From an uncultured Methanomassiliicoccales archaeon (GTDB taxonomy: Archaea; Thermoplasmatota; Thermoplasmata; Methanomassiliicoccales; UBA472), in NCBI GenBank assembly GCA_963695345.1, contig OY968769.1, forward strand, positions 1,568,001 to 1,632,000: a DNA stretch of 64,000 nucleotides, written 5' to 3'. The translations under genes and the position numbers were made by a program. Below, piece by piece: positions 1 to 64,000 of the stretch. Positions within the stretch are counted from its first letter, which is position 1, and each line of letters opens with the position of its first letter. Below the pieces are notes generated by a model that was not told the DNA's origin, ran no database searches, and was given only the letters and a program-made list of their open reading frames with translations.

Positions 1-236
1 TAATCACCACCTTGGCCTTGATAATGGCCGGCGCGTTCGGGGCGATGATGCTATCCAGCAACTCGATGCTGCAGGAGTTCGGGTTCGCGTTGACCGTTGC
101 GGTCCTGCTCGATGCGATGGTAGTAAGGACATATATCGTCCCGGCCGCCCTTTCCATCATGGGAAAGAAAGCATGGTGGGCACCGGGCATACTGCAACGT
201 GAAGGCCGACGGGACAAGGGTGAGAAACAGGAGTGA
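1..236 (+). CDS. MMPL/RND family transporter, C-terminal fragment (partial at window edge)
   Basis: ALIMAGAFGAMM..LQEFGFALTVAVLLDAMVVRTYIVPA..WWAP is the typical MMPL C-terminal transmembrane signature. Confidence 0.85.
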   Translation, partial: ITTLALIMAGAFGAMMLSSNSMLQEFGFALTVAVLLDAMVVRTYIVPAALSIMGKKAWWAPGILQREGRRDKGEKQE

Positions 237-495
237 TCCTCTCAACCATTTCTTTTTCTGGACCTCCTTTTTGGTCCATTTTTCTTAGTAATCGGTCATC
301 CAGCTATTTCCGGACCTTTTTCCATTTCTCGAACGGATGTCAAAAAACTCATGGCGAGCTATGAACATCCTTCCAGATCAACAATTTGACCAATCCAGAC
401 TATTTAGGATCATGAACGTCCGCTCGCTACCGATGGTTCATGAATCATGGGGCCAGCCGGGAGGCTGTGGAATCCGTCGGTTGTTGCCGGTTCGA

Positions 496-1617
496 TCAAC
501 CTAGGTTGCCGACCGCGTCTCCCCGTAACCCCTTTCGGAACCGGGAACTCTGCTCGGCGATCTCGTTGAGATCTGATGGCAGCACCCTCCTGACCCGCGG
601 CAGCTCTCCTGGATAGACCCGCACAAGCTCTCTCTGCAGATATTCGTGCACCAGGCCGGACGTTCTCAACCCTTCCACGCTCCAGTTATCCACAAGGTCC
701 AGGACCGCGTCCCGTCCGGTACGGTAGAAGGCCTCCGCCAGCATCGAGGTGACGATGGTGTTCGTGGACATCACGGCAATGTCCGATTCCCGGACCGCCT
801 GCTTGCTCCCGTTGAAGGATATCGCCAGGCCGCCGCCCTTTCTTACCAGATGCAATGCCCGGGCGTCTGTCCCGCTGTCGCCCACGTACATGCAGTCCTC
901 GAGCGGAACGCCCATCTTCTTGCACACCTCGACGACCGATGAGGCTTTCTCCTCATCGCCGATCGTTTGGGTGTCCATCATGAGCTGGTAGCTCTGCATG
1001 TCGGTCATTTCGTTCCAGAAGATCTGGTCCAGTCTCTGGACCGTTCGTCTGGTGTCCTGAGATAGGTCGCGCACGCTCCGTGCCGTGCGGGCAACCTCCA
1101 TCAGCGGCATCCTGACTATGTCCTGCGCCATCCGTCTGAGCGATTCTGATTCCCAGTTGTCCATGCGCACCGTGTCCAGGGAGGCCTTTGTGCAGAAGGT
1201 GTTCTCGAAGGGGAACCCTATCTGGTCGCACACCGCGCTGACATAGTGTTCGTATGATGACGATACCATGAAAGGTGACATTATCTCCTGCACGAACCGC
1301 ATGGTCTTGTCCGCACCGGAGATGAGTTGAAGGTGGTTGCGGGAATATTCCACCAGCTTGGTATCGGTGCCGCCGTATGCCTTGAGGAACGGTAGCAGCA
1401 GCCGGATCTTGTCCCCGGACTTGTAGCCGTCCTTCTTGAATATGTTTGCCAGTATGTCATCATACTGGGTGAGGACATAGTACAGCTTCTCCCCGTTCTC
1501 GATGAACTCAGAGCAGAGCTCGAGGGCGATATCGTTCTTGGTGATCGGGCCCTCGCAGTCTGTAACGAATATCTTCCCGTCGAAGGGCATCATCTCTTCC
1601 AGTCCGTCAAATTCCAT
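496..1617 (-). CDS. HAD-superfamily phosphohydrolase (COG4030/EhaR-like)
   Basis: Motif I variant FVTDCEGP and motif IV YVGDSGTD..AISFNG; GAGGTG RBS upstream. Confidence 0.75.
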   Translation of the reverse strand: MEFDGLEEMMPFDGKIFVTDCEGPITKNDIALELCSEFIENGEKLYYVLTQYDDILANIFKKDGYKSGDKIRLLLPFLKAYGGTDTKLVEYSRNHLQLISGADKTMRFVQEIMSPFMVSSSYEHYVSAVCDQIGFPFENTFCTKASLDTVRMDNWESESLRRMAQDIVRMPLMEVARTARSVRDLSQDTRRTVQRLDQIFWNEMTDMQSYQLMMDTQTIGDEEKASSVVEVCKKMGVPLEDCMYVGDSGTDARALHLVRKGGGLAISFNGSKQAVRESDIAVMSTNTIVTSMLAEAFYRTGRDAVLDLVDNWSVEGLRTSGLVHEYLQRELVRVYPGELPRVRRVLPSDLNEIAEQSSRFRKGLRGDAVGNLG

Positions 1618-1691
1618 GTGTTACACCTCGAGGATGAAGTCGGCGTAGATCCGATCTTCCGGATGCGACCGATAGTCGGTCCCATTCCCTG

Positions 1692-2657
1692 TCATTGCTC
1701 TCCCCTCTCGAACCTTTCAAGCATCTTCCTGTCGGGATATCCATCCCGCCCGGCCATAACGACGCTTCGGGCCGCGGCCTGGGTCGCGAACTCCCCGCAA
1801 TCCTCCAGGTTCCATCCGCGGAGGATCCCCGCTAGGAATCCGGAGGCGTATACATCGCCCGCCCCGGTCTTGTCCAACACCTTTACTCGCTTGGCAGGGA
1901 TAAAATGGTTGCCGCCACCAGAGAACACGGTTGAACCGGCCGACCCCATCTTAAGGATTACCGTCTTCGGCCCCATGCGCATCAGGTCCCCCACGCCGGC
2001 CACCCCGTTCTGCCCGGTGAGCGAACGCAGTTCCCGTTCATTGACGAACATCACCGCCGAACGCTCTATTATCGGATGGACCGCGTCCAGACCCTTCTTG
2101 GCATACACCTCGCCCGGGTCGAAGGAGACCAGCACATCGTGGTCAAGTTTCTTCACCAGTCCGATCTGCTCCCTCAAGGCATGATCGCCGACGAACGATG
2201 AAATATGAACGATCGAAGAGCCATTGGCATACTCAACATCCTCCTGGGAGATGCCAAGGTCATCGTTGGCGTTGGGCAACAGTATCAACGACCGGTCCTG
2301 CTCGGCAATGAGGGAGATGCACGCGCCCGTCTCCGCGGTCCTCCTCACATGGGTGCAATCGACGTTCCCCATGGACCTTATCAGGAAATCTCCCTCCCGG
2401 TCGTTCCCGACCGTACCGATGAAACCGGCCGAGAACCCCATCAATGACATCGAGTAAACGGCATTGGCGGCCGAGCCTCCTCCGCTCCTCTGCAGAAGAT
2501 GTCCTTCCTTCTCCACCACCTCAAGGACCGAGCGGAACTGATCAGCGGTCCCGATGACCTCTCCGCCGGGAACGAAGGAACGGCCCGCTATATCGAGCTG
2601 CTCGACCTCGTAGATCAGGTCCTGGTTGAGTGAACCCACCCCGACGACATCCTTCAT
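1692..2657 (-). CDS. PfkB/ribokinase family carbohydrate or nucleoside kinase
   Basis: GGSAAN, VGNDREG and DKTGAGDVY (PfkB signature 2). Start moved to the ATG after a GGTGA RBS. Confidence 0.9.
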   Translation of the reverse strand: MKDVVGVGSLNQDLIYEVEQLDIAGRSFVPGGEVIGTADQFRSVLEVVEKEGHLLQRSGGGSAANAVYSMSLMGFSAGFIGTVGNDREGDFLIRSMGNVDCTHVRRTAETGACISLIAEQDRSLILLPNANDDLGISQEDVEYANGSSIVHISSFVGDHALREQIGLVKKLDHDVLVSFDPGEVYAKKGLDAVHPIIERSAVMFVNERELRSLTGQNGVAGVGDLMRMGPKTVILKMGSAGSTVFSGGGNHFIPAKRVKVLDKTGAGDVYASGFLAGILRGWNLEDCGEFATQAAARSVVMAGRDGYPDRKMLERFERGEQ

Positions 2658-2743
2658 CCGTTCACCGAATGGCTCAATGGCCAATTAATGTATGCTAGGG
2701 GATGATGCAAATATACATCGATGTCGTTACTTCGATTGATAAC

Positions 2744-3235
2744 ATGCATCTTCACATCCGGGATGCCAAAGGATCGGATATCGAAGCGATCAATGACATC
2801 TACAACTATTATGTTCTTAACTCGACCTGCACCGCCCAGACCGAGCCGGAGTCGAGGGAGGGCCGGGAGAGGTGGCTCCAGGAGCATACCGGAAGGTACG
2901 CGGCCATCGTTGCCGAGGCGGATGGACAGGTCGTGGGTTGGGGATCGCTTTCCAAATATCATCAGCGTTACGCCTACTGGCCGACCTCTGAGGACTCAAT
3001 CTACGTCAAGCATGACCTGCTCCACCGGGGAATAGGCAAGATGCTCTTGGAGGCGCTGATCGGCAAGGCACGGGAGAACGGCTTCCACAGTGTCATGGGG
3101 GTCATATCCTCAGAACAGATGGCCAGCATCCGGTTGCACGCCCTTTTCGGCTTCGAGGAGGTCGGTCACCTGCGGGAGGTGGAGCTGAAGTTCAACCGCC
3201 GGCTGGACGTTACCTTCATGCAGTTGATGCTGTGA
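2744..3235 (+). CDS. GNAT N-acetyltransferase (phosphinothricin/methionine sulfoximine acetyltransferase type)
   Basis: IYNYYV..ST, EDSIYV, RGIGKMLL, ASIRLH..FGF..VGHL. Confidence 0.9.
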   Translation: MHLHIRDAKGSDIEAINDIYNYYVLNSTCTAQTEPESREGRERWLQEHTGRYAAIVAEADGQVVGWGSLSKYHQRYAYWPTSEDSIYVKHDLLHRGIGKMLLEALIGKARENGFHSVMGVISSEQMASIRLHALFGFEEVGHLREVELKFNRRLDVTFMQLML

Positions 3236-3236
3236 A

Positions 3237-4196
3237 CTAGAACAGATGGTCGTTGACCACTCTGGCTTCATTCCCGACCTGGCACCTGAGCGCTTCGATG
3301 CCCAGCCCGGCGATCCTTCTTGCGACCTCTCCGGTGTCCTCCAACCGGGAATTGATGTAGACCGTCGCACCAGTATCTATGGAGAAGTAGCATTGCAGGC
3401 CTTCCGCCCGCATCCTCTTCACCTCCAGTATGATGCTGACCGTTTCAGGCCGCCAGAGGAACAGCTCATCCACGCCGGTCATGGTGATCCCGTGCAGCAG
3501 TAGCGTATCCAGCTCGGCCAGTTTTCCGATCTGCTCCAGATCCCTGGAACGTATGGCCTCTTTCATCCGGGGTATGGCATCCTTGACATACTCCAGCCGG
3601 GCTTTGAAGAATGGCGAGGTGATCACCGTGCGATGCGCATCCTCAGTGGATTTGTAGGCGGGTACCAGTGCCGCCACGATGCCCATGTCCAGGTCCTTCG
3701 AGGATGCGATCTGGGCAGAGTAACTGCTCTGATCATCCCTTCCCGCATACCAGATGGAGAACCCGCCGGTCACCGCCCGGGACGCCGAACCCGCTCCTCT
3801 GCGTGCGAAACGCGAGACGCTCTCCAGGTTCAGGCCGAGGCTGAGAGCCGACGATGTGGCAAGCGCCAATGCCGCGAACCCGGAGGCACTGGCTCCCAGG
3901 CCGATGTTCGATCTGAAATTGTTTTGGGAGACCATCCTGAACCCTGACCTCTCTCCAGCCAGCTCCCTCATCGGGTTGACCACGTCCAGTATCCTTTGCG
4001 ATTCGTGAGGAGAGGCCGATTTGCCGTCGTACGCGCAGGTGTCCTCATCATATCCGAATTCGATCGTTGTGCGCGTCATCAACGGTGCGGTGCATACGGA
4101 GATCGAATCGTGATACGGTATCCTGAGCCGCTCATCCTTGAGCCCATGGTACTTTATCAGACCCTGGATCGGGTACGCTGTCGCCGTTGCTTTCGT
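3237..4196 (-). CDS. mvaD: Phosphomevalonate decarboxylase (haloarchaeal type, GHMP kinase superfamily), apparent ACG start
   Basis: The frame stays open upstream of the called ORF: (ACG)KATATAYPIQGLIKYHGLKDERLRIPYHDSISVCTAP. Also SNIGLGASASGFAA, RRGAGSASRAVTG and YFSIDTGATVYIN. Confidence 0.88.
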   Translation of the reverse strand, partial: TKATATAYPIQGLIKYHGLKDERLRIPYHDSISVCTAPLMTRTTIEFGYDEDTCAYDGKSASPHESQRILDVVNPMRELAGERSGFRMVSQNNFRSNIGLGASASGFAALALATSSALSLGLNLESVSRFARRGAGSASRAVTGGFSIWYAGRDDQSSYSAQIASSKDLDMGIVAALVPAYKSTEDAHRTVITSPFFKARLEYVKDAIPRMKEAIRSRDLEQIGKLAELDTLLLHGITMTGVDELFLWRPETVSIILEVKRMRAEGLQCYFSIDTGATVYINSRLEDTGEVARRIAGLGIEALRCQVGNEARVVNDHLF

Positions 4197-4205
4197 CGGT
4201 CCACC

Positions 4206-4610
4206 TCATATGTCGAATATCACCGTGACCGAAGGTTCCTCCGTGTCCACCTTCAGCATATGGTACGTGATGGCCTTGATCTCGGTCTTCGGCTGGTGCT
4301 TCTCCAGGTCGAGCCGTTCTCCTCTGGCCTTACATCTGATCTTGAAACCGTCGATGGTCACGTCGAACTCGCTCAGCACCAGTCGGGTCACGTCGTGCAC
4401 GAACAGGAACTCAGAGAGGAAGTTGTAGAGAAGGGATTCGTGGTCATGCCCTTCCTGGACAATGTCGACCTCCTGCGTCGGAACGATCGTGGTGGCATCC
4501 ACCATCGTGTTGAAGAGCGCATAGGCGGCGTTGCCGTAACACTCCTCCAGTGTCCCGCCGTATGCTTTGATCATGACGTCGGCGGTGTGCTCCAGCTGTT
4601 CGTATCTCAT
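4206..4610 (-). CDS. Archease (RtcB activator)
   Basis: YEQLEHTADV at the N-terminus and IKAITYH..VIFDI at the C-terminus. Confidence 0.95.
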   Translation of the reverse strand: MRYEQLEHTADVMIKAYGGTLEECYGNAAYALFNTMVDATTIVPTQEVDIVQEGHDHESLLYNFLSEFLFVHDVTRLVLSEFDVTIDGFKIRCKARGERLDLEKHQPKTEIKAITYHMLKVDTEEPSVTVIFDI

Positions 4611-4985
4611 ATCGTTGCGTGGTAGGCATGATGTCGATTATATAGGCTTTGATGCTCATATTGTGGGTCTGGACCCTTTGATGGACCCGCATTTATGATG
4701 TCCAGAGATGGCTCGCCAACTTTAAGATTTCATGTGTTGTCGTCCATATTCGACACAGTCCATTGCGATGGCCGCATCAGAAACGAAGGATAGGGTTCTT
4801 GCTTACTGGAAGACCTTACTCGTGGTGGTTCTCCTCAATATCATGTGCTCCATATTGATGGACGAATTTAGGAAGTTACCAAGGTCGGGTTACAATAATT
4901 ATTTAATTTTGCATATCTCCGATTATCAAATGTCGATGTTTCTCGAATAGAGTATAAATGGTCAAATCGTTGTTTTTTATCTACG

Positions 4986-6227
4986 ATGAGTCAAACATAT
5001 GACCGGGATAAGCTTCTGAGTGACACCCTTCATTTCATTGCCCAGCAAGGGTGGCTGGAGACGGGCAAGCCGTTCCCTGTCTCCCTTGTTGAATTCTTAG
5101 GAAAATCCCTGGATGTGGAATATGTGCTCATCGATGAATTGATGCCTTCAGGAACTAGGGCGAAGACGATAGCGCTCTTTGCCAACGGTTCTGTCGTTCA
5201 TGATATCGAGTATGATCTGGAAAATACTCCCTGCGAGAACGTCATGGACAAACGATTGTGCGTCTATTCACATGACCTGCAATCTTGCTTTCCCAACGAC
5301 GAGCTTCTGGTAACGATGAAGGCCGAATCTTATATGGGCATACCCCTCTGGGACTCCAAAGGAACTCCGTTGGGTCTGATCGCCATATTGGACAAACGAT
5401 CCTTCCATGGCGAAGATGTAATGAAAGAGGTTCTTCAGTTGGTGGCATTGCGCACCGCACACGAACTCGAACGTCGTCGTGACAGCGCGAAACTGACCGA
5501 ATACTACAGTCAGTTGGAGGCCACGGTCAAAGAGCGGACCACCGACCTTCAGAAAGCATATGACGGTTTGGCAGAGGCGAATGCCGAGATCAATATAATC
5601 AACGACAAATTGAACATCGTTTCCGGGATCACCCGACATGACATTTCAAACCAGATCATGGCGTTGAAGGGCAACCTTCTCCTGCTCCAACAATACCAGG
5701 CCGATAACAGGGTCAAAGAGCTCTGCTCGAGGATGGAACGGTCGGTTGACATAATCTCCAGAACGATCGAAATCGCTAGAGACTATGAGACCACCGGGGT
5801 GAACGCTCCTTGCTGGCAGGAGATCGCTCCACTTTTGTACAAGTTGCCTAGCTCCATAGTGTCCGTGGACCCAAGCCTGCACGGATTGTCGCTGTTCGCA
5901 GACCCATTGCTAGAGAAGGTATTCTTCAATCTTCTGAACAATTCGGAGAAACACGGCGGGAATGTTGACAGGATAGAAGTCCACTGCATTCGGGAAAAGG
6001 ATGGATTGCGACTGGTCTGGCAAGATAATGGGAAGGGTATACCGATTCATAAGGAGGGGACGCTCTTCAGATCCCCTTCCAATAATGATCGGGTCCACGG
6101 GCTCTTTCTGATCCATAAGATACTGAACTTGACCGGGATTGATATCGAGGAAACCGGCATTCCGGGTACAGGAGCTAGGTTCGAGATGATCATCCCCTCG
6201 AATGTGTTTAGATATTCCATCGAGTAA
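4986..6227 (+). CDS. GAF-domain sensor histidine kinase
   Basis: GAF domain (ENTPCENV..ESYMGIPL), coiled coil, H-box TRHDISNQ, N-box VFFNLLNNSEKHG, DNGKGIP, GARFEM. Confidence 0.9.
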   Translation: MSQTYDRDKLLSDTLHFIAQQGWLETGKPFPVSLVEFLGKSLDVEYVLIDELMPSGTRAKTIALFANGSVVHDIEYDLENTPCENVMDKRLCVYSHDLQSCFPNDELLVTMKAESYMGIPLWDSKGTPLGLIAILDKRSFHGEDVMKEVLQLVALRTAHELERRRDSAKLTEYYSQLEATVKERTTDLQKAYDGLAEANAEINIINDKLNIVSGITRHDISNQIMALKGNLLLLQQYQADNRVKELCSRMERSVDIISRTIEIARDYETTGVNAPCWQEIAPLLYKLPSSIVSVDPSLHGLSLFADPLLEKVFFNLLNNSEKHGGNVDRIEVHCIREKDGLRLVWQDNGKGIPIHKEGTLFRSPSNNDRVHGLFLIHKILNLTGIDIEETGIPGTGARFEMIIPSNVFRYSIE

Positions 6228-6307
6228 GGAATTGGCACCGCTCCAACAGTCAAGTTACTCCAAAGTGCTAACACCGATACGTCTCAGGAAAGGATCGGAT
6301 TTTAATG

Positions 6308-6464
6308 CTGGAACGGACACGCATAAAAACAGGAAACGTAGTGAGTTGTCCAGTGGGTTGAAGTCCTTCTGCCAATGATTTCGGGGTACAGTTCAAACCG
6401 GCCCCGTTCATAGAGCGGAACGCGTTCCCTATGAGCACAGGATCTTCTGTGCCGTCCGTTCCAG
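6308..6464. ncRNA. Candidate structured non-coding RNA or non-autonomous element end
   Basis: A perfect 11-bp inverted repeat (CTGGAACGGAC 6308-6318 / GTCCGTTCCAG 6454-6464) encloses several internal hairpins in an intergenic region. Confidence 0.45.
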
Positions 6465-6764
6465 GTAGCCCTTCCTCACCAGATATTTACCATACTCGTT
6501 CTGTTTAGTGTTGATGGCGCTGTCCCATCCTGGCATTGCCATAGGACCATGCAAGCGCTGTGCTCGAGGTCAGACCTCATCATCCTGACTGGAGATGTGA
6601 ACGCTCGTTCCCTAGTATCGACGGCTTCAAACGTATCATGTAAGTCGACCAGGTACGGTTTGTTCAGTTTTCCTTTTCTATCATCTTAAGGGCATCTGGA
6701 ATAATGCATGATTCCATCTGTCGATACGTCATTGTTATATCTCCGCTCCACGATTGTGGTGGTC

Positions 6765-7583
6765 ATGCGTCTCCTCATCATCGGAAGCGGAGCCATAGGC
6801 GCGGCATTGGCGAAGGCGATAAACGACATGCCAGAGGTGGACTCGTTCTACATCACTGACAAGAACGAGGAACGTGCCATGAAGAGCGTCAAGGGTTTCG
6901 GCAAGGCCAAGTTCATTTCATCCACCGATGAGAGCGTCAGGGCCCATCTGAAGAATATCGATCTGGTGGTCGAGGCCGCCAGCCAAGATGCGGTAAAGCA
7001 TTACGTGCCATTGATCCTGGGACATGGAAACGATGTCCTGGTCATGAGCGTCGGTGCGTTCGCGGACGATGAGTTCCGGGAGAAATGCTACGGCCTTGCC
7101 AAGCGAAAGGGCGGCCGCCTCTACGTGCCTTCAGGCGCCGTCTGCGGTACCGATGCGCTGCATGCAGCCTCGGCCGACCGCATCGATTCCGTTGAGCTGC
7201 ACAGCATCAAGGGTCCGAAGAGCTTCAAGGACGTTCCCTACCTGAAGGAGGTAGGGATCGACGTCGATACGCTCACCGAGAGGACCGTCATCTATCAGGG
7301 ACCGGCCCGCGAAGCGGTGGTCCATTTTCCCAAGAACGTTAACGTCTCCGCCACCATCGCATTGCTCGGCCTCGGGCTGGACAAGACCATGGTGACCTTG
7401 ATCTGTGACCCCACATGCGACTGCAACTCACACCGCCTGATTGTCAAGGGGGTCTTCGGGGAGATCGATGCCGAGACGGACAATGTGCCGTTCCCCTCCA
7501 ATCCTGCCACATCATACCTTGCGGCTCTGTCGGCCATCGCCGCCATTAAGCGCATCGCCGGGAATGTGTGGATCGGGGTCTGA
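6765..7583 (+). CDS. nadX: L-aspartate dehydrogenase
   Basis: Rossmann IGSGAIG, VVEAASQDAV, MSVGAFAD, PSGAVCG, FPKNVNVSA and NPATSYLAALS. Confidence 0.93.
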   Translation: MRLLIIGSGAIGAALAKAINDMPEVDSFYITDKNEERAMKSVKGFGKAKFISSTDESVRAHLKNIDLVVEAASQDAVKHYVPLILGHGNDVLVMSVGAFADDEFREKCYGLAKRKGGRLYVPSGAVCGTDALHAASADRIDSVELHSIKGPKSFKDVPYLKEVGIDVDTLTERTVIYQGPAREAVVHFPKNVNVSATIALLGLGLDKTMVTLICDPTCDCNSHRLIVKGVFGEIDAETDNVPFPSNPATSYLAALSAIAAIKRIAGNVWIGV

Positions 7584-7639
7584 GGCGTTCGATCGTTGAC
7601 CTGGCATAGGCCGGGTCCATCCGGAAGGAAGGTTTCGTC

Positions 7640-8728
7640 ATGACAGAAAGGGGAAAGAGGATATTCAGCAAGCTCGCGGAAGAGATCGATGCCATCGTTC
7701 TGATCAACGGCGACGAACCGAACCTGGACATGGCGTTCTCCTATGCCGCCTGCACCGAGGCTGGGCTTTTCGAGGGGTGCGTCGCCGTCATCGAGCCGGA
7801 CGGAAATGTCCGGATGTTTTCAAGCGCATTGGAGGAGACCAGCGCCAGAAGGTCAAAGGCGGAGATCGAGGTCTTCCAGGGGATGGAGGACAAGATGCAG
7901 TTGATGAGGGAATCCTTCGGCCACGCCTCGAGGATAGGCATCAACGGGCGCGGACTCACCTACGCCAACCTCATGGACATCAAGAAGGCCGCCCCCAAGG
8001 CGGAGATCGTCGATGTCTCCTCGGCCATAGCCGCCTCGCGATTGGTCAAGGACCACGACGAGGTGGAAAGGCTGAGAAAGGCCTGCCAGATCGCCTCTGT
8101 GGTGGGTGAGGAGCTGCCGACGATCGTCAAGGAAGGGATGACGGAATATGAGGCCGCGGCCGAGATCGGCTACCGCATGATGAAGTTGGGCGCATCGGCC
8201 ACCTCGTTCACGACCAATGCCTCGTGGGGTCCGAACAGTGCTGAGCCACACCACGAGCCAGACGACAGCAGACTGAAGATAGGGGACATGGTGCTGTTCG
8301 ACTACGGCGCCTTGTTTAACAAATACGGCTCCGACGTCACCCGGACGTTCGTCTTCGGCAAGGCGGAGAAATGGCAGAAGGAGATCTACGAGATCGTCCT
8401 CCAATCACAGCTGGAGGCGATAGACGCCATCCACGCCGGAGCCGAAGCCAAGGAGATCGATGCGGTGGCACGAAGGATAATCGATGCAACCCAGTACAAA
8501 GGGCGCTTCATCCACTCATTGGGCCACGGGATCGGCCTTTCGGTTCATGACGGGGGACGTTTCTCTCCCTCAGCCGAGATCATCCTGGAGGAGAACATGG
8601 TGATGACGGTTGAGCCCGGCATCTATCTACCGGGCAAAGGGGGCGTTCGGATCGAGGACGATATCCGGGTCACCAAGAAGGGATGTGAGGTCCTGACCAC
8701 CGCCAAGAAAGAGTTCATGGTGATCTGA
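7640..8728 (+). CDS. pepQ: Xaa-Pro dipeptidase/aminopeptidase P (M24B)
   Basis: EPHH, FDYGA..YGSDVTRT, HSLGHGIGL.VHD, TVEPGIY and GVRIEDD. Confidence 0.93.
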   Translation: MTERGKRIFSKLAEEIDAIVLINGDEPNLDMAFSYAACTEAGLFEGCVAVIEPDGNVRMFSSALEETSARRSKAEIEVFQGMEDKMQLMRESFGHASRIGINGRGLTYANLMDIKKAAPKAEIVDVSSAIAASRLVKDHDEVERLRKACQIASVVGEELPTIVKEGMTEYEAAAEIGYRMMKLGASATSFTTNASWGPNSAEPHHEPDDSRLKIGDMVLFDYGALFNKYGSDVTRTFVFGKAEKWQKEIYEIVLQSQLEAIDAIHAGAEAKEIDAVARRIIDATQYKGRFIHSLGHGIGLSVHDGGRFSPSAEIILEENMVMTVEPGIYLPGKGGVRIEDDIRVTKKGCEVLTTAKKEFMVI

Positions 8729-10105
8729 ATGCAGGATATACTGGCAAAGGCTGTCCGCTCAATGCAGGACCAGGGCGCCGAGTTCTGCGATGCCCGTCAT
8801 CAGGCCATCGACAGGACGTTCATCGCCATGGTCGACGGTGGCGTGCGCACGATCGACAATGGAAGGCTGGAGGGAGTGGTCCTCCGCTCCCGGGCCAATG
8901 GCTCCTGGGGTTACGCCTCGACCGTGGACCTGGGCAACGAATCGGTCATGGATGCTTGCCTCCGGTCGGTAGTGAACGCCAAGCACGGTACCGCCAAGGG
9001 GAAAAGGATCCAAGAACGCAAGGCCAATCGCTCCAAGGTAACCGCCCAGGTAAGGATCCATCCTACCAAGGTGCCTATCGAGGAGAAGGTGGCGGTCATG
9101 AAGGACCTGGACCGGGCGCAGAAGATCGACGATCGTGTGGTAAACGTCAACTCGATCTACCGCGAGGAGATCAAGAATAACCTGCTGGTGTCCTCTTTCG
9201 GCGATTCGCTGCAATGGGAGGAGGTCAGGACCCGGCTCTTCGCTCAGCCAGTGGCGCACGAGGGCGACCGGACCGAGTACTACTTCGACCTTATCGACGG
9301 CACGAAAGGTTTCGAGATGGTCAAGGAGGCGGACATCATGGCCTTCGGCAAGCGCGCCGCTGAAGAGGCGGTCAAGATGCTTCAGGCGAAAAAGGCGCCT
9401 TCCGGTCTTCACACGGTGATCAGCGACCCCATGATCTCCGGATTGCTGGCCCATGAGGTGATGGGCCATGCCTCCGAGGCGGACGAGGTGGTCAAGAAGC
9501 GGTCTTTCCTCAGCGGCGTGGTGGGCAAGAAGGTCGCCAGCCCGCTGATCACCATGGTGGACGACGGCACCGTTCCCGGAGCCCACGGCTCCATCCCGTT
9601 CGATGACGAGGGCACGCCTTCGTCCCGGACCACGATCATCGAGGACGGCGTATACCACGGATACATGCACAGCCTGGAGACGGCGGCGGAGATGGGGGTC
9701 GAACCGACCGGCAACGGCCGGGCCCAGGACTTCGGCCACAGGGTGTGGGTCCGCATGACCAACACCTTCTTCGAGAAGGGCGACTCGACGCTGGAGGAGA
9801 TGCTGGAGGATGTCAAGTTCGGCGTCCTTACCGATCACATGATCAGCGGCATGGAGGACCCGGTGGCGGGCGGTTTCGAGGCCAAGGCGCTGCGGGGCTT
9901 CCTTATCGAGAACGGGAAGGTGACCGACATGCTGCGTTCCTTCACGCTCACCGGGAGCGCCTTGGAGATACTGAAGACCACCGACGCGGTGGGAAAGGAC
10001 GTGCTGCTGGATGGCGGCACCTGCGGCAAAGGTATCGAGGACTTCGTATCGGTCTCGTCCGGCGGGCCGTTTTGCCGTTCAAAGATCACCCTGGGAGGCG
10101 GTTGA
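8729..10105 (+). CDS. tldD: TldD family metalloprotease
   Basis: HEVMGHASEAD zinc motif, FDDEG, GNGRA, RMTNT and C-terminal CGKG. Confidence 0.93.
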   Translation: MQDILAKAVRSMQDQGAEFCDARHQAIDRTFIAMVDGGVRTIDNGRLEGVVLRSRANGSWGYASTVDLGNESVMDACLRSVVNAKHGTAKGKRIQERKANRSKVTAQVRIHPTKVPIEEKVAVMKDLDRAQKIDDRVVNVNSIYREEIKNNLLVSSFGDSLQWEEVRTRLFAQPVAHEGDRTEYYFDLIDGTKGFEMVKEADIMAFGKRAAEEAVKMLQAKKAPSGLHTVISDPMISGLLAHEVMGHASEADEVVKKRSFLSGVVGKKVASPLITMVDDGTVPGAHGSIPFDDEGTPSSRTTIIEDGVYHGYMHSLETAAEMGVEPTGNGRAQDFGHRVWVRMTNTFFEKGDSTLEEMLEDVKFGVLTDHMISGMEDPVAGGFEAKALRGFLIENGKVTDMLRSFTLTGSALEILKTTDAVGKDVLLDGGTCGKGIEDFVSVSSGGPFCRSKITLGGG

Positions 10106-11467
10106 ATGCAACTCGAACCGATCATGAAGAAGGCCATCAAGACGGCATTGTCCGAGGGAGTGAACGACGCCGAGGTGTTCGCGGTGCGTTCCCGGACGCT
10201 CTCGGTCTACGTGGACGACAACTGCATCAAGAACGTGGAAGAGAAGGCGGACCAGGGGCTATCCGTCCGGGTGATCCGCGCCAAGAAGGTGGGCCAAGCC
10301 TCATCCACCTACTCTAATGTCCGGGACTCGGAAAGCTGCGCTGTGAAGGCGGTAAAGCTGGCGGGAGTATCCCACCCGGACCCGGCCTTCAAGAACTTCC
10401 CGGTCTCCGACAAAGGGGCGGAATCGCCGAACGTCTATGACAAGGCGGTTTCCGCCATGGAGGCCGAGACCATCACCGACCTGGCCAAGGCCATCGTGAC
10501 CGCTGCAACCGCGGTCGGCAACGTCAAGGTGCCCAGCGGTCTGATCCGGGTCGCCGCCATCCAGTCCATGCTGGTCAACACGAACGGAGTGGAGACGGAG
10601 AACCGCAACACTATGATATACGCCCACTTCACGTCGATGACGGCAGGGAAGGATCCCGGGGAAGGGGTGCGCAGCTTCTTCTCCCCGCACCTCGCCGGTT
10701 TCGACACCGCCGAGTTCGGCAGGCAGCTGGGCGAAGGAGCCGTCGATTCGATGAAGGCGGTGCCCTTCGAGGGGGAGAAGAAAATGACGGTGATCGTTCC
10801 GCCGATCGAGCTTCAGGAACTACTCCAGTCTACCGTTTCCTATTCTATCAGCGCGGAGAACGTGCACCGCCACCGTTCCTCCTGGGCAGGGGCGGCGGGC
10901 AAAGAGGTCGCCTCGCCGAGCATCACCATGATGGATGACCCTTTCGATCCGAAAGGGATGATGTCCTGCGGATACGATGATGAGGGAGTGCGGACCAGCC
11001 GCAAGGTATTGATCGACCGGGGAGTGCTGAAGACTTTCCTTTACGATTCGTACAACGCCCAGAAGGCAGGGGTCAAACCGACCGGCAACGCGATGCGCCG
11101 TTCCCCCATCGACTCCCAGAACCTCTACCGGAACGGGATCGATATCGACCCGGTGAACCTGGTGGTCAAACCCGGCACAAAGAGCCTGGAGCAGGTCATC
11201 GCCGGGATCGACGAGGGACTGATGATCGGCCGGCTGGCCTCGGCCGACGCGAGCGGAATCACCGGAGCATTCGGATTGGAGGTCCGCTGCGCGTACCTGA
11301 TCAAGAAAGGGGAGATCACCGGGACCGTCAATCACGCGCTGATCGCTGGCAACATGTACGATGCGCTGAAGAACGTGAGGGAGGTGGCCAACGACACCAC
11401 CGTCATCCGTTCCGGCATCTTGCCATCGGTGGCCTTCGAGGGAATTGAGATCATAGGATCGAAATGA
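10106..11467 (+). CDS. pmbA: PmbA/TldE family protein
   Basis: YDDEGV, LYDSYNA..TGNA, no HExxH; directly follows tldD (TGA-ATG junction). Confidence 0.9.
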   Translation: MQLEPIMKKAIKTALSEGVNDAEVFAVRSRTLSVYVDDNCIKNVEEKADQGLSVRVIRAKKVGQASSTYSNVRDSESCAVKAVKLAGVSHPDPAFKNFPVSDKGAESPNVYDKAVSAMEAETITDLAKAIVTAATAVGNVKVPSGLIRVAAIQSMLVNTNGVETENRNTMIYAHFTSMTAGKDPGEGVRSFFSPHLAGFDTAEFGRQLGEGAVDSMKAVPFEGEKKMTVIVPPIELQELLQSTVSYSISAENVHRHRSSWAGAAGKEVASPSITMMDDPFDPKGMMSCGYDDEGVRTSRKVLIDRGVLKTFLYDSYNAQKAGVKPTGNAMRRSPIDSQNLYRNGIDIDPVNLVVKPGTKSLEQVIAGIDEGLMIGRLASADASGITGAFGLEVRCAYLIKKGEITGTVNHALIAGNMYDALKNVREVANDTTVIRSGILPSVAFEGIEIIGSK

Positions 11468-11509
11468 CGGCATGACAACGGCCCGAATGCAGGCCCCAAC
11501 CTTTATTAC

Positions 11510-11526
11510 TACTATCCGTTATAGTA
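11510..11526. promoter_or_regulatory. Putative BlaI-like operator TACTA-N7-TAGTA, copy 1
   Basis: The inverted repeat TACTATCCGTTATAGTA lies between a TATA-like TTTATTA (11502-11508) and the regulator start codon. Confidence 0.6.
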
Positions 11527-11530
11527 CCAA

Positions 11531-11932
11531 ATGGTACCAATGGAAGACAAGCCCTGTGAAATCCCCCAATACAACCTGAACGCGGCAGACCTGGAATCGT
11601 TCCTTGGTCCCCTGGAGGCAAGGGTGCTGCAGGCGGTGTGGGGCTTCGATAGCTATCCCATCACCGTGAGGGATTGCTATAAGATCTTGAACGAGCAGGG
11701 GAAGATCGCCTACACCACGGTGATGTCCACAATGGACCGTCTGCACGAAAAAGGATACCTCGAGCGTTCGATAGAGCGCGGAAAGGGCGGTCTCCTTTAC
11801 AAGTACTGGCCAAAGATGAGCAAGGACGAGTTCAATTCCCATGCCGTCCGTGAGATCATCGGCAGCCTGGTGAACAAGTTCGGCAAAGGAATGGTGGCCA
11901 GCTGTTTCACTGAAGAAGCCTCGAAGAAGTAA
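11531..11932 (+). CDS. BlaI/MecI/CopY family transcriptional repressor
   Basis: LGPLEARVLQAVW..TVRD..IAYTTVMSTMDRLHEKGYLER winged helix. Confidence 0.92.
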   Translation: MVPMEDKPCEIPQYNLNAADLESFLGPLEARVLQAVWGFDSYPITVRDCYKILNEQGKIAYTTVMSTMDRLHEKGYLERSIERGKGGLLYKYWPKMSKDEFNSHAVREIIGSLVNKFGKGMVASCFTEEASKK

Positions 11933-11977
11933 GAAGGGGAAGGAACGAATGCACCGGTATGGGCGGGAGGAACGACC

Positions 11978-13246
11978 ATGGATGTTCTGAACTGGATAGC
12001 CCTGCAGCTATTCCAGCCCTATTTCTACTACTCTCTTGTGCTCAGTCTGGCCCTTTTTGTCGGTGTCAATCTGGCGGTCCGAATGACCCGGATCAAGGAC
12101 CACCGGCTGAGGTCCTACTTGTTCACCCTGCCGATGCTGTCCCCGATGTTCGTCTATTTTCTTTACCCTCCCCAATTGGACATAATAATGCTGGATACGG
12201 GTCTGTCCGCTTTCTCGTTCCCGCCGAATCCGATGAACTTCATGCAGCCACACCCTCTGCCTCCGGTAACTCAGTCTGTTCTCTCCGTCACCGGGTCTTT
12301 GTGCCTTTCCGGAATCCTGCTCGGCATATCTTTGCTGGCTATATGCCTGGTCCTAAACCGTTTCGGGACCAGGAGGGGGTTCATACCGCTTTCCGAGGAG
12401 GACTATCCCAAAGTGATCGGCATCGTGGCCAAGCGCTGCAAGCGTTTCGGCATCGATCTGCCTAACATCGGGCTCGCGGAGGACCTCCGTCCGAACGCGT
12501 TCGTCGGCGGCCATGGACGGTCGGCTGTCCTGGTGTTCAGCCTGGGCATGCTGGAGACCTTTGACCATGACGAGCTGACGGTGGCGATCGACCACGAACT
12601 GATGCACCTGAAGAACCGGGACACGCTGTTCCGCTCGGCATCGATCGGATTGATGGCATTGTCCTTTTTCAATCCCATAGTCTACCTTTCATACACCGCC
12701 ACGCTGCGTGAGAGGGAGCACCTGGCGGATGATGGATCGACCCGCACGAAGAGGTCCCAGGAAGCCCTCAGGAGAGCTTTGAGGAAGGCAGCCGAGACCA
12801 CCCGTTTCGTCGAGAGGATGGCATCGGCGAGCGGTCTAAGGCTGATAGGACTTCTCCCGCTGTTCCCACGGAACATGCTGGCGACACATCCTGCCGAGGA
12901 AAAAAGGCTGGAATCGATCAGCCGCCCGATCAGGGAGCGTAAGGCCAGCCCGAAGACGATATTCCTGACGATCATCTGTATCCTGGCGCTTTCCGGGGTC
13001 CTGCTGACGGTATTTGTCGACACCAGGGAGATGCTGGTCCAAGACTTGTCGGTCGGGATTAATGCGCTGGGGACGAACGGGCATCATTTCCTCGACCACG
13101 CCCTTCCAGGCAACATCAGCATGGTGCTGCCCGAAGCCTTCTCCCGGAACGTCACGCTACAGCCGCCTCCATGCCCCGAAAACCACACCGGTCATTCAAT
13201 GGCTGAGATGCTTATTATACGGAGTAATTCGTTGCTACTATCTTAG
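11978..13246 (+). CDS. M56/M48 (BlaR1/HtpX-like) membrane zinc peptidase
   Basis: Several TM helices, PNAF, HELMH zinc motif, FFNP..REREHLAD, ATHP..RL; adjacent to the BlaI-like gene. Confidence 0.88.
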   Translation: MDVLNWIALQLFQPYFYYSLVLSLALFVGVNLAVRMTRIKDHRLRSYLFTLPMLSPMFVYFLYPPQLDIIMLDTGLSAFSFPPNPMNFMQPHPLPPVTQSVLSVTGSLCLSGILLGISLLAICLVLNRFGTRRGFIPLSEEDYPKVIGIVAKRCKRFGIDLPNIGLAEDLRPNAFVGGHGRSAVLVFSLGMLETFDHDELTVAIDHELMHLKNRDTLFRSASIGLMALSFFNPIVYLSYTATLREREHLADDGSTRTKRSQEALRRALRKAAETTRFVERMASASGLRLIGLLPLFPRNMLATHPAEEKRLESISRPIRERKASPKTIFLTIICILALSGVLLTVFVDTREMLVQDLSVGINALGTNGHHFLDHALPGNISMVLPEAFSRNVTLQPPPCPENHTGHSMAEMLIIRSNSLLLS

Positions 13247-13252
13247 CTAGTA
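13236..13252. promoter_or_regulatory. Putative BlaI-like operator TACTA-N7-TAGTA, copy 2
   Basis: TACTATCTTAGCTAGTA lies immediately upstream of an AATATATA TATA-like box ahead of the ABC permease. Confidence 0.6.
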
Positions 13253-13301
13253 ACAAATATATAGGACAGCGTCATTTGTCCTGCCCGTAGGAAGGTGCCC
13301 C

Positions 13302-14705
13302 ATGGGCTTAGCGAATCGGGCTTTCAAAAGTATCTGGAGAAGAAAATGGCGAACTGGCGTGGCTTTGATCGCCATCGCGATCGCCATGGCTATCATGATT
13401 TCAATCCCGGCCGGACTGAATTCCAATCAGGCGGCCGCGGTGAATGCCAGGGACAGCATACAATCGTCCCTTACCGCCATGAACAACGAGATCACCAATA
13501 TGTCCCTCGTCGTCGAGGTGTCCTACGGCCAGTCGGGGAGAGGTGTTCCGGGCGACCGCAACATGACCGTACCTATGACCAACACCGCTTCGACAACAAG
13601 CACGATCACCGCTAGTGACGTTTCGAACATAAGCTCGCTCGAGGGCGTGGTGAGCATTGTCGGGTACATTGAGAAGACGGAGGGGATGCCAGATATGAGC
13701 AGCTTCACTCCAGGGAGTTTCACCCCAGGAAGCAGCGCGACCCGCACCCAGATGAACTTCAGTTCGGTCTACAGCGTATGGGGAATACCGACCGATGCGA
13801 CCATCAGCGGGATAACGCCGACCATCGTCAGCGGAAGGACCATGGCCGCCAATGAGACCGGCGTCGCGGTGATAAGCCAATCCCTGGCGACCAGCTGGGG
13901 TTTGGGCGTTGGAGACACCAAGACGATCGAAGGTATCACGCTGACCATCGTCGGGATAAGCTCAACCGCGACATCCACGAGCTCGACCTCAAGCGCGCCC
14001 GGGGGTTCGACAATGTCCGATCGTGTCGTATATGTGGACCTGGCCCAGGCTCAGTCCATGTATTCGATGTCCGGCACATTCACCAATCTCTACGTCTATG
14101 CCAATTCCACGGCCTATGCGGAGACCATTGCGTTGGAGATCGAGACTCTGCTGTCCAGTTCTACGGTGACCACATCGACGGAGCGCATGGCCCAGTTAAG
14201 CACATCACAGGCACAGATGACCGCATCATTGGCCAGCCAGAATTCCACCTTGGCCCAGACCCAGGCAACTGCCAATCAGGAGACGGTCCTGGCCCTGGTC
14301 GCGACCAGCGCCATCATTCTGCTGATCATGGTGTTCTCTGTCCGGGAAAGGGTCCGTGAGATCGGGGTCATGAAGACCCTGGGCTTCAGCAACAGGAGCA
14401 TTGTCAGCCAGTTCATGGTCGAAGGGGTTTCGGTGACATTGCTTGGTTGCATCGTCGGTTCGATAGTGGGCATCATAGCATATCCCACTCTGTCCAGCCT
14501 ACTGATGCCAACGACCACGTCCAGCACCGGCGCGAACGGTATGCCGGCCGTCCAGACGGCGGCGGCCACGGTGTCCGCCAGTCCGGAGCTCAGCATGGTC
14601 CTGATCGCCTTCGCTGCGGTCCTGGCGATGGGAGCGCTCGGGAGCATATACCCGGCCTGGAAGGCCTCGAGGATCAAACCAGTGGAGGCGCTACGCAATG
14701 AGTGA
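13302..14705 (+). CDS. MacB/FtsX-type ABC exporter permease
   Basis: N-terminal RRKWRTG.. TM helix, Ser/Thr-rich extracellular domain, SVRERVREIGVMKTLG and YPAWKASRIKPVEALR. Confidence 0.92.
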   Translation: MGLANRAFKSIWRRKWRTGVALIAIAIAMAIMISIPAGLNSNQAAAVNARDSIQSSLTAMNNEITNMSLVVEVSYGQSGRGVPGDRNMTVPMTNTASTTSTITASDVSNISSLEGVVSIVGYIEKTEGMPDMSSFTPGSFTPGSSATRTQMNFSSVYSVWGIPTDATISGITPTIVSGRTMAANETGVAVISQSLATSWGLGVGDTKTIEGITLTIVGISSTATSTSSTSSAPGGSTMSDRVVYVDLAQAQSMYSMSGTFTNLYVYANSTAYAETIALEIETLLSSSTVTTSTERMAQLSTSQAQMTASLASQNSTLAQTQATANQETVLALVATSAIILLIMVFSVRERVREIGVMKTLGFSNRSIVSQFMVEGVSVTLLGCIVGSIVGIIAYPTLSSLLMPTTTSSTGANGMPAVQTAAATVSASPELSMVLIAFAAVLAMGALGSIYPAWKASRIKPVEALRNE

Positions 14706-15426
14706 TGACGTGCCAGGTCTGGCGATCAAGGCGGTCGGGATATCCAAGGAGTACGACCTGAAATCCCATAAGGTGCTGGCTTTGAGGAATACAAACTTCG
14801 AGGTCAAGCGGGGCGAGTCCATCGCTATAAAGGGACCGTCGGGTTCGGGCAAGACCACCCTGCTGACCCTGATCGGTCTGCTGGACTCTCCTACCGCGGG
14901 AAGCATCACCATCGACGGGATGGACCTTACCCAGATCCACGAGAGCAAGTTGCATGAGGTGCGTCAGAAGAAGATCGGGTTCGTGTTCCAGAGCTTCAAC
15001 CTGATGCCGTACCTCACGGCCCAGGAAAACGTCGAGCTGCCGATGGAATTGGGCGACCTGACCCGCAGCCAAAGGAAGGAACGGGCGCTCGAGCTGCTCG
15101 GTATCGTCGGTCTTTCAGAACGGGTCGGGCACCGGCCCACCAAGCTCAGCGCCGGGGAACAGCAGAGAGTAGCAATCGCCAGGGCTTTGGCCAACGGACC
15201 CTCGATTCTCCTGGCGGACGAACCGACAGGGAACCTGGACTCGAAATCCAAGAAGGAGATCGTGAAGTTGTTCAACCGCCTCAGGCGGGAACAGGGCATG
15301 ACGGTCATCATCGTAACCCATGATGACAAAGTGGCGAACGACATCGGGAAGGTGATCCGGATGCGCAACGGGAGGCTGCTGACAGAGAAGGACAAGGAGT
15401 TCCTGGAAGACGAAAATGAAGAATAA
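14698..15426 (+). CDS. ABC transporter ATP-binding protein (LolD/MacB type)
   Basis: Walker A GPSGSGKT, signature LSAGEQQRVAIARA, LADEPTGNLD and VTHD. Confidence 0.95.
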   Translation: MSDDVPGLAIKAVGISKEYDLKSHKVLALRNTNFEVKRGESIAIKGPSGSGKTTLLTLIGLLDSPTAGSITIDGMDLTQIHESKLHEVRQKKIGFVFQSFNLMPYLTAQENVELPMELGDLTRSQRKERALELLGIVGLSERVGHRPTKLSAGEQQRVAIARALANGPSILLADEPTGNLDSKSKKEIVKLFNRLRREQGMTVIIVTHDDKVANDIGKVIRMRNGRLLTEKDKEFLEDENEE

Positions 15427-15436
15427 GAACCCTTTA

Positions 15437-15553
15437 CGAGACTGGAACGTTTAGTCGTCTCTCCGACAACCGCCCCCTCCAGTCTCGGCCGACCCGCCGA
15501 TCGTAATTTTTCAAATATGCTTTCCTCTAGGTTTCGATCCGGTCGGCGGGGTC
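15437..15553. repeat. Two tandem inverted repeats between convergent genes
   Basis: CGAGACTGGA (15437-15446) / TCCAGTCTCG (15478-15487) is a perfect 10-bp pair. GACCCGCCGATCG (15491-15503) / CGGTCGGCGGGGTC (15540-15553) is near-perfect. Confidence 0.6.
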
Positions 15554-15563
15554 CAATCCCGGA

Positions 15564-15932
15564 TCACTGGGTATCAAGGGTCACGGTCGTCTTGTCAGCC
15601 AGTTCCTCAAGCTTTTCCAGGTTGGTTACTACCCTGCCCAACGGTGTCACTGGACTGTAAGCTTCGGGGGCCTCCCCCTTGCTTGCCGGGGTACGGCCAA
15701 AGAAAATACAGAGGGCGTTGCCTTCAGGCCAATAGGCCACCTCCCCCACGTCCATGATCTTCTTTCCCTGGTCGAGTTTATCGTGGACCGGGATCTCGAA
15801 GTATATCTCCCCGCCCCAGACGTTGATCTCCCGCTCCAACGGAAGCGCCAGGTACAGACCGTCGGCGGTGGTGGAATCGTTCAGCTCGATCTCGAACTCG
15901 TCATACCTGGTGCGCATCATTATTTTTGTCAA
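15564..15932 (-). CDS. Cyclophilin-like fold protein (DUF369/TM1367 type)
   Basis: WGGEIYFEIP..GEVAYWPEGNALCIFFGRTP; TTG start after GAGGTG. Confidence 0.85.
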   Translation of the reverse strand: MTKIMMRTRYDEFEIELNDSTTADGLYLALPLEREINVWGGEIYFEIPVHDKLDQGKKIMDVGEVAYWPEGNALCIFFGRTPASKGEAPEAYSPVTPLGRVVTNLEKLEELADKTTVTLDTQ

Positions 15933-15941
15933 TCGAACACC

Positions 15942-16145
15942 TCACTTGATCTTGACGACTTTCACGGAATATTCGATATCTATGGTCAGAGGCCTCTTGC
16001 ACCTCGGGCAGGTCCTCTTCAAGGACGACATGGAAAGGGTCCAAAGAGGTAGGTCTTGGGAGCCCAGGGTCAGAGTATGTTGGCAGAATGGGCACATAAT
16101 GGAAATATTCTCGCCTGGCAAAGAATTCACCGTTGTATCATCCAA
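15942..16145 (-). CDS. Small putative zinc-finger protein
   Basis: 67 aa with CPFC..CPRC; its stop codon abuts the RBS of the downstream gene. Confidence 0.55.
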   Translation of the reverse strand: MDDTTVNSLPGENISIMCPFCQHTLTLGSQDLPLWTLSMSSLKRTCPRCKRPLTIDIEYSVKVVKIK

Positions 16146-16242
16146 TAGGCGATGGAAGCTAGTTATGATTTCGGTCGTTCAAGTGTTCCAGAAAATAGAA
16201 GGAAGGGGTTTGGGCTGCGGTGAACGATCACGCTTCGGACTT

Positions 16243-17367
16243 TCACTTGGCCGGGGCCTTCTTGGCAGCGGCCTTCTTCGCCACCGCCTTCTTTGCCGGA
16301 GATGACGTCTTCGCGGCTTCCTTCTTGGCAGCAGCCTTCTTTGCCGGGGCCTTCTTCTCTGCTTTCTTGGCCTTTGGTTCGCCCTTGATCTCGAACAGTG
16401 AGCGTATCTCCTTGCCAACGACCTCGATCTTGCTCTCGGCCTCCTTCTTCTCCATGGACTGGAGCTTCTTCATGCCTCCGTTGGCGTCTTTCATCCATTC
16501 CTTGGCGAACTTGCCGGCCAGGATGTCGTCCAGCAGCTTTTCCATGGCCTTCTTGGACTCCTCGTTGATGACCTTGTCGCGGGTGGACAATCCGCCGAAC
16601 TCGGCGGTGTTGGACACGCTGGTCCACATGTGCATCATGCCGCCCTTCTGGATCAGGTCCACGATGAGCTTGAGCTCGTGCAGGCATTCGAAGTAGGCGA
16701 TCTCCGGCTGGTATCCTCTCTTGACCAGGGTGTTGAAGCCCGCCTCGATCAATGCGGTCACTCCGCCGCACAGGACCGCCTGCTCTCCGAACAGGTCCGA
16801 CGTCGCCTCTTCCTTGAAGGTGGTCTCGATGACCCCCGCCTTGGTGGCGCCCAATCCCTTTGCCAGGCACAGCGCCACATTCTTGGCGTTGCCGGTGAAG
16901 TCCTGTTCCACGGCGATCAATGCGGGAACGCCGAACCCTTCGAGGTAGACCTGCCTTTCCATCGGTCCAGGAGACTTCGGGGCCATCATGATGACGTCCA
17001 CGTTCTTCGGGGGCTTGATGACGCCGAAAGTGATAGCGAATCCGTGCGCGAAATCGATGGCCACTCCCTCCTTGAGGTTCGGCAGGATCTCTTCCTTCCA
17101 GACCTGGCCTTGGACCTCGTCCGGGATGAGTATCATGACCACGTCCGCACCCTTGACCGCATCGGCCACTGGTGCTACCTTCATGCCGTTCTTCTTGGCG
17201 TCGTCCCAGGACTTGCCGCCCTTCCTCAGGCCGACGGTGACGTCCAGTCCGGAGTCGCGCATGCACATGGATTGCGCCTTCCCCTGACTTCCGAATCCGA
17301 TCACAGCCACCTTCTTTCCCTTCAGGACCTTCAGGTCCGCGTCAGCGTCATGGTAGATTTTTGCCAT
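16243..17367 (-). CDS. ilvC: Ketol-acid reductoisomerase with Lys/Ala/Pro-rich C-terminal tail
   Basis: IGFGSQG, FAHGF, MAPKSPG, DLFGEQAVLCGG, AYFECLHELKLIVDL and SVSNTAEFG. Confidence 0.97.
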   Translation of the reverse strand: MAKIYHDADADLKVLKGKKVAVIGFGSQGKAQSMCMRDSGLDVTVGLRKGGKSWDDAKKNGMKVAPVADAVKGADVVMILIPDEVQGQVWKEEILPNLKEGVAIDFAHGFAITFGVIKPPKNVDVIMMAPKSPGPMERQVYLEGFGVPALIAVEQDFTGNAKNVALCLAKGLGATKAGVIETTFKEEATSDLFGEQAVLCGGVTALIEAGFNTLVKRGYQPEIAYFECLHELKLIVDLIQKGGMMHMWTSVSNTAEFGGLSTRDKVINEESKKAMEKLLDDILAGKFAKEWMKDANGGMKKLQSMEKKEAESKIEVVGKEIRSLFEIKGEPKAKKAEKKAPAKKAAAKKEAAKTSSPAKKAVAKKAAAKKAPAK

Positions 17368-17443
17368 TTTATTTCACCTATTGCATTTTTCTATTTTTAT
17401 TCCAGATATCCAGTCAAATATAAACATTGTTTGAGCTTATTCC

Positions 17444-19172
17444 TCAGGCGGGGAAAACCCCTGGCGATTCTATCTTGGCTGGCGTATTGGGTTGGCATTC
17501 CTTCCCCCACTTGCACCGGCCCATGATAACGTCCTTGGACGGTTTTCCTCCCGGTTGCATGGGGAGAACGTCCTCCTCTGGGTCCACGTGGATGTCGATC
17601 AGGATGGGAACGTCCGATTTGAGCCCGGCCAGGAACGCCTCGCGGATCTCAGAGGGTCTCTCCACCTTGATGCCGCCTGCCCCGAAGGCCTTGGCCAGCG
17701 CCACGAAGTCAGGGTTTATGTGGAGGTCTGTTCCGGAATAACGCTTGTCATTGAACAGCTTCTGCCACTGCTTGACCATCCCCAGCCATCCGTTGTTTAG
17801 GAGGCAGATCATGACCGGCAGGTCCTCGTTCATGGCGGTGGCGAACTCATGGAAGTTCATCTGGATGCTCCCATCCCCGGCTATGTTAACGACCTGGTTC
17901 TCCCGGTGCGCGTACTTTACGCCAAGAGAGGCCGGGAATCCGAACCCCATGGTCCCGAAACCGCCGCTGGTGATGAAATGGTGCGCATGCTTGATCTTCA
18001 GCAGGTGGGCCGCCCACATCTGGTTCTGTCCCACCTCAGTGGTGACGTAGGCATGCTCGTTGAGCGCCTTTCCCAGCTCATGCATTACCTTCTGTGGCTT
18101 GATGGGCATCTCACTGATGTCATTGTTGCATTCGCAATGCTCGTGCATCTGCTTCATGCGCAGCGACCAGGCGTTGTCCCCCCTGGCCCGCCCCAGTCCC
18201 TTGATGATCTGCTGCAGACCCTTCTTCGCATCGCCGACCAGCCTGACCTTGGTATGGCTGTTCTTCCCCGCTTCCATCGGGTCGATGTCAAGGTGAATGA
18301 TCTTGACGGCCTCTGGCAGCTCCGACGGCAGACCGGAGGAGCGGTCTGAGAACCGGGTGCCTATGGCGACCATCACGTCGCACTCCAGGAACGCCCTCCT
18401 GGCGATCTCCCGTCCATGCATCCCGATCATGCCCATGCACAGTGGGTGCATCTCCGGGATGATGCCCTTGCCCATCATGGTGGTGGCCACTGGCGCCATG
18501 AGCATCTCCGCCAGTTTCATGACTTCATGACTGGCATTGGCCCACATCGCCCCCCCGCCGACCAGCAGCATCGGTCTTTCCGCGTCCTTAAGCAGCTTGA
18601 CCGCCTCTAGCATGCCGGATAGGTCCTCGAACGGAGCCGGGACCGGGAAATTCCTCCTCCATCGCCGTCTCTGTTATCTGGGCCTTCATGACGTCGGAGG
18701 GAAGGTCGATGTGTACTGGGCCCATTCTGCCGTTGAGCGCGATGGCCCAGCCTCTCTTGATCGCCTCTGGGATCTGCTTCACGTCGAGAAGCCGGAAATT
18801 GTGCTTGGTGACGGGCATCATCAACGAGAAGACGTCCGCCTCCTGGAATGCGTTGTTGCCGATCATGCCGGTGGGCACCTGGCCGGTGAGCACGATCATG
18901 GGGGCGGAATCGGCATAGGCGGTCGCCACCCCGGTGACCAGGTTGGTGGCGCCGGGTCCGGAGGTGGCCAGGCAGACGCCCGGTTTGAGCGTGGCCCGGG
19001 CATAGCCGTCGGCCATGTGAGCGGCGCATTGCTCGTGGCGTACCAGAACGTGGTGTATGCTAGAATCGATCAGGTCATCATAGATGGGCAATGCCTGCCC
19101 TCCGGGATAACCGAACATCACGTCCACGCCCTGCCTTTCGAGCAACGTTAAGACCGCTTTGGAGCCTTTCAT
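17444..19172 (-). CDS. ilvB: Acetolactate synthase large subunit, copy B (one +1 frameshift near 18645)
   Basis: FGYPGG, RHEQCAAHMADGYAR, TSGPGATN, FQEAD, VGQNQMWAA and ThDP motif GDGS..LNN. The frame changes at TTT CCC G GTC. Confidence 0.9.
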
Positions 19173-19202
19173 GAACTAATCTCCCATAATCCAGCAATCA
19201 TC

Positions 19203-19230
19203 GAGGACATCCTTGGAAAAAGGATGCCTC
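19203..19230 (-). promoter_or_regulatory. Hairpin downstream of the ilvB-B leader ORF (candidate attenuator)
   Basis: Minus strand GAGG-CATCCTT tttcc AAGGATG-t-CCTC. Confidence 0.6.
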
Positions 19231-19233
19231 TTT

Positions 19234-19302
19234 TTAAATGACAGTCATCACTACGCTTACACGCAAAATCAAGACGCCAGTCTCGCACGTGATGCCTGAC
19301 AC
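19234..19302 (-). CDS. Putative ilv leader peptide B, 22 aa: MSGITCETGVLILRVSVVMTVI
   Basis: GTG start 23 nt after TATA box TTATATAT (19333-19326). Nine of the last 13 codons are Val/Leu/Ile. It is collinear with the leader of copy A. Confidence 0.75.
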   Translation of the reverse strand: MSGITCETGVLILRVSVVMTVI

Positions 19303-19401
19303 AGTTTATCATGATAGAAGGAAGCATATATAACATTTCTTGAAATGAAATTAAGGTTCCCTGGACGGTGCCGCGTCGGACGTCCAGGTAAGAACATCCA
19401 A

Positions 19402-21135
19402 TCATGATGGGAACACCCTCGGCGCCTCTATCTGACTGGGCGCTTGATATCCGCATTCCTTCGACCAGTTGCATCTGGTCCCTTTGATCGACATCGCTGC
19501 AGCCAACTCCTCCCGGCTGCATCGGCAGGACATCCTCCTCGGGATCTGTATGGATGTCGATGATGATCGGTACCTCGGAATCCAGTCCGCGGCGGAACGC
19601 CTCCGCCAGTTCCGAAGGCCTTTCCACCCGCAGTGCCGTCGGCACCATAGGCTTTTGCCAAGGCGACGAAGTCCGGGTTCAGGCCCATGTCGGTACCCGA
19701 ATATCGCTTGTCGTTAAGCAGCTTCTGCCACTGCTTGACCATGCCCAGCCATCCATTGTTCAGGAGGCAGATCATGACCGGCAGGTCCTCGTTCATGGCG
19801 GTCGCTAGCTCATGGAAGTTCATCTGCAGGCTGCCGTCACCGGCGATGTTGACGACCTGTTCTTCGCGGAATGCGTACTTGACCCCTAGGGACGCGGGCA
19901 GGCCGAAGCCCATCGTCCCGAATCCGCCGGAGCTGATGAAGTGGTGCGGATGCTTGATCTTGAGGAAATGGGCCGCCCACATCTGGTTCTGGCCGACCTC
20001 GGTGGCGACATAGGCCTTTTCATCCAGTGCCCGGGCCAGTTCGAACATGACCTTCTGCGGCCGGATCGGTGTCTCGCCCATGTCCAGGTCGCATTCGCAC
20101 TGTTCGCGCATCTGCTTCATGCGGAGGGACCAGGCGCTCTCTCCCTTGGCCCGGCCCAGTCCCTTGATGATCTGCTGCAGTCCCTTCTTCGCGTCGCCGA
20201 CCAGCCGGACCTTGGTGCGGACGTTCTTGCCCGCCTCCATCGGGTCCACGTCCAGGTGGATGATCTTGACCGTTTCCGGAAGGTCGGAGGACAGGCCGGA
20301 CGAGCGGTCTGAGAACCTGGCACCGATCGCGAACATGACGTCGCACTCCAGGAACGCCCTCCTGGCGATCTCCCGTCCATGCATCCCGATCATGCCCATG
20401 CACAGCGGGTGCATCTCCGGGATGATGCCCTTGCCCATCATGGTGGTGGCCACCGGCGCCATCAGCATCTCCGCCAGCTTGGCCACCTCCGGCCCGGCGT
20501 TCGCCCACATGGCCCCTCCGCCGACCAGCAGCATCGGCCGTTCCGCCGCCTTGAGCAGTTTGACCGCCTCAAGGACCCCGAACAGGTCCTCGAACGGCTC
20601 TGGAACGGAGAACTCCTCATCCAGGGCCGATTCGGTCAACGTTCTCCCTCATGACGTCCGATGGGATGTCGATGTGGACCGGTCCCATCCTGCCGTTCAT
20701 GGCGATGCTGAAGCCGCGTTTGATCGCCTCCGGTATCTGAGCCGCGTCCAGAACTCGGAAGTTGTGCTTGCTGATCGGCATCATCAGCGAGAAGACGTCC
20801 GCCTCCTGGAACGCGTTGTTGCCGATCATGCCGGTGGGCACCTGGCCGGTGAGCACGATCATCGGGGATGAATCGGCATAGGCGGTCGCCACCCCGGTGA
20901 CCAGGTTGGTGGCTCCCGGACCTGACGTGGCCATGCAGACGCCCGGCCTGCCGGTCGCCCGGGCATAGCCGTCGGCCATGTGAGCGGCGCCCTGCTCGTG
21001 GCGTACCAGGACATGGTGTATGCTAGAATCGATCAGGTCATCATAGATCGGGATGGTCTGGGCGCCCGGATATCCGAACATCACGTCCACCCCTTGCTTT
21101 TCCAGCAACGTCAACACCGCTTTGGAGCCTTTCAT
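19402..21135 (-). CDS. ilvB: Acetolactate synthase large subunit, copy A (three +1 frameshifts near 20638, 19635 and 19490)
   Basis: Same motifs as copy B. The rejoined frames end ..RCNWSKECGYQAPSQIEAPRVFPS*, homologous to the copy B C-terminus. Confidence 0.85.
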
Positions 21136-21170
21136 GGACTAACCCTCATTTTCCTGAAATGGTTGGAACA

Positions 21171-21188
21171 TCCTTTTCGAGAAAAGGA
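21171..21188 (-). promoter_or_regulatory. Hairpin downstream of the ilvB-A leader ORF (candidate attenuator)
   Basis: Minus strand TCCTTTT ctcg AAAAGGA, at the position equivalent to the copy B hairpin. Confidence 0.55.
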
Positions 21189-21195
21189 GCCTTTC

Positions 21196-21264
21196 TCACA
21201 ATACGAGCAACACTACGTCTACACGCAAAAGCAGGACGGCGTATCGGCATGTGGTGCTCGACAC
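21196..21264 (-). CDS. Putative ilv leader peptide A, 22 aa: MSSTTCRYAVLLLRVDVVLLVL
   Basis: GTG start 22 nt after TATA box TTAATATAT (21295-21287). Eleven of the last 13 codons are Val/Leu. Confidence 0.75.
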   Translation of the reverse strand: MSSTTCRYAVLLLRVDVVLLVL

Positions 21265-21344
21265 AAAAAGTGACAGGTCTTGGAGCATATATTAACGTTT
21301 CTTGATATTCTCCAAGGGCAGGCCGCCATCCGAAAAACTGTCAA

Positions 21345-21995
21345 ATGATTCATTGCATCCCGTCAGAAAAGAACGGCTTTAATACTCCGAAAAGCCTGCC
21401 ATCAGCGTTGTCGCAGTCTGGTCCTTCCGATGAGATCATCCTTGCGGACCATGACCCGGAATGGTCAAGGTCGTTCGAGGCCGAGGCAAGATTGATAGGG
21501 CGGGCATTGGCCGACCTGAATCCGACGATCATCCATATCGGCAGTACGGCGATTCCCGGGCTTTGCGCCAAACCGATCATTGACATCCTGGTGGGTGTGG
21601 GCGACATGAACGACCGCTCGGTCGTCCCGGGACTGGAGAAGATCGGTTATGCATTCCAACCGGAGGCGGGCGAATCGGACAGGCTCTTCTTCCGAAAGGG
21701 CGTCATACGAACCCACCACGTCCATGTGGTCAGGTTTCGCGGTTGGGCCTTCTGGAGACACGTATTTTTCCGGGACTACCTCGTGGCCCACCCGGCTCTA
21801 TGCTCGCAGTACAGCGATCTGAAACGCAGGAGCGCGGAGCAGTATCGATTCGACCGCGCAGGCTACACCGATTCCAAGTCTGGATTCATCGGGGAGGTGT
21901 TGAGGGCTGCGACACTCAGAGCATTTATTACTGTCACTGAGCAATATGCCCCGGGAGGGGGCTCCCCTCAATTGTGTGAATCCGATGTCCTTTGA
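21345..21995 (+). CDS. GrpB/UPF0157 family nucleotidyltransferase-like protein (start uncertain)
   Basis: HIGSTAIPGLCAKPIIDI, HHVHV, FRDYL and Y..LK..YTDSKSGFI. Confidence 0.9.
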   Translation: MIHCIPSEKNGFNTPKSLPSALSQSGPSDEIILADHDPEWSRSFEAEARLIGRALADLNPTIIHIGSTAIPGLCAKPIIDILVGVGDMNDRSVVPGLEKIGYAFQPEAGESDRLFFRKGVIRTHHVHVVRFRGWAFWRHVFFRDYLVAHPALCSQYSDLKRRSAEQYRFDRAGYTDSKSGFIGEVLRAATLRAFITVTEQYAPGGGSPQLCESDVL

Positions 21996-23259
21996 CGTTA
22001 AGGGTATCTTTGATGCGGCGTCCAAGAGCACGATGCTCAATGACCCACACGTCCTCAGGATGTGGGAGCTGATGAACGACAGGTCATTGTTCTCGATGGC
22101 TCCCGAGAAGTTGGAAAGAATGCGTCTGGCCTGCATCCGGTCCTCCCTCGAGTTCTTCCAGAGAAGAAGCCCTCTGTATTCGAGGATGATGCATGAGGTC
22201 GGTGTTGACCCGAACAATGCGGACCTCAAGGATCTCGCCAGATTGGCGGTTCCCTCGGATGTGCTAAGAGGAAACGGACACCAGGAATTGCTGATCGAGG
22301 GGTATGAGACCGGCGGCCATGTATTGAGTTCGAGCGGGACTTCCCAAAGGGACCCCGTTCGGGTGTACCGCAGCCCCCTGGACCTGGCCATGATGGTCCT
22401 GGGAAACACCGCCGTGCTGGAGTATGTCTATGGCGGTCAGATCGAGCGGGATCAGGGTGTCAGCCTTTTCATGGGCCCGGAGCAGCTCAGCGGGAAACTG
22501 ACTTATGTCATCTTCGTGGAGACGGCCTTGGCCAGAAAGGGGATGGCCATCGTGTGGGGCATGGACATGAACGATGTAACCTCCGGTACCGCCTGGAGCA
22601 GGATGGTCCCGAACCGGGCCAGGATGGCTCGTTTCTTCAAGAGCAGGCTTTCCCCGAAAGGGTTCTTCACCGCACCGATAGGGCTCCATATCATGAACCA
22701 GAGATTCGGTTCTCTGGGCAGTGCGGAGTTGCTCTTCAGCAAGATGCGGTTCGGAGCGCCGCCCATCGATCTGGGGAGGGGAGGGTTCGTCATGACCGGG
22801 GGCGGGATGAAAGATTCCACCGACCTGCCAGAGCTAGACGAGATCATCAGATCGGCCAAACACCTCTTCATCTCCCAGGACGCAGGCGGGAATGCCGTCG
22901 AGACGCCATTCATCGATGGTCTCGGAATGACCGAGGCCGCCACATCCATGATGGACCGGCACGGCATGATGGACAAAGTGCCCCATCCGCTCTCCCAGGT
23001 CTTCCTGATGGATCCCCGGACATTCGAGGTGATCGAAGAGGATGGGAAGGAGGGTCTGTTGGGCATATTCAACCCCTTCATAACCTCGTGGATGGAATGC
23101 ATCTATCCCGGCGACATACTCCGCGCTCATCGGTCAGAAAGATACTACGGGAGGGAATTCGTGTTCGTTCGCCGGGTGCGCGCCTTCGACGCTGCCGGTT
23201 CGACCCGGGCCTGTGGCGGGGAACTGGAGGAGCATATCGAGCGTAACGAGATGGTCTGA
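21985..23259 (+). CDS. LuxE/PaaK-like acyl-protein synthetase
   Basis: Adenylation P-loop LSSSGTS, TGGGMK, DGLGMTE, GLLGIFNP, YPGD and C-terminal RACG with a candidate acylated Cys. Confidence 0.7.
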   Translation: MSFDVKGIFDAASKSTMLNDPHVLRMWELMNDRSLFSMAPEKLERMRLACIRSSLEFFQRRSPLYSRMMHEVGVDPNNADLKDLARLAVPSDVLRGNGHQELLIEGYETGGHVLSSSGTSQRDPVRVYRSPLDLAMMVLGNTAVLEYVYGGQIERDQGVSLFMGPEQLSGKLTYVIFVETALARKGMAIVWGMDMNDVTSGTAWSRMVPNRARMARFFKSRLSPKGFFTAPIGLHIMNQRFGSLGSAELLFSKMRFGAPPIDLGRGGFVMTGGGMKDSTDLPELDEIIRSAKHLFISQDAGGNAVETPFIDGLGMTEAATSMMDRHGMMDKVPHPLSQVFLMDPRTFEVIEEDGKEGLLGIFNPFITSWMECIYPGDILRAHRSERYYGREFVFVRRVRAFDAAGSTRACGGELEEHIERNEMV

Positions 23260-23430
23260 GGCCATTCTAGACATGTCTCTGCTATCCGTTCCTTCCGATA
23301 TTCTTATCCATCAAGACACAAATCACGCGTCGGAACGATTCCCGAAACAAAAGAGCATCTTGGGAACAGGGGCCATTTGAACGGACATCGGTTCGCTGGT
23401 TCTTCTGGAACGTCCAATCGAGGTATTCAC

Positions 23431-24909
23431 ATGGCAATAGAACCATACTCGGGCCAAGAACTGGAAACAAGCACGGAGGCTCCCGGCGGCGTCACGGTCA
23501 AAGTGATCAGCCGAATCGGTATGGACCGCTTTCTGGGATCTTCCCGATATATCCAGGAAAAGCTCACCTCCATACCGATCATGGAACGCATCCATGTCGT
23601 AGGCTTGTTGGGGGAGCGGCTGATGGATCGGATGGACCGGGGTGAGTTCCAAGATCTTATCGTCGACCTTTCCGCTTCCACTGGCTATTCAGAAAGGCTG
23701 CTCGAGGGTGAGCTCGGCTTCGTTCCCTCATTCTTGTCCCCAGAAAACCTGTTGAACAGCTTCAAGAGTTCTCTGATCGGGGCGCCATCGAGCCTGGACG
23801 GTTTCACTAATGTTAACAATAACGAATCGATCTGGCATTTGCCGGCCGGGCCGTCCGTGATCATCAGCTCAGGAAATTCGATCATCCCGACCATGGTGCC
23901 GACGGTGATTTCTCTAGTATCCGGGAACGCCACTTTTCTGAAACCTTCGCTATCCAACTGTAGTGGGGTCGTGGAGATATTCCGTACTCTTGATCGATTG
24001 CCGTTCAGCATCGCCCGGGACGCACTGAGAGAAGCATTGGCCATAAGTTACTATTCGCATGACAGCCCGATGCTGAAGCACGTGTTGGGCCAGGCAAAAG
24101 TGGGAGTGATCAACTTCTGGGGAGGCGGGATGGCCAGGTCATCGATCAAGAAACTGGTGACGGAGAATCCCAACCATCCGCGCTTCTTCGTCAATGGGCC
24201 GATGACCGGGGCCGTCGTGATTGATGCCGAATCCGCCTCGCCCCAAAACGCTGAGGGCCTGGCCTTGAACATCGCCCTGTACGACCAGCAATTGTGTTCT
24301 TCGCCTACGATGGTTATGTTCATCGGTCCAAATGATCAGGCATACGAATTCGCCAAGAAGGTCGCGGCCGGTCTGGAGGATATCGGGTCCACCATGCCGA
24401 TGAAAGAGAACACTATTGATGACTATTCTCTGCATGGTGCATGCAGATATGTTCAGATCAAAGGGTCCAAGGTGCTCAGTTCCGCCGACCGATCGAATCC
24501 CTGGACCATAGTCGTTTCCGATAAGGTAAGTGTCCTGGACGATATGGTCATGAGATTCCCATCCATGGTTTTCCATGGAAGGAAGAGATTCATCGAGATC
24601 GTGGCGGTCGATTCACCCGAAATATGCATAGACCTGCTCGGTTCATTGCCTGCCACAAAGGCGTTCGAGGGCATAGACAAGGTTCAGACGGTAGGCGTCG
24701 CACTGGCCGAAGGGAGATTGGAACATACGATACGCAGGTTGGCTTTGAAGGGCGTCTACCGGTGCATCCCGTTGAGGGGAATGGCCATAAGGTCCGCCGT
24801 CGAACCCTATGACGGCACCGGATTGCCCGCTCTATTCACTTACACCTCGTACTTGAGGAAAAAGGACATTTTTCCCAATGGTCAGGTCAATGAAATCCTT
24901 CAGGTGTGA
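23431..24909 (+). CDS. LuxC-like acyl-CoA reductase
   Basis: IISSGN, LVSGNATFLKPS, FWGG, NGP, IALYDQQLCSSP (catalytic Cys), QTVG and C-terminal YDG. Confidence 0.82.
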   Translation: MAIEPYSGQELETSTEAPGGVTVKVISRIGMDRFLGSSRYIQEKLTSIPIMERIHVVGLLGERLMDRMDRGEFQDLIVDLSASTGYSERLLEGELGFVPSFLSPENLLNSFKSSLIGAPSSLDGFTNVNNNESIWHLPAGPSVIISSGNSIIPTMVPTVISLVSGNATFLKPSLSNCSGVVEIFRTLDRLPFSIARDALREALAISYYSHDSPMLKHVLGQAKVGVINFWGGGMARSSIKKLVTENPNHPRFFVNGPMTGAVVIDAESASPQNAEGLALNIALYDQQLCSSPTMVMFIGPNDQAYEFAKKVAAGLEDIGSTMPMKENTIDDYSLHGACRYVQIKGSKVLSSADRSNPWTIVVSDKVSVLDDMVMRFPSMVFHGRKRFIEIVAVDSPEICIDLLGSLPATKAFEGIDKVQTVGVALAEGRLEHTIRRLALKGVYRCIPLRGMAIRSAVEPYDGTGLPALFTYTSYLRKKDIFPNGQVNEILQV

Positions 24910-25081
24910 GGTCGATCGGTGGTCGGATAATTCTTCATTGACCCAATCTAAACAGATACCTCCGATGAAATTCTCTTCCAGCATTAAGGAATATGAATTC
25001 GGTCCCAATACTCGATATATTTATGTCTGAATTCGACGAATGCTGGTTTCGGCACCGGAACAAGGTGTTTGGGGGAATGAA

Positions 25082-25339
25082 TTGGCACAAGATATGGCTT
25101 TTAGGATTCAGGTAATGGATACGATAGCAGCCCTTATGACCGCGGCATTCGGATTGATCGCTGCACTGGCATGGAATGAAGCTATCAAATGGGCCGTGGA
25201 CCAAGTATTCACGAGCAGTCCCGGTGTTGGACTATTCATCTATGCGATACTGGTCACCATCCTGGCGGTTGTGGCTGTCCTGTTGATCGGAAGGTCGATA
25301 GCAAAGCTAAAAGGAAAGGTCGCCCCAGAAAAGAAGTGA
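25082..25339 (+). CDS. Small two-TM membrane protein (DUF5654-like)
   Basis: MTAAFGLIAALAWNEAIK..YAILVTILAV. Confidence 0.8.
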   Translation: MAQDMAFRIQVMDTIAALMTAAFGLIAALAWNEAIKWAVDQVFTSSPGVGLFIYAILVTILAVVAVLLIGRSIAKLKGKVAPEKK

Positions 25340-25557
25340 CCTATCAAATCAAATCCTTTCCTCTTTTTCTCATCTTTTGATTGAACCAGCGACCTTCTCA
25401 AGAATTCTATCTTTCTTCACCTCATTAAGTCCGAACTCCAATCAATGGTCATGAACTCAATCTCGTTCTCCCGGGACGCGCGATATACAAGGCAGATTTC
25501 CCTCCTTCCTACCGCAAACCAAAAATCCCTCCTATGCTTGAGCTGTGGTGGTGTCAA

Positions 25558-25863
25558 ATGATTTACCTTTCAATAATTAGCCTGATCATAGGCGGGGTCC
25601 TGATCCTCATCGGAGCGGCCACTCGCAAAGGCTCGGAGATATTGATCAAGTTCAACCAGGAGAAGATCGCTGACCTGGAAATGGCCCATCGCTACATAGG
25701 CAACAACATCATGGTCCTGGGGTTCATCGGCGTGATAGCCGGAGGTGCCACCTTGGCGAACGGGGAGGACAATTTCCTGGTCTTCCTGGCCTACTTGGGT
25801 TTCATAGCCCTGTTCATTCCATTGCTCAAGGTTGGTCTGAAGTACTTCGAGACGAAGATTTGA
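25558..25863 (+). CDS. Small three-TM hypothetical membrane protein
   Basis: Three hydrophobic segments; GGTG RBS-like element upstream. Confidence 0.65.
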   Translation: MIYLSIISLIIGGVLILIGAATRKGSEILIKFNQEKIADLEMAHRYIGNNIMVLGFIGVIAGGATLANGEDNFLVFLAYLGFIALFIPLLKVGLKYFETKI

Positions 25864-25910
25864 GTGTCACCGCAAGGGTGATAAAAGATGACTGGGATGC
25901 AGGGACGTAG

Positions 25911-26936
25911 GTGGATCGAGTGAAAGTCAAGGTCGGTGTCAATGGATATGGTACGATCGGCAAGCGGGTAGCCTGGGCAGTCTCCAAGCAGGATGACATG
26001 GAGATCGTGGGGGTCACGAAGACCCGGCCCAGCTTTGAGGCTGATATAGCCGTCAGGGAAGGCCATCCGCTCTATGCCGCCTGCCAGGACGATGTTGCTA
26101 ACTTTGAGAAGGAAGGATACAAGGTCAACGGGACACTTGACGACCTCATGGGGAAGGTGGACATCATGGTCGACACCACTCCCGGCGGGATCGCCGAGAA
26201 CTACAAGAAGAAATACGAGGCGGCCGGGATCAAGGCGATCTTCCAGGGAGGGGAGGAGCATGGTCTGGCGGGCATCTCCTTCAATGCGTTGGCCAACTAT
26301 CACGAGGCATGGGGGGCCAAGTTCGCCCGGGTGGTTTCCTGCAACACCACCGGGCTGGTGCGCACCCTGTTCCCATTGGACCGCGCGTTCGGTGTTGACC
26401 GGGTGACCGCCTCGCTGATACGCAGAGGGGCGGACCCCGCGGACAAGAAAGGGGCCATGCTCAATTCCATCGAGCCATCGCTCAAGTTGCCGACACATCA
26501 CGGGCCGGATGTCCAGACGATCATGCCATGGATCAAGATCACCACCATGGCGGTGGTCACGCCCACGACCCTGATGCATGTTCACTGCATCGCAGCGGAG
26601 CTGAAGAAGAAGGTTAAGGAATCCGATGTCATCGATATCTGGAACTCCGCCCCCAGAGTCAAGCTGGTCTCCGGCAAGGACGGCATCAGATCCACCGGAC
26701 AGATAATGGAACTGGCGAAGGACCTGGGGCGCCCCCGCAGCGATTTCAACGAGATCATTGTCTGGAAGGACGGTATCAAGGTAGTGGAGAACACCCTTTA
26801 CTACTACCAGGCGGTCCATCAGGAAAGCGATGTCGTTCCGGAGAATGTCGACTGTATCCGTGCCATGATGAAACTTGAGAACGATCCCATGCGTTCCATC
26901 CACATGACGGATAAGGCGATCGGAATCGGTAAGTAA
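25911..26936 (+). CDS. gap: Archaeal (class II) phosphorylating glyceraldehyde-3-phosphate dehydrogenase
   Basis: VNGYGTIGKRVA, FQGGE, RVVSCNTTGL, HHGPDV and QAVHQESDVVPENVD. Confidence 0.97.
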   Translation: MDRVKVKVGVNGYGTIGKRVAWAVSKQDDMEIVGVTKTRPSFEADIAVREGHPLYAACQDDVANFEKEGYKVNGTLDDLMGKVDIMVDTTPGGIAENYKKKYEAAGIKAIFQGGEEHGLAGISFNALANYHEAWGAKFARVVSCNTTGLVRTLFPLDRAFGVDRVTASLIRRGADPADKKGAMLNSIEPSLKLPTHHGPDVQTIMPWIKITTMAVVTPTTLMHVHCIAAELKKKVKESDVIDIWNSAPRVKLVSGKDGIRSTGQIMELAKDLGRPRSDFNEIIVWKDGIKVVENTLYYYQAVHQESDVVPENVDCIRAMMKLENDPMRSIHMTDKAIGIGK

Positions 26937-26939
26937 ACT

Positions 26940-27986
26940 CTAAGGCCGTACAGGCCGGCGATATTTGCCGGCCGGTATCGTGATCTCGAAACGCGCGCCT
27001 TTGCCCGGGACGCCGTTCTCCACGATGGACAGACCGGTGATCCCGAGAACCTCAACGGTCATGTAAAGGCCGTATCCGGTGTTCTTTCCATAGCCGCGTT
27101 TGAAGATGAGCTCCTTCTCCTCCGCGTTGACTCCTTTACCGTCATCTTGGAAGATAAGCTTGGTATCCCGATCCAGCAGATGACTGCTGACGACCACCTT
27201 CTTCACCCGCTCACCATGCCGCAGCGAGTTCTCCAGCAGGTTATAGAACACCCTTTCGATCATCGGATCGGCATAGGCCTCTAGATCCTTGACCTCGATC
27301 TCTATGTCCACGTCGCTCCTGGAGAGCGAACCTAACGTCCCCCGGATGGTCTGCTCGACATTGATCCAGTCGGGTCGTTTTGACCCGATCTCCTGATAGA
27401 GCTTGGTGAATTCCATCTGTTTCTTGACCGTCTCGCTCGCCGCCCTGGCCTTCTGGATGTACCGGAGGATCTTCTCGTCATCGGTCTTGGTCTGGGCAAG
27501 TTCGAGATACCCAAACAGTCCGGTCAGTGAATTCAGGACGTCATGCCTGGTGGCCGAGCCTAGGATATTAAGCTTCTTGTTCGCCAGCTCCAGGGCCGAT
27601 TCTGATTCCTGGTGATCGGTGATGTCCGAGGCATGCACCACTAGCCTTTTTTGGCCTAGGGAGTCGACGACCAGGCTACCATGGCATTCTAGCCACCTCC
27701 AGCTGCCGTCCGAACGAACTACCCGGAGGATAGATGTCTTGGCTTTCCCACCGGCCAACACTATTGCCGTCGCATCCATAAGGATAGGAGAATCATCAGC
27801 GTGGATGAATTCCTGGATCTTCTTTCCGGTCAATGAATCAGGATCATATCCGAGCAGCGTTCTAAGTGTGGAATTAGCGAACAGGATGGTCATATCTGAG
27901 TCGACAATGATGATGATTCCTGGGGTGGTGTCCACTAGCGCCGAAAAATAGTGGTCATCCTTGCAGAAATCATTCTTCGAGGCCAA
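26940..27986 (-). CDS. PAS-domain sensor histidine kinase
   Basis: PAS/PAC (FIHADD, DGSWRWLE), H-box TRHDVLN, NLLENSLRHG, DDGKGV and GYGKNTGYGL. Confidence 0.92.
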   Translation of the reverse strand: MASKNDFCKDDHYFSALVDTTPGIIIIVDSDMTILFANSTLRTLLGYDPDSLTGKKIQEFIHADDSPILMDATAIVLAGGKAKTSILRVVRSDGSWRWLECHGSLVVDSLGQKRLVVHASDITDHQESESALELANKKLNILGSATRHDVLNSLTGLFGYLELAQTKTDDEKILRYIQKARAASETVKKQMEFTKLYQEIGSKRPDWINVEQTIRGTLGSLSRSDVDIEIEVKDLEAYADPMIERVFYNLLENSLRHGERVKKVVVSSHLLDRDTKLIFQDDGKGVNAEEKELIFKRGYGKNTGYGLYMTVEVLGITGLSIVENGVPGKGARFEITIPAGKYRRPVRP

Positions 27987-28383
27987 GGTGGTGTTCCCCC
28001 TATTGGATAATTGATGTTTTTCCTTATTAATACAATTCGAATTGATTTACGTCTTTGAAATTATGGCGATGCCAGGCGTTTTCCCGAAAACGGTTTTTTT
28101 GATTCTTGGGACAGATTATTTTCAGTCGTTAACCAAAATCCTTCGATCGACATCAATATTCCATGACGGGCTAGTCCCTTCCGGTCCTGAGGACAATGTA
28201 ATGATACTAGCCGTTCCAAATCGACAGCTCGGGCTTTCAAATCCAAGGAATCGAAGAAAATGGTTGGGTACATCGGAGATATACCATCTCGAAAGAATAA
28301 TCTAGGTCAAGGTGATTGCTTCTCAAAGAATCGGCGTGGGGGTTGGCCACGTGTGCGCCCAACTCCTGTTCGGGGTATTTCCG

Positions 28384-29628
28384 ATGAAAGAATTTAACAC
28401 TCTCGACGATTTCAATTTCAGAGACAAGACCGTCATACTAAGGTTGGACATCAATTGTCCACTGAACAAGGAGGACTTGTCCCTGGAGGATGACAACCGC
28501 ATCGTCCAGGTACTGCCAACGATACGCGAGCTCTTGGAGAAGAGCGCCAAGGTAGTGATCATTGCCCATCAAGGCCGAATGGGAGATTGGGACTATTGCT
28601 CCCTGGACCAGCACGCCAAGGCTTTGAGCGATCACCTCGATCATAAAGTGCCCTACGTAGACGATCTGTATGGCGATGTGGCGAAGAATGCCATCCGGTC
28701 GATGCTGCCGGGAACCGCCATAGTTCTCAAGAACGTCAGGTCCATGGAGTGCGAACAGGAAAAAATGACCATGGAAGAGCATTCCAGGTCAGAACTGGTC
28801 CAGAACCTGGCACCGCTGGCGGACTATTATGTTTCGGACGCTTTCGGGGCGGCCCATCGGGCGCACTGTTCCCTGATCGGATTCCAGGCCCTCCTGCCCT
28901 CGGCCGCCGGCAGGCTGCTGGAGAAGGAGCTGAACGCGCTGGGAGAGGTATTCGAACAACCCAAGAGGCCGTGCGTCTTCGTCCTAGGGGGTTCCAAGTT
29001 CACCGATTCGATCAAGGTCATCGATCGGGTGCTGAACATGAAGATCGCCGACTGGGTGATATTGGTGGGGCTTTCGGCGAACGCGCTGCTGAAGGCAAGG
29101 GGAGTTGACCTCGGTCCGGCCAGCGAGGAGATCCTGATGAAGGAGTTCACCCAGGAGAATCTGGATTCGGCCAGGAAGCTCCTGCACGAGAAAGGTAGCA
29201 AGATCCTGCTGCCTCACGATGTGGCGGTGGATGCAGGAGGAAAACGTTCCGAGGTCAAGGTCGGGGACCTGCCCTCCGAATATCCGATAATGGATGTCGG
29301 TTCTCATTCCGTGGCAAAGTTCGCGAAGGTGGTGCACGGCGCCGGGACCGTTTTCATGTCTGGTCCGGCCGGTGTATTCGAACGCGAGGAGTTCTCCCTC
29401 GCTACCAGGGAACTTATGAACGCGGCAGTATCTGGACACGCTTTCACAGTGATCGGCGGCGGGCACACCGTGAGCGCCGCGGAGAAGTTCGGGCTGTTCG
29501 ACCGCTTTTCCTATGTCAGCACCGGAGGCGGGGCGCTGGAGACCTATCTGCTGGGCAAGCCGATGCCGGTGGTCGAGGCGCTCAAGGCAGCCTACGACCG
29601 CGAGCAGACCAAATGCAAGGTCGATTGA
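28384..29628 (+). CDS. pgk: Phosphoglycerate kinase
   Basis: LRLDINCP, AHQGR, DAFGAAHR, VLGGSK, IGGGH and YVSTGGGA. Confidence 0.97.
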   Translation: MKEFNTLDDFNFRDKTVILRLDINCPLNKEDLSLEDDNRIVQVLPTIRELLEKSAKVVIIAHQGRMGDWDYCSLDQHAKALSDHLDHKVPYVDDLYGDVAKNAIRSMLPGTAIVLKNVRSMECEQEKMTMEEHSRSELVQNLAPLADYYVSDAFGAAHRAHCSLIGFQALLPSAAGRLLEKELNALGEVFEQPKRPCVFVLGGSKFTDSIKVIDRVLNMKIADWVILVGLSANALLKARGVDLGPASEEILMKEFTQENLDSARKLLHEKGSKILLPHDVAVDAGGKRSEVKVGDLPSEYPIMDVGSHSVAKFAKVVHGAGTVFMSGPAGVFEREEFSLATRELMNAAVSGHAFTVIGGGHTVSAAEKFGLFDRFSYVSTGGGALETYLLGKPMPVVEALKAAYDREQTKCKVD

Positions 29629-29776
29629 ACCAAGCTCAGCCCCATGCTGGCGATCGCTATTGCCGCCGCGCGGTGATGTCTAAGGCTCTGACCTCAGATG
29701 ATCATCGGGATCGAAGGACCGAAGTCATCGTCACAGATCAATAAAAAATGCGGCGGGGAGGTCCCCGCCATTTGCC

Positions 29777-30934
29777 TTACAGGACCTTTCTCATCCTCTC
29801 CAACGCCTCTTCGATGCGCTCCGCCGGTTGGGTCGTCGCCATGCGGATGTATCCCTCTCCGCCTTCCCCAAAGCCCACACCCGGGGTGACCACGACGCCG
29901 ACGCTGAGCATCTTCTCGGCGAACTTCATCGAGCTCCCCTCGATCTTGAGCCACAGGTAGAACGTTCCCAGGGGCGGGTCTACCTTGAAACCGAGCTTGC
30001 GCAGACCGCCGACCAATACGTCCCGGCGGTGCTGGTAGATCTCGATGTTCTTCTTGACGCACTCGGGCTTCTGGTTGTCGGCGTACATGTTCAGGGCCAT
30101 GACCATGGCCTTCTGGATGAACTTCGGCGCGCCGGAATCGATCTGGGACTTGGTCTTCTTCAGTCCGGCGATCAGGTTCGCGTCGCCTACTGCATAGCCG
30201 ATGCGGTAGCCGGTCATGTTGAAGGTCTTTGAGAGCGAACCGAACTCGATGGCCTCGTTGCTCTTGCAGCACTCCAGTACGCTGGGCGCCTCATAGCCGT
30301 CGAAGGTCATTTCCGAATAGGCGTTGTCGTAGCAGAAGATGGTGTCCGTCTCCAGCGCCCACGTCGCCGCCTTGCGGAGGAAATCCTTTCCGCAGGTGGC
30401 TCCGGTCGGGTTGTTCGGATAGTTCAGGTACAGCATCCTGGCGTCCGATGGCAGGTGGTCCAGATTGGGCAGGAACTTGTTCTCCGCCCGGAGCGGGAAC
30501 CGGACCGGAACGGCATCGCAGAGGGTGGCTGCTCCCTGCGCGTAGACTGGATAGGCCACATCCGGGCACAGGACCTTCTCGCCAGGGTTGACGAAAGCCC
30601 GGCAGATATTGGCCAGGCCTTCCTTCGAACCGATAAGGATGGCGACCTGCCCGTGCGGGTCCAGGTTCACCCCGAAGCGTCTTTCGTACCAGTCCGCCAC
30701 CGCCTGGCGTGCGTCCAATTCGCCGCTGCTCGACGGGTAGCGGTGGTTCTCTGGGTCATCCAGCTGTTTCTTGATCTCCTCTATGATGGGGCTCGGGGTC
30801 GGCAGATCGGGGTCCCCGATGCCGAAATCGATGATATCCAATCCCTCGTTCCTCTTGATCCTTACCTTTTCCTCTATCTCCGCGAAAAGATAAGATGGCA
30901 ACTTCTTCAATCTGGTAGCTTGTTCGAACGCCAT
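29777..30934 (-). CDS. dapL: LL-diaminopimelate aminotransferase (class I/II)
   Basis: LPSYLFAEI, GIGDPDLPTP, LIGSKEG, NYPNNPTGA, DNAYSE and SLSKTFNMTGYRIG; lies within the dap operon. Confidence 0.85.
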   Translation of the reverse strand: MAFEQATRLKKLPSYLFAEIEEKVRIKRNEGLDIIDFGIGDPDLPTPSPIIEEIKKQLDDPENHRYPSSSGELDARQAVADWYERRFGVNLDPHGQVAILIGSKEGLANICRAFVNPGEKVLCPDVAYPVYAQGAATLCDAVPVRFPLRAENKFLPNLDHLPSDARMLYLNYPNNPTGATCGKDFLRKAATWALETDTIFCYDNAYSEMTFDGYEAPSVLECCKSNEAIEFGSLSKTFNMTGYRIGYAVGDANLIAGLKKTKSQIDSGAPKFIQKAMVMALNMYADNQKPECVKKNIEIYQHRRDVLVGGLRKLGFKVDPPLGTFYLWLKIEGSSMKFAEKMLSVGVVVTPGVGFGEGGEGYIRMATTQPAERIEEALERMRKVL

Positions 30935-30943
30935 TTCCCACAC

Positions 30944-31771
30944 CTACTCCATATCGCCCTGGAACACCCGGGCGGCCGGCCCTCGCATGGTGACAGAACC
31001 GAGGTCCTTGGCCACCGCGATCCACAGGCTGCCTCCCGGCAGTCTGACCTCGATCTCGCGGTCGTACGGCGCCAGTCCCTGAAGGGCGGCGGCGACCGCC
31101 GTCGCGCATGCACCGGTTCCGCAGGCCATGGTCCAGCCAGCGCCTCTCTCGAGCACTTTGACCGTCAATATTCCATTCGATGATTTAACAAATTCTACGT
31201 TCGTTCTCTTGGGGAACGACTCACTTGACTGGATGATCGGAGCGAGCCTTTCCTGCTCCTCTTCCGTGAACTCCTGGAAGGTGATGAAATGGGGGTTTCC
31301 CATGGAGACCGCGGTCCCTCTCACCTTTTTTCCGCCGACCTCGAGCACGGAATCGATGAACTTGCCCGGACATCTCATCGGGACCTTGGAGCACTCAAGT
31401 TCGGCTGCTCCCATGCCCACCTTGACATCCGTGACCTGATCCCCGCTTACGGTGCAGTCGATGGTCTTGATCCCCGCCAGGGTGTCGATGGTCATTTGCT
31501 TCTTCTTGACGATGCCGAAGTCGTGAAGGTGCTTTGCCACGCACCTGATCCCGTTTCCGCACATCTCCGCCACCGAACCATCGGAGTTCAGTATGCTCAT
31601 GGTGGCGTCAGCCCTTGCCGACCGTTCCACGTAGAGGATACCGTCGGCTCCGATGCCGAAGCGGCGATCGCACACCGAGGTGACCCAGGCGGCATCCTTG
31701 TTGGCTTTGCCATCAAAATTGTCCAACAGAACGAAATCGTTTCCGATCCCGTGATATTTCCAGAACTTCAC
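30944..31771 (-). CDS. dapF: Diaminopimelate epimerase
   Basis: KYHGIGNDF, GIGADG, EMCGNGIRC, SMGNPH and ERGAGWTMACGTG. Confidence 0.97.
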   Translation of the reverse strand: MKFWKYHGIGNDFVLLDNFDGKANKDAAWVTSVCDRRFGIGADGILYVERSARADATMSILNSDGSVAEMCGNGIRCVAKHLHDFGIVKKKQMTIDTLAGIKTIDCTVSGDQVTDVKVGMGAAELECSKVPMRCPGKFIDSVLEVGGKKVRGTAVSMGNPHFITFQEFTEEEQERLAPIIQSSESFPKRTNVEFVKSSNGILTVKVLERGAGWTMACGTGACATAVAAALQGLAPYDREIEVRLPGGSLWIAVAKDLGSVTMRGPAARVFQGDME

Positions 31772-33036
31772 ACCATCAACCTTCCCGGTACCTTCTGGTG
31801 AGAAGTCAGGTCATCCAGCGTCTGGGCTTCCCGTATCAGGTTCATCTGGCCGTCCTTGACCAGGACCTCCGCCGGCAGCGGCCTCGAGTTGTAGTTGGAG
31901 GCCATCGTGAATCCGTAGGCCCCCGTGTCGTAGACCGCGATGAGGTCTCCCAGTTCGATCATGGGCAGCATCCGGTCGCGGGCGATGAAATCCCCGGTCT
32001 CACATATCGGTCCGACGATATCGTAGTTGAACGTAGCCCTGGCCCCGAACTTGTTGGCCACCGCCACGTGGTGGAACGACCCGTAGAAGGCGGGCCGGAT
32101 CAGCGTATTGAACCCCGCGTCGACGCCGGCGAAGGTCTTCTCCGGGTGTTCCTTTATGTCGCCCACCGTGGTCAGCAGGACCGTGGTGTCCGCCACCAGA
32201 TATCGGCCCGGTTCGATGGCCAGCTTCCTCACGTAGCAGTTGTCCTTGATGTAGTTGGATACCTCCGAGGAGAGCGCCTCGACATCCATGTGGTTGTCCT
32301 CCAGATGGTAGGGGATGCCGATGCCGCCCCCGATATCAATGGTCTCCAATTTCAGGCCTAGATGGTCGCGGATATCATTGGCGATGTCCACCAGCACCTG
32401 GGTGACCTGAAGGAAGGGCGCCGTTTCCTGCACGCCGGCCCCGATGTGGGCATGGATGCCGAACGGCTTGAATCCCAGGGAAAGGGCCTCCTGGTAGGTG
32501 TCGAGGATCTGCTCCTTGGGTACGCCGAACTTGGTGGTCTTGGCCCCGGTCACCACGTGATGGTGGTGTCCCGCCCCCACTCCTGGATTGACCCGGAAGG
32601 ATATGGGGTGGGTGCTGTCCATGGCCGCCAACCGCCTCATCTGGTTGATGGAGTCCACATTGATCGGAATGCCCAGGTCGACAACCTGCTGCATCTCCTT
32701 GTCTGAGACCATGACCCCGGTGTACAGGATGCGGTCAGGGGCGAATCCCGCGCTTAGACACAGCCTGACCTCGTAAACGGAAACGGCGTCGATGCATGAG
32801 CCTTCCTGCTGCAGTATGCGCAGCAAGGAGAGGTTCGAGTTCGCCTTGCACGCATAGTGAATGTTCGTCGGCAGATTCCTCTGGAACGCCTTGTCGATGC
32901 GTCTGAAATTGCCCCTTAGGGCATCCTCGTCGGTAACATAGACCGGAGTGCCATACTTCGCGGCGATATCGGTCGCCCTTACTCCGCCAATCATCATCTG
33001 ACCCTTGTCACTCTTGAAATCCCTCATCTGAATCAC
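31768..33036 (-). CDS. lysA: Diaminopimelate decarboxylase
   Basis: YACKAN (PLP Lys), KFG, HAHIG, DIGGGIG, EPGRYLV, GPICETGD and GAYG..MASNYNSRP. Confidence 0.97.
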   Translation of the reverse strand: MIQMRDFKSDKGQMMIGGVRATDIAAKYGTPVYVTDEDALRGNFRRIDKAFQRNLPTNIHYACKANSNLSLLRILQQEGSCIDAVSVYEVRLCLSAGFAPDRILYTGVMVSDKEMQQVVDLGIPINVDSINQMRRLAAMDSTHPISFRVNPGVGAGHHHHVVTGAKTTKFGVPKEQILDTYQEALSLGFKPFGIHAHIGAGVQETAPFLQVTQVLVDIANDIRDHLGLKLETIDIGGGIGIPYHLEDNHMDVEALSSEVSNYIKDNCYVRKLAIEPGRYLVADTTVLLTTVGDIKEHPEKTFAGVDAGFNTLIRPAFYGSFHHVAVANKFGARATFNYDIVGPICETGDFIARDRMLPMIELGDLIAVYDTGAYGFTMASNYNSRPLPAEVLVKDGQMNLIREAQTLDDLTSHQKVPGRLMV

Positions 33037-34385
33037 CCAATGTACATTTCGTGAAGCTTCCTAATCACATCTATCGCCTTGGAGCTTGGAACAACGAAGT
33101 TGAGCGCCACGTCCGACGCGCCCTCCGATATCATCTCCACGTTCGCTCCCACCGCGGCCACCACGGCGAACACCTTCGCCGACACTCCCGTGTTCTCCAG
33201 CAGGCTGTCCCCCACCGCGCAGATCAGCGCCATATCCTCTTTGACAGTGACCGATTCGATATCCTCCTTCATGGACTGAACCCTTTCCATGACCTCGGCG
33301 ATCGAGGAGGAGGGCAACGCCACTGCCAGCGTGGACAGGGATGTTGACACCGCATAGGTGGAGACCCCATTGGCGTTGACCGATTCCAGTATCTTGGTCA
33401 ACAGGCTTGGCTGGTAGGCGATCTCCGATGAATAGAACTTGACCACGGCCAGATCGTTCTTCATCGCCACGCTTCTCAGCAACGTCGTCCCGAAGGTTTT
33501 CATACTGAATATCTTGGTACCGTAAGCATCCGGTTTGAAGGTGTTCTTCACCCATACCGGTATGTTCTTGCGCTTTGCCGGCAGGATGGTGCGTGGGTGG
33601 AGAACCTTGGCACCGAAATAAGCCAGTTCGGCCGCCTCTCCATAGTCCATGTCGTGTATCGTCTTGGCCTCGGGGACGATGCGCGGGTCGGCGCTCATGA
33701 AACCGGTCACGTCCGTCCATATCTCCAGGACATCCGCGTTGAGGCCGTTCGCCACCACCGATCCAGAGTAGTCCGAGCCCCCCCGACCGAATGTGATGGG
33801 CCTTCCCAGCCGTTCGCATCCGTAGAACCCGGTGATGATGGGTACCCAGCCCTCCTTGATCATCGGGCCGATCGTCGCCATGAGGTTCTTGGATGTGGCC
33901 GCCAGATCGGCCGTGCCGTTCCCCGGGAGGCCGGTGGCTACGATTCCCGCTTCCTCCGAGAGTATCGGCACCGCTTCTACGTCCTTGGAGCGCAGGATGT
34001 ACGTCAGTGTCAATGAGGATAGTCGTTCCCCCCATGACTGGACCGCATCCTGTATCATGATCCGGTCCTCGTTCTTGTGATAATACTCCATGAGGTCATG
34101 GAGTTTCTCCAGCCGGTCGTCCAGTCTCAGCTGGAACGCGGCCATGTTGTTCTCGTCCATCCGTCCGGCGGCGGTCTGTTCATGCTTCTCCCGAAGCTTT
34201 TCCACGAGTTCCCGCGGGTCTGATTCCGAGTCGTTCATGGCTGCGATGAGGGTGTTGGTGACCCCTGACATGGCGGAGACGACGACAGCCTTGTGCGCCG
34301 GCTCGTTCTTGATGATGTCGGACGTCCGGTCCATGGCCTCTCCGGAGCCGACGCTTGTCCCTCCGAACTTCATGACCTTGATCAT
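33033..34385 (-). CDS. lysC: Aspartate kinase
   Basis: VMKFGGTSVG, VVSAMSGVT, GRGGSDYS, WTDV.GFMSADPR, ELAYFGAKVLHP and two ACT domains; ATGA overlap with dapB. Confidence 0.96.
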   Translation of the reverse strand: MIKVMKFGGTSVGSGEAMDRTSDIIKNEPAHKAVVVSAMSGVTNTLIAAMNDSESDPRELVEKLREKHEQTAAGRMDENNMAAFQLRLDDRLEKLHDLMEYYHKNEDRIMIQDAVQSWGERLSSLTLTYILRSKDVEAVPILSEEAGIVATGLPGNGTADLAATSKNLMATIGPMIKEGWVPIITGFYGCERLGRPITFGRGGSDYSGSVVANGLNADVLEIWTDVTGFMSADPRIVPEAKTIHDMDYGEAAELAYFGAKVLHPRTILPAKRKNIPVWVKNTFKPDAYGTKIFSMKTFGTTLLRSVAMKNDLAVVKFYSSEIAYQPSLLTKILESVNANGVSTYAVSTSLSTLAVALPSSSIAEVMERVQSMKEDIESVTVKEDMALICAVGDSLLENTGVSAKVFAVVAAVGANVEMISEGASDVALNFVVPSSKAIDVIRKLHEMYIG

Positions 34386-35170
34386 ATTCCCAGAACCTCC
34401 GCCATGGTGTGCACCTTTCCATCCTTCCTTGCGTTTACCCAGCCGATGGCGGTTATGCACCCTTCGGCGAACGCTTCCCTGGAATGGGCCCGGTGGGTGA
34501 GCTCGATCCTCTCCCGATTGCCGGCGAATATCACCGTGTGCTCTCCCACAACGTCCCCGGCGCGAACCGCGTGGATGCCGATCTCCCTGCCTCTGGCCCC
34601 GACCACGCCCTGTCTCCCGTAGACAAACTTGTCCACGTTGGTGGCCTTGGAGATGATGTCCGCCGCTTTCATCGCTGTTCCCGACGGGGCGTCCTTCTTC
34701 TTGTCGTGGTGCGTCTCGATGATCTCCACCTCATAGCCGTCAAGTGCCATGGCCAATACCTCGCAGGCCTTCCAGAACACATTGACGCCGACGGAGAAAT
34801 TGGGTGACGCCACCGCCGAGATGCCGTGTGCCCTCACCTTGTCGGAGAAGTCGTTCATTGATTCCGGGGTGATCCCGGTGGTGCCGACAACGCAGTTCAC
34901 CCCCATCGCCGATGCGATGGCCAAATTCCCCGGTGCCACTGCCGGGTTGGTCACGTCGACGAACACGTCGGTCTCCCTGAGCGACGCCGCAAGGCCTTCC
35001 GGACCGACCGCCACGACCCCCGGTGCGATCTCCTTGCCGACGTGGCCTCCGCTGGAAGACACTATCGCCCCGACCAGGCGCATATCGCCATGGGCCTGGA
35101 CCAGCGAACATACCATGGAGCCCAGTTTGCCAGTGGCTCCCGCTACACATACGCGGATCGTTTCCATCAC
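34382..35170 (-). CDS. dapB: 4-hydroxy-tetrahydrodipicolinate reductase
   Basis: GATGKLG, VGTTG, PNFSVGVN, ETHHDKKKDAPSGTA and HRAHSREAFAEG. Confidence 0.97.
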   Translation of the reverse strand: MMETIRVCVAGATGKLGSMVCSLVQAHGDMRLVGAIVSSSGGHVGKEIAPGVVAVGPEGLAASLRETDVFVDVTNPAVAPGNLAIASAMGVNCVVGTTGITPESMNDFSDKVRAHGISAVASPNFSVGVNVFWKACEVLAMALDGYEVEIIETHHDKKKDAPSGTAMKAADIISKATNVDKFVYGRQGVVGARGREIGIHAVRAGDVVGEHTVIFAGNRERIELTHRAHSREAFAEGCITAIGWVNARKDGKVHTMAEVLGI

Positions 35171-35171
35171 C

Positions 35172-36059
35172 TCAGAGCAATTCCAGGTCGACCAATGTCT
35201 TGCGTAGGATATCCTGATTGCTTTGGTCCATCTCGCAGAGGGGCAGACGGAATATTCCCGATGGCCTCTTCATCATGCGGACGGCGGTCTTGACCGGGAT
35301 CGGATTGCTGTCAATGAACAGGTTGGTGAACAGTGGCAGCAGTTTGAAATGGATATCCCTGGCACTCGAATACTCCCCGGCCATGATATGATGGGTCATG
35401 TCTGATACGAGCTTGGGAACGACGTTCGAGGCCACCGAGATCACCCCCTTCGCCCCCATCGCCATCATCGGGTAGGTTAGGGAATCATCGCCAGAAATCA
35501 CATCGAACGTCCTGGGGACATCGGCCAATATCTGCATGATCTGGTTCAGGTTGCCGGACGCTTCCTTGATGCCAACGATTCCGGGGAGGTCCGCCAGCTT
35601 CTTGACTGTCGCTGGTGCGATGTTCGAACCGGTCCTGCCGGGTACGTTGTACACGATTATCGGGATGTCCACCGCCTTCGTGACCGCCTCGTAGTGAATG
35701 AATATGCCCTTCTGGGTGGGCTTGTTGTAGTATGGCGATATCGAGAGCACGGCGTCGACACCGAGGTCCTTGGCCGCCTTCGTAAGGTGGATCGCCTCAT
35801 GGGTGGCATTGCTTCCCGCTCCCGCGATGACCTTGGCCCTCTTGACCTGGTCGACCACGATCTCGATCACCTTCACATGTTCCTTGTGCGTCAGGGTGGC
35901 TGATTCGCCCGTCGTTCCACATGGTACGATGGCATCGACGCCCCCTTCTTCCTGCAGTCTTACCAGTTCGCGCAGGCCGTCCTCGTCGACCTCACCAGTG
36001 TCCTTGAACGGTGTGATGATCGCCGTTGCAGTTCCTTCCAACATTTCACTCGCCTCCAA
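35172..36059 (-). CDS. dapA: 4-hydroxy-tetrahydrodipicolinate synthase
   Basis: CGTTGESATL, PYYNKP, YNVPGRTG, GIKEASG and SGDD. Confidence 0.97.
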   Translation of the reverse strand: MEASEMLEGTATAIITPFKDTGEVDEDGLRELVRLQEEGGVDAIVPCGTTGESATLTHKEHVKVIEIVVDQVKRAKVIAGAGSNATHEAIHLTKAAKDLGVDAVLSISPYYNKPTQKGIFIHYEAVTKAVDIPIIVYNVPGRTGSNIAPATVKKLADLPGIVGIKEASGNLNQIMQILADVPRTFDVISGDDSLTYPMMAMGAKGVISVASNVVPKLVSDMTHHIMAGEYSSARDIHFKLLPLFTNLFIDSNPIPVKTAVRMMKRPSGIFRLPLCEMDQSNQDILRKTLVDLELL

Positions 36060-36474
36060 AATGTTCTTTCAGTATCAATCTGGTCCTAGTGGATTGTACA
36101 TTATCGAAACGACGGATCCTTTCGATTATCTCGTTCAGCTGGGGAGATGATGTGACATCGATTATCGCCACGATGTCCTCTTCCCCGGTGACCTCGAAAA
36201 CCTCAGAAACGCCTGCGAACTTCGCAATGTTTCCTGCGACTTCCGATGTATTCACGTTCACGTCGATCTTGACCTCGATCAGAGCCTTGACGTTCTTGCT
36301 GCTCGTCTTGATCGTGAAGCTCTGGATGACTCCTTCCTCGAACAGTTTCTTGACCCTGCTGCGAATCGTACCTTCAGATACATTGAGCTCCGTGGCTATC
36401 TCCACGAACGGTCGCCTGGAATCCTTTTTCAGTATCTCTATGATCTTGTCGTCGAGATGATCGATCAAATACAT
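36046..36474 (-). CDS. Lrp/AsnC family regulator (LysM-like), first gene of the lysine operon
   Basis: DDKIIEILKKDSRRPFVEIA..VSEGTIRSRVKKL HTH followed by a RAM domain (EVTGEEDI). Confidence 0.92.
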   Translation of the reverse strand: MYLIDHLDDKIIEILKKDSRRPFVEIATELNVSEGTIRSRVKKLFEEGVIQSFTIKTSSKNVKALIEVKIDVNVNTSEVAGNIAKFAGVSEVFEVTGEEDIVAIIDVTSSPQLNEIIERIRRFDNVQSTRTRLILKEHFGGE

Positions 36475-36590
36475 CCCTTCTTCGATTTGTCGCAATATTC
36501 TTAATTGATTTCGTATTGCAGATTACGTAAAAGTTAGGATACTATTTTAATTCTTCCGAAAAAGCTCGGATTGAGCTACTGCATCACCAG

Positions 36591-37046
36591 TTACTTCAGC
36601 CTCAGTTGCTCTATGAACTGTAGCCATCTCTTCTCGTCATTCACCTTGGCCATCAGGGCGGTCTTCTGGTATTTGGCCAGATCTCCATGCGAATTCCTCA
36701 GCTCGTCAACCGCCCTCAACAAACCGCAGACCTCATCCAGTATCCGATAGGCATTGACCCGCGTCACCTCGCGGTCGTTCAAATGTTTCTCCAGGTCGCG
36801 GGCCTTCCTTTCGAGGATATCGGCCAATTCCTTTGCCCCCTGGATATCCTCTGGCGAGGGGTTCTCCTCAGAAATGAATTTGAAGATGACGTCCCTCAGG
36901 TCGATCTCTCTCCCTTCCACGATCTCATGCTGCGGAATGAATTTTCCAACCCAGAACAGAAGTGAATGGATCCGTGAAACGATGGCTGCCCTATCCCCGT
37001 CAGAAAGACGTTCCGAGCCGTTCACTCCATTCGTGCCAGTGGTCAT
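36591..37046 (-). CDS. Conserved archaeal hypothetical protein (DUF5788-like)
   Basis: RIHSLLFWVG..IP..IDLR..GLLRAVDEL..D.KRW. Confidence 0.7.
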   Translation of the reverse strand: MTTGTNGVNGSERLSDGDRAAIVSRIHSLLFWVGKFIPQHEIVEGREIDLRDVIFKFISEENPSPEDIQGAKELADILERKARDLEKHLNDREVTRVNAYRILDEVCGLLRAVDELRNSHGDLAKYQKTALMAKVNDEKRWLQFIEQLRLK

Positions 37047-37097
37047 TTCGCTGATACATTCACTCTCTAACGTTATTAATCATCCGGAATCGAGCGA

Positions 37098-37988
37098 TCA
37101 TCGTGAGAGAGATGATACCAGGCTGACAAATGCCCGGTTCAGCCGAACATCTAGCCCTGCCTCGGTCCCGACACGGGCGATCTCCCCATTGATGTGGTCG
37201 ATCTCGGTCCTCTTTCCCCTCTCCACGTCCTGAAGCATGCTGGAACGGTTGCCCGCGGTGGCTCTTGCGAGGTTCTCCACCTCCGTGAATGTCAGGTCCT
37301 GGGGTCCGAACTGTCCGGTCGACGACCCGACCGAGCAGGATTCCCGGAAACAGAGCCTGGCCAGGTCATTGATGTCCCGATCGTCGATGATGACCGCATT
37401 GAGCTTCCTGGTGATGGCCGTGATGGGATTGATACATGAGCTGATGACCGCCTTTTTCCAGACGTCCTTCCGTATGTCCGGGGAACGGCGACATGGGATC
37501 CCTGCCGGGCGGAACGACTCCAGGACTATATCCTGGGAATCGTCTGGACCTTCCAATCCTCCCATGGCCACCTCACCCAATCCAGTGAGCCTGACGTGCC
37601 CTGGTCCGACGTAGTCGGCGCCCAGGTTGGTTATTCCGATCATTGATCCAGGTCGTAATTCCATCACGTCCCTCAGTACAGTCAACCCGTTCTGAATGGT
37701 CAGCAAGGGCGTGCGTTCCCCCAGAAGTTGGGCGACCGAGCACATTGACGCCCTTGTGTCGTAGGCCTTCACCGTCAATATGACCAGGTCCTGGACCGGC
37801 AATCCCTCGGCATCCGTCGTTGCCTTCGGGAACACCTTCCTTTCCACCAGTCCATCCAACCGCAGGCCGTTCGCATTGATCTCCCGCGCATGGTCCTCGC
37901 GGCAGATCAGAGTAATGTTATGGCTTTCCGCCATCAGGCCTCCGATCACGCTTCCCAGGGCTCCTGCCCCATACACTGCTATCCGCAT
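37098..37988 (-). CDS. panE: 2-dehydropantoate 2-reductase
   Basis: YGAGALG, TVKAYDT, IQNG, W.K...CINP and SSMLQDVERGKRTEIDHING. Confidence 0.93.
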   Translation of the reverse strand: MRIAVYGAGALGSVIGGLMAESHNITLICREDHAREINANGLRLDGLVERKVFPKATTDAEGLPVQDLVILTVKAYDTRASMCSVAQLLGERTPLLTIQNGLTVLRDVMELRPGSMIGITNLGADYVGPGHVRLTGLGEVAMGGLEGPDDSQDIVLESFRPAGIPCRRSPDIRKDVWKKAVISSCINPITAITRKLNAVIIDDRDINDLARLCFRESCSVGSSTGQFGPQDLTFTEVENLARATAGNRSSMLQDVERGKRTEIDHINGEIARVGTEAGLDVRLNRAFVSLVSSLSR

Positions 37989-38929
37989 CAGACCGCCATC
38001 CATTTCTTGCGTTGCTCCTTCGACATTCGGTCAGCGATCCGCAGAGGATCTTTGGACCTGTCCGCGGTCGCCTTGCGTACGATCTCGACGGCGGTCCCGA
38101 GGGAGATGCGATGACCGACCGAAACGTAAAGGGGCCGGTTATTCGGGAGAGTGAGCCTGGTGCCTAGTACTTCTCCATCCACGACGATGGGTGATTCCTC
38201 TGAGCCGCTTTCCTCCACCTTTCCGACGAGAAGGCTTTTCGCCACTCCCACGGTAGGCACGTCCAGGCAGACCCCGATATGGCAGGCGATACCAAACCGC
38301 CTAGGGTGCAGGGTTCCCTGTCCATCGATCAGGTGGACGGTGTCCTGAGATGTCGGGTCTATCAGGCGGCTTAGGATAGGCAGTTCGCGATAGGTCAGGT
38401 AGGTCGGCACATACGGGAACAGGACCTTCCCCTTTTCCAGACGGCTGCCGACTATCTCTCCGGTCATGGCTTCTTGGATGACCTTGACCGCAAAGGCATC
38501 ATCGCCCCGATATGACACGTCCAGCGCCGCGTACGCGTTCGGTTCCGCAAAATCGTCACCGGCCACAACCAACGGCCTCAGCTCCTCTTGCCTGAGCCTC
38601 ATCTTCTCGAGCAGAGGCTCGATGTCGAAATCTTGGAAGAGGTGTTTCTTCAGATCAGATACCTTGCCCGCTATGATATCGACCCCCTCATCCCGCAACA
38701 GGGACTCTTTCCTTTCCCTTCCGCATCCCTTCCCGGCATACCAGCCGACCTCCCCATCATTGTAGACGATCCGGTGGCAAGGGACGACTATCGGAGTCGG
38801 GTTTTCTGAAAGTATCATGCCGACGGCCCGGGCGGCCCTTATGTCTCCAAGGGCCCGGGCTATCGCTCCGTATGTTGAGACCATTCCCCGGGGGATCTGA
38901 GCCGTGGCCTCATAGACCAGATTGGCCAT
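37988..38929 (-). CDS. O6-alkylguanine-DNA alkyltransferase/endonuclease V fusion (start uncertain)
   Basis: AGT part: STYGAIA..ARAVG..NP..VPCHRIV. EndoV part: LDVSY, FPYVPTYLTYRE, IDGQGTLHPRRFGIACH, GVAKS and LYVSVGH. Confidence 0.92.
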   Translation of the reverse strand: MANLVYEATAQIPRGMVSTYGAIARALGDIRAARAVGMILSENPTPIVVPCHRIVYNDGEVGWYAGKGCGRERKESLLRDEGVDIIAGKVSDLKKHLFQDFDIEPLLEKMRLRQEELRPLVVAGDDFAEPNAYAALDVSYRGDDAFAVKVIQEAMTGEIVGSRLEKGKVLFPYVPTYLTYRELPILSRLIDPTSQDTVHLIDGQGTLHPRRFGIACHIGVCLDVPTVGVAKSLLVGKVEESGSEESPIVVDGEVLGTRLTLPNNRPLYVSVGHRISLGTAVEIVRKATADRSKDPLRIADRMSKEQRKKWMAV

Positions 38930-39023
38930 GTCATGGTCCTCGAGATCTAAACCACAGGGAACGCTGGCGGTCCCGCCCTTCCTTATCATGCCCATTGTGG
39001 GAGAGGCCATCATCGTTTTGAAT

Positions 39024-40481
39024 CTATCGCAAACCAAATGAGGCACGCCGATGTCTCCCCACTGCCATCACCAACAAAGCGCTGATCCCCAGCAGCGCCG
39101 CATCCAACAAGATTGCTATTGTCCAGTCACCCGTCGAGTCCCGGAGCGTGCCGGAAACGACAGGCGACGACAGGGCCCCGAGCTCGGCCACAAGGTTCCA
39201 CATTCCGAAGGTCTGTCCCATCTTCTCAGGCGCTGCCAGGTCCGCGGTCAGGGTCATATGGAACGTCTGCATGGCCGCGAACACGACGCCGATGGCGAAT
39301 ATCAGTGCTGTCAGCAAGATCAGGTCCGGACGGCCGGTCGAAAGGCAAAGGGCAAGAAACGAGACCAGCAGAGCCAGCAGGAAACAGGTGATGACGTACG
39401 CCTTCTTTCTTCCTGCTGGGGATATCCGGTCTCCGATCTTGCCCCCGATGGGATATCCTAGGATATTGGCCAGACCAAAGAAACCCGCATAGAGCGCCGC
39501 CCCGGCGATCCCAAGGTTCGCCGCTTCGCTCACCACCATCGTTGCCCAGAATCCGAAGAACCATAACGTATAGAGGATCGGGATGGCCGAAACATACATC
39601 AACAGGAGGTCACGGCCCATTATCGACCGGTCGATGGTGCGACCTGAACCCTTGACGATGAACAGCAGAAGCACCATGGCCAAAGACCCTACCGCCACCG
39701 CCTGTAATATGGTGTTCAAGCCCAGCTCGACGGTCAGCGTATAGACGGCCATGATGGACAGGAAGATCACCGCCGAGGTTGCGCCCAGTCCAATAAGGGC
39801 GCGACGGTAGCTACCCTTGACTGGCTGTTCTTTCCCTTTGAATCGGAATAGTAGGAGCGATATCAGAAGGGTCGGTCCCGAGAATATCAGGAAAGGTACA
39901 GTCCAGGCTGTTTCCTTCCCCAGGCTTTGCGCTGCCAGGTCCAGTATGTAAGGGGTGAGCACGGTCGCGATGGTGAGCCCCGTTCCCAGACCCACGAACA
40001 CGATGCCCATTCCCATAGCCCTTTTTTCCTTCGGGGTCTCCGCGGCGACCAACGCTCGGTCGTTGGAGTAGTACGCCCCCTCGCCTAGGCCAGTCGCCAC
40101 CCTGGTGGAGACGAATGCGGTCAGGGTGTTGGACAGGGCAGTGATCCCGGTGAAAATCCCCGCCCACGCGGTGCTGATCACCAGCAGGACCTTCCGCCCG
40201 TACTTGTCACCCAAGTATCCGGCTGGGAATTGGGTTAGCATATACCCGGCGAAGAACATCGATCCGATTATTCCGCCGATGGCATACGGCACCGTCGTGT
40301 CGGAAAGGAAGGATACCTCGTTGGCGATCATCCAGGACACGACCGGTCCGGTAATGGACCGATCTATATAGCAAAACATCCAGGCCAGGAAAAGATAGAC
40401 CCAGAGGGTATGGTAGCGCTTCCACCCCGTACGAAATCGATGATGCTTACCTTCCTCTTCCGGACCGTCCACCAGCTTCAC
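39024..40481 (-). CDS. MFS transporter
   Basis: YIDRS, motif A GYLGDKYGRK, R..TGLGEG; about 14 hydrophobic segments. Confidence 0.92.
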   Translation of the reverse strand: MKLVDGPEEEGKHHRFRTGWKRYHTLWVYLFLAWMFCYIDRSITGPVVSWMIANEVSFLSDTTVPYAIGGIIGSMFFAGYMLTQFPAGYLGDKYGRKVLLVISTAWAGIFTGITALSNTLTAFVSTRVATGLGEGAYYSNDRALVAAETPKEKRAMGMGIVFVGLGTGLTIATVLTPYILDLAAQSLGKETAWTVPFLIFSGPTLLISLLLFRFKGKEQPVKGSYRRALIGLGATSAVIFLSIMAVYTLTVELGLNTILQAVAVGSLAMVLLLFIVKGSGRTIDRSIMGRDLLLMYVSAIPILYTLWFFGFWATMVVSEAANLGIAGAALYAGFFGLANILGYPIGGKIGDRISPAGRKKAYVITCFLLALLVSFLALCLSTGRPDLILLTALIFAIGVVFAAMQTFHMTLTADLAAPEKMGQTFGMWNLVAELGALSSPVVSGTLRDSTGDWTIAILLDAALLGISALLVMAVGRHRRASFGLR

Positions 40482-40565
40482 CAGCCGGTTTCCTGGTTGG
40501 CGGGCTGGAAACGGTAAACAATGCCCGATGGTATATCGCGAACGTGGTCTTCAGGTTTGCTATCC

Positions 40566-41069
40566 TCAGTCCATGCTCTTTCCGTATGAGTTCCAGTAGA
40601 CCAGCTCGTTCATCGACTTCCTGGACCTTGCCTCCGGAGCCTCGTCCGGATATCCAATCGCCAGACATACGGTGATGACCTTGTCCTTGGGCACGTTCAG
40701 ATAAGTTGCCATCTTTTCCGGTTCAAAGGCTCCCACCCAGCAGGTCCCCAGCCCGTTCTCGGCGGCGGCCAGGGTTATGTGGTCCAGGGCGATGGACAGG
40801 TCCACCCGGTTCCATTTCTGTTGCGGGTCGTCGACACCTGCGATGAAGGCGGAAGCTTCCCCGACGAAGCGCTGGTTCTTGCACAAAGGGACCAGCTCCT
40901 TCCTTTTTTCCGGGTCTGTGACAACGATGAGGTGGAACGGCTGCCTGTTGGCCCCTGAAGGGGCCAGCCGGGCTGCCTCGAGGACCTGGAGCAGGACATC
41001 TTGGGGTATCTCCTTCGCCTTGTACTTTCTGATGCTCCTTCTGTTCTTAATCGTCTCAATCGCGTCCAT
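40566..41069 (-). CDS. Nitroreductase family protein
   Basis: IKNRRSIRKY, ARLAPSGANRQP, LGTCWVG and IGYP. Confidence 0.93.
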   Translation of the reverse strand: MDAIETIKNRRSIRKYKAKEIPQDVLLQVLEAARLAPSGANRQPFHLIVVTDPEKRKELVPLCKNQRFVGEASAFIAGVDDPQQKWNRVDLSIALDHITLAAAENGLGTCWVGAFEPEKMATYLNVPKDKVITVCLAIGYPDEAPEARSRKSMNELVYWNSYGKSMD

Positions 41070-41165
41070 GGTCAAACTCTCGGTGCGTTACAATCGGAGC
41101 TTCCGACTAAAGCATTTTGCTCCGGAAACGGCGGAATGAAGGAATTGGTTTCCAAGTAGTTCCGG

Positions 41166-42734
41166 TCACTCTTTCTTGACCGCCTCGCTTGCCTCGTGGA
41201 GCCAGACGACCGACTGCGGGAACGGGATCTCTATCCCGGCCTTGTTGAACTCCCGGAGGACCGCCTCACGGTAGTCTGAGCCGACCTTGAACTGGTTCTT
41301 GACATCGTCGACCCAGAGGAAGATCTTGAACAATAGGTCAGAGGCCTCGAAATCACTGAAGCGAACGACGGTCTTGTGGTCGTCATTGTTGAGCACGTTC
41401 GGGTGCTTGGCCGCCTCTTCGGTCAATATCCTCTTAACCTGTTCCACGTCCGATCCGTAGGCGACCCCGACCTTGACGGTGATTATCAGCTTACGGTCCG
41501 GCTCAACCATGTTCACGATCTTGTTGTTGGCGATCTGGTCATTGGGGATGATGACCTCCTCGTGGGTGAAGGTGTTGTAGAGCGTGGTCGACCGCATCCC
41601 GATGCGGGTGACCTCGCAGATATCTCCACCATCGATCTCCAGCAGGTCCCCGATCTTGAAGGGACGGTCGACCAGCATCTGCAATCCGGCGAAGAAGTTG
41701 GCCAATGTCGATTGCGCCGCGAAACCGATGACTATGCCCAGGAAGCCGACCCCGGCCAACAGAACAGTCACATCGTAACCGAACATGTTGAAGATGGCGA
41801 TCATGGCCAGGACCGGGATCAATACCATGCCGAGCTTCTCCACCACAGGGACGACGACGTCGTCGATCTCGGTGTTCGTTTTCTTGGAGAACTCCTTGGC
41901 GTAATACAGGACGACCTCATCGAATATCTTGTAGGCGACGTAGGCGATGAGGAGGATGACCATGAGGCTGTAGACCGTCTCGATCATCTTCACGTAGTTC
42001 CTGGGGAGATTCAGGATCTCCAGCGAATTGACCACTATTCCATAGGTGACGATGAAGATGAACACCGGGTACCTGAGGATCCGGAGCAGGATGTCATCCA
42101 GGTCTGATTCGGTCTTCCGGGTGGAAAAGTGAATGAGCGGGGCGACCCCGAACATGACCACCAGGGCGATGGCTATCCACCCCAGAAGGGTCACGAGGAA
42201 CGCCCCATAGTTCGAATCGAACGGGGCCGGCAGGTTGTTCTGCCACACTCCGAATATCATGTTCTGGCCCGCTTTCGTGCCATAGGTAGAATCGATATGC
42301 AGCGACACCTGCTTGGTGACCGTTATGGTCTGGGTCGGATCGTTCATCTGAGTGAACTCGAACACGACCGGGAAGGAGACATCGGTGGCTCCCAGGTCCG
42401 GGTTCGGGACCAGGGTCAGTTTCACTGTCGGCGCCTCGCCTGGGTAAACGGCGGTAAAGTTCTGCTCGAAGGTCGGGCTGATGTCATTCGTGTTCAAGCC
42501 AGTGACGTTGACCTTCAGCAAGAAGGGGGAGCTGTCATTGTTGAAGACGACCCATTCGAACGTGACATGCTGCGATGCGTCAATGCTGCTGGTATAGTTG
42601 TTCTCGTCAACATCAAAAACGTTGACCCCGCTGGCCTGCACGGTCGGGGCAATCGCCGCAAGCACCAGCAGCATGACGAACGGCATGGCCACGAGCCAAG
42701 CCATCTTCTTGCTCTTACCCTTCGATATAGACAT
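41166..42734 (-). CDS. MscS family mechanosensitive channel with N-terminal extracellular domain
   Basis: Signal peptide, beta-rich domain, GFAAQSTLANFFAG..DRPFKIGD..IGMRST..IPN and GIEIPFPQ. Confidence 0.93.
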   Translation of the reverse strand: MSISKGKSKKMAWLVAMPFVMLLVLAAIAPTVQASGVNVFDVDENNYTSSIDASQHVTFEWVVFNNDSSPFLLKVNVTGLNTNDISPTFEQNFTAVYPGEAPTVKLTLVPNPDLGATDVSFPVVFEFTQMNDPTQTITVTKQVSLHIDSTYGTKAGQNMIFGVWQNNLPAPFDSNYGAFLVTLLGWIAIALVVMFGVAPLIHFSTRKTESDLDDILLRILRYPVFIFIVTYGIVVNSLEILNLPRNYVKMIETVYSLMVILLIAYVAYKIFDEVVLYYAKEFSKKTNTEIDDVVVPVVEKLGMVLIPVLAMIAIFNMFGYDVTVLLAGVGFLGIVIGFAAQSTLANFFAGLQMLVDRPFKIGDLLEIDGGDICEVTRIGMRSTTLYNTFTHEEVIIPNDQIANNKIVNMVEPDRKLIITVKVGVAYGSDVEQVKRILTEEAAKHPNVLNNDDHKTVVRFSDFEASDLLFKIFLWVDDVKNQFKVGSDYREAVLREFNKAGIEIPFPQSVVWLHEASEAVKKE

Positions 42735-42876
42735 GTCCGCACACCCACCAAAAATGGAACGTAGATGCATCGTTTGACAATATTAAAAACTTCAGACGGT
42801 GCCCAGTTCCAATATTGATACCAGGCGTTACCAGGACAACAAAGGTAAATAATCGATAAATCTTTGAGCAGGGTGC

Positions 42877-43761
42877 ATGGATTGGCTTCCTTTTGTCAGA
42901 CTTGGCGTAGCATTGGCCATTGCCTGTTTCGCTTCCATAGCTGATTGGAGGAAGCGAGAGGTTTCCGATCTCCATTGGGCAGCGATGGGCATTGCCGGTC
43001 TGGCGTTATTGGCGGTCCAGATAGTCCAGGACAATGTGGACCTGACCTACCTGCTGTTCCTGTTACCGTTGGCATGGTTCTTCTTCGATATGCTGGTCGA
43101 ACGTCGGGGGATGTTCGAGGAAGGCATCAATCCACTGCCGATCGCTCTCTATCTGGGCAGCTTCGCCATAATCGCCTATCTGCTATCGCTCTTCTGGAGC
43201 GAAGGCTACATGTGGCAATTGATGGTCATTCCCGTACTGTTCGTGCTGTTCTTCTTCCTTTACCAGTTCAATATCATCAAGGGAGGGGCGGACGCGAAGG
43301 CGCTGATCGCCATCGCCATATTGATCCCGCGCTATCCCATGCTGGGGCCGTTCCCGTTGATCCATGTGGTGGTCGATGCCACCCAGTACATCATGCCGTT
43401 CGCCATCTTGGTGCTGTTCAACGCGGCGCTGCTGACCCTGACCGTCCCGGTGGTCATGTTCTTCCTTAACCTTTCCCGGCGCGATCTGCGGTTCCCGACG
43501 ATGTTCTTCGGGTATAAGATGGACCTTCCAAAGGCCAGGGAGAAGTTCGTGTGGCCTATGGAATACATCAAGGACGGGCAGTTGAAGATGTCCGTCTTCG
43601 TCAGGCCTGATGACGCCATCGAGGACCAGTTCGGTCAGCTGGAGGCCGCTGGCATGACCAGGATATGGGTGACCCCGAAGATACCGTTCCTCATCCCCAT
43701 CACAGCGTCGTTGTTGTTCTCGACCATCGTGGGCAACATCATCTTCTTCCTGATCGCATAA
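42877..43761 (+). CDS. Archaeal prepilin/preflagellin peptidase (A24, PibD/FlaK type)
   Basis: ASIADWRKREVSD, GxGD variant KGGADAK and C-terminal IWVTPKIPFLIP. Confidence 0.9.
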   Translation: MDWLPFVRLGVALAIACFASIADWRKREVSDLHWAAMGIAGLALLAVQIVQDNVDLTYLLFLLPLAWFFFDMLVERRGMFEEGINPLPIALYLGSFAIIAYLLSLFWSEGYMWQLMVIPVLFVLFFFLYQFNIIKGGADAKALIAIAILIPRYPMLGPFPLIHVVVDATQYIMPFAILVLFNAALLTLTVPVVMFFLNLSRRDLRFPTMFFGYKMDLPKAREKFVWPMEYIKDGQLKMSVFVRPDDAIEDQFGQLEAAGMTRIWVTPKIPFLIPITASLLFSTIVGNIIFFLIA

Positions 43762-44399
43762 AATAAGCGCACTCGCTGGCAAGGGAACATCGGGAGCAGG
43801 ACGGGACCGCACGGCACACTTCCTTGGAATGCTGGACGATCAACGCGTAGAGGTCGTGGAGCTCACGCGGTCCTCCGATAAGTGTCGATTCCACAAAGGA
43901 TTGTACTTCATCGTAATCCTCTGAGCATAGCACGCCGGTGCGGTTCAGCATCCTGGATGAATATGCCGCCGCCACGAACTTGGCCCTCCCCGCTCCGAAC
44001 ACCAGAATGGAATCGGCCGTCTCTTTCCCGATCCCTCCGAGAGACAACAGTTCCCTCCTCACCGAATCCGTCGGTCCGGTCAGAAGGTGCATCGGATCGG
44101 AACCGTGACGTATCGACAATGTATGTTGCCAGCTCCCTTATCCTCTTGGCCTTCTGCCGGTAGAAACCGACGGGTTTGAGGATCGATTCAAGGACATCGA
44201 GGTCCACCGAGGCCATGCGGTCGACCTCCAGGAGCCCTTCCGCCCGGAGCCTGTCAAGAACCTTGGCCACGCTCTCCCAGGCGGTCTGCTGCGTGAGGAC
44301 CGCCCCGACCATCACCTCGAAAGGAGAATCTGATGGCCACCATTCCCTGACGTCATAGGTTCCGCGCAGCAGCTCCAGAAGCCTTTCGATGTCCAACAT
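43739..44399 (-). CDS. HhH-GPD (endonuclease III-related) DNA glycosylase, +1 frameshift near 44111
   Basis: WWP..PFEVMVGAVLTQQTAW..GFYRQKA, then in the next frame LGGIGKETADSIL and the FeS loop CRAVPSCSRCSLASEC. Confidence 0.85.
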
Positions 44400-44423
44400 G
44401 GTCGTTCCATCGGTGCCGTTCCG

Positions 44424-45422
44424 CTACATGATCATGTTCAGCGGCTCTCCGCATTTGCCGCATTTACCGTTCGCGTCCATTGCCACCCTCTCCGCGTAGA
44501 ATCCCAGGCGCCGTACCGCCAGCGCACCGCATTTCGGGCAGGCGGTGTTCTCACCGTCGGTGGTTGCCAGGTTGCCCAGATAGACGAAGCCAAGTCCCGC
44601 CTCCAAAGCCACCGTTCGGGCCATCTCCATGGTCTTGACCGGTGTGGCCGGGATATCGCTCATCAGGTAGTCCGGATGGAACCGGGAGAAATGGACCGGC
44701 ATCCGCGCGTCGATACTCGCCGCCCAGCGGCAGAAGTCCCCGATCTCCTCAGGGGAGTCGTTGCGGCCGGGGATGATCAGATAGGTCAGCTCCACATGGA
44801 CGCCCAGGTCATGGGCCATCTCCACCGTGTCCAGCACCGGCTGCAGGCGGGCCTTGCATATCTTGCGGTAGAACTCGTCCCGGAACCCCTTCACGTCGAT
44901 GTTGGCGGCATCGATGACCTCCGCTAGTTTCCTGACCGGCTCTTCGTTAATGAAGCCGTTGGTAACGAACACGGTGAACTGCCCCTTTGCCTTGCAAGCC
45001 TTCGAGGCATCATAGATGAACTCGTGCCACATGGTCGGCTCGTTGTAGGTCCAGGCCACTCCCCCGCAGGTGGATTTCCGGCACAGTTCCGGAACCTCTT
45101 CCGGGGTGAGGTCCCGCAGGTGCACGTCGGCGATCTTGGCCTGGGAAATGGTGAAGTTCTGGCAATGCAGGCAGCCGAGGTTGCATCCCACGCTTCCGAA
45201 CGAAAGCACCTCCTTCCCCGGATGGAAATGAAAAAGGGGCTTCTTCTCGATGGGGTCCACTGCCATCGAGGAGGCCTTGCCGTAGGTAAGGGCGATCAGC
45301 ACTCCCTCCATGTTCTTCCTCACCCCGCATATGCCCGTCTTCCCTTCCGCTATGCGGCATTCGTGCGGGCACAGATGGCAAGCCACCTTGCCCTCGGCGG
45401 TGTCCCAGAACCTTGCCTCCAT
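44424..45422 (-). CDS. amrS: AmmeMemoRadiSam system radical SAM enzyme
   Basis: N-terminal CHLCPHEC..CGVR, DPIEKKPLFHF, CNLGCLHCQN, TYNEP, HFSRFHP and CPKCG. Confidence 0.92.
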   Translation of the reverse strand: MEARFWDTAEGKVACHLCPHECRIAEGKTGICGVRKNMEGVLIALTYGKASSMAVDPIEKKPLFHFHPGKEVLSFGSVGCNLGCLHCQNFTISQAKIADVHLRDLTPEEVPELCRKSTCGGVAWTYNEPTMWHEFIYDASKACKAKGQFTVFVTNGFINEEPVRKLAEVIDAANIDVKGFRDEFYRKICKARLQPVLDTVEMAHDLGVHVELTYLIIPGRNDSPEEIGDFCRWAASIDARMPVHFSRFHPDYLMSDIPATPVKTMEMARTVALEAGLGFVYLGNLATTDGENTACPKCGALAVRRLGFYAERVAMDANGKCGKCGEPLNMIM

Positions 45423-45426
45423 CGTT

Positions 45427-46389
45427 TCACCCTTTGAAATGTTCAAACCCTCTTCTTTCCAACGGCAGCAGCTGTCCGCTCCGGCGGACCACGTTCGAAC
45501 CGGTCCCGCGGGCCTCTCCGATCACGGTGAAGTCCTTTCCCAGCATCTGGTGCAGCTCTTCCTCCTTTTCGCGTTCCACGGTGAACAGCAACTGGTAGTC
45601 CCCGCCCGAGTACAGCACCATGTCCTCTACCGGCGTCAGCTTGAGCTCGGAGATCTCATAGACATCGTTGGGTATGGGGATGGAATCCCAATTGAGCACG
45701 AAATTGACATCGCTGGCTTTCGACAGCTCGTGGATGGACATGGCCAGACCATCCGATGTGTCCATGCAGGACGTCACCGCTCCGGACGCCGACAGGATGG
45801 CCGCTTCCTTCACCCGGGGTATCGGTTCCAGTAGGGCCTTTCTCGCCCGGGGGTGCTTGTTATCCAGAACAAGGTCCTCGAAGCCTGCCCCGGCCAGACC
45901 GGCTGAGCCGGTCATTGCCAGCAGATCTCCGGGCTTTGCTCCCTGGCGGAGAAGGATCCCATCCTTGCGCACTGTGCCCACCGCGGTACCGGCCAAGGCC
46001 ATCTCGTTGCATTCCTTGGTATCGCCTCCGACGTAGTCTGCGGCAACCATCTCGGAACATTCCTTGATGCCCCTGGCCACGTCCTTGACGTAGGACATAT
46101 CGGTCTCCTTGGGAAATCCCATGGAGACCACGAAGCAAAGCGGAATGGCGCCCATCGCGGCGATATCGCTGTAATTGACCGCCGCTACCGTCCATCCGAC
46201 CTGTTTCGCGGTCATGACGTCGGGCACGTGGGTATGCTTGGCGATCATGTCGGTGGTGATCACTAGATAGCGGTCTCCCAGATCGACCGCGGCCGCGTCA
46301 TCCCCCGGACCGATCCCGCCGCAGCTGCCGGCCAACTTGATCAGGTCTTCGACTACGGCCTTCTCTCCCATGTCCATCAATCGGCTCAT
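45427..46389 (-). CDS. thiL: Thiamine-monophosphate kinase
   Basis: GPGDDAA, TTDM, NYSDIAAMGA, GGDT, MDTSDGL, GGDYQLLFT and GFEHF. Confidence 0.95.
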   Translation of the reverse strand: MSRLMDMGEKAVVEDLIKLAGSCGGIGPGDDAAAVDLGDRYLVITTDMIAKHTHVPDVMTAKQVGWTVAAVNYSDIAAMGAIPLCFVVSMGFPKETDMSYVKDVARGIKECSEMVAADYVGGDTKECNEMALAGTAVGTVRKDGILLRQGAKPGDLLAMTGSAGLAGAGFEDLVLDNKHPRARKALLEPIPRVKEAAILSASGAVTSCMDTSDGLAMSIHELSKASDVNFVLNWDSIPIPNDVYEISELKLTPVEDMVLYSGGDYQLLFTVEREKEEELHQMLGKDFTVIGEARGTGSNVVRRSGQLLPLERRGFEHFKG

Positions 46390-46492
46390 CGCTATGTCAC
46401 GGTAGGAGGGAGGATAAAATGGTTGCCACTCTCCCCCGGCGGGAAATGTGCCAAGCTTTTAGAACCCGAGGGTCATTAGAGGCCAGTCGCAC

Positions 46493-47740
46493 ATGAAAAT
46501 CGAAGTACCTTATGGCAAGGATGGCCATCAGCCGTTATCGATCCCGGACGGCAACTACCTGGGGACGCTGAGGCCTAATGAGCTTCCTCATTCGGACGAG
46601 CAAGGGGAGCTGCAGAGGGCGCTCCGGAGCCCAATATCCTCCGAAAGGATCGAGGACTTCCTCAGGGGCGGCAAGGATATCGTCTTCATCGTCAACGACG
46701 GCACGCGGCCAACTCCTACCGCCGCGGTGCTCCGCGCACTCTCAGGGAAGATCGACCTGAAGAGGGTCCGATTCCTGATCGCCACAGGCATCCATAGGGC
46801 ACCGACCGAGGACGAATACCGGATGATTTTCGGGGAGCTCTACGACCATGTCAAGGAGCAGGTGCATTCCCACGATTCCCGTAATGACCCGATGGTGCTC
46901 CTCGGCAGTTCCAAGAACGGGACCGAGATGGCGGTCAATGAGATGGCCGTCAACGCAGACCGGCTGGTCATCATCACCAGCGTGGAACCGCACTATTTCG
47001 CCGGCTATACCGGAGGACGCAAATCGTTCCTGCCCGGTGTCGCCTCTTACAGAACTATCGAACAGAACCACCGGCTGGCCATGAGGGCCGATGCCCAGGC
47101 GATCGCCCTGGCCGGCAATCCGGTCCATGAGGACATGATGGACGCGCTGCAGGTGGTCAAGGGGAAGAAGATATTCTCCATACAAGCGGTCCTGGACCGG
47201 CATCAGCACATATACCGGGTGGCGGCCGGGGACCTGCAGCGGTCCTTCGAGCAGGCGGTCAGATGGGCCAACGAGGTCTTTTCCGTTGAGATCGGCCAGA
47301 AGGCGGATGTGGTGGTCAGCGTCGCCCAATATCCGATGGACATAGACCTGTACCAGTCCCAGAAGGCGCTGGACAACGGGAAATGGGCGCTCAAGGAGGG
47401 CGGAACCCTCATCCTGGTCTCCAAGTGCCGTACCGGGGTGGGCGACGAAGTGTTCTGCGATCAGCTCTCTCTTTCCCGCGACCCCAACCAGATACTTGAC
47501 AACCTGGCCAAGGGATACAAGCTGGGTTATCATAAGGCGGCCAAGGTGGCCGAGATAATGACCTGGGCCAAGATATCCGCGGTCACCGACCTGGACCCGG
47601 CATTGATCGCAAGGATAAACATGACCCCGTTCAAGGACGTCCAGACAGCGGTGGACCATGCGATCGAGAAAGGCCCGGACACCAAGGTCATGGTAATCAT
47701 GGACGGCAGCGTCCTGGTCCCGAGGCTGGTGCTGAAATGA
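46493..47740 (+). CDS. larA: LarA family nickel-pincer-dependent lactate/2-hydroxyacid racemase
   Basis: NDGTRPTP, IATGIHR, HSHD, EPHYFAGYTGGRKSFLPG, NH, NPVHEDM and DLYQSQK. Confidence 0.9.
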   Translation: MKIEVPYGKDGHQPLSIPDGNYLGTLRPNELPHSDEQGELQRALRSPISSERIEDFLRGGKDIVFIVNDGTRPTPTAAVLRALSGKIDLKRVRFLIATGIHRAPTEDEYRMIFGELYDHVKEQVHSHDSRNDPMVLLGSSKNGTEMAVNEMAVNADRLVIITSVEPHYFAGYTGGRKSFLPGVASYRTIEQNHRLAMRADAQAIALAGNPVHEDMMDALQVVKGKKIFSIQAVLDRHQHIYRVAAGDLQRSFEQAVRWANEVFSVEIGQKADVVVSVAQYPMDIDLYQSQKALDNGKWALKEGGTLILVSKCRTGVGDEVFCDQLSLSRDPNQILDNLAKGYKLGYHKAAKVAEIMTWAKISAVTDLDPALIARINMTPFKDVQTAVDHAIEKGPDTKVMVIMDGSVLVPRLVLK

Positions 47741-48846
47741 GCGATTACATCGAGGCCGAGAATCTGAAGGAGGTCAAGAAGACCATGATGACCTGCACCT
47801 ACTGCGGGTTCTGCAAATCAGTGTGTCCGGTCTTCGAAGGGATAGGATGGGACCCGAGCGTGGCCCGTGGCCGCATGATCCTTTCGTATGGTCTGCTCCA
47901 GAAAGACATTGAGGCGGACGAATCGGTGATCGAGAACCTGTATCAGTGCACCACCTGCAAGGACTGTGAAAGGCGTTGCCCCTCCAACATCGAAGTGGTC
48001 GATGTCGTGGAGCGGGCCAGGAAGGACCTGGTAGCGGCCGGGAAGATGCTGCCCAAACACCGGGCCCTGGTGGACAACGTGCTCAAGCACGGCAACCCGT
48101 ATGGCGAGAGGGATGGGGTGCCAAAGACCCTGGGAAGGGAGCCGAAAAATGCAGAGCTCGGTTACTTCGTCGGATGCACCGCGGCCTACCGGAACAAGAG
48201 CACATCATCGGCGACCCTGTCCATCCTGGACAAGATCGGTGAGGATTTCACGGTGATCGACGAGGTGTGCTGCGGAAGCGTGCTCCAGCGCGTCGGAGTG
48301 GACGACGATACGGTCGAGACGATCATGGAAAGGAACGTGCAGGCCATGTCCGACCAGGGATTGGACGAGCTGGTCCTTTCCTGCGCCGGCTGCTACCGTA
48401 TGTTCAAGGAAGAGTATCCGAAGCATGTCAAGGTGCCCTTCAAGGTGAAACACATCTCTGAGCATCTGGCCGAGCGCGATCTCAAATTGCGGCCCTCGAC
48501 GGGAGTAATAACCTATCACGACCCATGCCATCTGGGACGCCACTGCGGCGTTTATGAAGCGCCCAGGGAAGTGCTGAGGAAGATCCCCGGGACGGAGCTG
48601 AGGGAGATGCCCAGGAACCGTTCCACCGCGCGTTGCTGCGGTGGCGGCGGGGGCGTTCGTTCAGGCTATCCCGACCTTGCATCCAAGATCGCCGCCAAAC
48701 GCGTAGATGAAGCGCAGTTCGCCGACCTGTTGGTCACATCATGCCCATTTTGTGTCAACAATCTCAACGTGGGCAAGCAAGCGAGCGGGTCGAAGGTGGA
48801 GATCATCGACCTGGTGGAGCTCGTCGACTCATTGATGGAGGATTGA
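47737..48846 (+). CDS. HdrD/GlcF-like Fe-S oxidoreductase (2x[4Fe-4S] plus two CCG domains)
   Basis: CTYCGFCKSVCP, CTTCKDCERRCP, VGC..CCG..CAGC and HDPCHLGR..CCGGGGG..CPFC. Confidence 0.9.
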   Translation: MSDYIEAENLKEVKKTMMTCTYCGFCKSVCPVFEGIGWDPSVARGRMILSYGLLQKDIEADESVIENLYQCTTCKDCERRCPSNIEVVDVVERARKDLVAAGKMLPKHRALVDNVLKHGNPYGERDGVPKTLGREPKNAELGYFVGCTAAYRNKSTSSATLSILDKIGEDFTVIDEVCCGSVLQRVGVDDDTVETIMERNVQAMSDQGLDELVLSCAGCYRMFKEEYPKHVKVPFKVKHISEHLAERDLKLRPSTGVITYHDPCHLGRHCGVYEAPREVLRKIPGTELREMPRNRSTARCCGGGGGVRSGYPDLASKIAAKRVDEAQFADLLVTSCPFCVNNLNVGKQASGSKVEIIDLVELVDSLMED

Positions 48847-48848
48847 AC

Positions 48849-50021
48849 ATGGCCAGAGTTCGGACCTATGCGACCTATGACGAGGCGGTCTCGGAGTGGA
48901 GGAGGAACGGGATACCGGAGGAATACATCGACCGGAAGAGGCTCTTTGGCCGCACCATCGTGTTCCAGGACGACCTCGGCACCGAAGACGCCGAAAAGCT
49001 GGTCAAGATGGCCCGAGCCGCCGGGGAGGACGCGTTCATCTGCCGGAAGGCCAAGGTCCCCCGGGTAATGGTGAGCTGCAAGCCCTCGTTCTTCGACCAG
49101 GTATCGGTGGCCGAAGGGGAGCTCGGCTCATTGGGCAGACCATTGGCGGAGGCGTTCCGCAACTTTCATTCCGATTATGTCCAGCCGCTCAGGCTGCGGA
49201 AGAGGGAACTGCGATTCGACCGCACCCTGGTGATGGGGATACTGAACGTCACCCCGGATTCGTTCTCCGACGGCGGACTGCACCGCTCCGCCGAGGAGTC
49301 GATCGATCATGGATTGGCGATGGTGGACCAAGGTGCCGACATCATAGACATCGGAGGGGAATCCACCCGGCCGGGGGCGTCGCCCACCAGCATCGAGCAG
49401 GAACTAGGACGGGTCCTGCCGGTGATCAAGGGTCTGGCCTCTTCGGTTAGGACGCCTATCTCCATCGATACCAGGCATGCCGAGGTAGCCCGCCAGGCGA
49501 TGGAGCACGGAGCGGATATTGTCAATGATGTCTCGGGCCTACGGGAAGCAGGCATGATCTCGGTCATCAAGGAAACCGGGGCGGCGGCGATAGTCATGCA
49601 CATGCGGGGCGAGCCGGGCGACATGCAAACAAACACGGTCTACGATGATATCGTCGGGGATGTAGGGAAATTCCTGACCTCCAGGTTGGATGAGGCGGCA
49701 AGTGCGGGGATAGACCCTTCCCGCCTGGCAATAGACCCCGGCATCGGTTTCGGGAAGGACGTCAAAGGAAACCTTGACCTGATCCGCAGGCTTCGTGAGT
49801 TCCGCAGCTACGGCCGTCCCATAATGGTCGGGGCGTCCCGAAAAGGATTCATCGGCAAGGTGCTGGGCGGGAATCCCGATGAACGCCTGACCGGTTCCTT
49901 GGTGTCCGCCACCGCCGCGATCATGAACGGGGCCAACATTGTCCGGGCCCACGACGTCCTGGAGACCGTGAAAATGGCTCGCATGGTCGATGCTATCCGG
50001 TTGCCGAACTACAAGGGGTAG
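48849..50021 (+). CDS. folP: Dihydropteroate synthase with N-terminal extension
   Basis: MGILNVTPDSFSDGG, DIGGESTRPG, SIDT, NDVSG, DPGIGFGK, SRKGFIG and RAHDV. Confidence 0.95.
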   Translation: MARVRTYATYDEAVSEWRRNGIPEEYIDRKRLFGRTIVFQDDLGTEDAEKLVKMARAAGEDAFICRKAKVPRVMVSCKPSFFDQVSVAEGELGSLGRPLAEAFRNFHSDYVQPLRLRKRELRFDRTLVMGILNVTPDSFSDGGLHRSAEESIDHGLAMVDQGADIIDIGGESTRPGASPTSIEQELGRVLPVIKGLASSVRTPISIDTRHAEVARQAMEHGADIVNDVSGLREAGMISVIKETGAAAIVMHMRGEPGDMQTNTVYDDIVGDVGKFLTSRLDEAASAGIDPSRLAIDPGIGFGKDVKGNLDLIRRLREFRSYGRPIMVGASRKGFIGKVLGGNPDERLTGSLVSATAAIMNGANIVRAHDVLETVKMARMVDAIRLPNYKG

Positions 50022-50022
50022 T

Positions 50023-50226
50023 TCATCCGCCCAGTAGTAAGACCATAAGGGAGATCAAGATAACGGCGGCGATCGCCCCGACATAGAAGAGGTTCATCCG
50101 CCGGGTCTCCTTCTTGACCTTGGCACGGTACTCGTCCTTGCACTCGTCCGAACAGAACTCTTCACCCACTGGTATGGGGTCATCGCACATGATACAGTGG
50201 GTGTGGTCTGGCAAAATGTCGGTCAT
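50023..50226 (-). CDS. DUF2116 family Zn-ribbon membrane protein
   Basis: HTHCIMCDDPIP..FCSDEC followed by a C-terminal TM helix. Confidence 0.88.
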   Translation of the reverse strand: MTDILPDHTHCIMCDDPIPVGEEFCSDECKDEYRAKVKKETRRMNLFYVGAIAAVILISLMVLLLGG

Positions 50227-50253
50227 GTTCGAAGTCCAATAATTCCCACCATC

Positions 50254-50844
50254 TTAATACTTGCTGGGGATCAGCACCGACGCCACGGATGAAGCGACGA
50301 TGACCTTGATGGAGTCAATGACCACGAATGGGACGAATCCCAGCATGAAAGCGGTCAGCAGGTCCGTTTGCAGGATCAGGCCGAGCTGGAGCGATCCCAA
50401 ACTTAGAATGAGCGCATCAGCCGCCATCAATGCCAGCAATATCTGGCCATGGCTCATGCCCTTCCGCCGCTCCACAATCTCGCCAAGCAGGAACGATGCC
50501 GCGACGAAACCTAGCAGGTATCCTCCGGTGATGCCGGCCAGGGCCGCAAACCCTACCATGCCGGTGAACCAACCGAATGTCCCCGCCATCCCGATGAACA
50601 TGAGCTGGCTGATCACTCCGTATCGACCGATCACGACCGCCGCCAATAATACTACCAGCACCTGTCCCGTGAAGGGTACTGGAGTGAAAGGGAGGAAGAA
50701 GCGGATTTGGGCCGCCAGGGCGGTTAGGACCGCCAAGAGGAAGGCAGCGCCCAACTTTTCCATCACCGTCGCTTCATTGCGCCATCGGCATAGAGACCCT
50801 CCGACGTGATCCCGGAACTGACCATAGGCAATTGCGCTGTTCAT
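50254..50844 (-). CDS. bioY: Biotin transporter BioY
   Basis: AQI..PFTPVPFTGQ, TGGYLLGF and PFV..DSIK. Confidence 0.92.
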   Translation of the reverse strand: MNSAIAYGQFRDHVGGSLCRWRNEATVMEKLGAAFLLAVLTALAAQIRFFLPFTPVPFTGQVLVVLLAAVVIGRYGVISQLMFIGMAGTFGWFTGMVGFAALAGITGGYLLGFVAASFLLGEIVERRKGMSHGQILLALMAADALILSLGSLQLGLILQTDLLTAFMLGFVPFVVIDSIKVIVASSVASVLIPSKY

Positions 50845-51019
50845 CGAAACGATCGAATGGAGTGCCGCTTGATAAACGTTATCATGCGGCAACATCCAGT
50901 ACCTTCGGTTTTAGTCATATAGTACTGGATAATTCCTGCAAAGTTTTATAGCCGGCTAGCGATTGAACGGCATAGACGTTATTTTCCTTTAATGGGTCTG
51001 GACGTTTGGTGGCGGCAAG

Positions 51020-51517
51020 ATGAGAAGGGTTTTGGTACGTGGGGACATTTGCATAGGATGCAGGTCTTGTGAAATAGCCTGCATGCAACAGCATCTAGGT
51101 GATAATCATGGCGACCCGAGTTCCCGACCGCTAGCGGTTCCGAGGGTGAAGGTGGAGTGCGGCATCCTGGACCGGGCCTCCTGCCCCGTGGACGATTCCA
51201 TTAGAGGTGCCCGGGGCAACCTGCCTAAGACCATCGTCATCCTGTGCCAGCATTGCGATGAGCCAGAATGCGTCGGGGCTTGCGTCGCGGGTGCTCTGAC
51301 CAAGGATGCGGACGGTGCGGTAAGTTATCACCAGGAACTCTGTATTGGCTGTATGGTGTGCATAACAGCCTGCCCTTACCAGGCGATATTCCAGGACCAG
51401 GCCGGTAAGGCTGTGGTCAAGTGCGATCTGTGCGCAGGCAAGGAGATACCATCCTGCGTCGAGGCCTGTAAGGTTGAGGCGCTATACCTCGAATCGGGTT
51501 CCAATGAGGGCAAGTGA
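51020..51517 (+). CDS. 4Fe-4S dicluster electron-transfer protein (CooF/HydN/DmsB-like)
   Basis: CIGCRSCEIAC, CQHCDEPECVGAC, CIGCMVCITACP and KCDLC..PSCVEAC. Confidence 0.9.
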   Translation: MRRVLVRGDICIGCRSCEIACMQQHLGDNHGDPSSRPLAVPRVKVECGILDRASCPVDDSIRGARGNLPKTIVILCQHCDEPECVGACVAGALTKDADGAVSYHQELCIGCMVCITACPYQAIFQDQAGKAVVKCDLCAGKEIPSCVEACKVEALYLESGSNEGK

Positions 51518-51693
51518 ACGCATCTTCAAGAACGAGTGATTGGAATCGGCGTTGCTGGCACCGCGACGATAATGTATCGGCCAACTTGCCTGAAGGAGTT
51601 CGTTCGTAGTCATTTTCCATAAGGACGGAGTATTTATTTCAGTCCACGTCGCTATCACATCTTGAGGAATAACCGAGGAAACTGCACCTCCGG

Positions 51694-52203
51694 ATGGACC
51701 TTATCTATTCCAGAGATGGGCGCTACATCATCGGGAGGCTAGTCGCCCCGTGCGAAATATTCAATATCACCTGCACATACTTCCGGTGCATGTGGAAAGT
51801 TTTCGGGGTCGCCACCAATCTGGTGGCAGCAGGGGATGTCTGGCAGAACCAATTGGTCAAGCTTGCCGGAAGGAAGAAGGATAAGGAAAGGTTCCTGGAG
51901 CTTAACCACAAGGCGGAGGTCAGCCACATGTTCGACACCATACGGGAGGTGCACATATTCTATGCCAAGTTCCCGGAGGATATTCCCATGGATGACCTGA
52001 AGTTCTACGAGCATTTCATTCTGAGGATCACAAAGGCGGCCAAGGACCCGACCATCGAGTTCCAGGGAGTGCCTCAGAAGTTCATGGTCGTGATCAGCGC
52101 CGAGACCGAAATGAACGAGTACATGGTCCGACAGGAGACCCGGGAAGAGCGCGCCCAGGCCATGGAAGAGATGTTGAAGAAGGAAGAGCAGGCGTTCAAG
52201 TAG
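51694..52203 (+). CDS. Hypothetical protein (start uncertain)
   Basis: Host-like codon usage in the 3' two-thirds and an acidic helical C-terminus; no family recognised. Confidence 0.6.
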   Translation: MDLIYSRDGRYIIGRLVAPCEIFNITCTYFRCMWKVFGVATNLVAAGDVWQNQLVKLAGRKKDKERFLELNHKAEVSHMFDTIREVHIFYAKFPEDIPMDDLKFYEHFILRITKAAKDPTIEFQGVPQKFMVVISAETEMNEYMVRQETREERAQAMEEMLKKEEQAFK

Positions 52204-52231
52204 GTCGACGCCCGCTCAGTTTTCGTCTTTA

Positions 52232-53350
52232 TTAAGAGATCGCCTGTGCGGACTCGAGCATGAGCTCGAGCTTCTCCGCCTTCAGCTTCGGGTCCGAGCT
52301 CTGTTCCCCCACCCATTGTTTGAGCTTCTTGATCGCCCGGCCGCTGTCGATGATGTCCGCGGCCTTGGCCATGCCCTCCTGCAGATTGGCGGCGTGACCG
52401 GTGATGAGCAGGATCGGCGCGGTGTTGGCCAGCACGATGTCCCTCCGGGAACCCTTGTCCTGACCGGACAGAAGCTTGAGCAGTAGCAGTGCTTCCCTGG
52501 ACTTGTCCAGTCGGCAAAGCAGGTCGTCCTCGACGGCCGACTTGATGCCGAGGTCCTTGGGGTCCAGCGTATACTCCTCGATGGTACCGTCCTCTTTCAG
52601 GTCGGCGACGTAGGTCTTGCCCACTGTCGAGAGCTCGTCCATCCCCCGGGTGCCCTTTGAGTCCAGCCCATGCACGACATAGGCCCGGCGGTAGCCCAGC
52701 TCCTTCATCGTCTTGGCGATCGGAAGGACCATCTCCTTGGCGTAGACCCCCCGCACAGCGTACGTGGGCATTGCCGGGTTGGCGAGTGAACCAGCCATGT
52801 TCAGTATCGTCCCGAACCGGATCTGGGAAAGGATCCTGCCGAGCGCCTGCGGGTGGGTCTTCCCGCTCATGCCGTTGAACAGGCCGATGCCGGCGTTCTC
52901 GATGCTCCTCTTGACCACCGATGCATCGCATTCCACGTCCACGCCCAGGGCCTCCACGATATCGACGGTGCCGCACTTGGAGGTTATTGCCCGGGCTCCA
53001 TGCTTGGCCATATAGATACCGTCCGCCGCGGCCACGATGGAAGCGGCGGTCGAGATGTTGAAGGTCTTGATGGTATCCATGCCGGTCCCGCAGTTGTCCA
53101 CCAGCGGTCCGTTCACTTCCGGCCTGACCTTTACGGTATCGATTTCATAGATGGCCTCCCAACTCCCGGCGATCTCCTCCGGTGTCGCCCCCTTGGCGGT
53201 GATCGCCGCCAGGAAAGCCCCCTGCTGCAGGTCGGGCTGTTCGTTCAGGAGCACCTGGCGGAACATCTCCTTGGCCTCGCTCCGCGTAAGGTCCTTGTTT
53301 TTTATCAACAGGTCGACTTTCCCTCCGAAATACTTCAATTTCTCTTCCAT
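52232..53350 (-). CDS. TrpD-like (type III) phosphoribosyltransferase with divergent acceptor site
   Basis: DNCGTGMD..TFNISTA, KHGAR..SKCGT.D and GMDELS; no other trp genes nearby. Confidence 0.88.
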   Translation of the reverse strand: MEEKLKYFGGKVDLLIKNKDLTRSEAKEMFRQVLLNEQPDLQQGAFLAAITAKGATPEEIAGSWEAIYEIDTVKVRPEVNGPLVDNCGTGMDTIKTFNISTAASIVAAADGIYMAKHGARAITSKCGTVDIVEALGVDVECDASVVKRSIENAGIGLFNGMSGKTHPQALGRILSQIRFGTILNMAGSLANPAMPTYAVRGVYAKEMVLPIAKTMKELGYRRAYVVHGLDSKGTRGMDELSTVGKTYVADLKEDGTIEEYTLDPKDLGIKSAVEDDLLCRLDKSREALLLLKLLSGQDKGSRRDIVLANTAPILLITGHAANLQEGMAKAADIIDSGRAIKKLKQWVGEQSSDPKLKAEKLELMLESAQAIS

Positions 53351-53359
53351 TCCCTCACC

Positions 53360-54397
53360 TCATGAGATTATTATCACCGATTTCATGCCCACTCGCCTGG
53401 CCGTATGCTCGATGGCGCTGTGGGCCTCTTTCAAATCGCATCTGTGCGTCACGATCCAGCTTAGGTCGACCCTGCCAGAACGAATCAGTTCAACCGCTTC
53501 CCGATCCTGTGATGATGAGCACCCGTATGCCCCCACCATGGTCAATTCCTTGTAGTGCATGGACCGGACATTGATCGGAGTCTCGTACTCTCCTTTCCTT
53601 GGACCGGAGAATACGCACAGCCTTCCGTTGGATGCCAGAAGGCTCATGAGATAATCGTCCACCCGGACCTCGGGCGTTGCCGGCAGGATGACATCAACCC
53701 CCTTGCCGTCCGTTTCGTCCATGACCGCCTTGGTCAGGTCCTCCGCGGAATGGTCGACGACCCGGTCCACTCGCCCTCGCAACAGGGATATCCGGTTGGG
53801 CATCCTTTCAGAAACGATTACCTTCTCGGCCCCCCTTTGTTTTGCCAGGACCGCATTGATAGCCCCTACCGGTCCGCCGCCAAGGATCAGCACCCGGTCG
53901 CCCTCCGATACGCCAGCCAGCCTCTGCCCGTTGACACAGCAGGCCAACGGTTCTGACAAAGAGAGCAGGACCGGGTCGTCGGTTACACCCACCCGGTTCA
54001 AACCTCCGTGTTGGACATTTCCCGATGGAAGGGCCACATATTCGGCGTATCCCCCATCCACATTGAAGCCCAGGATTCCCTGTGATTCGCATTGATTGTC
54101 ATTGCCACGTCGGCAGGGACGGCAGTGACCGCACGATATCCCAGGCCACACCTGGACCCGATCGCCTACGGTCAGATCTCCTTCGGCCGATCTCAGCTCG
54201 ACGATCCGGCCAACGATCTCATGACCGAGGATCCTGGGGTATACCAGGTCCTTGTGGCCATGCTCGAGCATCTTAACATCGGTGCCGCAGACACAGCAGG
54301 TCTCCACCTTTACTAATGCCCCTCCAGATGGACAGGTCGGTTCTGGAACGTCCTCCAGTACCAATTCCCCTGGCGCTCTCATCACGGCTGCTCGCAT
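53360..54397 (-). CDS. Zinc-dependent (MDR) alcohol/polyol dehydrogenase
   Basis: CGTD, GHE, CGHCRPC..C structural Zn site, EPLAC and GGGPVG. Start moved to the ATG after a GGAG RBS. Confidence 0.9.
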   Translation of the reverse strand: MRAAVMRAPGELVLEDVPEPTCPSGGALVKVETCCVCGTDVKMLEHGHKDLVYPRILGHEIVGRIVELRSAEGDLTVGDRVQVWPGISCGHCRPCRRGNDNQCESQGILGFNVDGGYAEYVALPSGNVQHGGLNRVGVTDDPVLLSLSEPLACCVNGQRLAGVSEGDRVLILGGGPVGAINAVLAKQRGAEKVIVSERMPNRISLLRGRVDRVVDHSAEDLTKAVMDETDGKGVDVILPATPEVRVDDYLMSLLASNGRLCVFSGPRKGEYETPINVRSMHYKELTMVGAYGCSSSQDREAVELIRSGRVDLSWIVTHRCDLKEAHSAIEHTARRVGMKSVIIIS

Positions 54398-54434
54398 CGC
54401 TCTCCTTTGGGGGAGGACCATGTAATTATTTAAA

Positions 54435-54451
54435 TTGGATGTATCATCCAA
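54435..54451. promoter_or_regulatory. Inverted repeat TTGGATG-N3-CATCCAA next to the TATA box of the dehydrogenase-trpD-like operon
   Basis: Perfect 7-bp arms directly upstream (minus strand) of TTTAAATA. Confidence 0.5.
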
Positions 54452-54787
54452 CTCATTTAAGTCCTGTCGAACCAACCCGTGCCCTAAGGTCAGGTATCGG
54501 TGCTTACGTGGTTGGAACGAGCCCTATGGGCACCGCAGATTGTGAAATCATGGTGTTCCGAGCACAGTCAAGACCTCATGCATAACCATATGCGGCTGCC
54601 TTGTACCGGTCCAATACACAGGTCCACTGGCTCGGACGTATCGAGCACTCAATCAGCCCTTGGCTTCTCTGGATCTTCTTCATTGATCACCCATCAGATC
54701 GGCGATTTCTGACACGACTGTCAAGCACGAAAGCGGTCCCACCTGGAGAGCATAACCGATATCTCATGGTCCGCTCATTACCTCATC

Positions 54788-55246
54788 ATGAGGCAGACCG
54801 AGAGGGAGATCAAGGAGCGCGGGGCGATCGACGATCTGATGAACAGAGCGGTCGTTTGCCGGCTCGGAATGGTCGACGGAGATGAACCATACATCGTCCC
54901 GATGAACTTTGGATATGATGGGAAGAGCCTATTCTTCCATTGCGCCAAGGAGGGTAGGAAGATCGACATTCTGAAAAGAAATGGAAAAGTATGCTTCGAG
55001 ATGGACCTGGACACCGAGGTGATAAAGGGTGACATGGCCTGCAAGTGGAGCATGCGTTACCGTTGCGTGGAGGGAACAGGGCGGGCGGTGCTTGTGGAAG
55101 ATGTTGAAGGCAAGAGGCAGGGACTCAACATCATAATGTCCCACTATACCAAGGGGCCGTTCGAATATGCGGAAAGAGGGTTCGATCTGGCACTCGTCAT
55201 ACGGGTGGACATTGAAACCATCTCTGGAAAAAGGTCCCAATACTGA
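54788..55246 (+). CDS. Pyridoxamine 5'-phosphate oxidase-like FMN-binding protein (NimA type)
   Basis: MRQTEREI, CRLG, PYIVPMNFGY, FHCAKEGRK, VCFE and ISGKR. Confidence 0.9.
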   Translation: MRQTEREIKERGAIDDLMNRAVVCRLGMVDGDEPYIVPMNFGYDGKSLFFHCAKEGRKIDILKRNGKVCFEMDLDTEVIKGDMACKWSMRYRCVEGTGRAVLVEDVEGKRQGLNIIMSHYTKGPFEYAERGFDLALVIRVDIETISGKRSQY

Positions 55247-55957
55247 TTAAGGCACCAGTACCGCCTCTCCCCCCTCAATCTTCACCACATACTCGGTCAC
55301 GGGGATCTGCCGGCCGGATCGCTGAACGGCGGTCAGGACAAGCTTCTTCAGCTGTCGGCAGCACGGCACCTCCATGTGCACCAGGGTAAGATCCTTGATG
55401 GGGTTGGTGGACAGTATCTCGGTCAGCTTCTGAACGTATGCGTCATTGTCGTCCAGCTTCGGACATCCGATGAGGGCGACCCGGCCTTTCACAAACTGTT
55501 CCTGCATCGTACCGCAGGCGAACGCCGTACAGTCGGCGGCGATGAGGAGGCGGGCGTTCCAGAGGTAAGGCGCATTGCTGGGTACCAGGCGCAGTTGTAT
55601 GGGCCAGGTGGAAAGCTGAGAGATGGCGGAGGTGGTCCCGGCGGTCTCATCCTTCACTTTGAAGACGCGAGGTCCGGATGAGGGACATGCGCATGGGGTA
55701 AGGGTAAGGTCATTCTTCCGCTGCAGGTGCTGCTTCACCTGAGCTTCGCTGAACTCCGGTGCTTCACGCTCCTCTATGGTCAGTGCCCCGGTCGGGCATT
55801 CACCGATGCAGGCTCCCAAACCATCGCAGAATGTTTCGCTGACAACCTCTGCCTTACCGCCCCTTAGTTCTATCGCGCCCTCGGCGCACGCCGTGACGCA
55901 ATTTCCACAGCCAGTGCAAAGGGACCTATCGATCCTGATGATGTTCCTCTTTACCAT
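55247..55957 (-). CDS. 4Fe-4S cluster-binding protein with C-terminal Cys-rich domain
   Basis: CTGCGNCVTACAEGAI..CDGLGACIGECP, WPIQL, AADC, GCPKLD and MEVPCC. Confidence 0.9.
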   Translation of the reverse strand: MVKRNIIRIDRSLCTGCGNCVTACAEGAIELRGGKAEVVSETFCDGLGACIGECPTGALTIEEREAPEFSEAQVKQHLQRKNDLTLTPCACPSSGPRVFKVKDETAGTTSAISQLSTWPIQLRLVPSNAPYLWNARLLIAADCTAFACGTMQEQFVKGRVALIGCPKLDDNDAYVQKLTEILSTNPIKDLTLVHMEVPCCRQLKKLVLTAVQRSGRQIPVTEYVVKIEGGEAVLVP

Positions 55958-56195
55958 CGTGCTATTGACCAAGTGCCGGGTATTTATCCTTTCAGGCATG
56001 CTCATCCATGTTCTGGGACCCTTCCAGAGGACTTTGACTTGGACGGAACTTCTCGAAGTAAATCGTTGGGCCGCCCTCGACTACCTGATAATGGCATATC
56101 CGACGCAAAACACATTCAAACACATGCTTGGCCAAAAACAGTACCGGCCGTCTTTTTCCTTGCCAATATCGCGGGAGAGATGAGAGGTATGGGGG

Positions 56196-57581
56196 TCATC
56201 TGAACCAGTTCGGTCGCGGCTCACATTTCATATGATCGATCACCGACTTCTTCTTCAAGAACATCTGTATGCGCCGCTGGCTGCTGGGAATGCCGCTCTG
56301 CTTCCAGCCTTGGAAGAATTCCCCACAGTTCAAGGACCGACCACAGTCGTTGATCCAGATATTGCCCGCCTCAAGGGAAGAGGCGAGCCTGTTGGCCTTG
56401 ACCTGGTCCTTCGTCCAGATGGTCGCCCCAAGGCCATATGATGTGTCGTTCGCCAGCCTTACCGCCTGGTCCTCATCGTCCACGATCCGGATCGGGCATA
56501 CTGGTCCGAAGGTCTCCTTCCTGGTCACTTCCAGGTCATCCCGATCGATAAGAAGCACGGTCGGTTCGTAGAAGTAGCCGGGGCCATCGATCCTTCTGCC
56601 GCCTTGCAGAATCTTCGAACCGTTGGACACGGCACTTTTCACAACCCGGTCCACCTCGTCCCTGGCCCTTTCCCGGATAAGCGGCCCTACGCTCGCCTTA
56701 GGATCGATATGGGAGGTGATCTCCACCAGGCGGCGGATGAATTGGTCGGCTATTTTCCTGTGAACGTATACGCGCTTTATCCGAATGCAGACCTGGCCGG
56801 CCCTTCCGAACGTCCCCGAGCATACACCCCTGGCGGCCGTCTCGACGTCTGCGTCCGAACAAACAATGCCAGCATCGTTTCCTGAGAGTTCCAGTATCAG
56901 CGGTTTGATCCCGGCGTTCGCGGCGATGTCCAAACCGGTCGCGATGCCGCCGGTGAAGACCAGCGCATCGAAGCCAGATCGGACCATCTTCTTGCCGACG
57001 CTTGCCCCTCCGATGATCGGGATGAAAAGGTCCTTGGGGAATCCCGCATCATGCACCATCTCGGCGACCTTCAAGCCGGACTGGGTGGCCAGTTCAGAGG
57101 GTTTGAAAACGATCCCGTTGCCCGTGAGCATGCCGGGGATTAGTGTGATCATGGTTTGCCAGATGGGAAAGTTCCAGATCCCGATGTGGCCGATGACCCC
57201 GTGGGGGAGGTAGTGGATGGTCGCTTTGGTGTCCACCCACGACGAATCCAGGGGAAAAGCCTCGTCCCGGAACCGGGAATATTCATTGATGTAATGCTCG
57301 ACCCCGTTCAGGGCACTGCTGCACTCTCCCAGAACGGCGTTGCGGGGGAATCCGCATTCCCCATGGACCAGGTCTGCGATGTTCTCCTTTTCCTTTACCA
57401 GGATAGACCCGAGCTCTCTGATGCATGCCGCCCGATCATCCCTGCTGGTCCTCCCATACCACTTCGTCTGGCAGGCCTTTACCCGTGCCAATGCATCGTC
57501 AACTTCGTTATCCGATGAAGAACTGAACTCGGCTACGACCTCTCCAGTACAAGGGTTGACGGATTGGATGTCCACGTTCAA
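56196..57581 (-). CDS. NAD(P)-dependent aldehyde dehydrogenase
   Basis: WNFP, KPSE, FTGG, LELSGND, GQVCIR (catalytic Cys), ETFGPV and YGLGA. Confidence 0.93.
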   Translation of the reverse strand: MNVDIQSVNPCTGEVVAEFSSSSDNEVDDALARVKACQTKWYGRTSRDDRAACIRELGSILVKEKENIADLVHGECGFPRNAVLGECSSALNGVEHYINEYSRFRDEAFPLDSSWVDTKATIHYLPHGVIGHIGIWNFPIWQTMITLIPGMLTGNGIVFKPSELATQSGLKVAEMVHDAGFPKDLFIPIIGGASVGKKMVRSGFDALVFTGGIATGLDIAANAGIKPLILELSGNDAGIVCSDADVETAARGVCSGTFGRAGQVCIRIKRVYVHRKIADQFIRRLVEITSHIDPKASVGPLIRERARDEVDRVVKSAVSNGSKILQGGRRIDGPGYFYEPTVLLIDRDDLEVTRKETFGPVCPIRIVDDEDQAVRLANDTSYGLGATIWTKDQVKANRLASSLEAGNIWINDCGRSLNCGEFFQGWKQSGIPSSQRRIQMFLKKKSVIDHMKCEPRPNWFR

Positions 57582-57808
57582 TGAATTGTTGACCCACTAG
57601 ATATATCCAAACGTTTTCCCTGCCTGGAATCGCAATCATCATTTACGAGGGATGATCACTGGCAAGCCCTAAGAATGATATTCGCTTCCGACTGAATAAG
57701 ATGTCGATCATCGTCCTCTCCATGTTGTTCGTCCTCTCAGTCAACTTTTTGTATGTTGGGCTCTGAGATGAACCGCATAGGGCGTACCGACCAGGCACGC
57801 CAGGTGGT

Positions 57809-58312
57809 ATGGCGATGAAAGACATTGGATTGATGATAATCGAGGACCACAGAGAGTTCCGGAGAGAGATTCTTGAGCTGAGGCATTCATCGAACTCGGA
57901 CGCGGGATTTAGGGAGGAGGTACTGGCGGATCTTCTTCGGCGGCTTGCAGCCCATCATGTGGCGGAAGAGAAAACGTTGTTCCCTGCGATGGAGGAGCTG
58001 TCTGCCGAGAAGGAATTCGCCATGGAGCTTATCGAGGAACACCGCGCCATGGAGATACTTTATTCCGATCTGGTGATGACCGGCTACGGCAAGGAGATCT
58101 GGCTGCCGCGCCTCCGCCCCATCCTGGAGGTGCATGAGACCCACATGGCCCGTGAGGAATCCAACCTCATACCCCGGCTGAACAAGATGTTCGGAAAGAA
58201 ACGGCTAGAGGAACTGGGGGATGGCTTCGACCGCTTCAGGGAGGCAGAGCTGAAGAAGGATATTTACACCTGGCGCGACTGCAGCACGGCGGCAGCCGAG
58301 AGGCTTAGATAG
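57809..58312 (+). CDS. Hemerythrin-like cation-binding protein
   Basis: EDH, HHVAEE..FP, EEH and HMAREE..IP. Confidence 0.85.
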   Translation: MAMKDIGLMIIEDHREFRREILELRHSSNSDAGFREEVLADLLRRLAAHHVAEEKTLFPAMEELSAEKEFAMELIEEHRAMEILYSDLVMTGYGKEIWLPRLRPILEVHETHMAREESNLIPRLNKMFGKKRLEELGDGFDRFREAELKKDIYTWRDCSTAAAERLR

Positions 58313-58455
58313 CCTGACGGGGAGAAAGACCGTACCCGGTCGCAATTGGAGCTCTCCCTAATACCAGCGTCATCAGGTCCTTCATAGGGCAACAATGACC
58401 GCCTTCGCATTAGTTAATGATTAATCCATTGTCGTCCTTTATTGGAACGATCATC

Positions 58456-59991
58456 ATGCCTTCAGTGATTCAGGATCCCTACGATCAATTGCTCGAAAGG
58501 TCGAAAAGGCTCACCGTCCTCGGAACCACCGCTGCATTGGCTGGCTGGGACATGCAGACATACATGCCTGCGAAGGGCATCGGGCTTCGCAGCGAACAGC
58601 TCTCCCTGATGAGCATCCTTTATCACCAGTCATTGACCGATCCCAAGGTCGCCGAGCTGCTGGAGAAGATAGAGGAATCCAAGGGATACGCCGACCTAGG
58701 CCAGGAACAGAAGAGGAACGTCTACCTCATGCGCAAGGCCTATGATGAGACGTCCAAGATACCGGAGGATCTGGTCGCCAGGATGTCAAAGCAGGAGACT
58801 GTCACATTCGATGCCTGGAGGAAGGCCAAGGCGGCCAAGGACTACCAGGCCTATGCGCCCGAGCTCTCCAAGATGATAGAACTGAAGAAAGAGGCCGCCC
58901 AGATCCTGATGGACGTCAAGGGCATGAAGACCCCCTACGACGCCCTCCTCGATTCCTACGAGCCGGGTGTGACAGCGGACAAGATCGGCACGGTCTTCTC
59001 CGATATGAGGGAAGGTCTGGTCCGGATCGTCAAGAAGGTCGAATCGTCCGGGGTGAGGCCCGATGACAAGTTCCTGTCCCGAACGGTCCCGGTCGAGGCG
59101 CAAAGGAAGATCAGCGCCGAAGCGATGAGATTCATCGGTTTCGTTACCGAGGGGGAGAACGCTGGAGGCCGCCTTGACGAAGCTGAGCACCCGTTCACCA
59201 CAGGCTACTATTCAGACGTCCGGATAACGACCCATTACTATCCGAACAAGTTCTCATCCAGCATCTACAGCGTCATGCACGAGGGCGGTCACGCCCTGTA
59301 TGAACAGGGCATCCCAGGGGAATGGATGTACCAACCGATCGGGTCTCCATGCAGCTACGGCATCCATGAATCGCAGAGCCGGTACGTGGAGAACATGATC
59401 GGACGCAGCCCCGAGTTCCTTTCCTATATGCTGCCGCGCCTGAGGAAGCTCACGGGCAGGGCGCTCACCGGGATCAAGACCACGGACTTCGTTTCGGCCG
59501 TCAACGTCTTCGAACCGTCGAAGATCCGCATTGAGGCCGACGAGGCGACCTACGGATTGCACATCATCATCAGGTTCGAGATGGAGCAGGACATCATGTC
59601 CGGCAAGTTGTCCGTCGATGAGCTGCCGGGTGCCTGGAACGAACGATACGACAAGTACCTTGGCATGACCGTGGAGAACGATTCCGAGGGAGTGATGCAG
59701 GACGTTCACTGGTCAGGCGGTTCGTTCGGATATTTCCCCAGCTATGCCCTGGGCAACATCTATGGAGGCATGTTCCTGGAGAAGATGGACAAGGATCTGC
59801 CTAGCTGGAGGTCGGACATCAGGGGAGGTAACTATCTGCCGGTAAGGCAATGGCTGGCACAGAACATCCACTCCAAGGGCAGCCTGTATGACCCGGCGGA
59901 CCTGGTCAAGAACGTGACCGGGAAGGACCTGGACATAGCGCCGTTCATCAAGTACCTGGAACGCAAGTGCAAGTACGTCTACGGTGCCTAA
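58456..59991 (+). CDS. Carboxypeptidase, family M32 (Taq/Pfu type)
   Basis: WDMQTYMP, HPF, DVRITT, HEGGHALYEQG, HESQSR, IRIEADE, GVMQDVHW and GYFPSYALG. Confidence 0.96.
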   Translation: MPSVIQDPYDQLLERSKRLTVLGTTAALAGWDMQTYMPAKGIGLRSEQLSLMSILYHQSLTDPKVAELLEKIEESKGYADLGQEQKRNVYLMRKAYDETSKIPEDLVARMSKQETVTFDAWRKAKAAKDYQAYAPELSKMIELKKEAAQILMDVKGMKTPYDALLDSYEPGVTADKIGTVFSDMREGLVRIVKKVESSGVRPDDKFLSRTVPVEAQRKISAEAMRFIGFVTEGENAGGRLDEAEHPFTTGYYSDVRITTHYYPNKFSSSIYSVMHEGGHALYEQGIPGEWMYQPIGSPCSYGIHESQSRYVENMIGRSPEFLSYMLPRLRKLTGRALTGIKTTDFVSAVNVFEPSKIRIEADEATYGLHIIIRFEMEQDIMSGKLSVDELPGAWNERYDKYLGMTVENDSEGVMQDVHWSGGSFGYFPSYALGNIYGGMFLEKMDKDLPSWRSDIRGGNYLPVRQWLAQNIHSKGSLYDPADLVKNVTGKDLDIAPFIKYLERKCKYVYGA

Positions 59992-60157
59992 ACCCCTTCC
60001 CTATTCGACCAAAGACACCGCTCATACGGACAAAGGGCCGCCAAGGCAGAGGGTTATCAAGCCATGGGTCTCATCCGAGGCCAATGCGGTCTCCTGAACC
60101 AATACCGCAAATGTAGATGGTTCAGAAGCGGCGATGATTCGGTAGATCGCCGGCCCT

Positions 60158-61516
60158 TCACATGTTCTTGACCTTCTCCTGATATGCGTGAATGTCGAAC
60201 TTGAGCCTGGCGCCGGTGTAGGTCATTCTTCTCACCTTCCCCAGCACTTCCTTCGGCATCCATGGCCGGCCGTACAGGCCGCCGATGACCATGGCGATCC
60301 CGGTGTAACCGCTCGGATCTCTTCCGTCCAATGAGTATCGGTCGTTGAGCTGGATGGCGAAGCTGAAGGCTTCCTCCGGGCTTCGTGTCCATTCCATAAT
60401 CTTGTTCGCCCAATACTCCCTGAGGTAGCCGTGAATCTTGCCCCGCTTGACCAGTTCCATCTGTGAGGCGTTCCACAAGGGGTCATGCGTCTTCCCCTGA
60501 TCGAGCTCCGCCAGTGAATAGAGATGCTCCCGGACGTCCGACCGGTGACTGTTGATCGATCGCCTGGCCCATTCCGGGAACGCGCCCACCGAGTCATAGA
60601 TAGGAGTATGGAGGCAGAAGTTATCGGCGATCTCCTTCTTCACCACTATCCGATCTATGAAGAGGGACTTGATCGAATCCTCGGCCCTCGTGGAGAGGAC
60701 CCGCAGCACTACCCTCTGCGAGGAAAGCTGTCCGAAGTGGAGATAGGGCGAGAGGTCCGACTGCGCGTTCTTCGAGGGGTCCACCAGTCCCGCCGGATAC
60801 TCGGACATACGCTCCCGGCAGAATCTCTCCAAGGCCGACGTAGCTTCCGTTTCTCCGGGAGATATCCATGTCAGTGGTCTGACGCTCTGGTCCAGATTCA
60901 TGTTGCTCAACGCCTCATCCCAATCGACGGGCAAGGACCGATCCTCCCAGGTCCGGTCCGGCCTGATGGATCCGGGAAAGTCCACCAGATAATCCTGAAG
61001 CAATGGCATGACCTTGTTCCGGTAGCTATCGAATGACATTACCCTGCGTCTTGAAGCGACCCGGCAGGGAACGATGTTATGTGCGTCCACCTCGATCACC
61101 GGGATATCCAGCGCCGCTCCCACCCTGAGCTTACAGTCCATGCTGGTCCGCAATGGGTCGAAATCGGTGACCATCAGGCCCGCCCCCATCCGATGGAGGA
61201 AAGTCGGCATTTCTATCCCTGGGAGTCCTTCCAAAAGATAGAATCCGATGCCAGACTGTTGCAGTTTTGGCTCCAGGTGCCTAAGCCCACCGATCATGAA
61301 ATGAAATTGCCTTAGCGTGGCGCCAAGATCATCCGGGGCAAGGCAGACGACCACGGAGAGAGGAACTCCCTTATCATTGGCCTCCTCCACCGCATAGATG
61401 AGCGCCCAGTTGTCGTCGGCGCGCTGGTCCCTGCCCATCCAGTAGATGACCGGGCCACCCAGGTATCTTTTCCTGCGCAACACCTTCGACCTTCGTTCCA
61501 GCATTTCATCGGGCAT
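60158..61516 (-). CDS. phrB: Class II CPD DNA photolyase
   Basis: YWMGRDQRADDNWAL, VDAHNIVP, SDLSPYLHFGQ, THDPLWNASQ..GKIHGYLREYWA and LNDRYSLDGRDP. Confidence 0.93.
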   Translation of the reverse strand: MPDEMLERRSKVLRRKRYLGGPVIYWMGRDQRADDNWALIYAVEEANDKGVPLSVVVCLAPDDLGATLRQFHFMIGGLRHLEPKLQQSGIGFYLLEGLPGIEMPTFLHRMGAGLMVTDFDPLRTSMDCKLRVGAALDIPVIEVDAHNIVPCRVASRRRVMSFDSYRNKVMPLLQDYLVDFPGSIRPDRTWEDRSLPVDWDEALSNMNLDQSVRPLTWISPGETEATSALERFCRERMSEYPAGLVDPSKNAQSDLSPYLHFGQLSSQRVVLRVLSTRAEDSIKSLFIDRIVVKKEIADNFCLHTPIYDSVGAFPEWARRSINSHRSDVREHLYSLAELDQGKTHDPLWNASQMELVKRGKIHGYLREYWANKIMEWTRSPEEAFSFAIQLNDRYSLDGRDPSGYTGIAMVIGGLYGRPWMPKEVLGKVRRMTYTGARLKFDIHAYQEKVKNM

Positions 61517-61655
61517 CTGGGCACCGTTCTTTGCGTATAATGATGTTCGAGGAGCCGGTAGATAAACAGTGGTCTTTCCCCTGTCGTTATTTTGAATATC
61601 CTACCGGTCTGCTTATCGGAAGGGTTAATTATCCACCGATGCCAGATAGCAATTC

Positions 61656-62303
61656 ATGAATCCATATGACAAAGCCATCGAGGAATACGCCTCGAGGAGC
61701 TCCCGCGAGGTCGATCAGGTGTTCCTCGATCTGAAGGAGGAGACGTATGCCAAGATGTCCAACCCGGGGATGCAGGTCGGCGAGGTGGAAGGACGATTCC
61801 TCCGGCTCCTGGTGGCCATCACCGGGGCCAAGAAGGTGCTCGAATTCGGCACCTTCACCGGCTATTCCGCCCTGATGATGGCCTCAGCCCTTCCCCCAGA
61901 CGGTCTGCTGGTCACATTGGATCGCGATCCTGAAGCGGTGGCCATCGCCAAGAGGTACTTCGCCCAGGTGCCTTACGGAAAGATGATCAAGGTGGTCATG
62001 GGCGATGCCCGGGAAACGGTGCATGACATCAAAGGCGATTTCGATCTGGCTTTCATCGATGCCGACAAAGAAGCTTACGATCTATACTACGAGGCCACGA
62101 TGAAACTGCTCAGACCTGGCGGAATGATCGTTCTGGACAACATGCTGTGGTATGGAAAGGTTCTCGACCCCGCGATCGATGACAAGGATGCCAACGCCAT
62201 CGTCGCCATGAACAAGAAGATCAACAGCGATGAGAGGGTAGAGAATGTACTTCTCACGGTGAGGGACGGAGTAATGCTGGTCCGGAAGCTGCCTATGCCT
62301 TAG
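61656..62303 (+). CDS. Class I SAM-dependent O-methyltransferase (caffeoyl-CoA OMT/MdmC type)
   Basis: LEFGTFTGYS, FDLAFIDADK, DNMLW.G and RDG. Confidence 0.92.
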   Translation: MNPYDKAIEEYASRSSREVDQVFLDLKEETYAKMSNPGMQVGEVEGRFLRLLVAITGAKKVLEFGTFTGYSALMMASALPPDGLLVTLDRDPEAVAIAKRYFAQVPYGKMIKVVMGDARETVHDIKGDFDLAFIDADKEAYDLYYEATMKLLRPGGMIVLDNMLWYGKVLDPAIDDKDANAIVAMNKKINSDERVENVLLTVRDGVMLVRKLPMP

Positions 62304-62754
62304 CGAGCTCCCTGACCTTCTCGATGGACCTTTCAACGTGATCCTTGGGCTGAATGTTGGAAGAGAAGACCATCCTTATCACTCCGTCCTTGTCAACTAC
62401 GTAGGTCACTCTGCCGACTACGTGTGCCACTCCATAGGCTCCGAACATATCCCGGACCCGGTTGCCCGGATCTGACAGCAAAGTGAACGGCAGTTCATGT
62501 TCGATGGCGAACTTCTTGTGCGTTTCCACCGAATCGCCGCTTATGCCGAATATCTCCGCACCCTCCTTCTGGAATGCCTCATACATCTCACGGAACGCAC
62601 GGGCCTGCATGGTACAGCCGGAAGTGAAATCCTTCGGATAGAAATATACTACCAGCACCTTCTTTCCGATGTGCGCGGCCATGTCGACCTCCTTTCCCTC
62701 CTGGTCCAGCAATTTGAACACAGGCGCCCTTTCTCCTTCTTGGAGTCCTTTCAT
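62293..62754 (-). CDS. bcp: Peroxiredoxin Bcp/PrxQ (1-Cys)
   Basis: YFYPKDFTSGCT, GISGD, LLSD and R.TYVVD; GGAGGTGA RBS. Confidence 0.92.
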   Translation of the reverse strand: MKGLQEGERAPVFKLLDQEGKEVDMAAHIGKKVLVVYFYPKDFTSGCTMQARAFREMYEAFQKEGAEIFGISGDSVETHKKFAIEHELPFTLLSDPGNRVRDMFGAYGVAHVVGRVTYVVDKDGVIRMVFSSNIQPKDHVERSIEKVRELAKA

Positions 62755-62862
62755 GAACATCACCTCCATACCGATTCGAGCCGGTCGGATATAAGACCTC
62801 GTTCGGTAGTTCCTTTCGAAGCGGCAGTTGTTGATGCCCTTCGTTCGGAATCATTCACTCAC

Positions 62863-63231
62863 TCAATATGTAAGCGGCAAAGGAATGAGCTCCATGGCGG
62901 AAAAGTCTGAAACCAGGATACCGCCAGATCTGAAGTCCCCCACCAGCTCCAGTACATTGGCCAATGCTTGATCGGGCACGATGACCAACACCCTGACCTT
63001 TTCCATGGCGGCCTCGGCATACTCAATTACCGCATCGGTCCTCTTCCAGCTTTCTTCGCTCTCGATGAAGTCATACTCAACTATTATGCCATCGCCGCGC
63101 CTGATGGTTATGAGGCACCAAAGACCTGATCCTCCATCGAAATAGAGTTCCTCCGCGATCATCGAAAGATTCTGTATGGTTATATCTCTGAGTCGCTGAT
63201 GCACAATGTTCGGGAGATCAATGACCGCCAT
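62863..63231 (-). CDS. Hypothetical protein
   Basis: The 3' part of the 183-aa ORF reads as protein-like. Start moved to the internal ATG because the 5' part overlaps an AT-rich promoter region. Confidence 0.55.
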   Translation of the reverse strand: MAVIDLPNIVHQRLRDITIQNLSMIAEELYFDGGSGLWCLITIRRGDGIIVEYDFIESEESWKRTDAVIEYAEAAMEKVRVLVIVPDQALANVLELVGDFRSGGILVSDFSAMELIPLPLTY

Positions 63232-63414
63232 CAGGTAATTCTCGGAGCGGCCGATATAACAACGTTTTCGTTGTTCATGCAATGAGTCATCTTGATGCAC
63301 TTTGAATTCCCATTTTCCTGAACGGACGAATAGTGTCTCATTTTTCCTATTAAGGATATGCAAGACACGATAAGGTTTTATAATCATGTCGCCAGTAATT
63401 AATGTGAGGTCCAC

Positions 63415-63552
63415 ATGCCAGATATTGAGCTGATAGCCACCGACGCCCCGATTATAAAGATCAAGCAGGTAAAGGAGAAAAGGGTCAAGGACAAGAAGAA
63501 GGGCCTAGACAAACGTCCAAAGGCACAGAATATCAACCCTCGAAGAAGATAA
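63415..63552 (+). CDS. Small basic protein, 45 aa: MPDIELIATDAPIIKIKQVKEKRVKDKKKGLDKRPKAQNINPRRR
   Basis: ATG preceded by a GAGGT RBS and a TTTATAAT TATA-like box; below the ORF-track length cutoff. Confidence 0.55.
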   Translation: MPDIELIATDAPIIKIKQVKEKRVKDKKKGLDKRPKAQNINPRRR

Positions 63553-63624
63553 AAAGGAAAATTGGTGTTTCCGTTTCATCGGGAAGATTGGACGTTGGTG
63601 GGACTGAGGGGGCAGTCGACCGAT

Positions 63625-64000
63625 TCAACGCACAAGGGACCCCGCCCATCGGCGTATCTCGTCCCAGTCCCTGAAGTCGTAAGGTTTGCTCAGGTCCACG
63701 CCCTTGTCCTCAAGGTTCTTGCTGGCACCTACCGATTTCAATACGGTCTTGACCAAGAACCCATATTTGTCGAAGTCGATCTCTCCTCCAAAGATGGCGG
63801 TGGAAGCGGGATTCTTCAACCCGAACCTGTTCGCTACATCGTCCAGGTAGGTCTTCCGGGACTCTTCGATCGGTTTTCTCCCGAACACGACATCGCCGCT
63901 GCAGGCGAAGAGGGCTACGCGTTTGCTGGCCAGTTTTTCCTGATTGTCCTCCAGGAATCTCAGGGCCCCCTTGGACCAAGAACCGACATAGATCCCACTT
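63625..64000 (-). CDS. Flavodoxin-domain (HemG/Flavodoxin_5-like) protein, 5'-partial
   Basis: The frame is open to the window edge: SGIYVGSWSKGALRFLEDNQEKLASKRVALFACSG..FGG..DFRDWDEIRRWA. Confidence 0.85.
   Translation of the reverse strand, partial: SGIYVGSWSKGALRFLEDNQEKLASKRVALFACSGDVVFGRKPIEESRKTYLDDVANRFGLKNPASTAIFGGEIDFDKYGFLVKTVLKSVGASKNLEDKGVDLSKPYDFRDWDEIRRWAGSLVR

What the first reader, a model, noticed from the sequence alone, without database searches (positions are those of the whole stretch)
19173..21305. Paired Val/Leu/Ile-rich leader peptides upstream of both ilvB copies: candidate ribosome-mediated attenuation in an archaeon
Seen in sequence: each ilvB copy has, on the minus strand, an unannotated 69-nt ORF (GTG start, 22 codons plus stop) ending about 60 nt before the ilvB ATG. 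Leader A (21264-21196) is MSSTTCRYAVLLLRVDVVLLVL and leader B (19302-19234) is MSGITCETGVLILRVSVVMTVI. Of the last 13 codons, 11 and 9 encode branched-chain amino acids, the end products of the IlvB pathway. Length, start and stop positions are identical. Divergence is synonymous or conservative in the BCAA block (CTG/TTG, CTT/ATT, GTA/GTC, TTG/ATT, TGA/TAA), the core TTG CGT GTA NNN GTA GTG is shared, and the flanking spacers have diverged. The GTG lies 22-23 nt after a conserved TCAAGAAA.G-TATA element, so the uORF is probably leaderless. Established: bacterial ilv operons use BCAA-rich leader peptides (E. coli IlvL begins MTALLRVISLVVISVVV), and archaea couple transcription and translation. 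Inference: this is an amino-acid-sensing attenuator in Archaea, where I know of no experimentally established ilv leader-peptide system.
Basis: partly seen in the sequence, partly recalled or inferred. Interest (0 to 1): 0.92.

Follow-up and report, generated by a model that had tools for sequence, protein, structure and literature searches.

The report
Archaeal Val/Ile/Leu leader ORFs before ilvB
Two tiny open reading frames rich in valine, isoleucine and leucine codons sit in front of the two acetolactate synthase genes of this methanogen-related archaeon and are conserved, with two RNA hairpins, across many relatives, which makes them the best candidate so far for bacterial-style leader-peptide sensing of amino acid supply in Archaea.

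Summary
In detail: two 22-codon GTG ORFs (21264-21196 and 19302-19234, minus strand) end 60-61 nt before the tandem ilvB copies. It is far more than chance. 51 of 57 ilvB upstream regions from 41 genomes of the order carry such a 20-26-codon ORF. In 40 of 40 distinct type-1 copies the frame is open, 67% of the last ten codons are V/I/L (21% and 18% in the other frames), and U fills 69% of second codon positions. A TATA box starts 31 nt before the GTG, so the ORF is probably leaderless. New here: the ORF lies inside a conserved hairpin P1 (its 5' codons pair with the V/I/L codons), and a second hairpin, P2, starts at the stop codon; both covary. Other orders of the class have unrelated V/I/L-rich leader ORFs before ilvB. 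I found no supported alternative pairing and no hairpin plus oligo-U terminator, so the classical attenuator switch is not shown. I put about 0.75 on a translated, branched-chain-amino-acid-sensing leader. The output step is open; I favour post-transcriptional control over premature termination. No Rfam match and no archaeal precedent turned up in six literature searches.

The parts
21288..21305 (-). Promoter of leader A: BRE-like TCAAGAAACG followed by TATA box TTAATATA
   Evidence: Read. The first T of the TATA 8-mer (21295) is 31 nt before the G of the GTG. The same block and spacing occur in the relatives listed.
21196..21264 (-). Leader ORF A: GTG start, 22 codons plus TGA. Peptide MSSTTCRYAVLLLRVDVVLLVL, with no Ile codon.
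   Evidence: Orthologous ORFs are present in 6 of 6 other genomes of the genus that hold this locus. The covariance model gives 81.1 bits, E 1.4e-22.
21204..21260 (-). Hairpin P1 of leader A: codons 2-7 pair with the Val/Leu codons, and CTTTTG (21231-21226) lies in the apical loop
   Evidence: MFE of the 69-nt ORF is -20.3 kcal/mol, z -1.23. The single-sequence signal is weak for A, so support comes from the family.
21165..21191 (-). Hairpin P2 of leader A (GGCUCCUUUU / AAAAGGAUGUUCC), starting 5 nt after the stop
   Evidence: Placed by homology in alignment A2, columns 85-115. In this copy a competing hairpin that includes the stop codon (21198-21178) is the predicted MFE.
21133..21147 (-). 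Shine-Dalgarno GAGGG (21147-21143) and ATG (21135-21133) of ilvB-A
   Evidence: The 16S 3' tail of this genome reads ..GGAUCACCUCCU.
19400..21135 (-). ilvB copy A (acetolactate synthase large subunit). Broken in this assembly by 1-nt insertions near 20635, 19633, 19489, 19485 and 19477. The 3' end is approximate.
   Evidence: Orthologues are 575-576 aa and intact. TIGR00118 690.8 bits for G007.
19326..19343 (-). Promoter of leader B: TCAAGAAATG followed by TATA box TTATATAT
   Evidence: The TATA start (19333) is 31 nt before the G of the GTG. The block is identical or nearly so in 8 of 8 genomes of the genus.
19234..19302 (-). Leader ORF B: GTG start, 22 codons plus TAA. Peptide MSGITCETGVLILRVSVVMTVI, with 3 Ile codons.
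   Evidence: The peptide is identical in 7 of 8 genomes of the genus. The covariance model gives 115.1 bits, E 1.3e-33.
19238..19302 (-). Hairpin P1 of leader B, closing from the GTG to the last codons. TTTTG (19268-19264) lies between two small apical hairpins.
   Evidence: the 105-nt leader folds at -37.9 kcal/mol, z -3.51, with 0 of 200 shuffles as good. MFE and centroid agree.
19203..19230 (-). Hairpin P2 of leader B (GAGGCAUCC / GGAUGUCCUC) with a T5 loop, starting 4 nt after the stop
   Evidence: The arm sequence is conserved across families, with compensatory changes. T5-T6 occurs in the loop in all 8 leader-B copies.
19170..19185 (-). Shine-Dalgarno GGGAG (19185-19181) and ATG (19172-19170) of ilvB-B
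17444..19172 (-). ilvB copy B, broken near 18600 in this assembly
16243..17367 (-). ilvC (ketol-acid reductoisomerase), the next gene of the cluster
   Evidence: KARI_N 4e-71, KARI_C 1.2e-57.

Best explanation
Each ilvB copy has its own promoter. Its transcript probably begins at, or within a base or two of, a GTG that opens a 22-codon leader ORF. A ribosome that loads on this 5' end reads a run of Val/Ile/Leu codons, many of them rare in this genome, just before the stop. When charged Val-, Ile- or Leu-tRNA is short, the ribosome stalls there.

The ORF is built into RNA. Its first codons pair with the V/I/L codons (hairpin P1, which also ties up the 5' terminal start codon). A second strong hairpin, P2, begins at the stop codon. 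Ribosome position therefore decides which hairpins exist. A ribosome stalled in the run keeps P1 open and leaves P2 folded or only nicked at its base. A ribosome that reaches the stop must melt P2. After release both hairpins fold and close the 5' end.

I think this state is read out after transcription, through initiation on the ilvB Shine-Dalgarno site and/or mRNA life-time, and not through a bacterial hairpin plus oligo-U terminator.

Shown: ORF conservation, codon periodicity, the promoter spacing, P1 and P2 with covariation, and restriction to ilvB.
Inferred: the TSS, translation, stalling, and the whole output step.

Leader A (Val/Leu, no Ile) and leader B (Val/Ile/Leu) may give the two isozyme genes different amino acid specificities.

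My odds:
- Translated V/I/L-sensing leader with any output: about 0.75.
- This post-transcriptional version: about 0.42.
For: Conservation of the ORF:
- 51 of 57 ilvB upstream regions from 41 genomes of the order hold a 20-26-codon ORF ending 50-70 nt before ilvB.
- Among 48 distinct ORF sequences, frame 0 is open in 40/40 type-1 and 8/8 type-2 copies. The shifted frames are open in 6/40 and 21/40 (type 1) and in 0/8 and 4/8 (type 2).
- V/I/L make up 0.67 (type 1) and 0.75 (type 2) of the last ten codons, against 0.08-0.21 in the other frames.
- U is 69% (type 1) and 78% (type 2) of second codon positions, against 12-27% at the other positions.
- Column -2 is 95% V/I/L, spelled with six different codons. 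Lengths of 20, 21, 22, 23, 24 and 26 codons all keep the frame.

Independent ORFs elsewhere:
- Non-alignable V/I/L-rich ORFs precede ilvB in other orders: f10 14/14 regions, f30 2/2, and 4 of 8 in f13.
- The same scan gives only 2 unexplained hits of 6 or more (L121, L173) among the 68 unrelated ilvB loci that remain after setting aside the 2 Methanomassiliicoccales and 6 spirochaete loci. The 6 spirochaete hits are bacterial leader peptides.

Promoter: the TATA 8-mer starts 30-31 nt before the start codon in types 1-4.

Structure:
- 81.3% of cells are paired, against 37-49% with slid partners.
- 17 of 24 pairs change on both sides.
- 0 of 500 shuffles reach the observed score.
- The 5' arm versus V/I/L-arm duplex has mean z -2.4, with 82% below -1.5.
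- Leader B has z -3.51.

Specificity: the model hits only the two ilvB leaders in the 2.56-Mb genome.

Rare codons: 7 of 11 V/I/L codons in A and 6 of 10 in B come from codons used for 10-14% of their amino acid.

Selection: leader identity within the genus is 0.85, against 0.61 at ilvB third positions and 0.34 further upstream.

For a post-transcriptional output:
- No U run follows P2. T5+ occurs in 14 of 51 leaders, and in 13 of those it sits in the P2 loop.
- The only alternative pairing with any signal is the P2 3' arm with the ilvB initiation region (mean z -0.55, 22% below -1.5). Modelled SD accessibility falls from 0.39 to 0.31 with a ribosome on the stop.
- In the type-4 relatives the P2 3' arm runs straight into the ilvB SD.
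- A bacterial precedent exists: leaderless polycysteine ORFs in mycobacteria act on ribosome-binding-site access (10.1101/834739, abstract).
Against: - Nothing shows that the RNA starts at the GTG or that the ORF is translated. It has no Shine-Dalgarno site. GUG is a poor leaderless start (recalled). Leaderless genes look rare here: 30 of 3803 long ORFs have a TATA 29-34 nt before a candidate start, against 1077 with an SD.
- Within the genus the three codon positions are equally conserved (0.84/0.86/0.85). In one genome two Val codons became Ala together with compensating changes in the 5' arm. RNA pairing is therefore at least as strong a constraint as the peptide.
- In type 1 the ilvB SD lies about 20 nt beyond P2. 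It is predicted to pair only locally, not with the leader.
- The accessibility shift is small and inconsistent between genomes.
- A terminating ribosome opens P2 only briefly, so the proposed read-out is weak as it stands.
- P1 would hinder repeated loading at the 5' end, which fits a one-shot, co-transcriptional sensor better than a steady-state translational one.
- Leader A alone folds no better than 11 of 200 shuffles.
- RNAalifold on the MAFFT alignment found only 8 pairs. I then set the structure by hand, and the counts include many near-identical rows.
Confidence: 0.42

Rival explanations
1. Same leader-peptide sensor, but the output is premature transcription termination (true attenuation). 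Only a ribosome that loads while RNA polymerase is still on the leader can translate, because P1 later closes the 5' end. The in-frame U4 tract in the P1 loop pauses the polymerase so that the two become coupled. Whether the polymerase goes on into ilvB then depends on where the ribosome is when P2 and the following spacer are made. Termination could be at the U tract in the P2 loop or by the factor aCPSF1/FttA.
For: - The architecture matches the Corynebacterium ilvB-II motif: a uORF inside P1 followed by P2 (PMC10272879, section 10 read in full).
- P1 sequesters the start codon.
- TTTTG lies inside 36 of 51 leader ORFs, always in frame as NTT TTG.
- T5-T8 sits 9-13 nt after the stop in 13 of 51 leaders, including all 8 copies of leader B.
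- Gene-end signals in this genome are weak (T5 within 80 nt of the stop in 11% of 420 convergent gene ends, against 5% shuffled). Termination may therefore be largely factor-dependent (inference).
Against: - No alternative (antiterminator-type) pairing is supported. P1 loop with P2 3' arm z 0.07; V/I/L arm with P2 5' arm z 0.37; 5' arm with P2 3' arm z 0.41; 5' arm with spacer mean z +0.5; V/I/L tail with downstream region mean z +0.35.
- P2 is never followed by a U run, and 37 of 51 leaders have no T5 between the stop and ilvB.
- Archaeal RNA polymerase is not known to terminate at hairpins (recalled).
- With only P1 and P2, I could not derive a logic that gives read-through on starvation.
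Confidence: 0.3
2. A structured cis-regulatory RNA that is not translated, such as a riboswitch or a binding site for a protein or tRNA. The ORF and its V/I/L content would be by-products of a G/U-rich helix arm.
For: - P1 and P2 covary.
- All codon positions are equally conserved within the genus.
- A Val-to-Ala change is tolerated when pairing is kept.
- The P2 arm sequence is conserved across families.
- The ORF has no SD.
Against: - A helix arm has no reason to carry U at every third base (69% against 12% and 27%). It also has no reason to keep one frame open in 40/40 copies through length changes of 20-26 codons, with the stop always at the foot of P2.
- In type 2 the V/L run lies outside P1.
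- Four non-alignable element types share the ORF features and little else.
- There is no Rfam match.
- The element occurs only before ilvB, whereas metabolite riboswitches usually serve several genes (PMC10272879, section 10).
Confidence: 0.13
3. A small hydrophobic peptide with a function of its own, for example membrane-associated, that is merely co-transcribed with ilvB.
For: The C-terminal half is hydrophobic and conserved in class.
Against: - The N-terminal halves vary freely and mirror the complement of the V/I/L codons.
- The hydrophobic stretch is only about 7-13 residues.
- Peptides of types 1-4 are unrelated in sequence.
- Linkage is strictly to ilvB.
Confidence: 0.05
4. No function: left-over similarity from the ilvB tandem duplication.
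For: The two copies share the promoter and the first coding bases.
Against: - Both leaders are kept in every genome of the genus.
- The element extends to six families of the order.
- Identity is 0.85, against 0.34 just upstream.
Confidence: 0.02

Closest known systems
Corynebacterium ilvB-II motif / C. glutamicum ilvBNC leader (PMC10272879, abstract and section 10 read; Morbach 2000 seen only as a reference in PMC13158618)
   Same: A short uORF with no ribosome-binding site lies at the 5' end of the ilvB mRNA. It is enriched in Ile/Leu/Val codons and lies inside a conserved hairpin P1, followed by a second conserved hairpin P2. It occurs once per ilvB gene, and uORF lengths are always divisible by three.
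   Different: - There, P2 is followed by a U stretch and is an intrinsic terminator, and a P1-loop to P2 pairing serves as antiterminator. Here no U run follows P2, and that pairing is at chance level (z 0.07).
- The domain of life and the RNA polymerase differ.
- I could not test sequence relatedness beyond the negative Rfam scan.
Classical enterobacterial ilv/leu/trp/his leader-peptide attenuators
   Same: A leader ORF with a run of codons for the pathway's end products, use of rare codons, and separate leaders for isozyme genes with different amino acid content (the E. coli ilvBN versus ilvGMEDA parallel is recalled, not tested).
   Different: They rely on the 1:2 / 2:3 / 3:4 alternative hairpins and a hairpin plus oligo-U terminator, and their regulatory codons sit in segment 1. 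Here the regulatory codons are the 3' arm of the first hairpin, and no 2:3 pairing or terminator is found.
Mycobacterial leaderless polycysteine short ORFs (10.1101/834739, abstract and outline seen)
   Same: A leaderless sensory ORF at the 5' end of an operon mRNA, where ribosome stalling on codons of the regulated amino acid gives translational rather than termination control.
   Different: There the stalled ribosome blocks a duplex that sequesters the downstream ribosome-binding site. In type 1 the V/I/L tract shows no complementarity to the ilvB initiation region (z 0.11). Only the type-4 relatives place a hairpin on the SD.
Rfam families, including bacterial amino acid leaders and ilvB-associated motifs
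   Same: Position upstream of ilvB.
   Different: No match at either leader at E up to 10. The best matches in the 6-kb stretch are chance-level snoRNA-like hits inside ilvB.

Membership tests
Leader-peptide (ribosome-mediated) attenuators of amino acid operons | Short ORF in cis, just upstream of a biosynthetic gene, conserved as a reading frame | tested here: met
   51 of 57 regions. Frame open in 48 of 48 distinct ORFs, against 6-21 of 40 (type 1) and 0-4 of 8 (type 2) in the shifted frames.
Leader-peptide (ribosome-mediated) attenuators of amino acid operons | Run of codons for the pathway's end-product amino acids | tested here: met
   V/I/L fraction 0.67-0.75 in the last ten codons, against 0.08-0.21 in the other frames. 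11 and 9 of the last 13 codons in the window's two copies.
Leader-peptide (ribosome-mediated) attenuators of amino acid operons | Mutually exclusive alternative RNA structures selected by ribosome position | tested here: not met
   Five candidate pairings are at or above shuffled expectation (mean z 0.07 to 0.5). The P1 control is at -2.4. Only the P2 3' arm with the ilvB initiation region reaches -0.55.
Leader-peptide (ribosome-mediated) attenuators of amino acid operons | Conditional terminator (hairpin followed by U run) before the structural gene | tested here: not met
   No U run follows P2. T5+ occurs in 14 of 51 leaders, and in 13 of those it lies inside the P2 loop.
Leader-peptide (ribosome-mediated) attenuators of amino acid operons | The leader ORF is translated, and expression responds to supply of the amino acids | not testable with these tools
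   The only RNA run found is a wetland metatranscriptome held as contigs. It cannot show ends or ribosomes.
Leaderless sensory short ORFs (mycobacterial Cys type) | Transcript begins at the start codon of the short ORF | tested here: inconclusive
   The TATA 8-mer starts 30-31 nt before the start codon in all four types, which fits a TSS at the start. No 5'-end data exist.
Leaderless sensory short ORFs (mycobacterial Cys type) | A duplex involving the sensory codons or their surroundings sequesters the downstream ribosome-binding site | tested here: not met
   Type 1 and 2: V/I/L arm with initiation region z 0.11, and SD partners are local. In the type-4 relatives outside the window's order, the P2 3' arm abuts the SD.
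Rfam RNA families (release 15) | Score against a curated covariance model | tested here: not met
   No match at 19198-19343 or 21160-21305 at E up to 10.
Metabolite riboswitch | Conserved ligand-binding core independent of any reading frame, usually serving several genes | tested here: not met
   Three-base periodicity and frame conservation, only the two ilvB sites in the genome, and four unrelated sequence types. Ligand binding itself is not testable here.

The most novel reading that the evidence does not exclude
Ribosome-mediated sensing of amino acid supply by leader peptides exists in Archaea and is widespread in Thermoplasmata, with at least four unrelated ilvB leader types across several orders. 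It works without the bacterial alternative-hairpin and oligo-U terminator logic. It would therefore use an output not yet described, such as ribosome-gated access of the aCPSF1/FttA termination factor, or control by a hairpin that only a stalled ribosome can hold open.
Probability: 0.3. Interest if true: 0.9.

Novelty: new variant of a known kind. Interest (0 to 1): 0.8.

Why it matters
Leader-peptide attenuation is the textbook case of regulation by coupled transcription and translation, and it is documented in Bacteria. Archaea also couple the two processes, but they use a eukaryote-like polymerase and different terminators. My six literature searches found no described archaeal amino acid leader-peptide system. 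Archaeal Ribo-seq papers mention uORFs only in general terms (PMC11456600 and PMC10117724, passages).

A conserved, family-wide V/I/L leader before ilvB gives a concrete, testable entry point. It could show whether archaeal ribosomes report tRNA charging to gene expression, and by what output. It also supplies ready-made natural variants (four types, and paired A/B leaders with different amino acid content) for experiments, and a possible amino-acid-responsive part for engineering methanogens.

Tried and rejected
- Rfam scan of 17000-23000 at E up to 10: nothing at the leaders.
- blastn-short of both 240-nt leaders against the genome: only the leaders themselves and the shared ilvB start.
- RNAalifold on the MAFFT alignment A2: only 8 pairs, -2.55 kcal/mol, because the alignment is not structural. 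I then set P1 and P2 by hand from per-sequence pair probabilities.
- Shine-Dalgarno accessibility with ribosome masks (51 leaders): 0.39 free; 0.41, 0.39 and 0.34 stalled; 0.31 at the stop. This is a weak and inconsistent trend.
- 5' arm with spacer: mean z +0.5.
- P1 loop with P2 3' arm, V/I/L arm with P2 5' arm, 5' arm with P2 3' arm, and V/I/L arm with initiation region: mean z 0.07 to 0.41.
- Extension of P2 by the V/I/L tail: mean z +0.35. The P2 geometry figures were distorted by such spurious extensions, and I do not use them.
- A second small ORF starting in the P2 3' arm, and the 159-aa ORF 19169-19648, were looked at by eye only. The second small ORF does not keep its frame or stop in relatives. 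The 159-aa ORF is the shifted C-terminal frame of ilvB-A running through leader B.
- Genome scan for other amino-acid-run leader ORFs (His, Trp and others): nothing convincing.
- Gene-end analysis: T5 in 11% against 5% shuffled, and MFE -16.05 against -14.96. This gives no usable terminator model.
- Public RNA: one wetland metatranscriptome with 0.05 of the words, laid as contigs. Pieces of relatives cover 21053-21219 and 19074-19233, but contigs cannot show starts, ends or strand.
- Supplementary files S1-S3 of PMC10272879 (motif alignments) were not seen. They could show whether any archaeal sequence is among the ilvB-OMG representatives, which the text calls bacterial.
Full report
WHAT IS THERE. 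On the minus strand the window holds this cluster: promoter, leader A, ilvB-A, promoter, leader B, ilvB-B, ilvC. Both leaders are GTG-started ORFs of 22 codons (21264-21196 and 19302-19234). They end 60 and 61 nt before the ilvB ATGs. A BRE-like TCAAGAAA(C/T)G and a TATA box precede each. The TATA 8-mer starts 31 nt before the G of the GTG in both. The downstream genes are biosynthetic acetolactate synthase large subunits, and the intact G007 orthologue scores 690.8 bits on TIGR00118 against a cut-off of 538.35. The window is part of a single-contig genome of 2.56 Mb with 56% G+C. Its nearest named relatives are uncultured Methanomassiliicoccales MAGs, at 98% and 93% identity over the ilvB N-terminus.

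IS IT MORE THAN CHANCE? Not on this genome alone. About 12 loci upstream of about 2400 predicted genes have a short ORF with at least 6 V/I/L in its last 8 residues. The two copies are products of one duplication: the upstream regions are 76% identical, and the coding region is 65-100% identical in 60-nt windows.

The case rests on relatives. A search of 41 genomes of the order with the ilvB N-terminus found ilvB in all of them, and the tandem pair in every genome of the genus. I took 300 nt upstream of 57 ilvB copies. 51 of these carry a 20-26-codon ORF ending 50-70 nt before ilvB, with a V/I/L-rich tail. The six without one are the five copies from family f7 (G030 two, G034 two, G038 one) and the downstream tandem copy of G014.

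There are two sequence types. Type 1 has a GTG start and lies before the main ilvB clade; the window's two leaders belong to it. Type 2 has an ATG start and lies before a second paralogue in four families, for example MNAALLLVRNSLLVSVQVLVV.

CODING SIGNAL. After removing identical ORFs, 48 distinct sequences remain from the 51:
- Frame 0 is open in 40/40 type-1 and 8/8 type-2 copies. The two shifted frames over the same span are open in 6/40 and 21/40 (type 1), and in 0/8 and 4/8 (type 2).
- V/I/L fill 0.67 and 0.75 of the last ten codons, against 0.08-0.21 in the other frames.
- U occupies 69% and 78% of second codon positions in the last eight codons, against 12-27% at positions 1 and 3.
- Lengths of 20, 21, 22, 23, 24 and 26 codons all keep the frame, and the stop always sits at the foot of the next hairpin.
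- Single columns keep the amino acid class with many codons. Column -2 is 95% V/I/L, spelled GTA, ATT, GTC, GTT, CTG and CTT.

In this genome the leaders favour rare codons. GTA, TTG, ATT and CTT make up 10-14% of their amino acid families. They account for 7 of 11 V/I/L codons in A and 6 of 10 in B.

The first six or seven codons pair with the V/I/L codons, so the whole ORF is one long hairpin, P1, with the start codon at its foot. The N-terminal residues (N, D, H, Y, T) are what the complement of GUN/AUN codons encodes. A second hairpin, P2, starts 0-5 nt after the stop. Its arms, GAGG(A)CAUCC and GGAUGUCCUC, are kept in most families.

On alignment A2 (43 distinct type-1 elements) a hand-set structure of 24 pairs gave the following:
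- 81.3% of cells paired, against 37-49% when partners are slid by 1-3 columns.
- 17 pairs with changes on both sides.
- 87 doubly changed cells, against 15-52 in the slid controls.
- 0 of 500 shuffles reaching the observed score.

Caveats apply. Many rows are close relatives, cells are not independent events, I drew the structure from these same sequences, and RNAalifold on the raw alignment failed. An independent check supports P1: the 5' arm with the V/I/L arm has mean duplex z -2.4 against shuffles. Leader B folds as P1 plus P2 at -37.9 kcal/mol (z -3.51, 0 of 200 shuffles). Leader A is weaker (z -1.75, 11 of 200) and has a competing hairpin over its stop codon.

Within the genus the leader is 0.85 identical, against 0.61 at ilvB third positions and 0.34 further upstream. 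All three codon positions are equally conserved. RNA pairing is therefore a constraint on top of coding. In G006 two Val codons became Ala together with compensating 5'-arm changes.

DISTRIBUTION. A covariance model of the type-1 element hits only the two ilvB leaders in the window's own genome (E 1.3e-33 and 1.4e-22). In an even sample of 151 genomes of the class it hits only G000, G008 and one borderline site, and family f7 gives 0 of 16.

Other lineages have their own leaders. I examined 40 further ilvB upstream regions from other families of the class:
- f10: 14 of 14 have a V/I/L-rich ORF scoring at least 6 of 8. These are about 26-32 codons (one, G097, only as a 31-codon TTG-started frame), for example MLESAGQGKLVPILVVLGVLVDLRILRP.
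- f30: 2 of 2.
- f13: 2 of 8 at that cut, and 4 of 8 share a homologous ORF ending ..LLH(V/F)I..
- f24: 0 of 4. f31: 0 of 1. f7: 0 of 11.

In these types too, a TATA box lies about 30 nt before the ATG, P1 spans the ORF, and a strong hairpin holds the stop codon. As a background, the same scan ran on 76 ilvB loci from across prokaryotes. It scored at least 6 in the 2 Methanomassiliicoccales loci, in 6 spirochaete loci with obvious bacterial leader peptides, and in 2 others. Three Methanothrix and three Bathyarchaeia loci scored 3-4.

HOW MIGHT IT WORK? The fixed TATA spacing argues that the RNA starts at the start codon. The ORF would then be translated leaderlessly or not at all. I tested the classical switch directly and did not find it. 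None of five candidate alternative pairings beats shuffled controls. P2 is never followed by a U run. T5 or longer occurs between the stop and ilvB in 14 of 51 leaders, and in 13 of them it sits in the P2 loop, 9-13 nt after the stop; this includes all leader-B copies. Gene ends in this genome carry only weak T-run signals.

What remains is geometry. A ribosome stalled early in the V/I/L run covers the 3' arm of P1 and leaves P2 folded. A ribosome at the last codons or on the stop must melt P2. After release both hairpins fold and the 5' end is shut.

The only alternative pairing with any signal is the P2 3' arm with the ilvB initiation region (mean z -0.55, 22% of leaders below -1.5). This arm ends in CCUC and shares GGAU..CCUC with the 16S 3' tail. 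Modelled SD accessibility drops from 0.39 to 0.31 when a ribosome sits on the stop. In the type-4 relatives the P2 3' arm runs into the SD itself.

I therefore favour a post-transcriptional read-out, in which ribosomes that finish the ORF free an anti-SD-like strand or otherwise lower ilvB initiation or mRNA life-time, while stalled ribosomes prevent this. The effect sizes are small, and in type 1 the SD is about 20 nt from P2 and pairs only locally. A transcriptional output remains a serious rival. Closure of the 5' end by P1 suggests a one-shot, co-transcriptional sensor. The in-frame TTTTG in 36 of 51 ORFs could be a pause site. Factor-dependent termination needs no U run (recalled). All of this is inference.

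COMPARISON WITH KNOWN SYSTEMS. The nearest described element is the Corynebacterium ilvB-II motif. It has a start-codon-first uORF rich in I/L/V inside P1, followed by P2. There, however, P2 is a U-tailed terminator with a P1-loop antiterminator (PMC10272879, section 10 read in full). Mycobacterial leaderless polycysteine ORFs show that such sensors can act on ribosome-binding-site access instead (10.1101/834739, abstract).

The window's pair parallels the different amino acid content of the two E. coli ilv leaders; that parallel is recalled and not tested here. Leader A has Val and Leu and no Ile. Leader B has Val, Ile and Leu. Ile counts across the genus are 0-2 in A and 3 in all eight B copies.

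The element fails two defining features of the classical attenuator family, the alternative structures and the terminator. I therefore file it as working like a leader-peptide sensor, not as a member of that family.

NOVELTY. Six full-text searches and passages read in eight papers gave no archaeal amino acid leader-peptide system. One tool paper says in general terms that uORFs act in archaea (PMC10219788, passage). Two archaeal Ribo-seq studies mention possible uORFs without examples of this kind (PMC11456600 and PMC10117724, passages). The library lacks most subscription journals, and I could not see supplements, so prior description cannot be excluded.

VERDICT. My probabilities:
- About 0.75 that this is a translated V/I/L-sensing leader.
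  - 0.42 with a post-transcriptional output.
  - 0.30 with premature termination.
- 0.13 that it is an untranslated structured RNA.
- The remainder is spread over minor rivals.

It is a new variant of a known kind, of high interest.

Noticed in passing
window 17444-21135 (minus strand): Both ilvB copies are interrupted in this assembly: ORFs of 172+403 aa and 194+389 aa. Every relative in the genus has open frames of 575-576 aa. Against G007, copy A has 1-nt insertions near 20635, 19633, 19489, 19485 and 19477. The genome is one contig but only 85% complete by marker genes. This fits assembly indel errors, or else recent pseudogenes.
   Followed up: partly
L040-L045, L048, L049 (other families of the order): A second ilvB paralogue (about 60% identical) has its own ATG-started leader ORF of 21-26 codons. 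Its V/L run lies after P1 and is followed by a GGGG..CCCC hairpin ('type 2').
   Followed up: partly
L055-L069, L093 (families f10, f30); L072-L075 (f13): Other orders of the class have unrelated leaderless V/I/L-rich ORFs before ilvB. In 'type 3' the stop codon lies inside the 5' arm of a strong hairpin. In 'type 4' the hairpin's 3' arm runs into the ilvB Shine-Dalgarno site.
   Followed up: partly
L079-L082 (family f24): There is no V/I/L ORF. Instead there is a conserved block GTGAG.AGGTTTATCTAACA.CTGTGGCG, followed by a T run, about 70-90 nt before ilvB. Its function is unknown.
   Followed up: no
L100, L115, L116, L126, L130, L132 (spirochaete MAGs): Long V/L-rich uORFs (33-39 codons, for example ..LLRVVLLVVVLVLVPG..) lie 136-162 nt upstream of ilvB. 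They look like bacterial ilv leader peptides.
   Followed up: no
window 19203-19212; genome minus-strand 16S 3' end: The P2 3' arm GGAUGUCCUC shares GGAU..CCUC with the 16S rRNA 3' tail GGAUCACCUCCU, and the 5' arm is correspondingly SD-like. This could be functional mimicry or a by-product of a GAGG/CCUC clamp.
   Followed up: partly
window 19169-19648 (minus strand): A 159-aa ORF runs through promoter and leader B and ends in ATGA on the ilvB-B start. It is the shifted C-terminal frame of ilvB-A, not a gene (and reading).
   Followed up: yes
genome C1:40-93 (+), outside the window: A 17-codon ORF, MRLMVAGADLALLVLIA, has a TATA-like 8-mer 33 nt before it. It lies 68 nt upstream of an 894-aa ORF that I did not identify.
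   Followed up: no
window 21345-21995 (+) and 23377-24909 (+): The divergent neighbours are a GrpB-family protein and a LuxC-like acyl-CoA reductase. ABC transporter genes (FtsX/MacB-type permease and ATPase) lie at 13302-15426.
   Followed up: no
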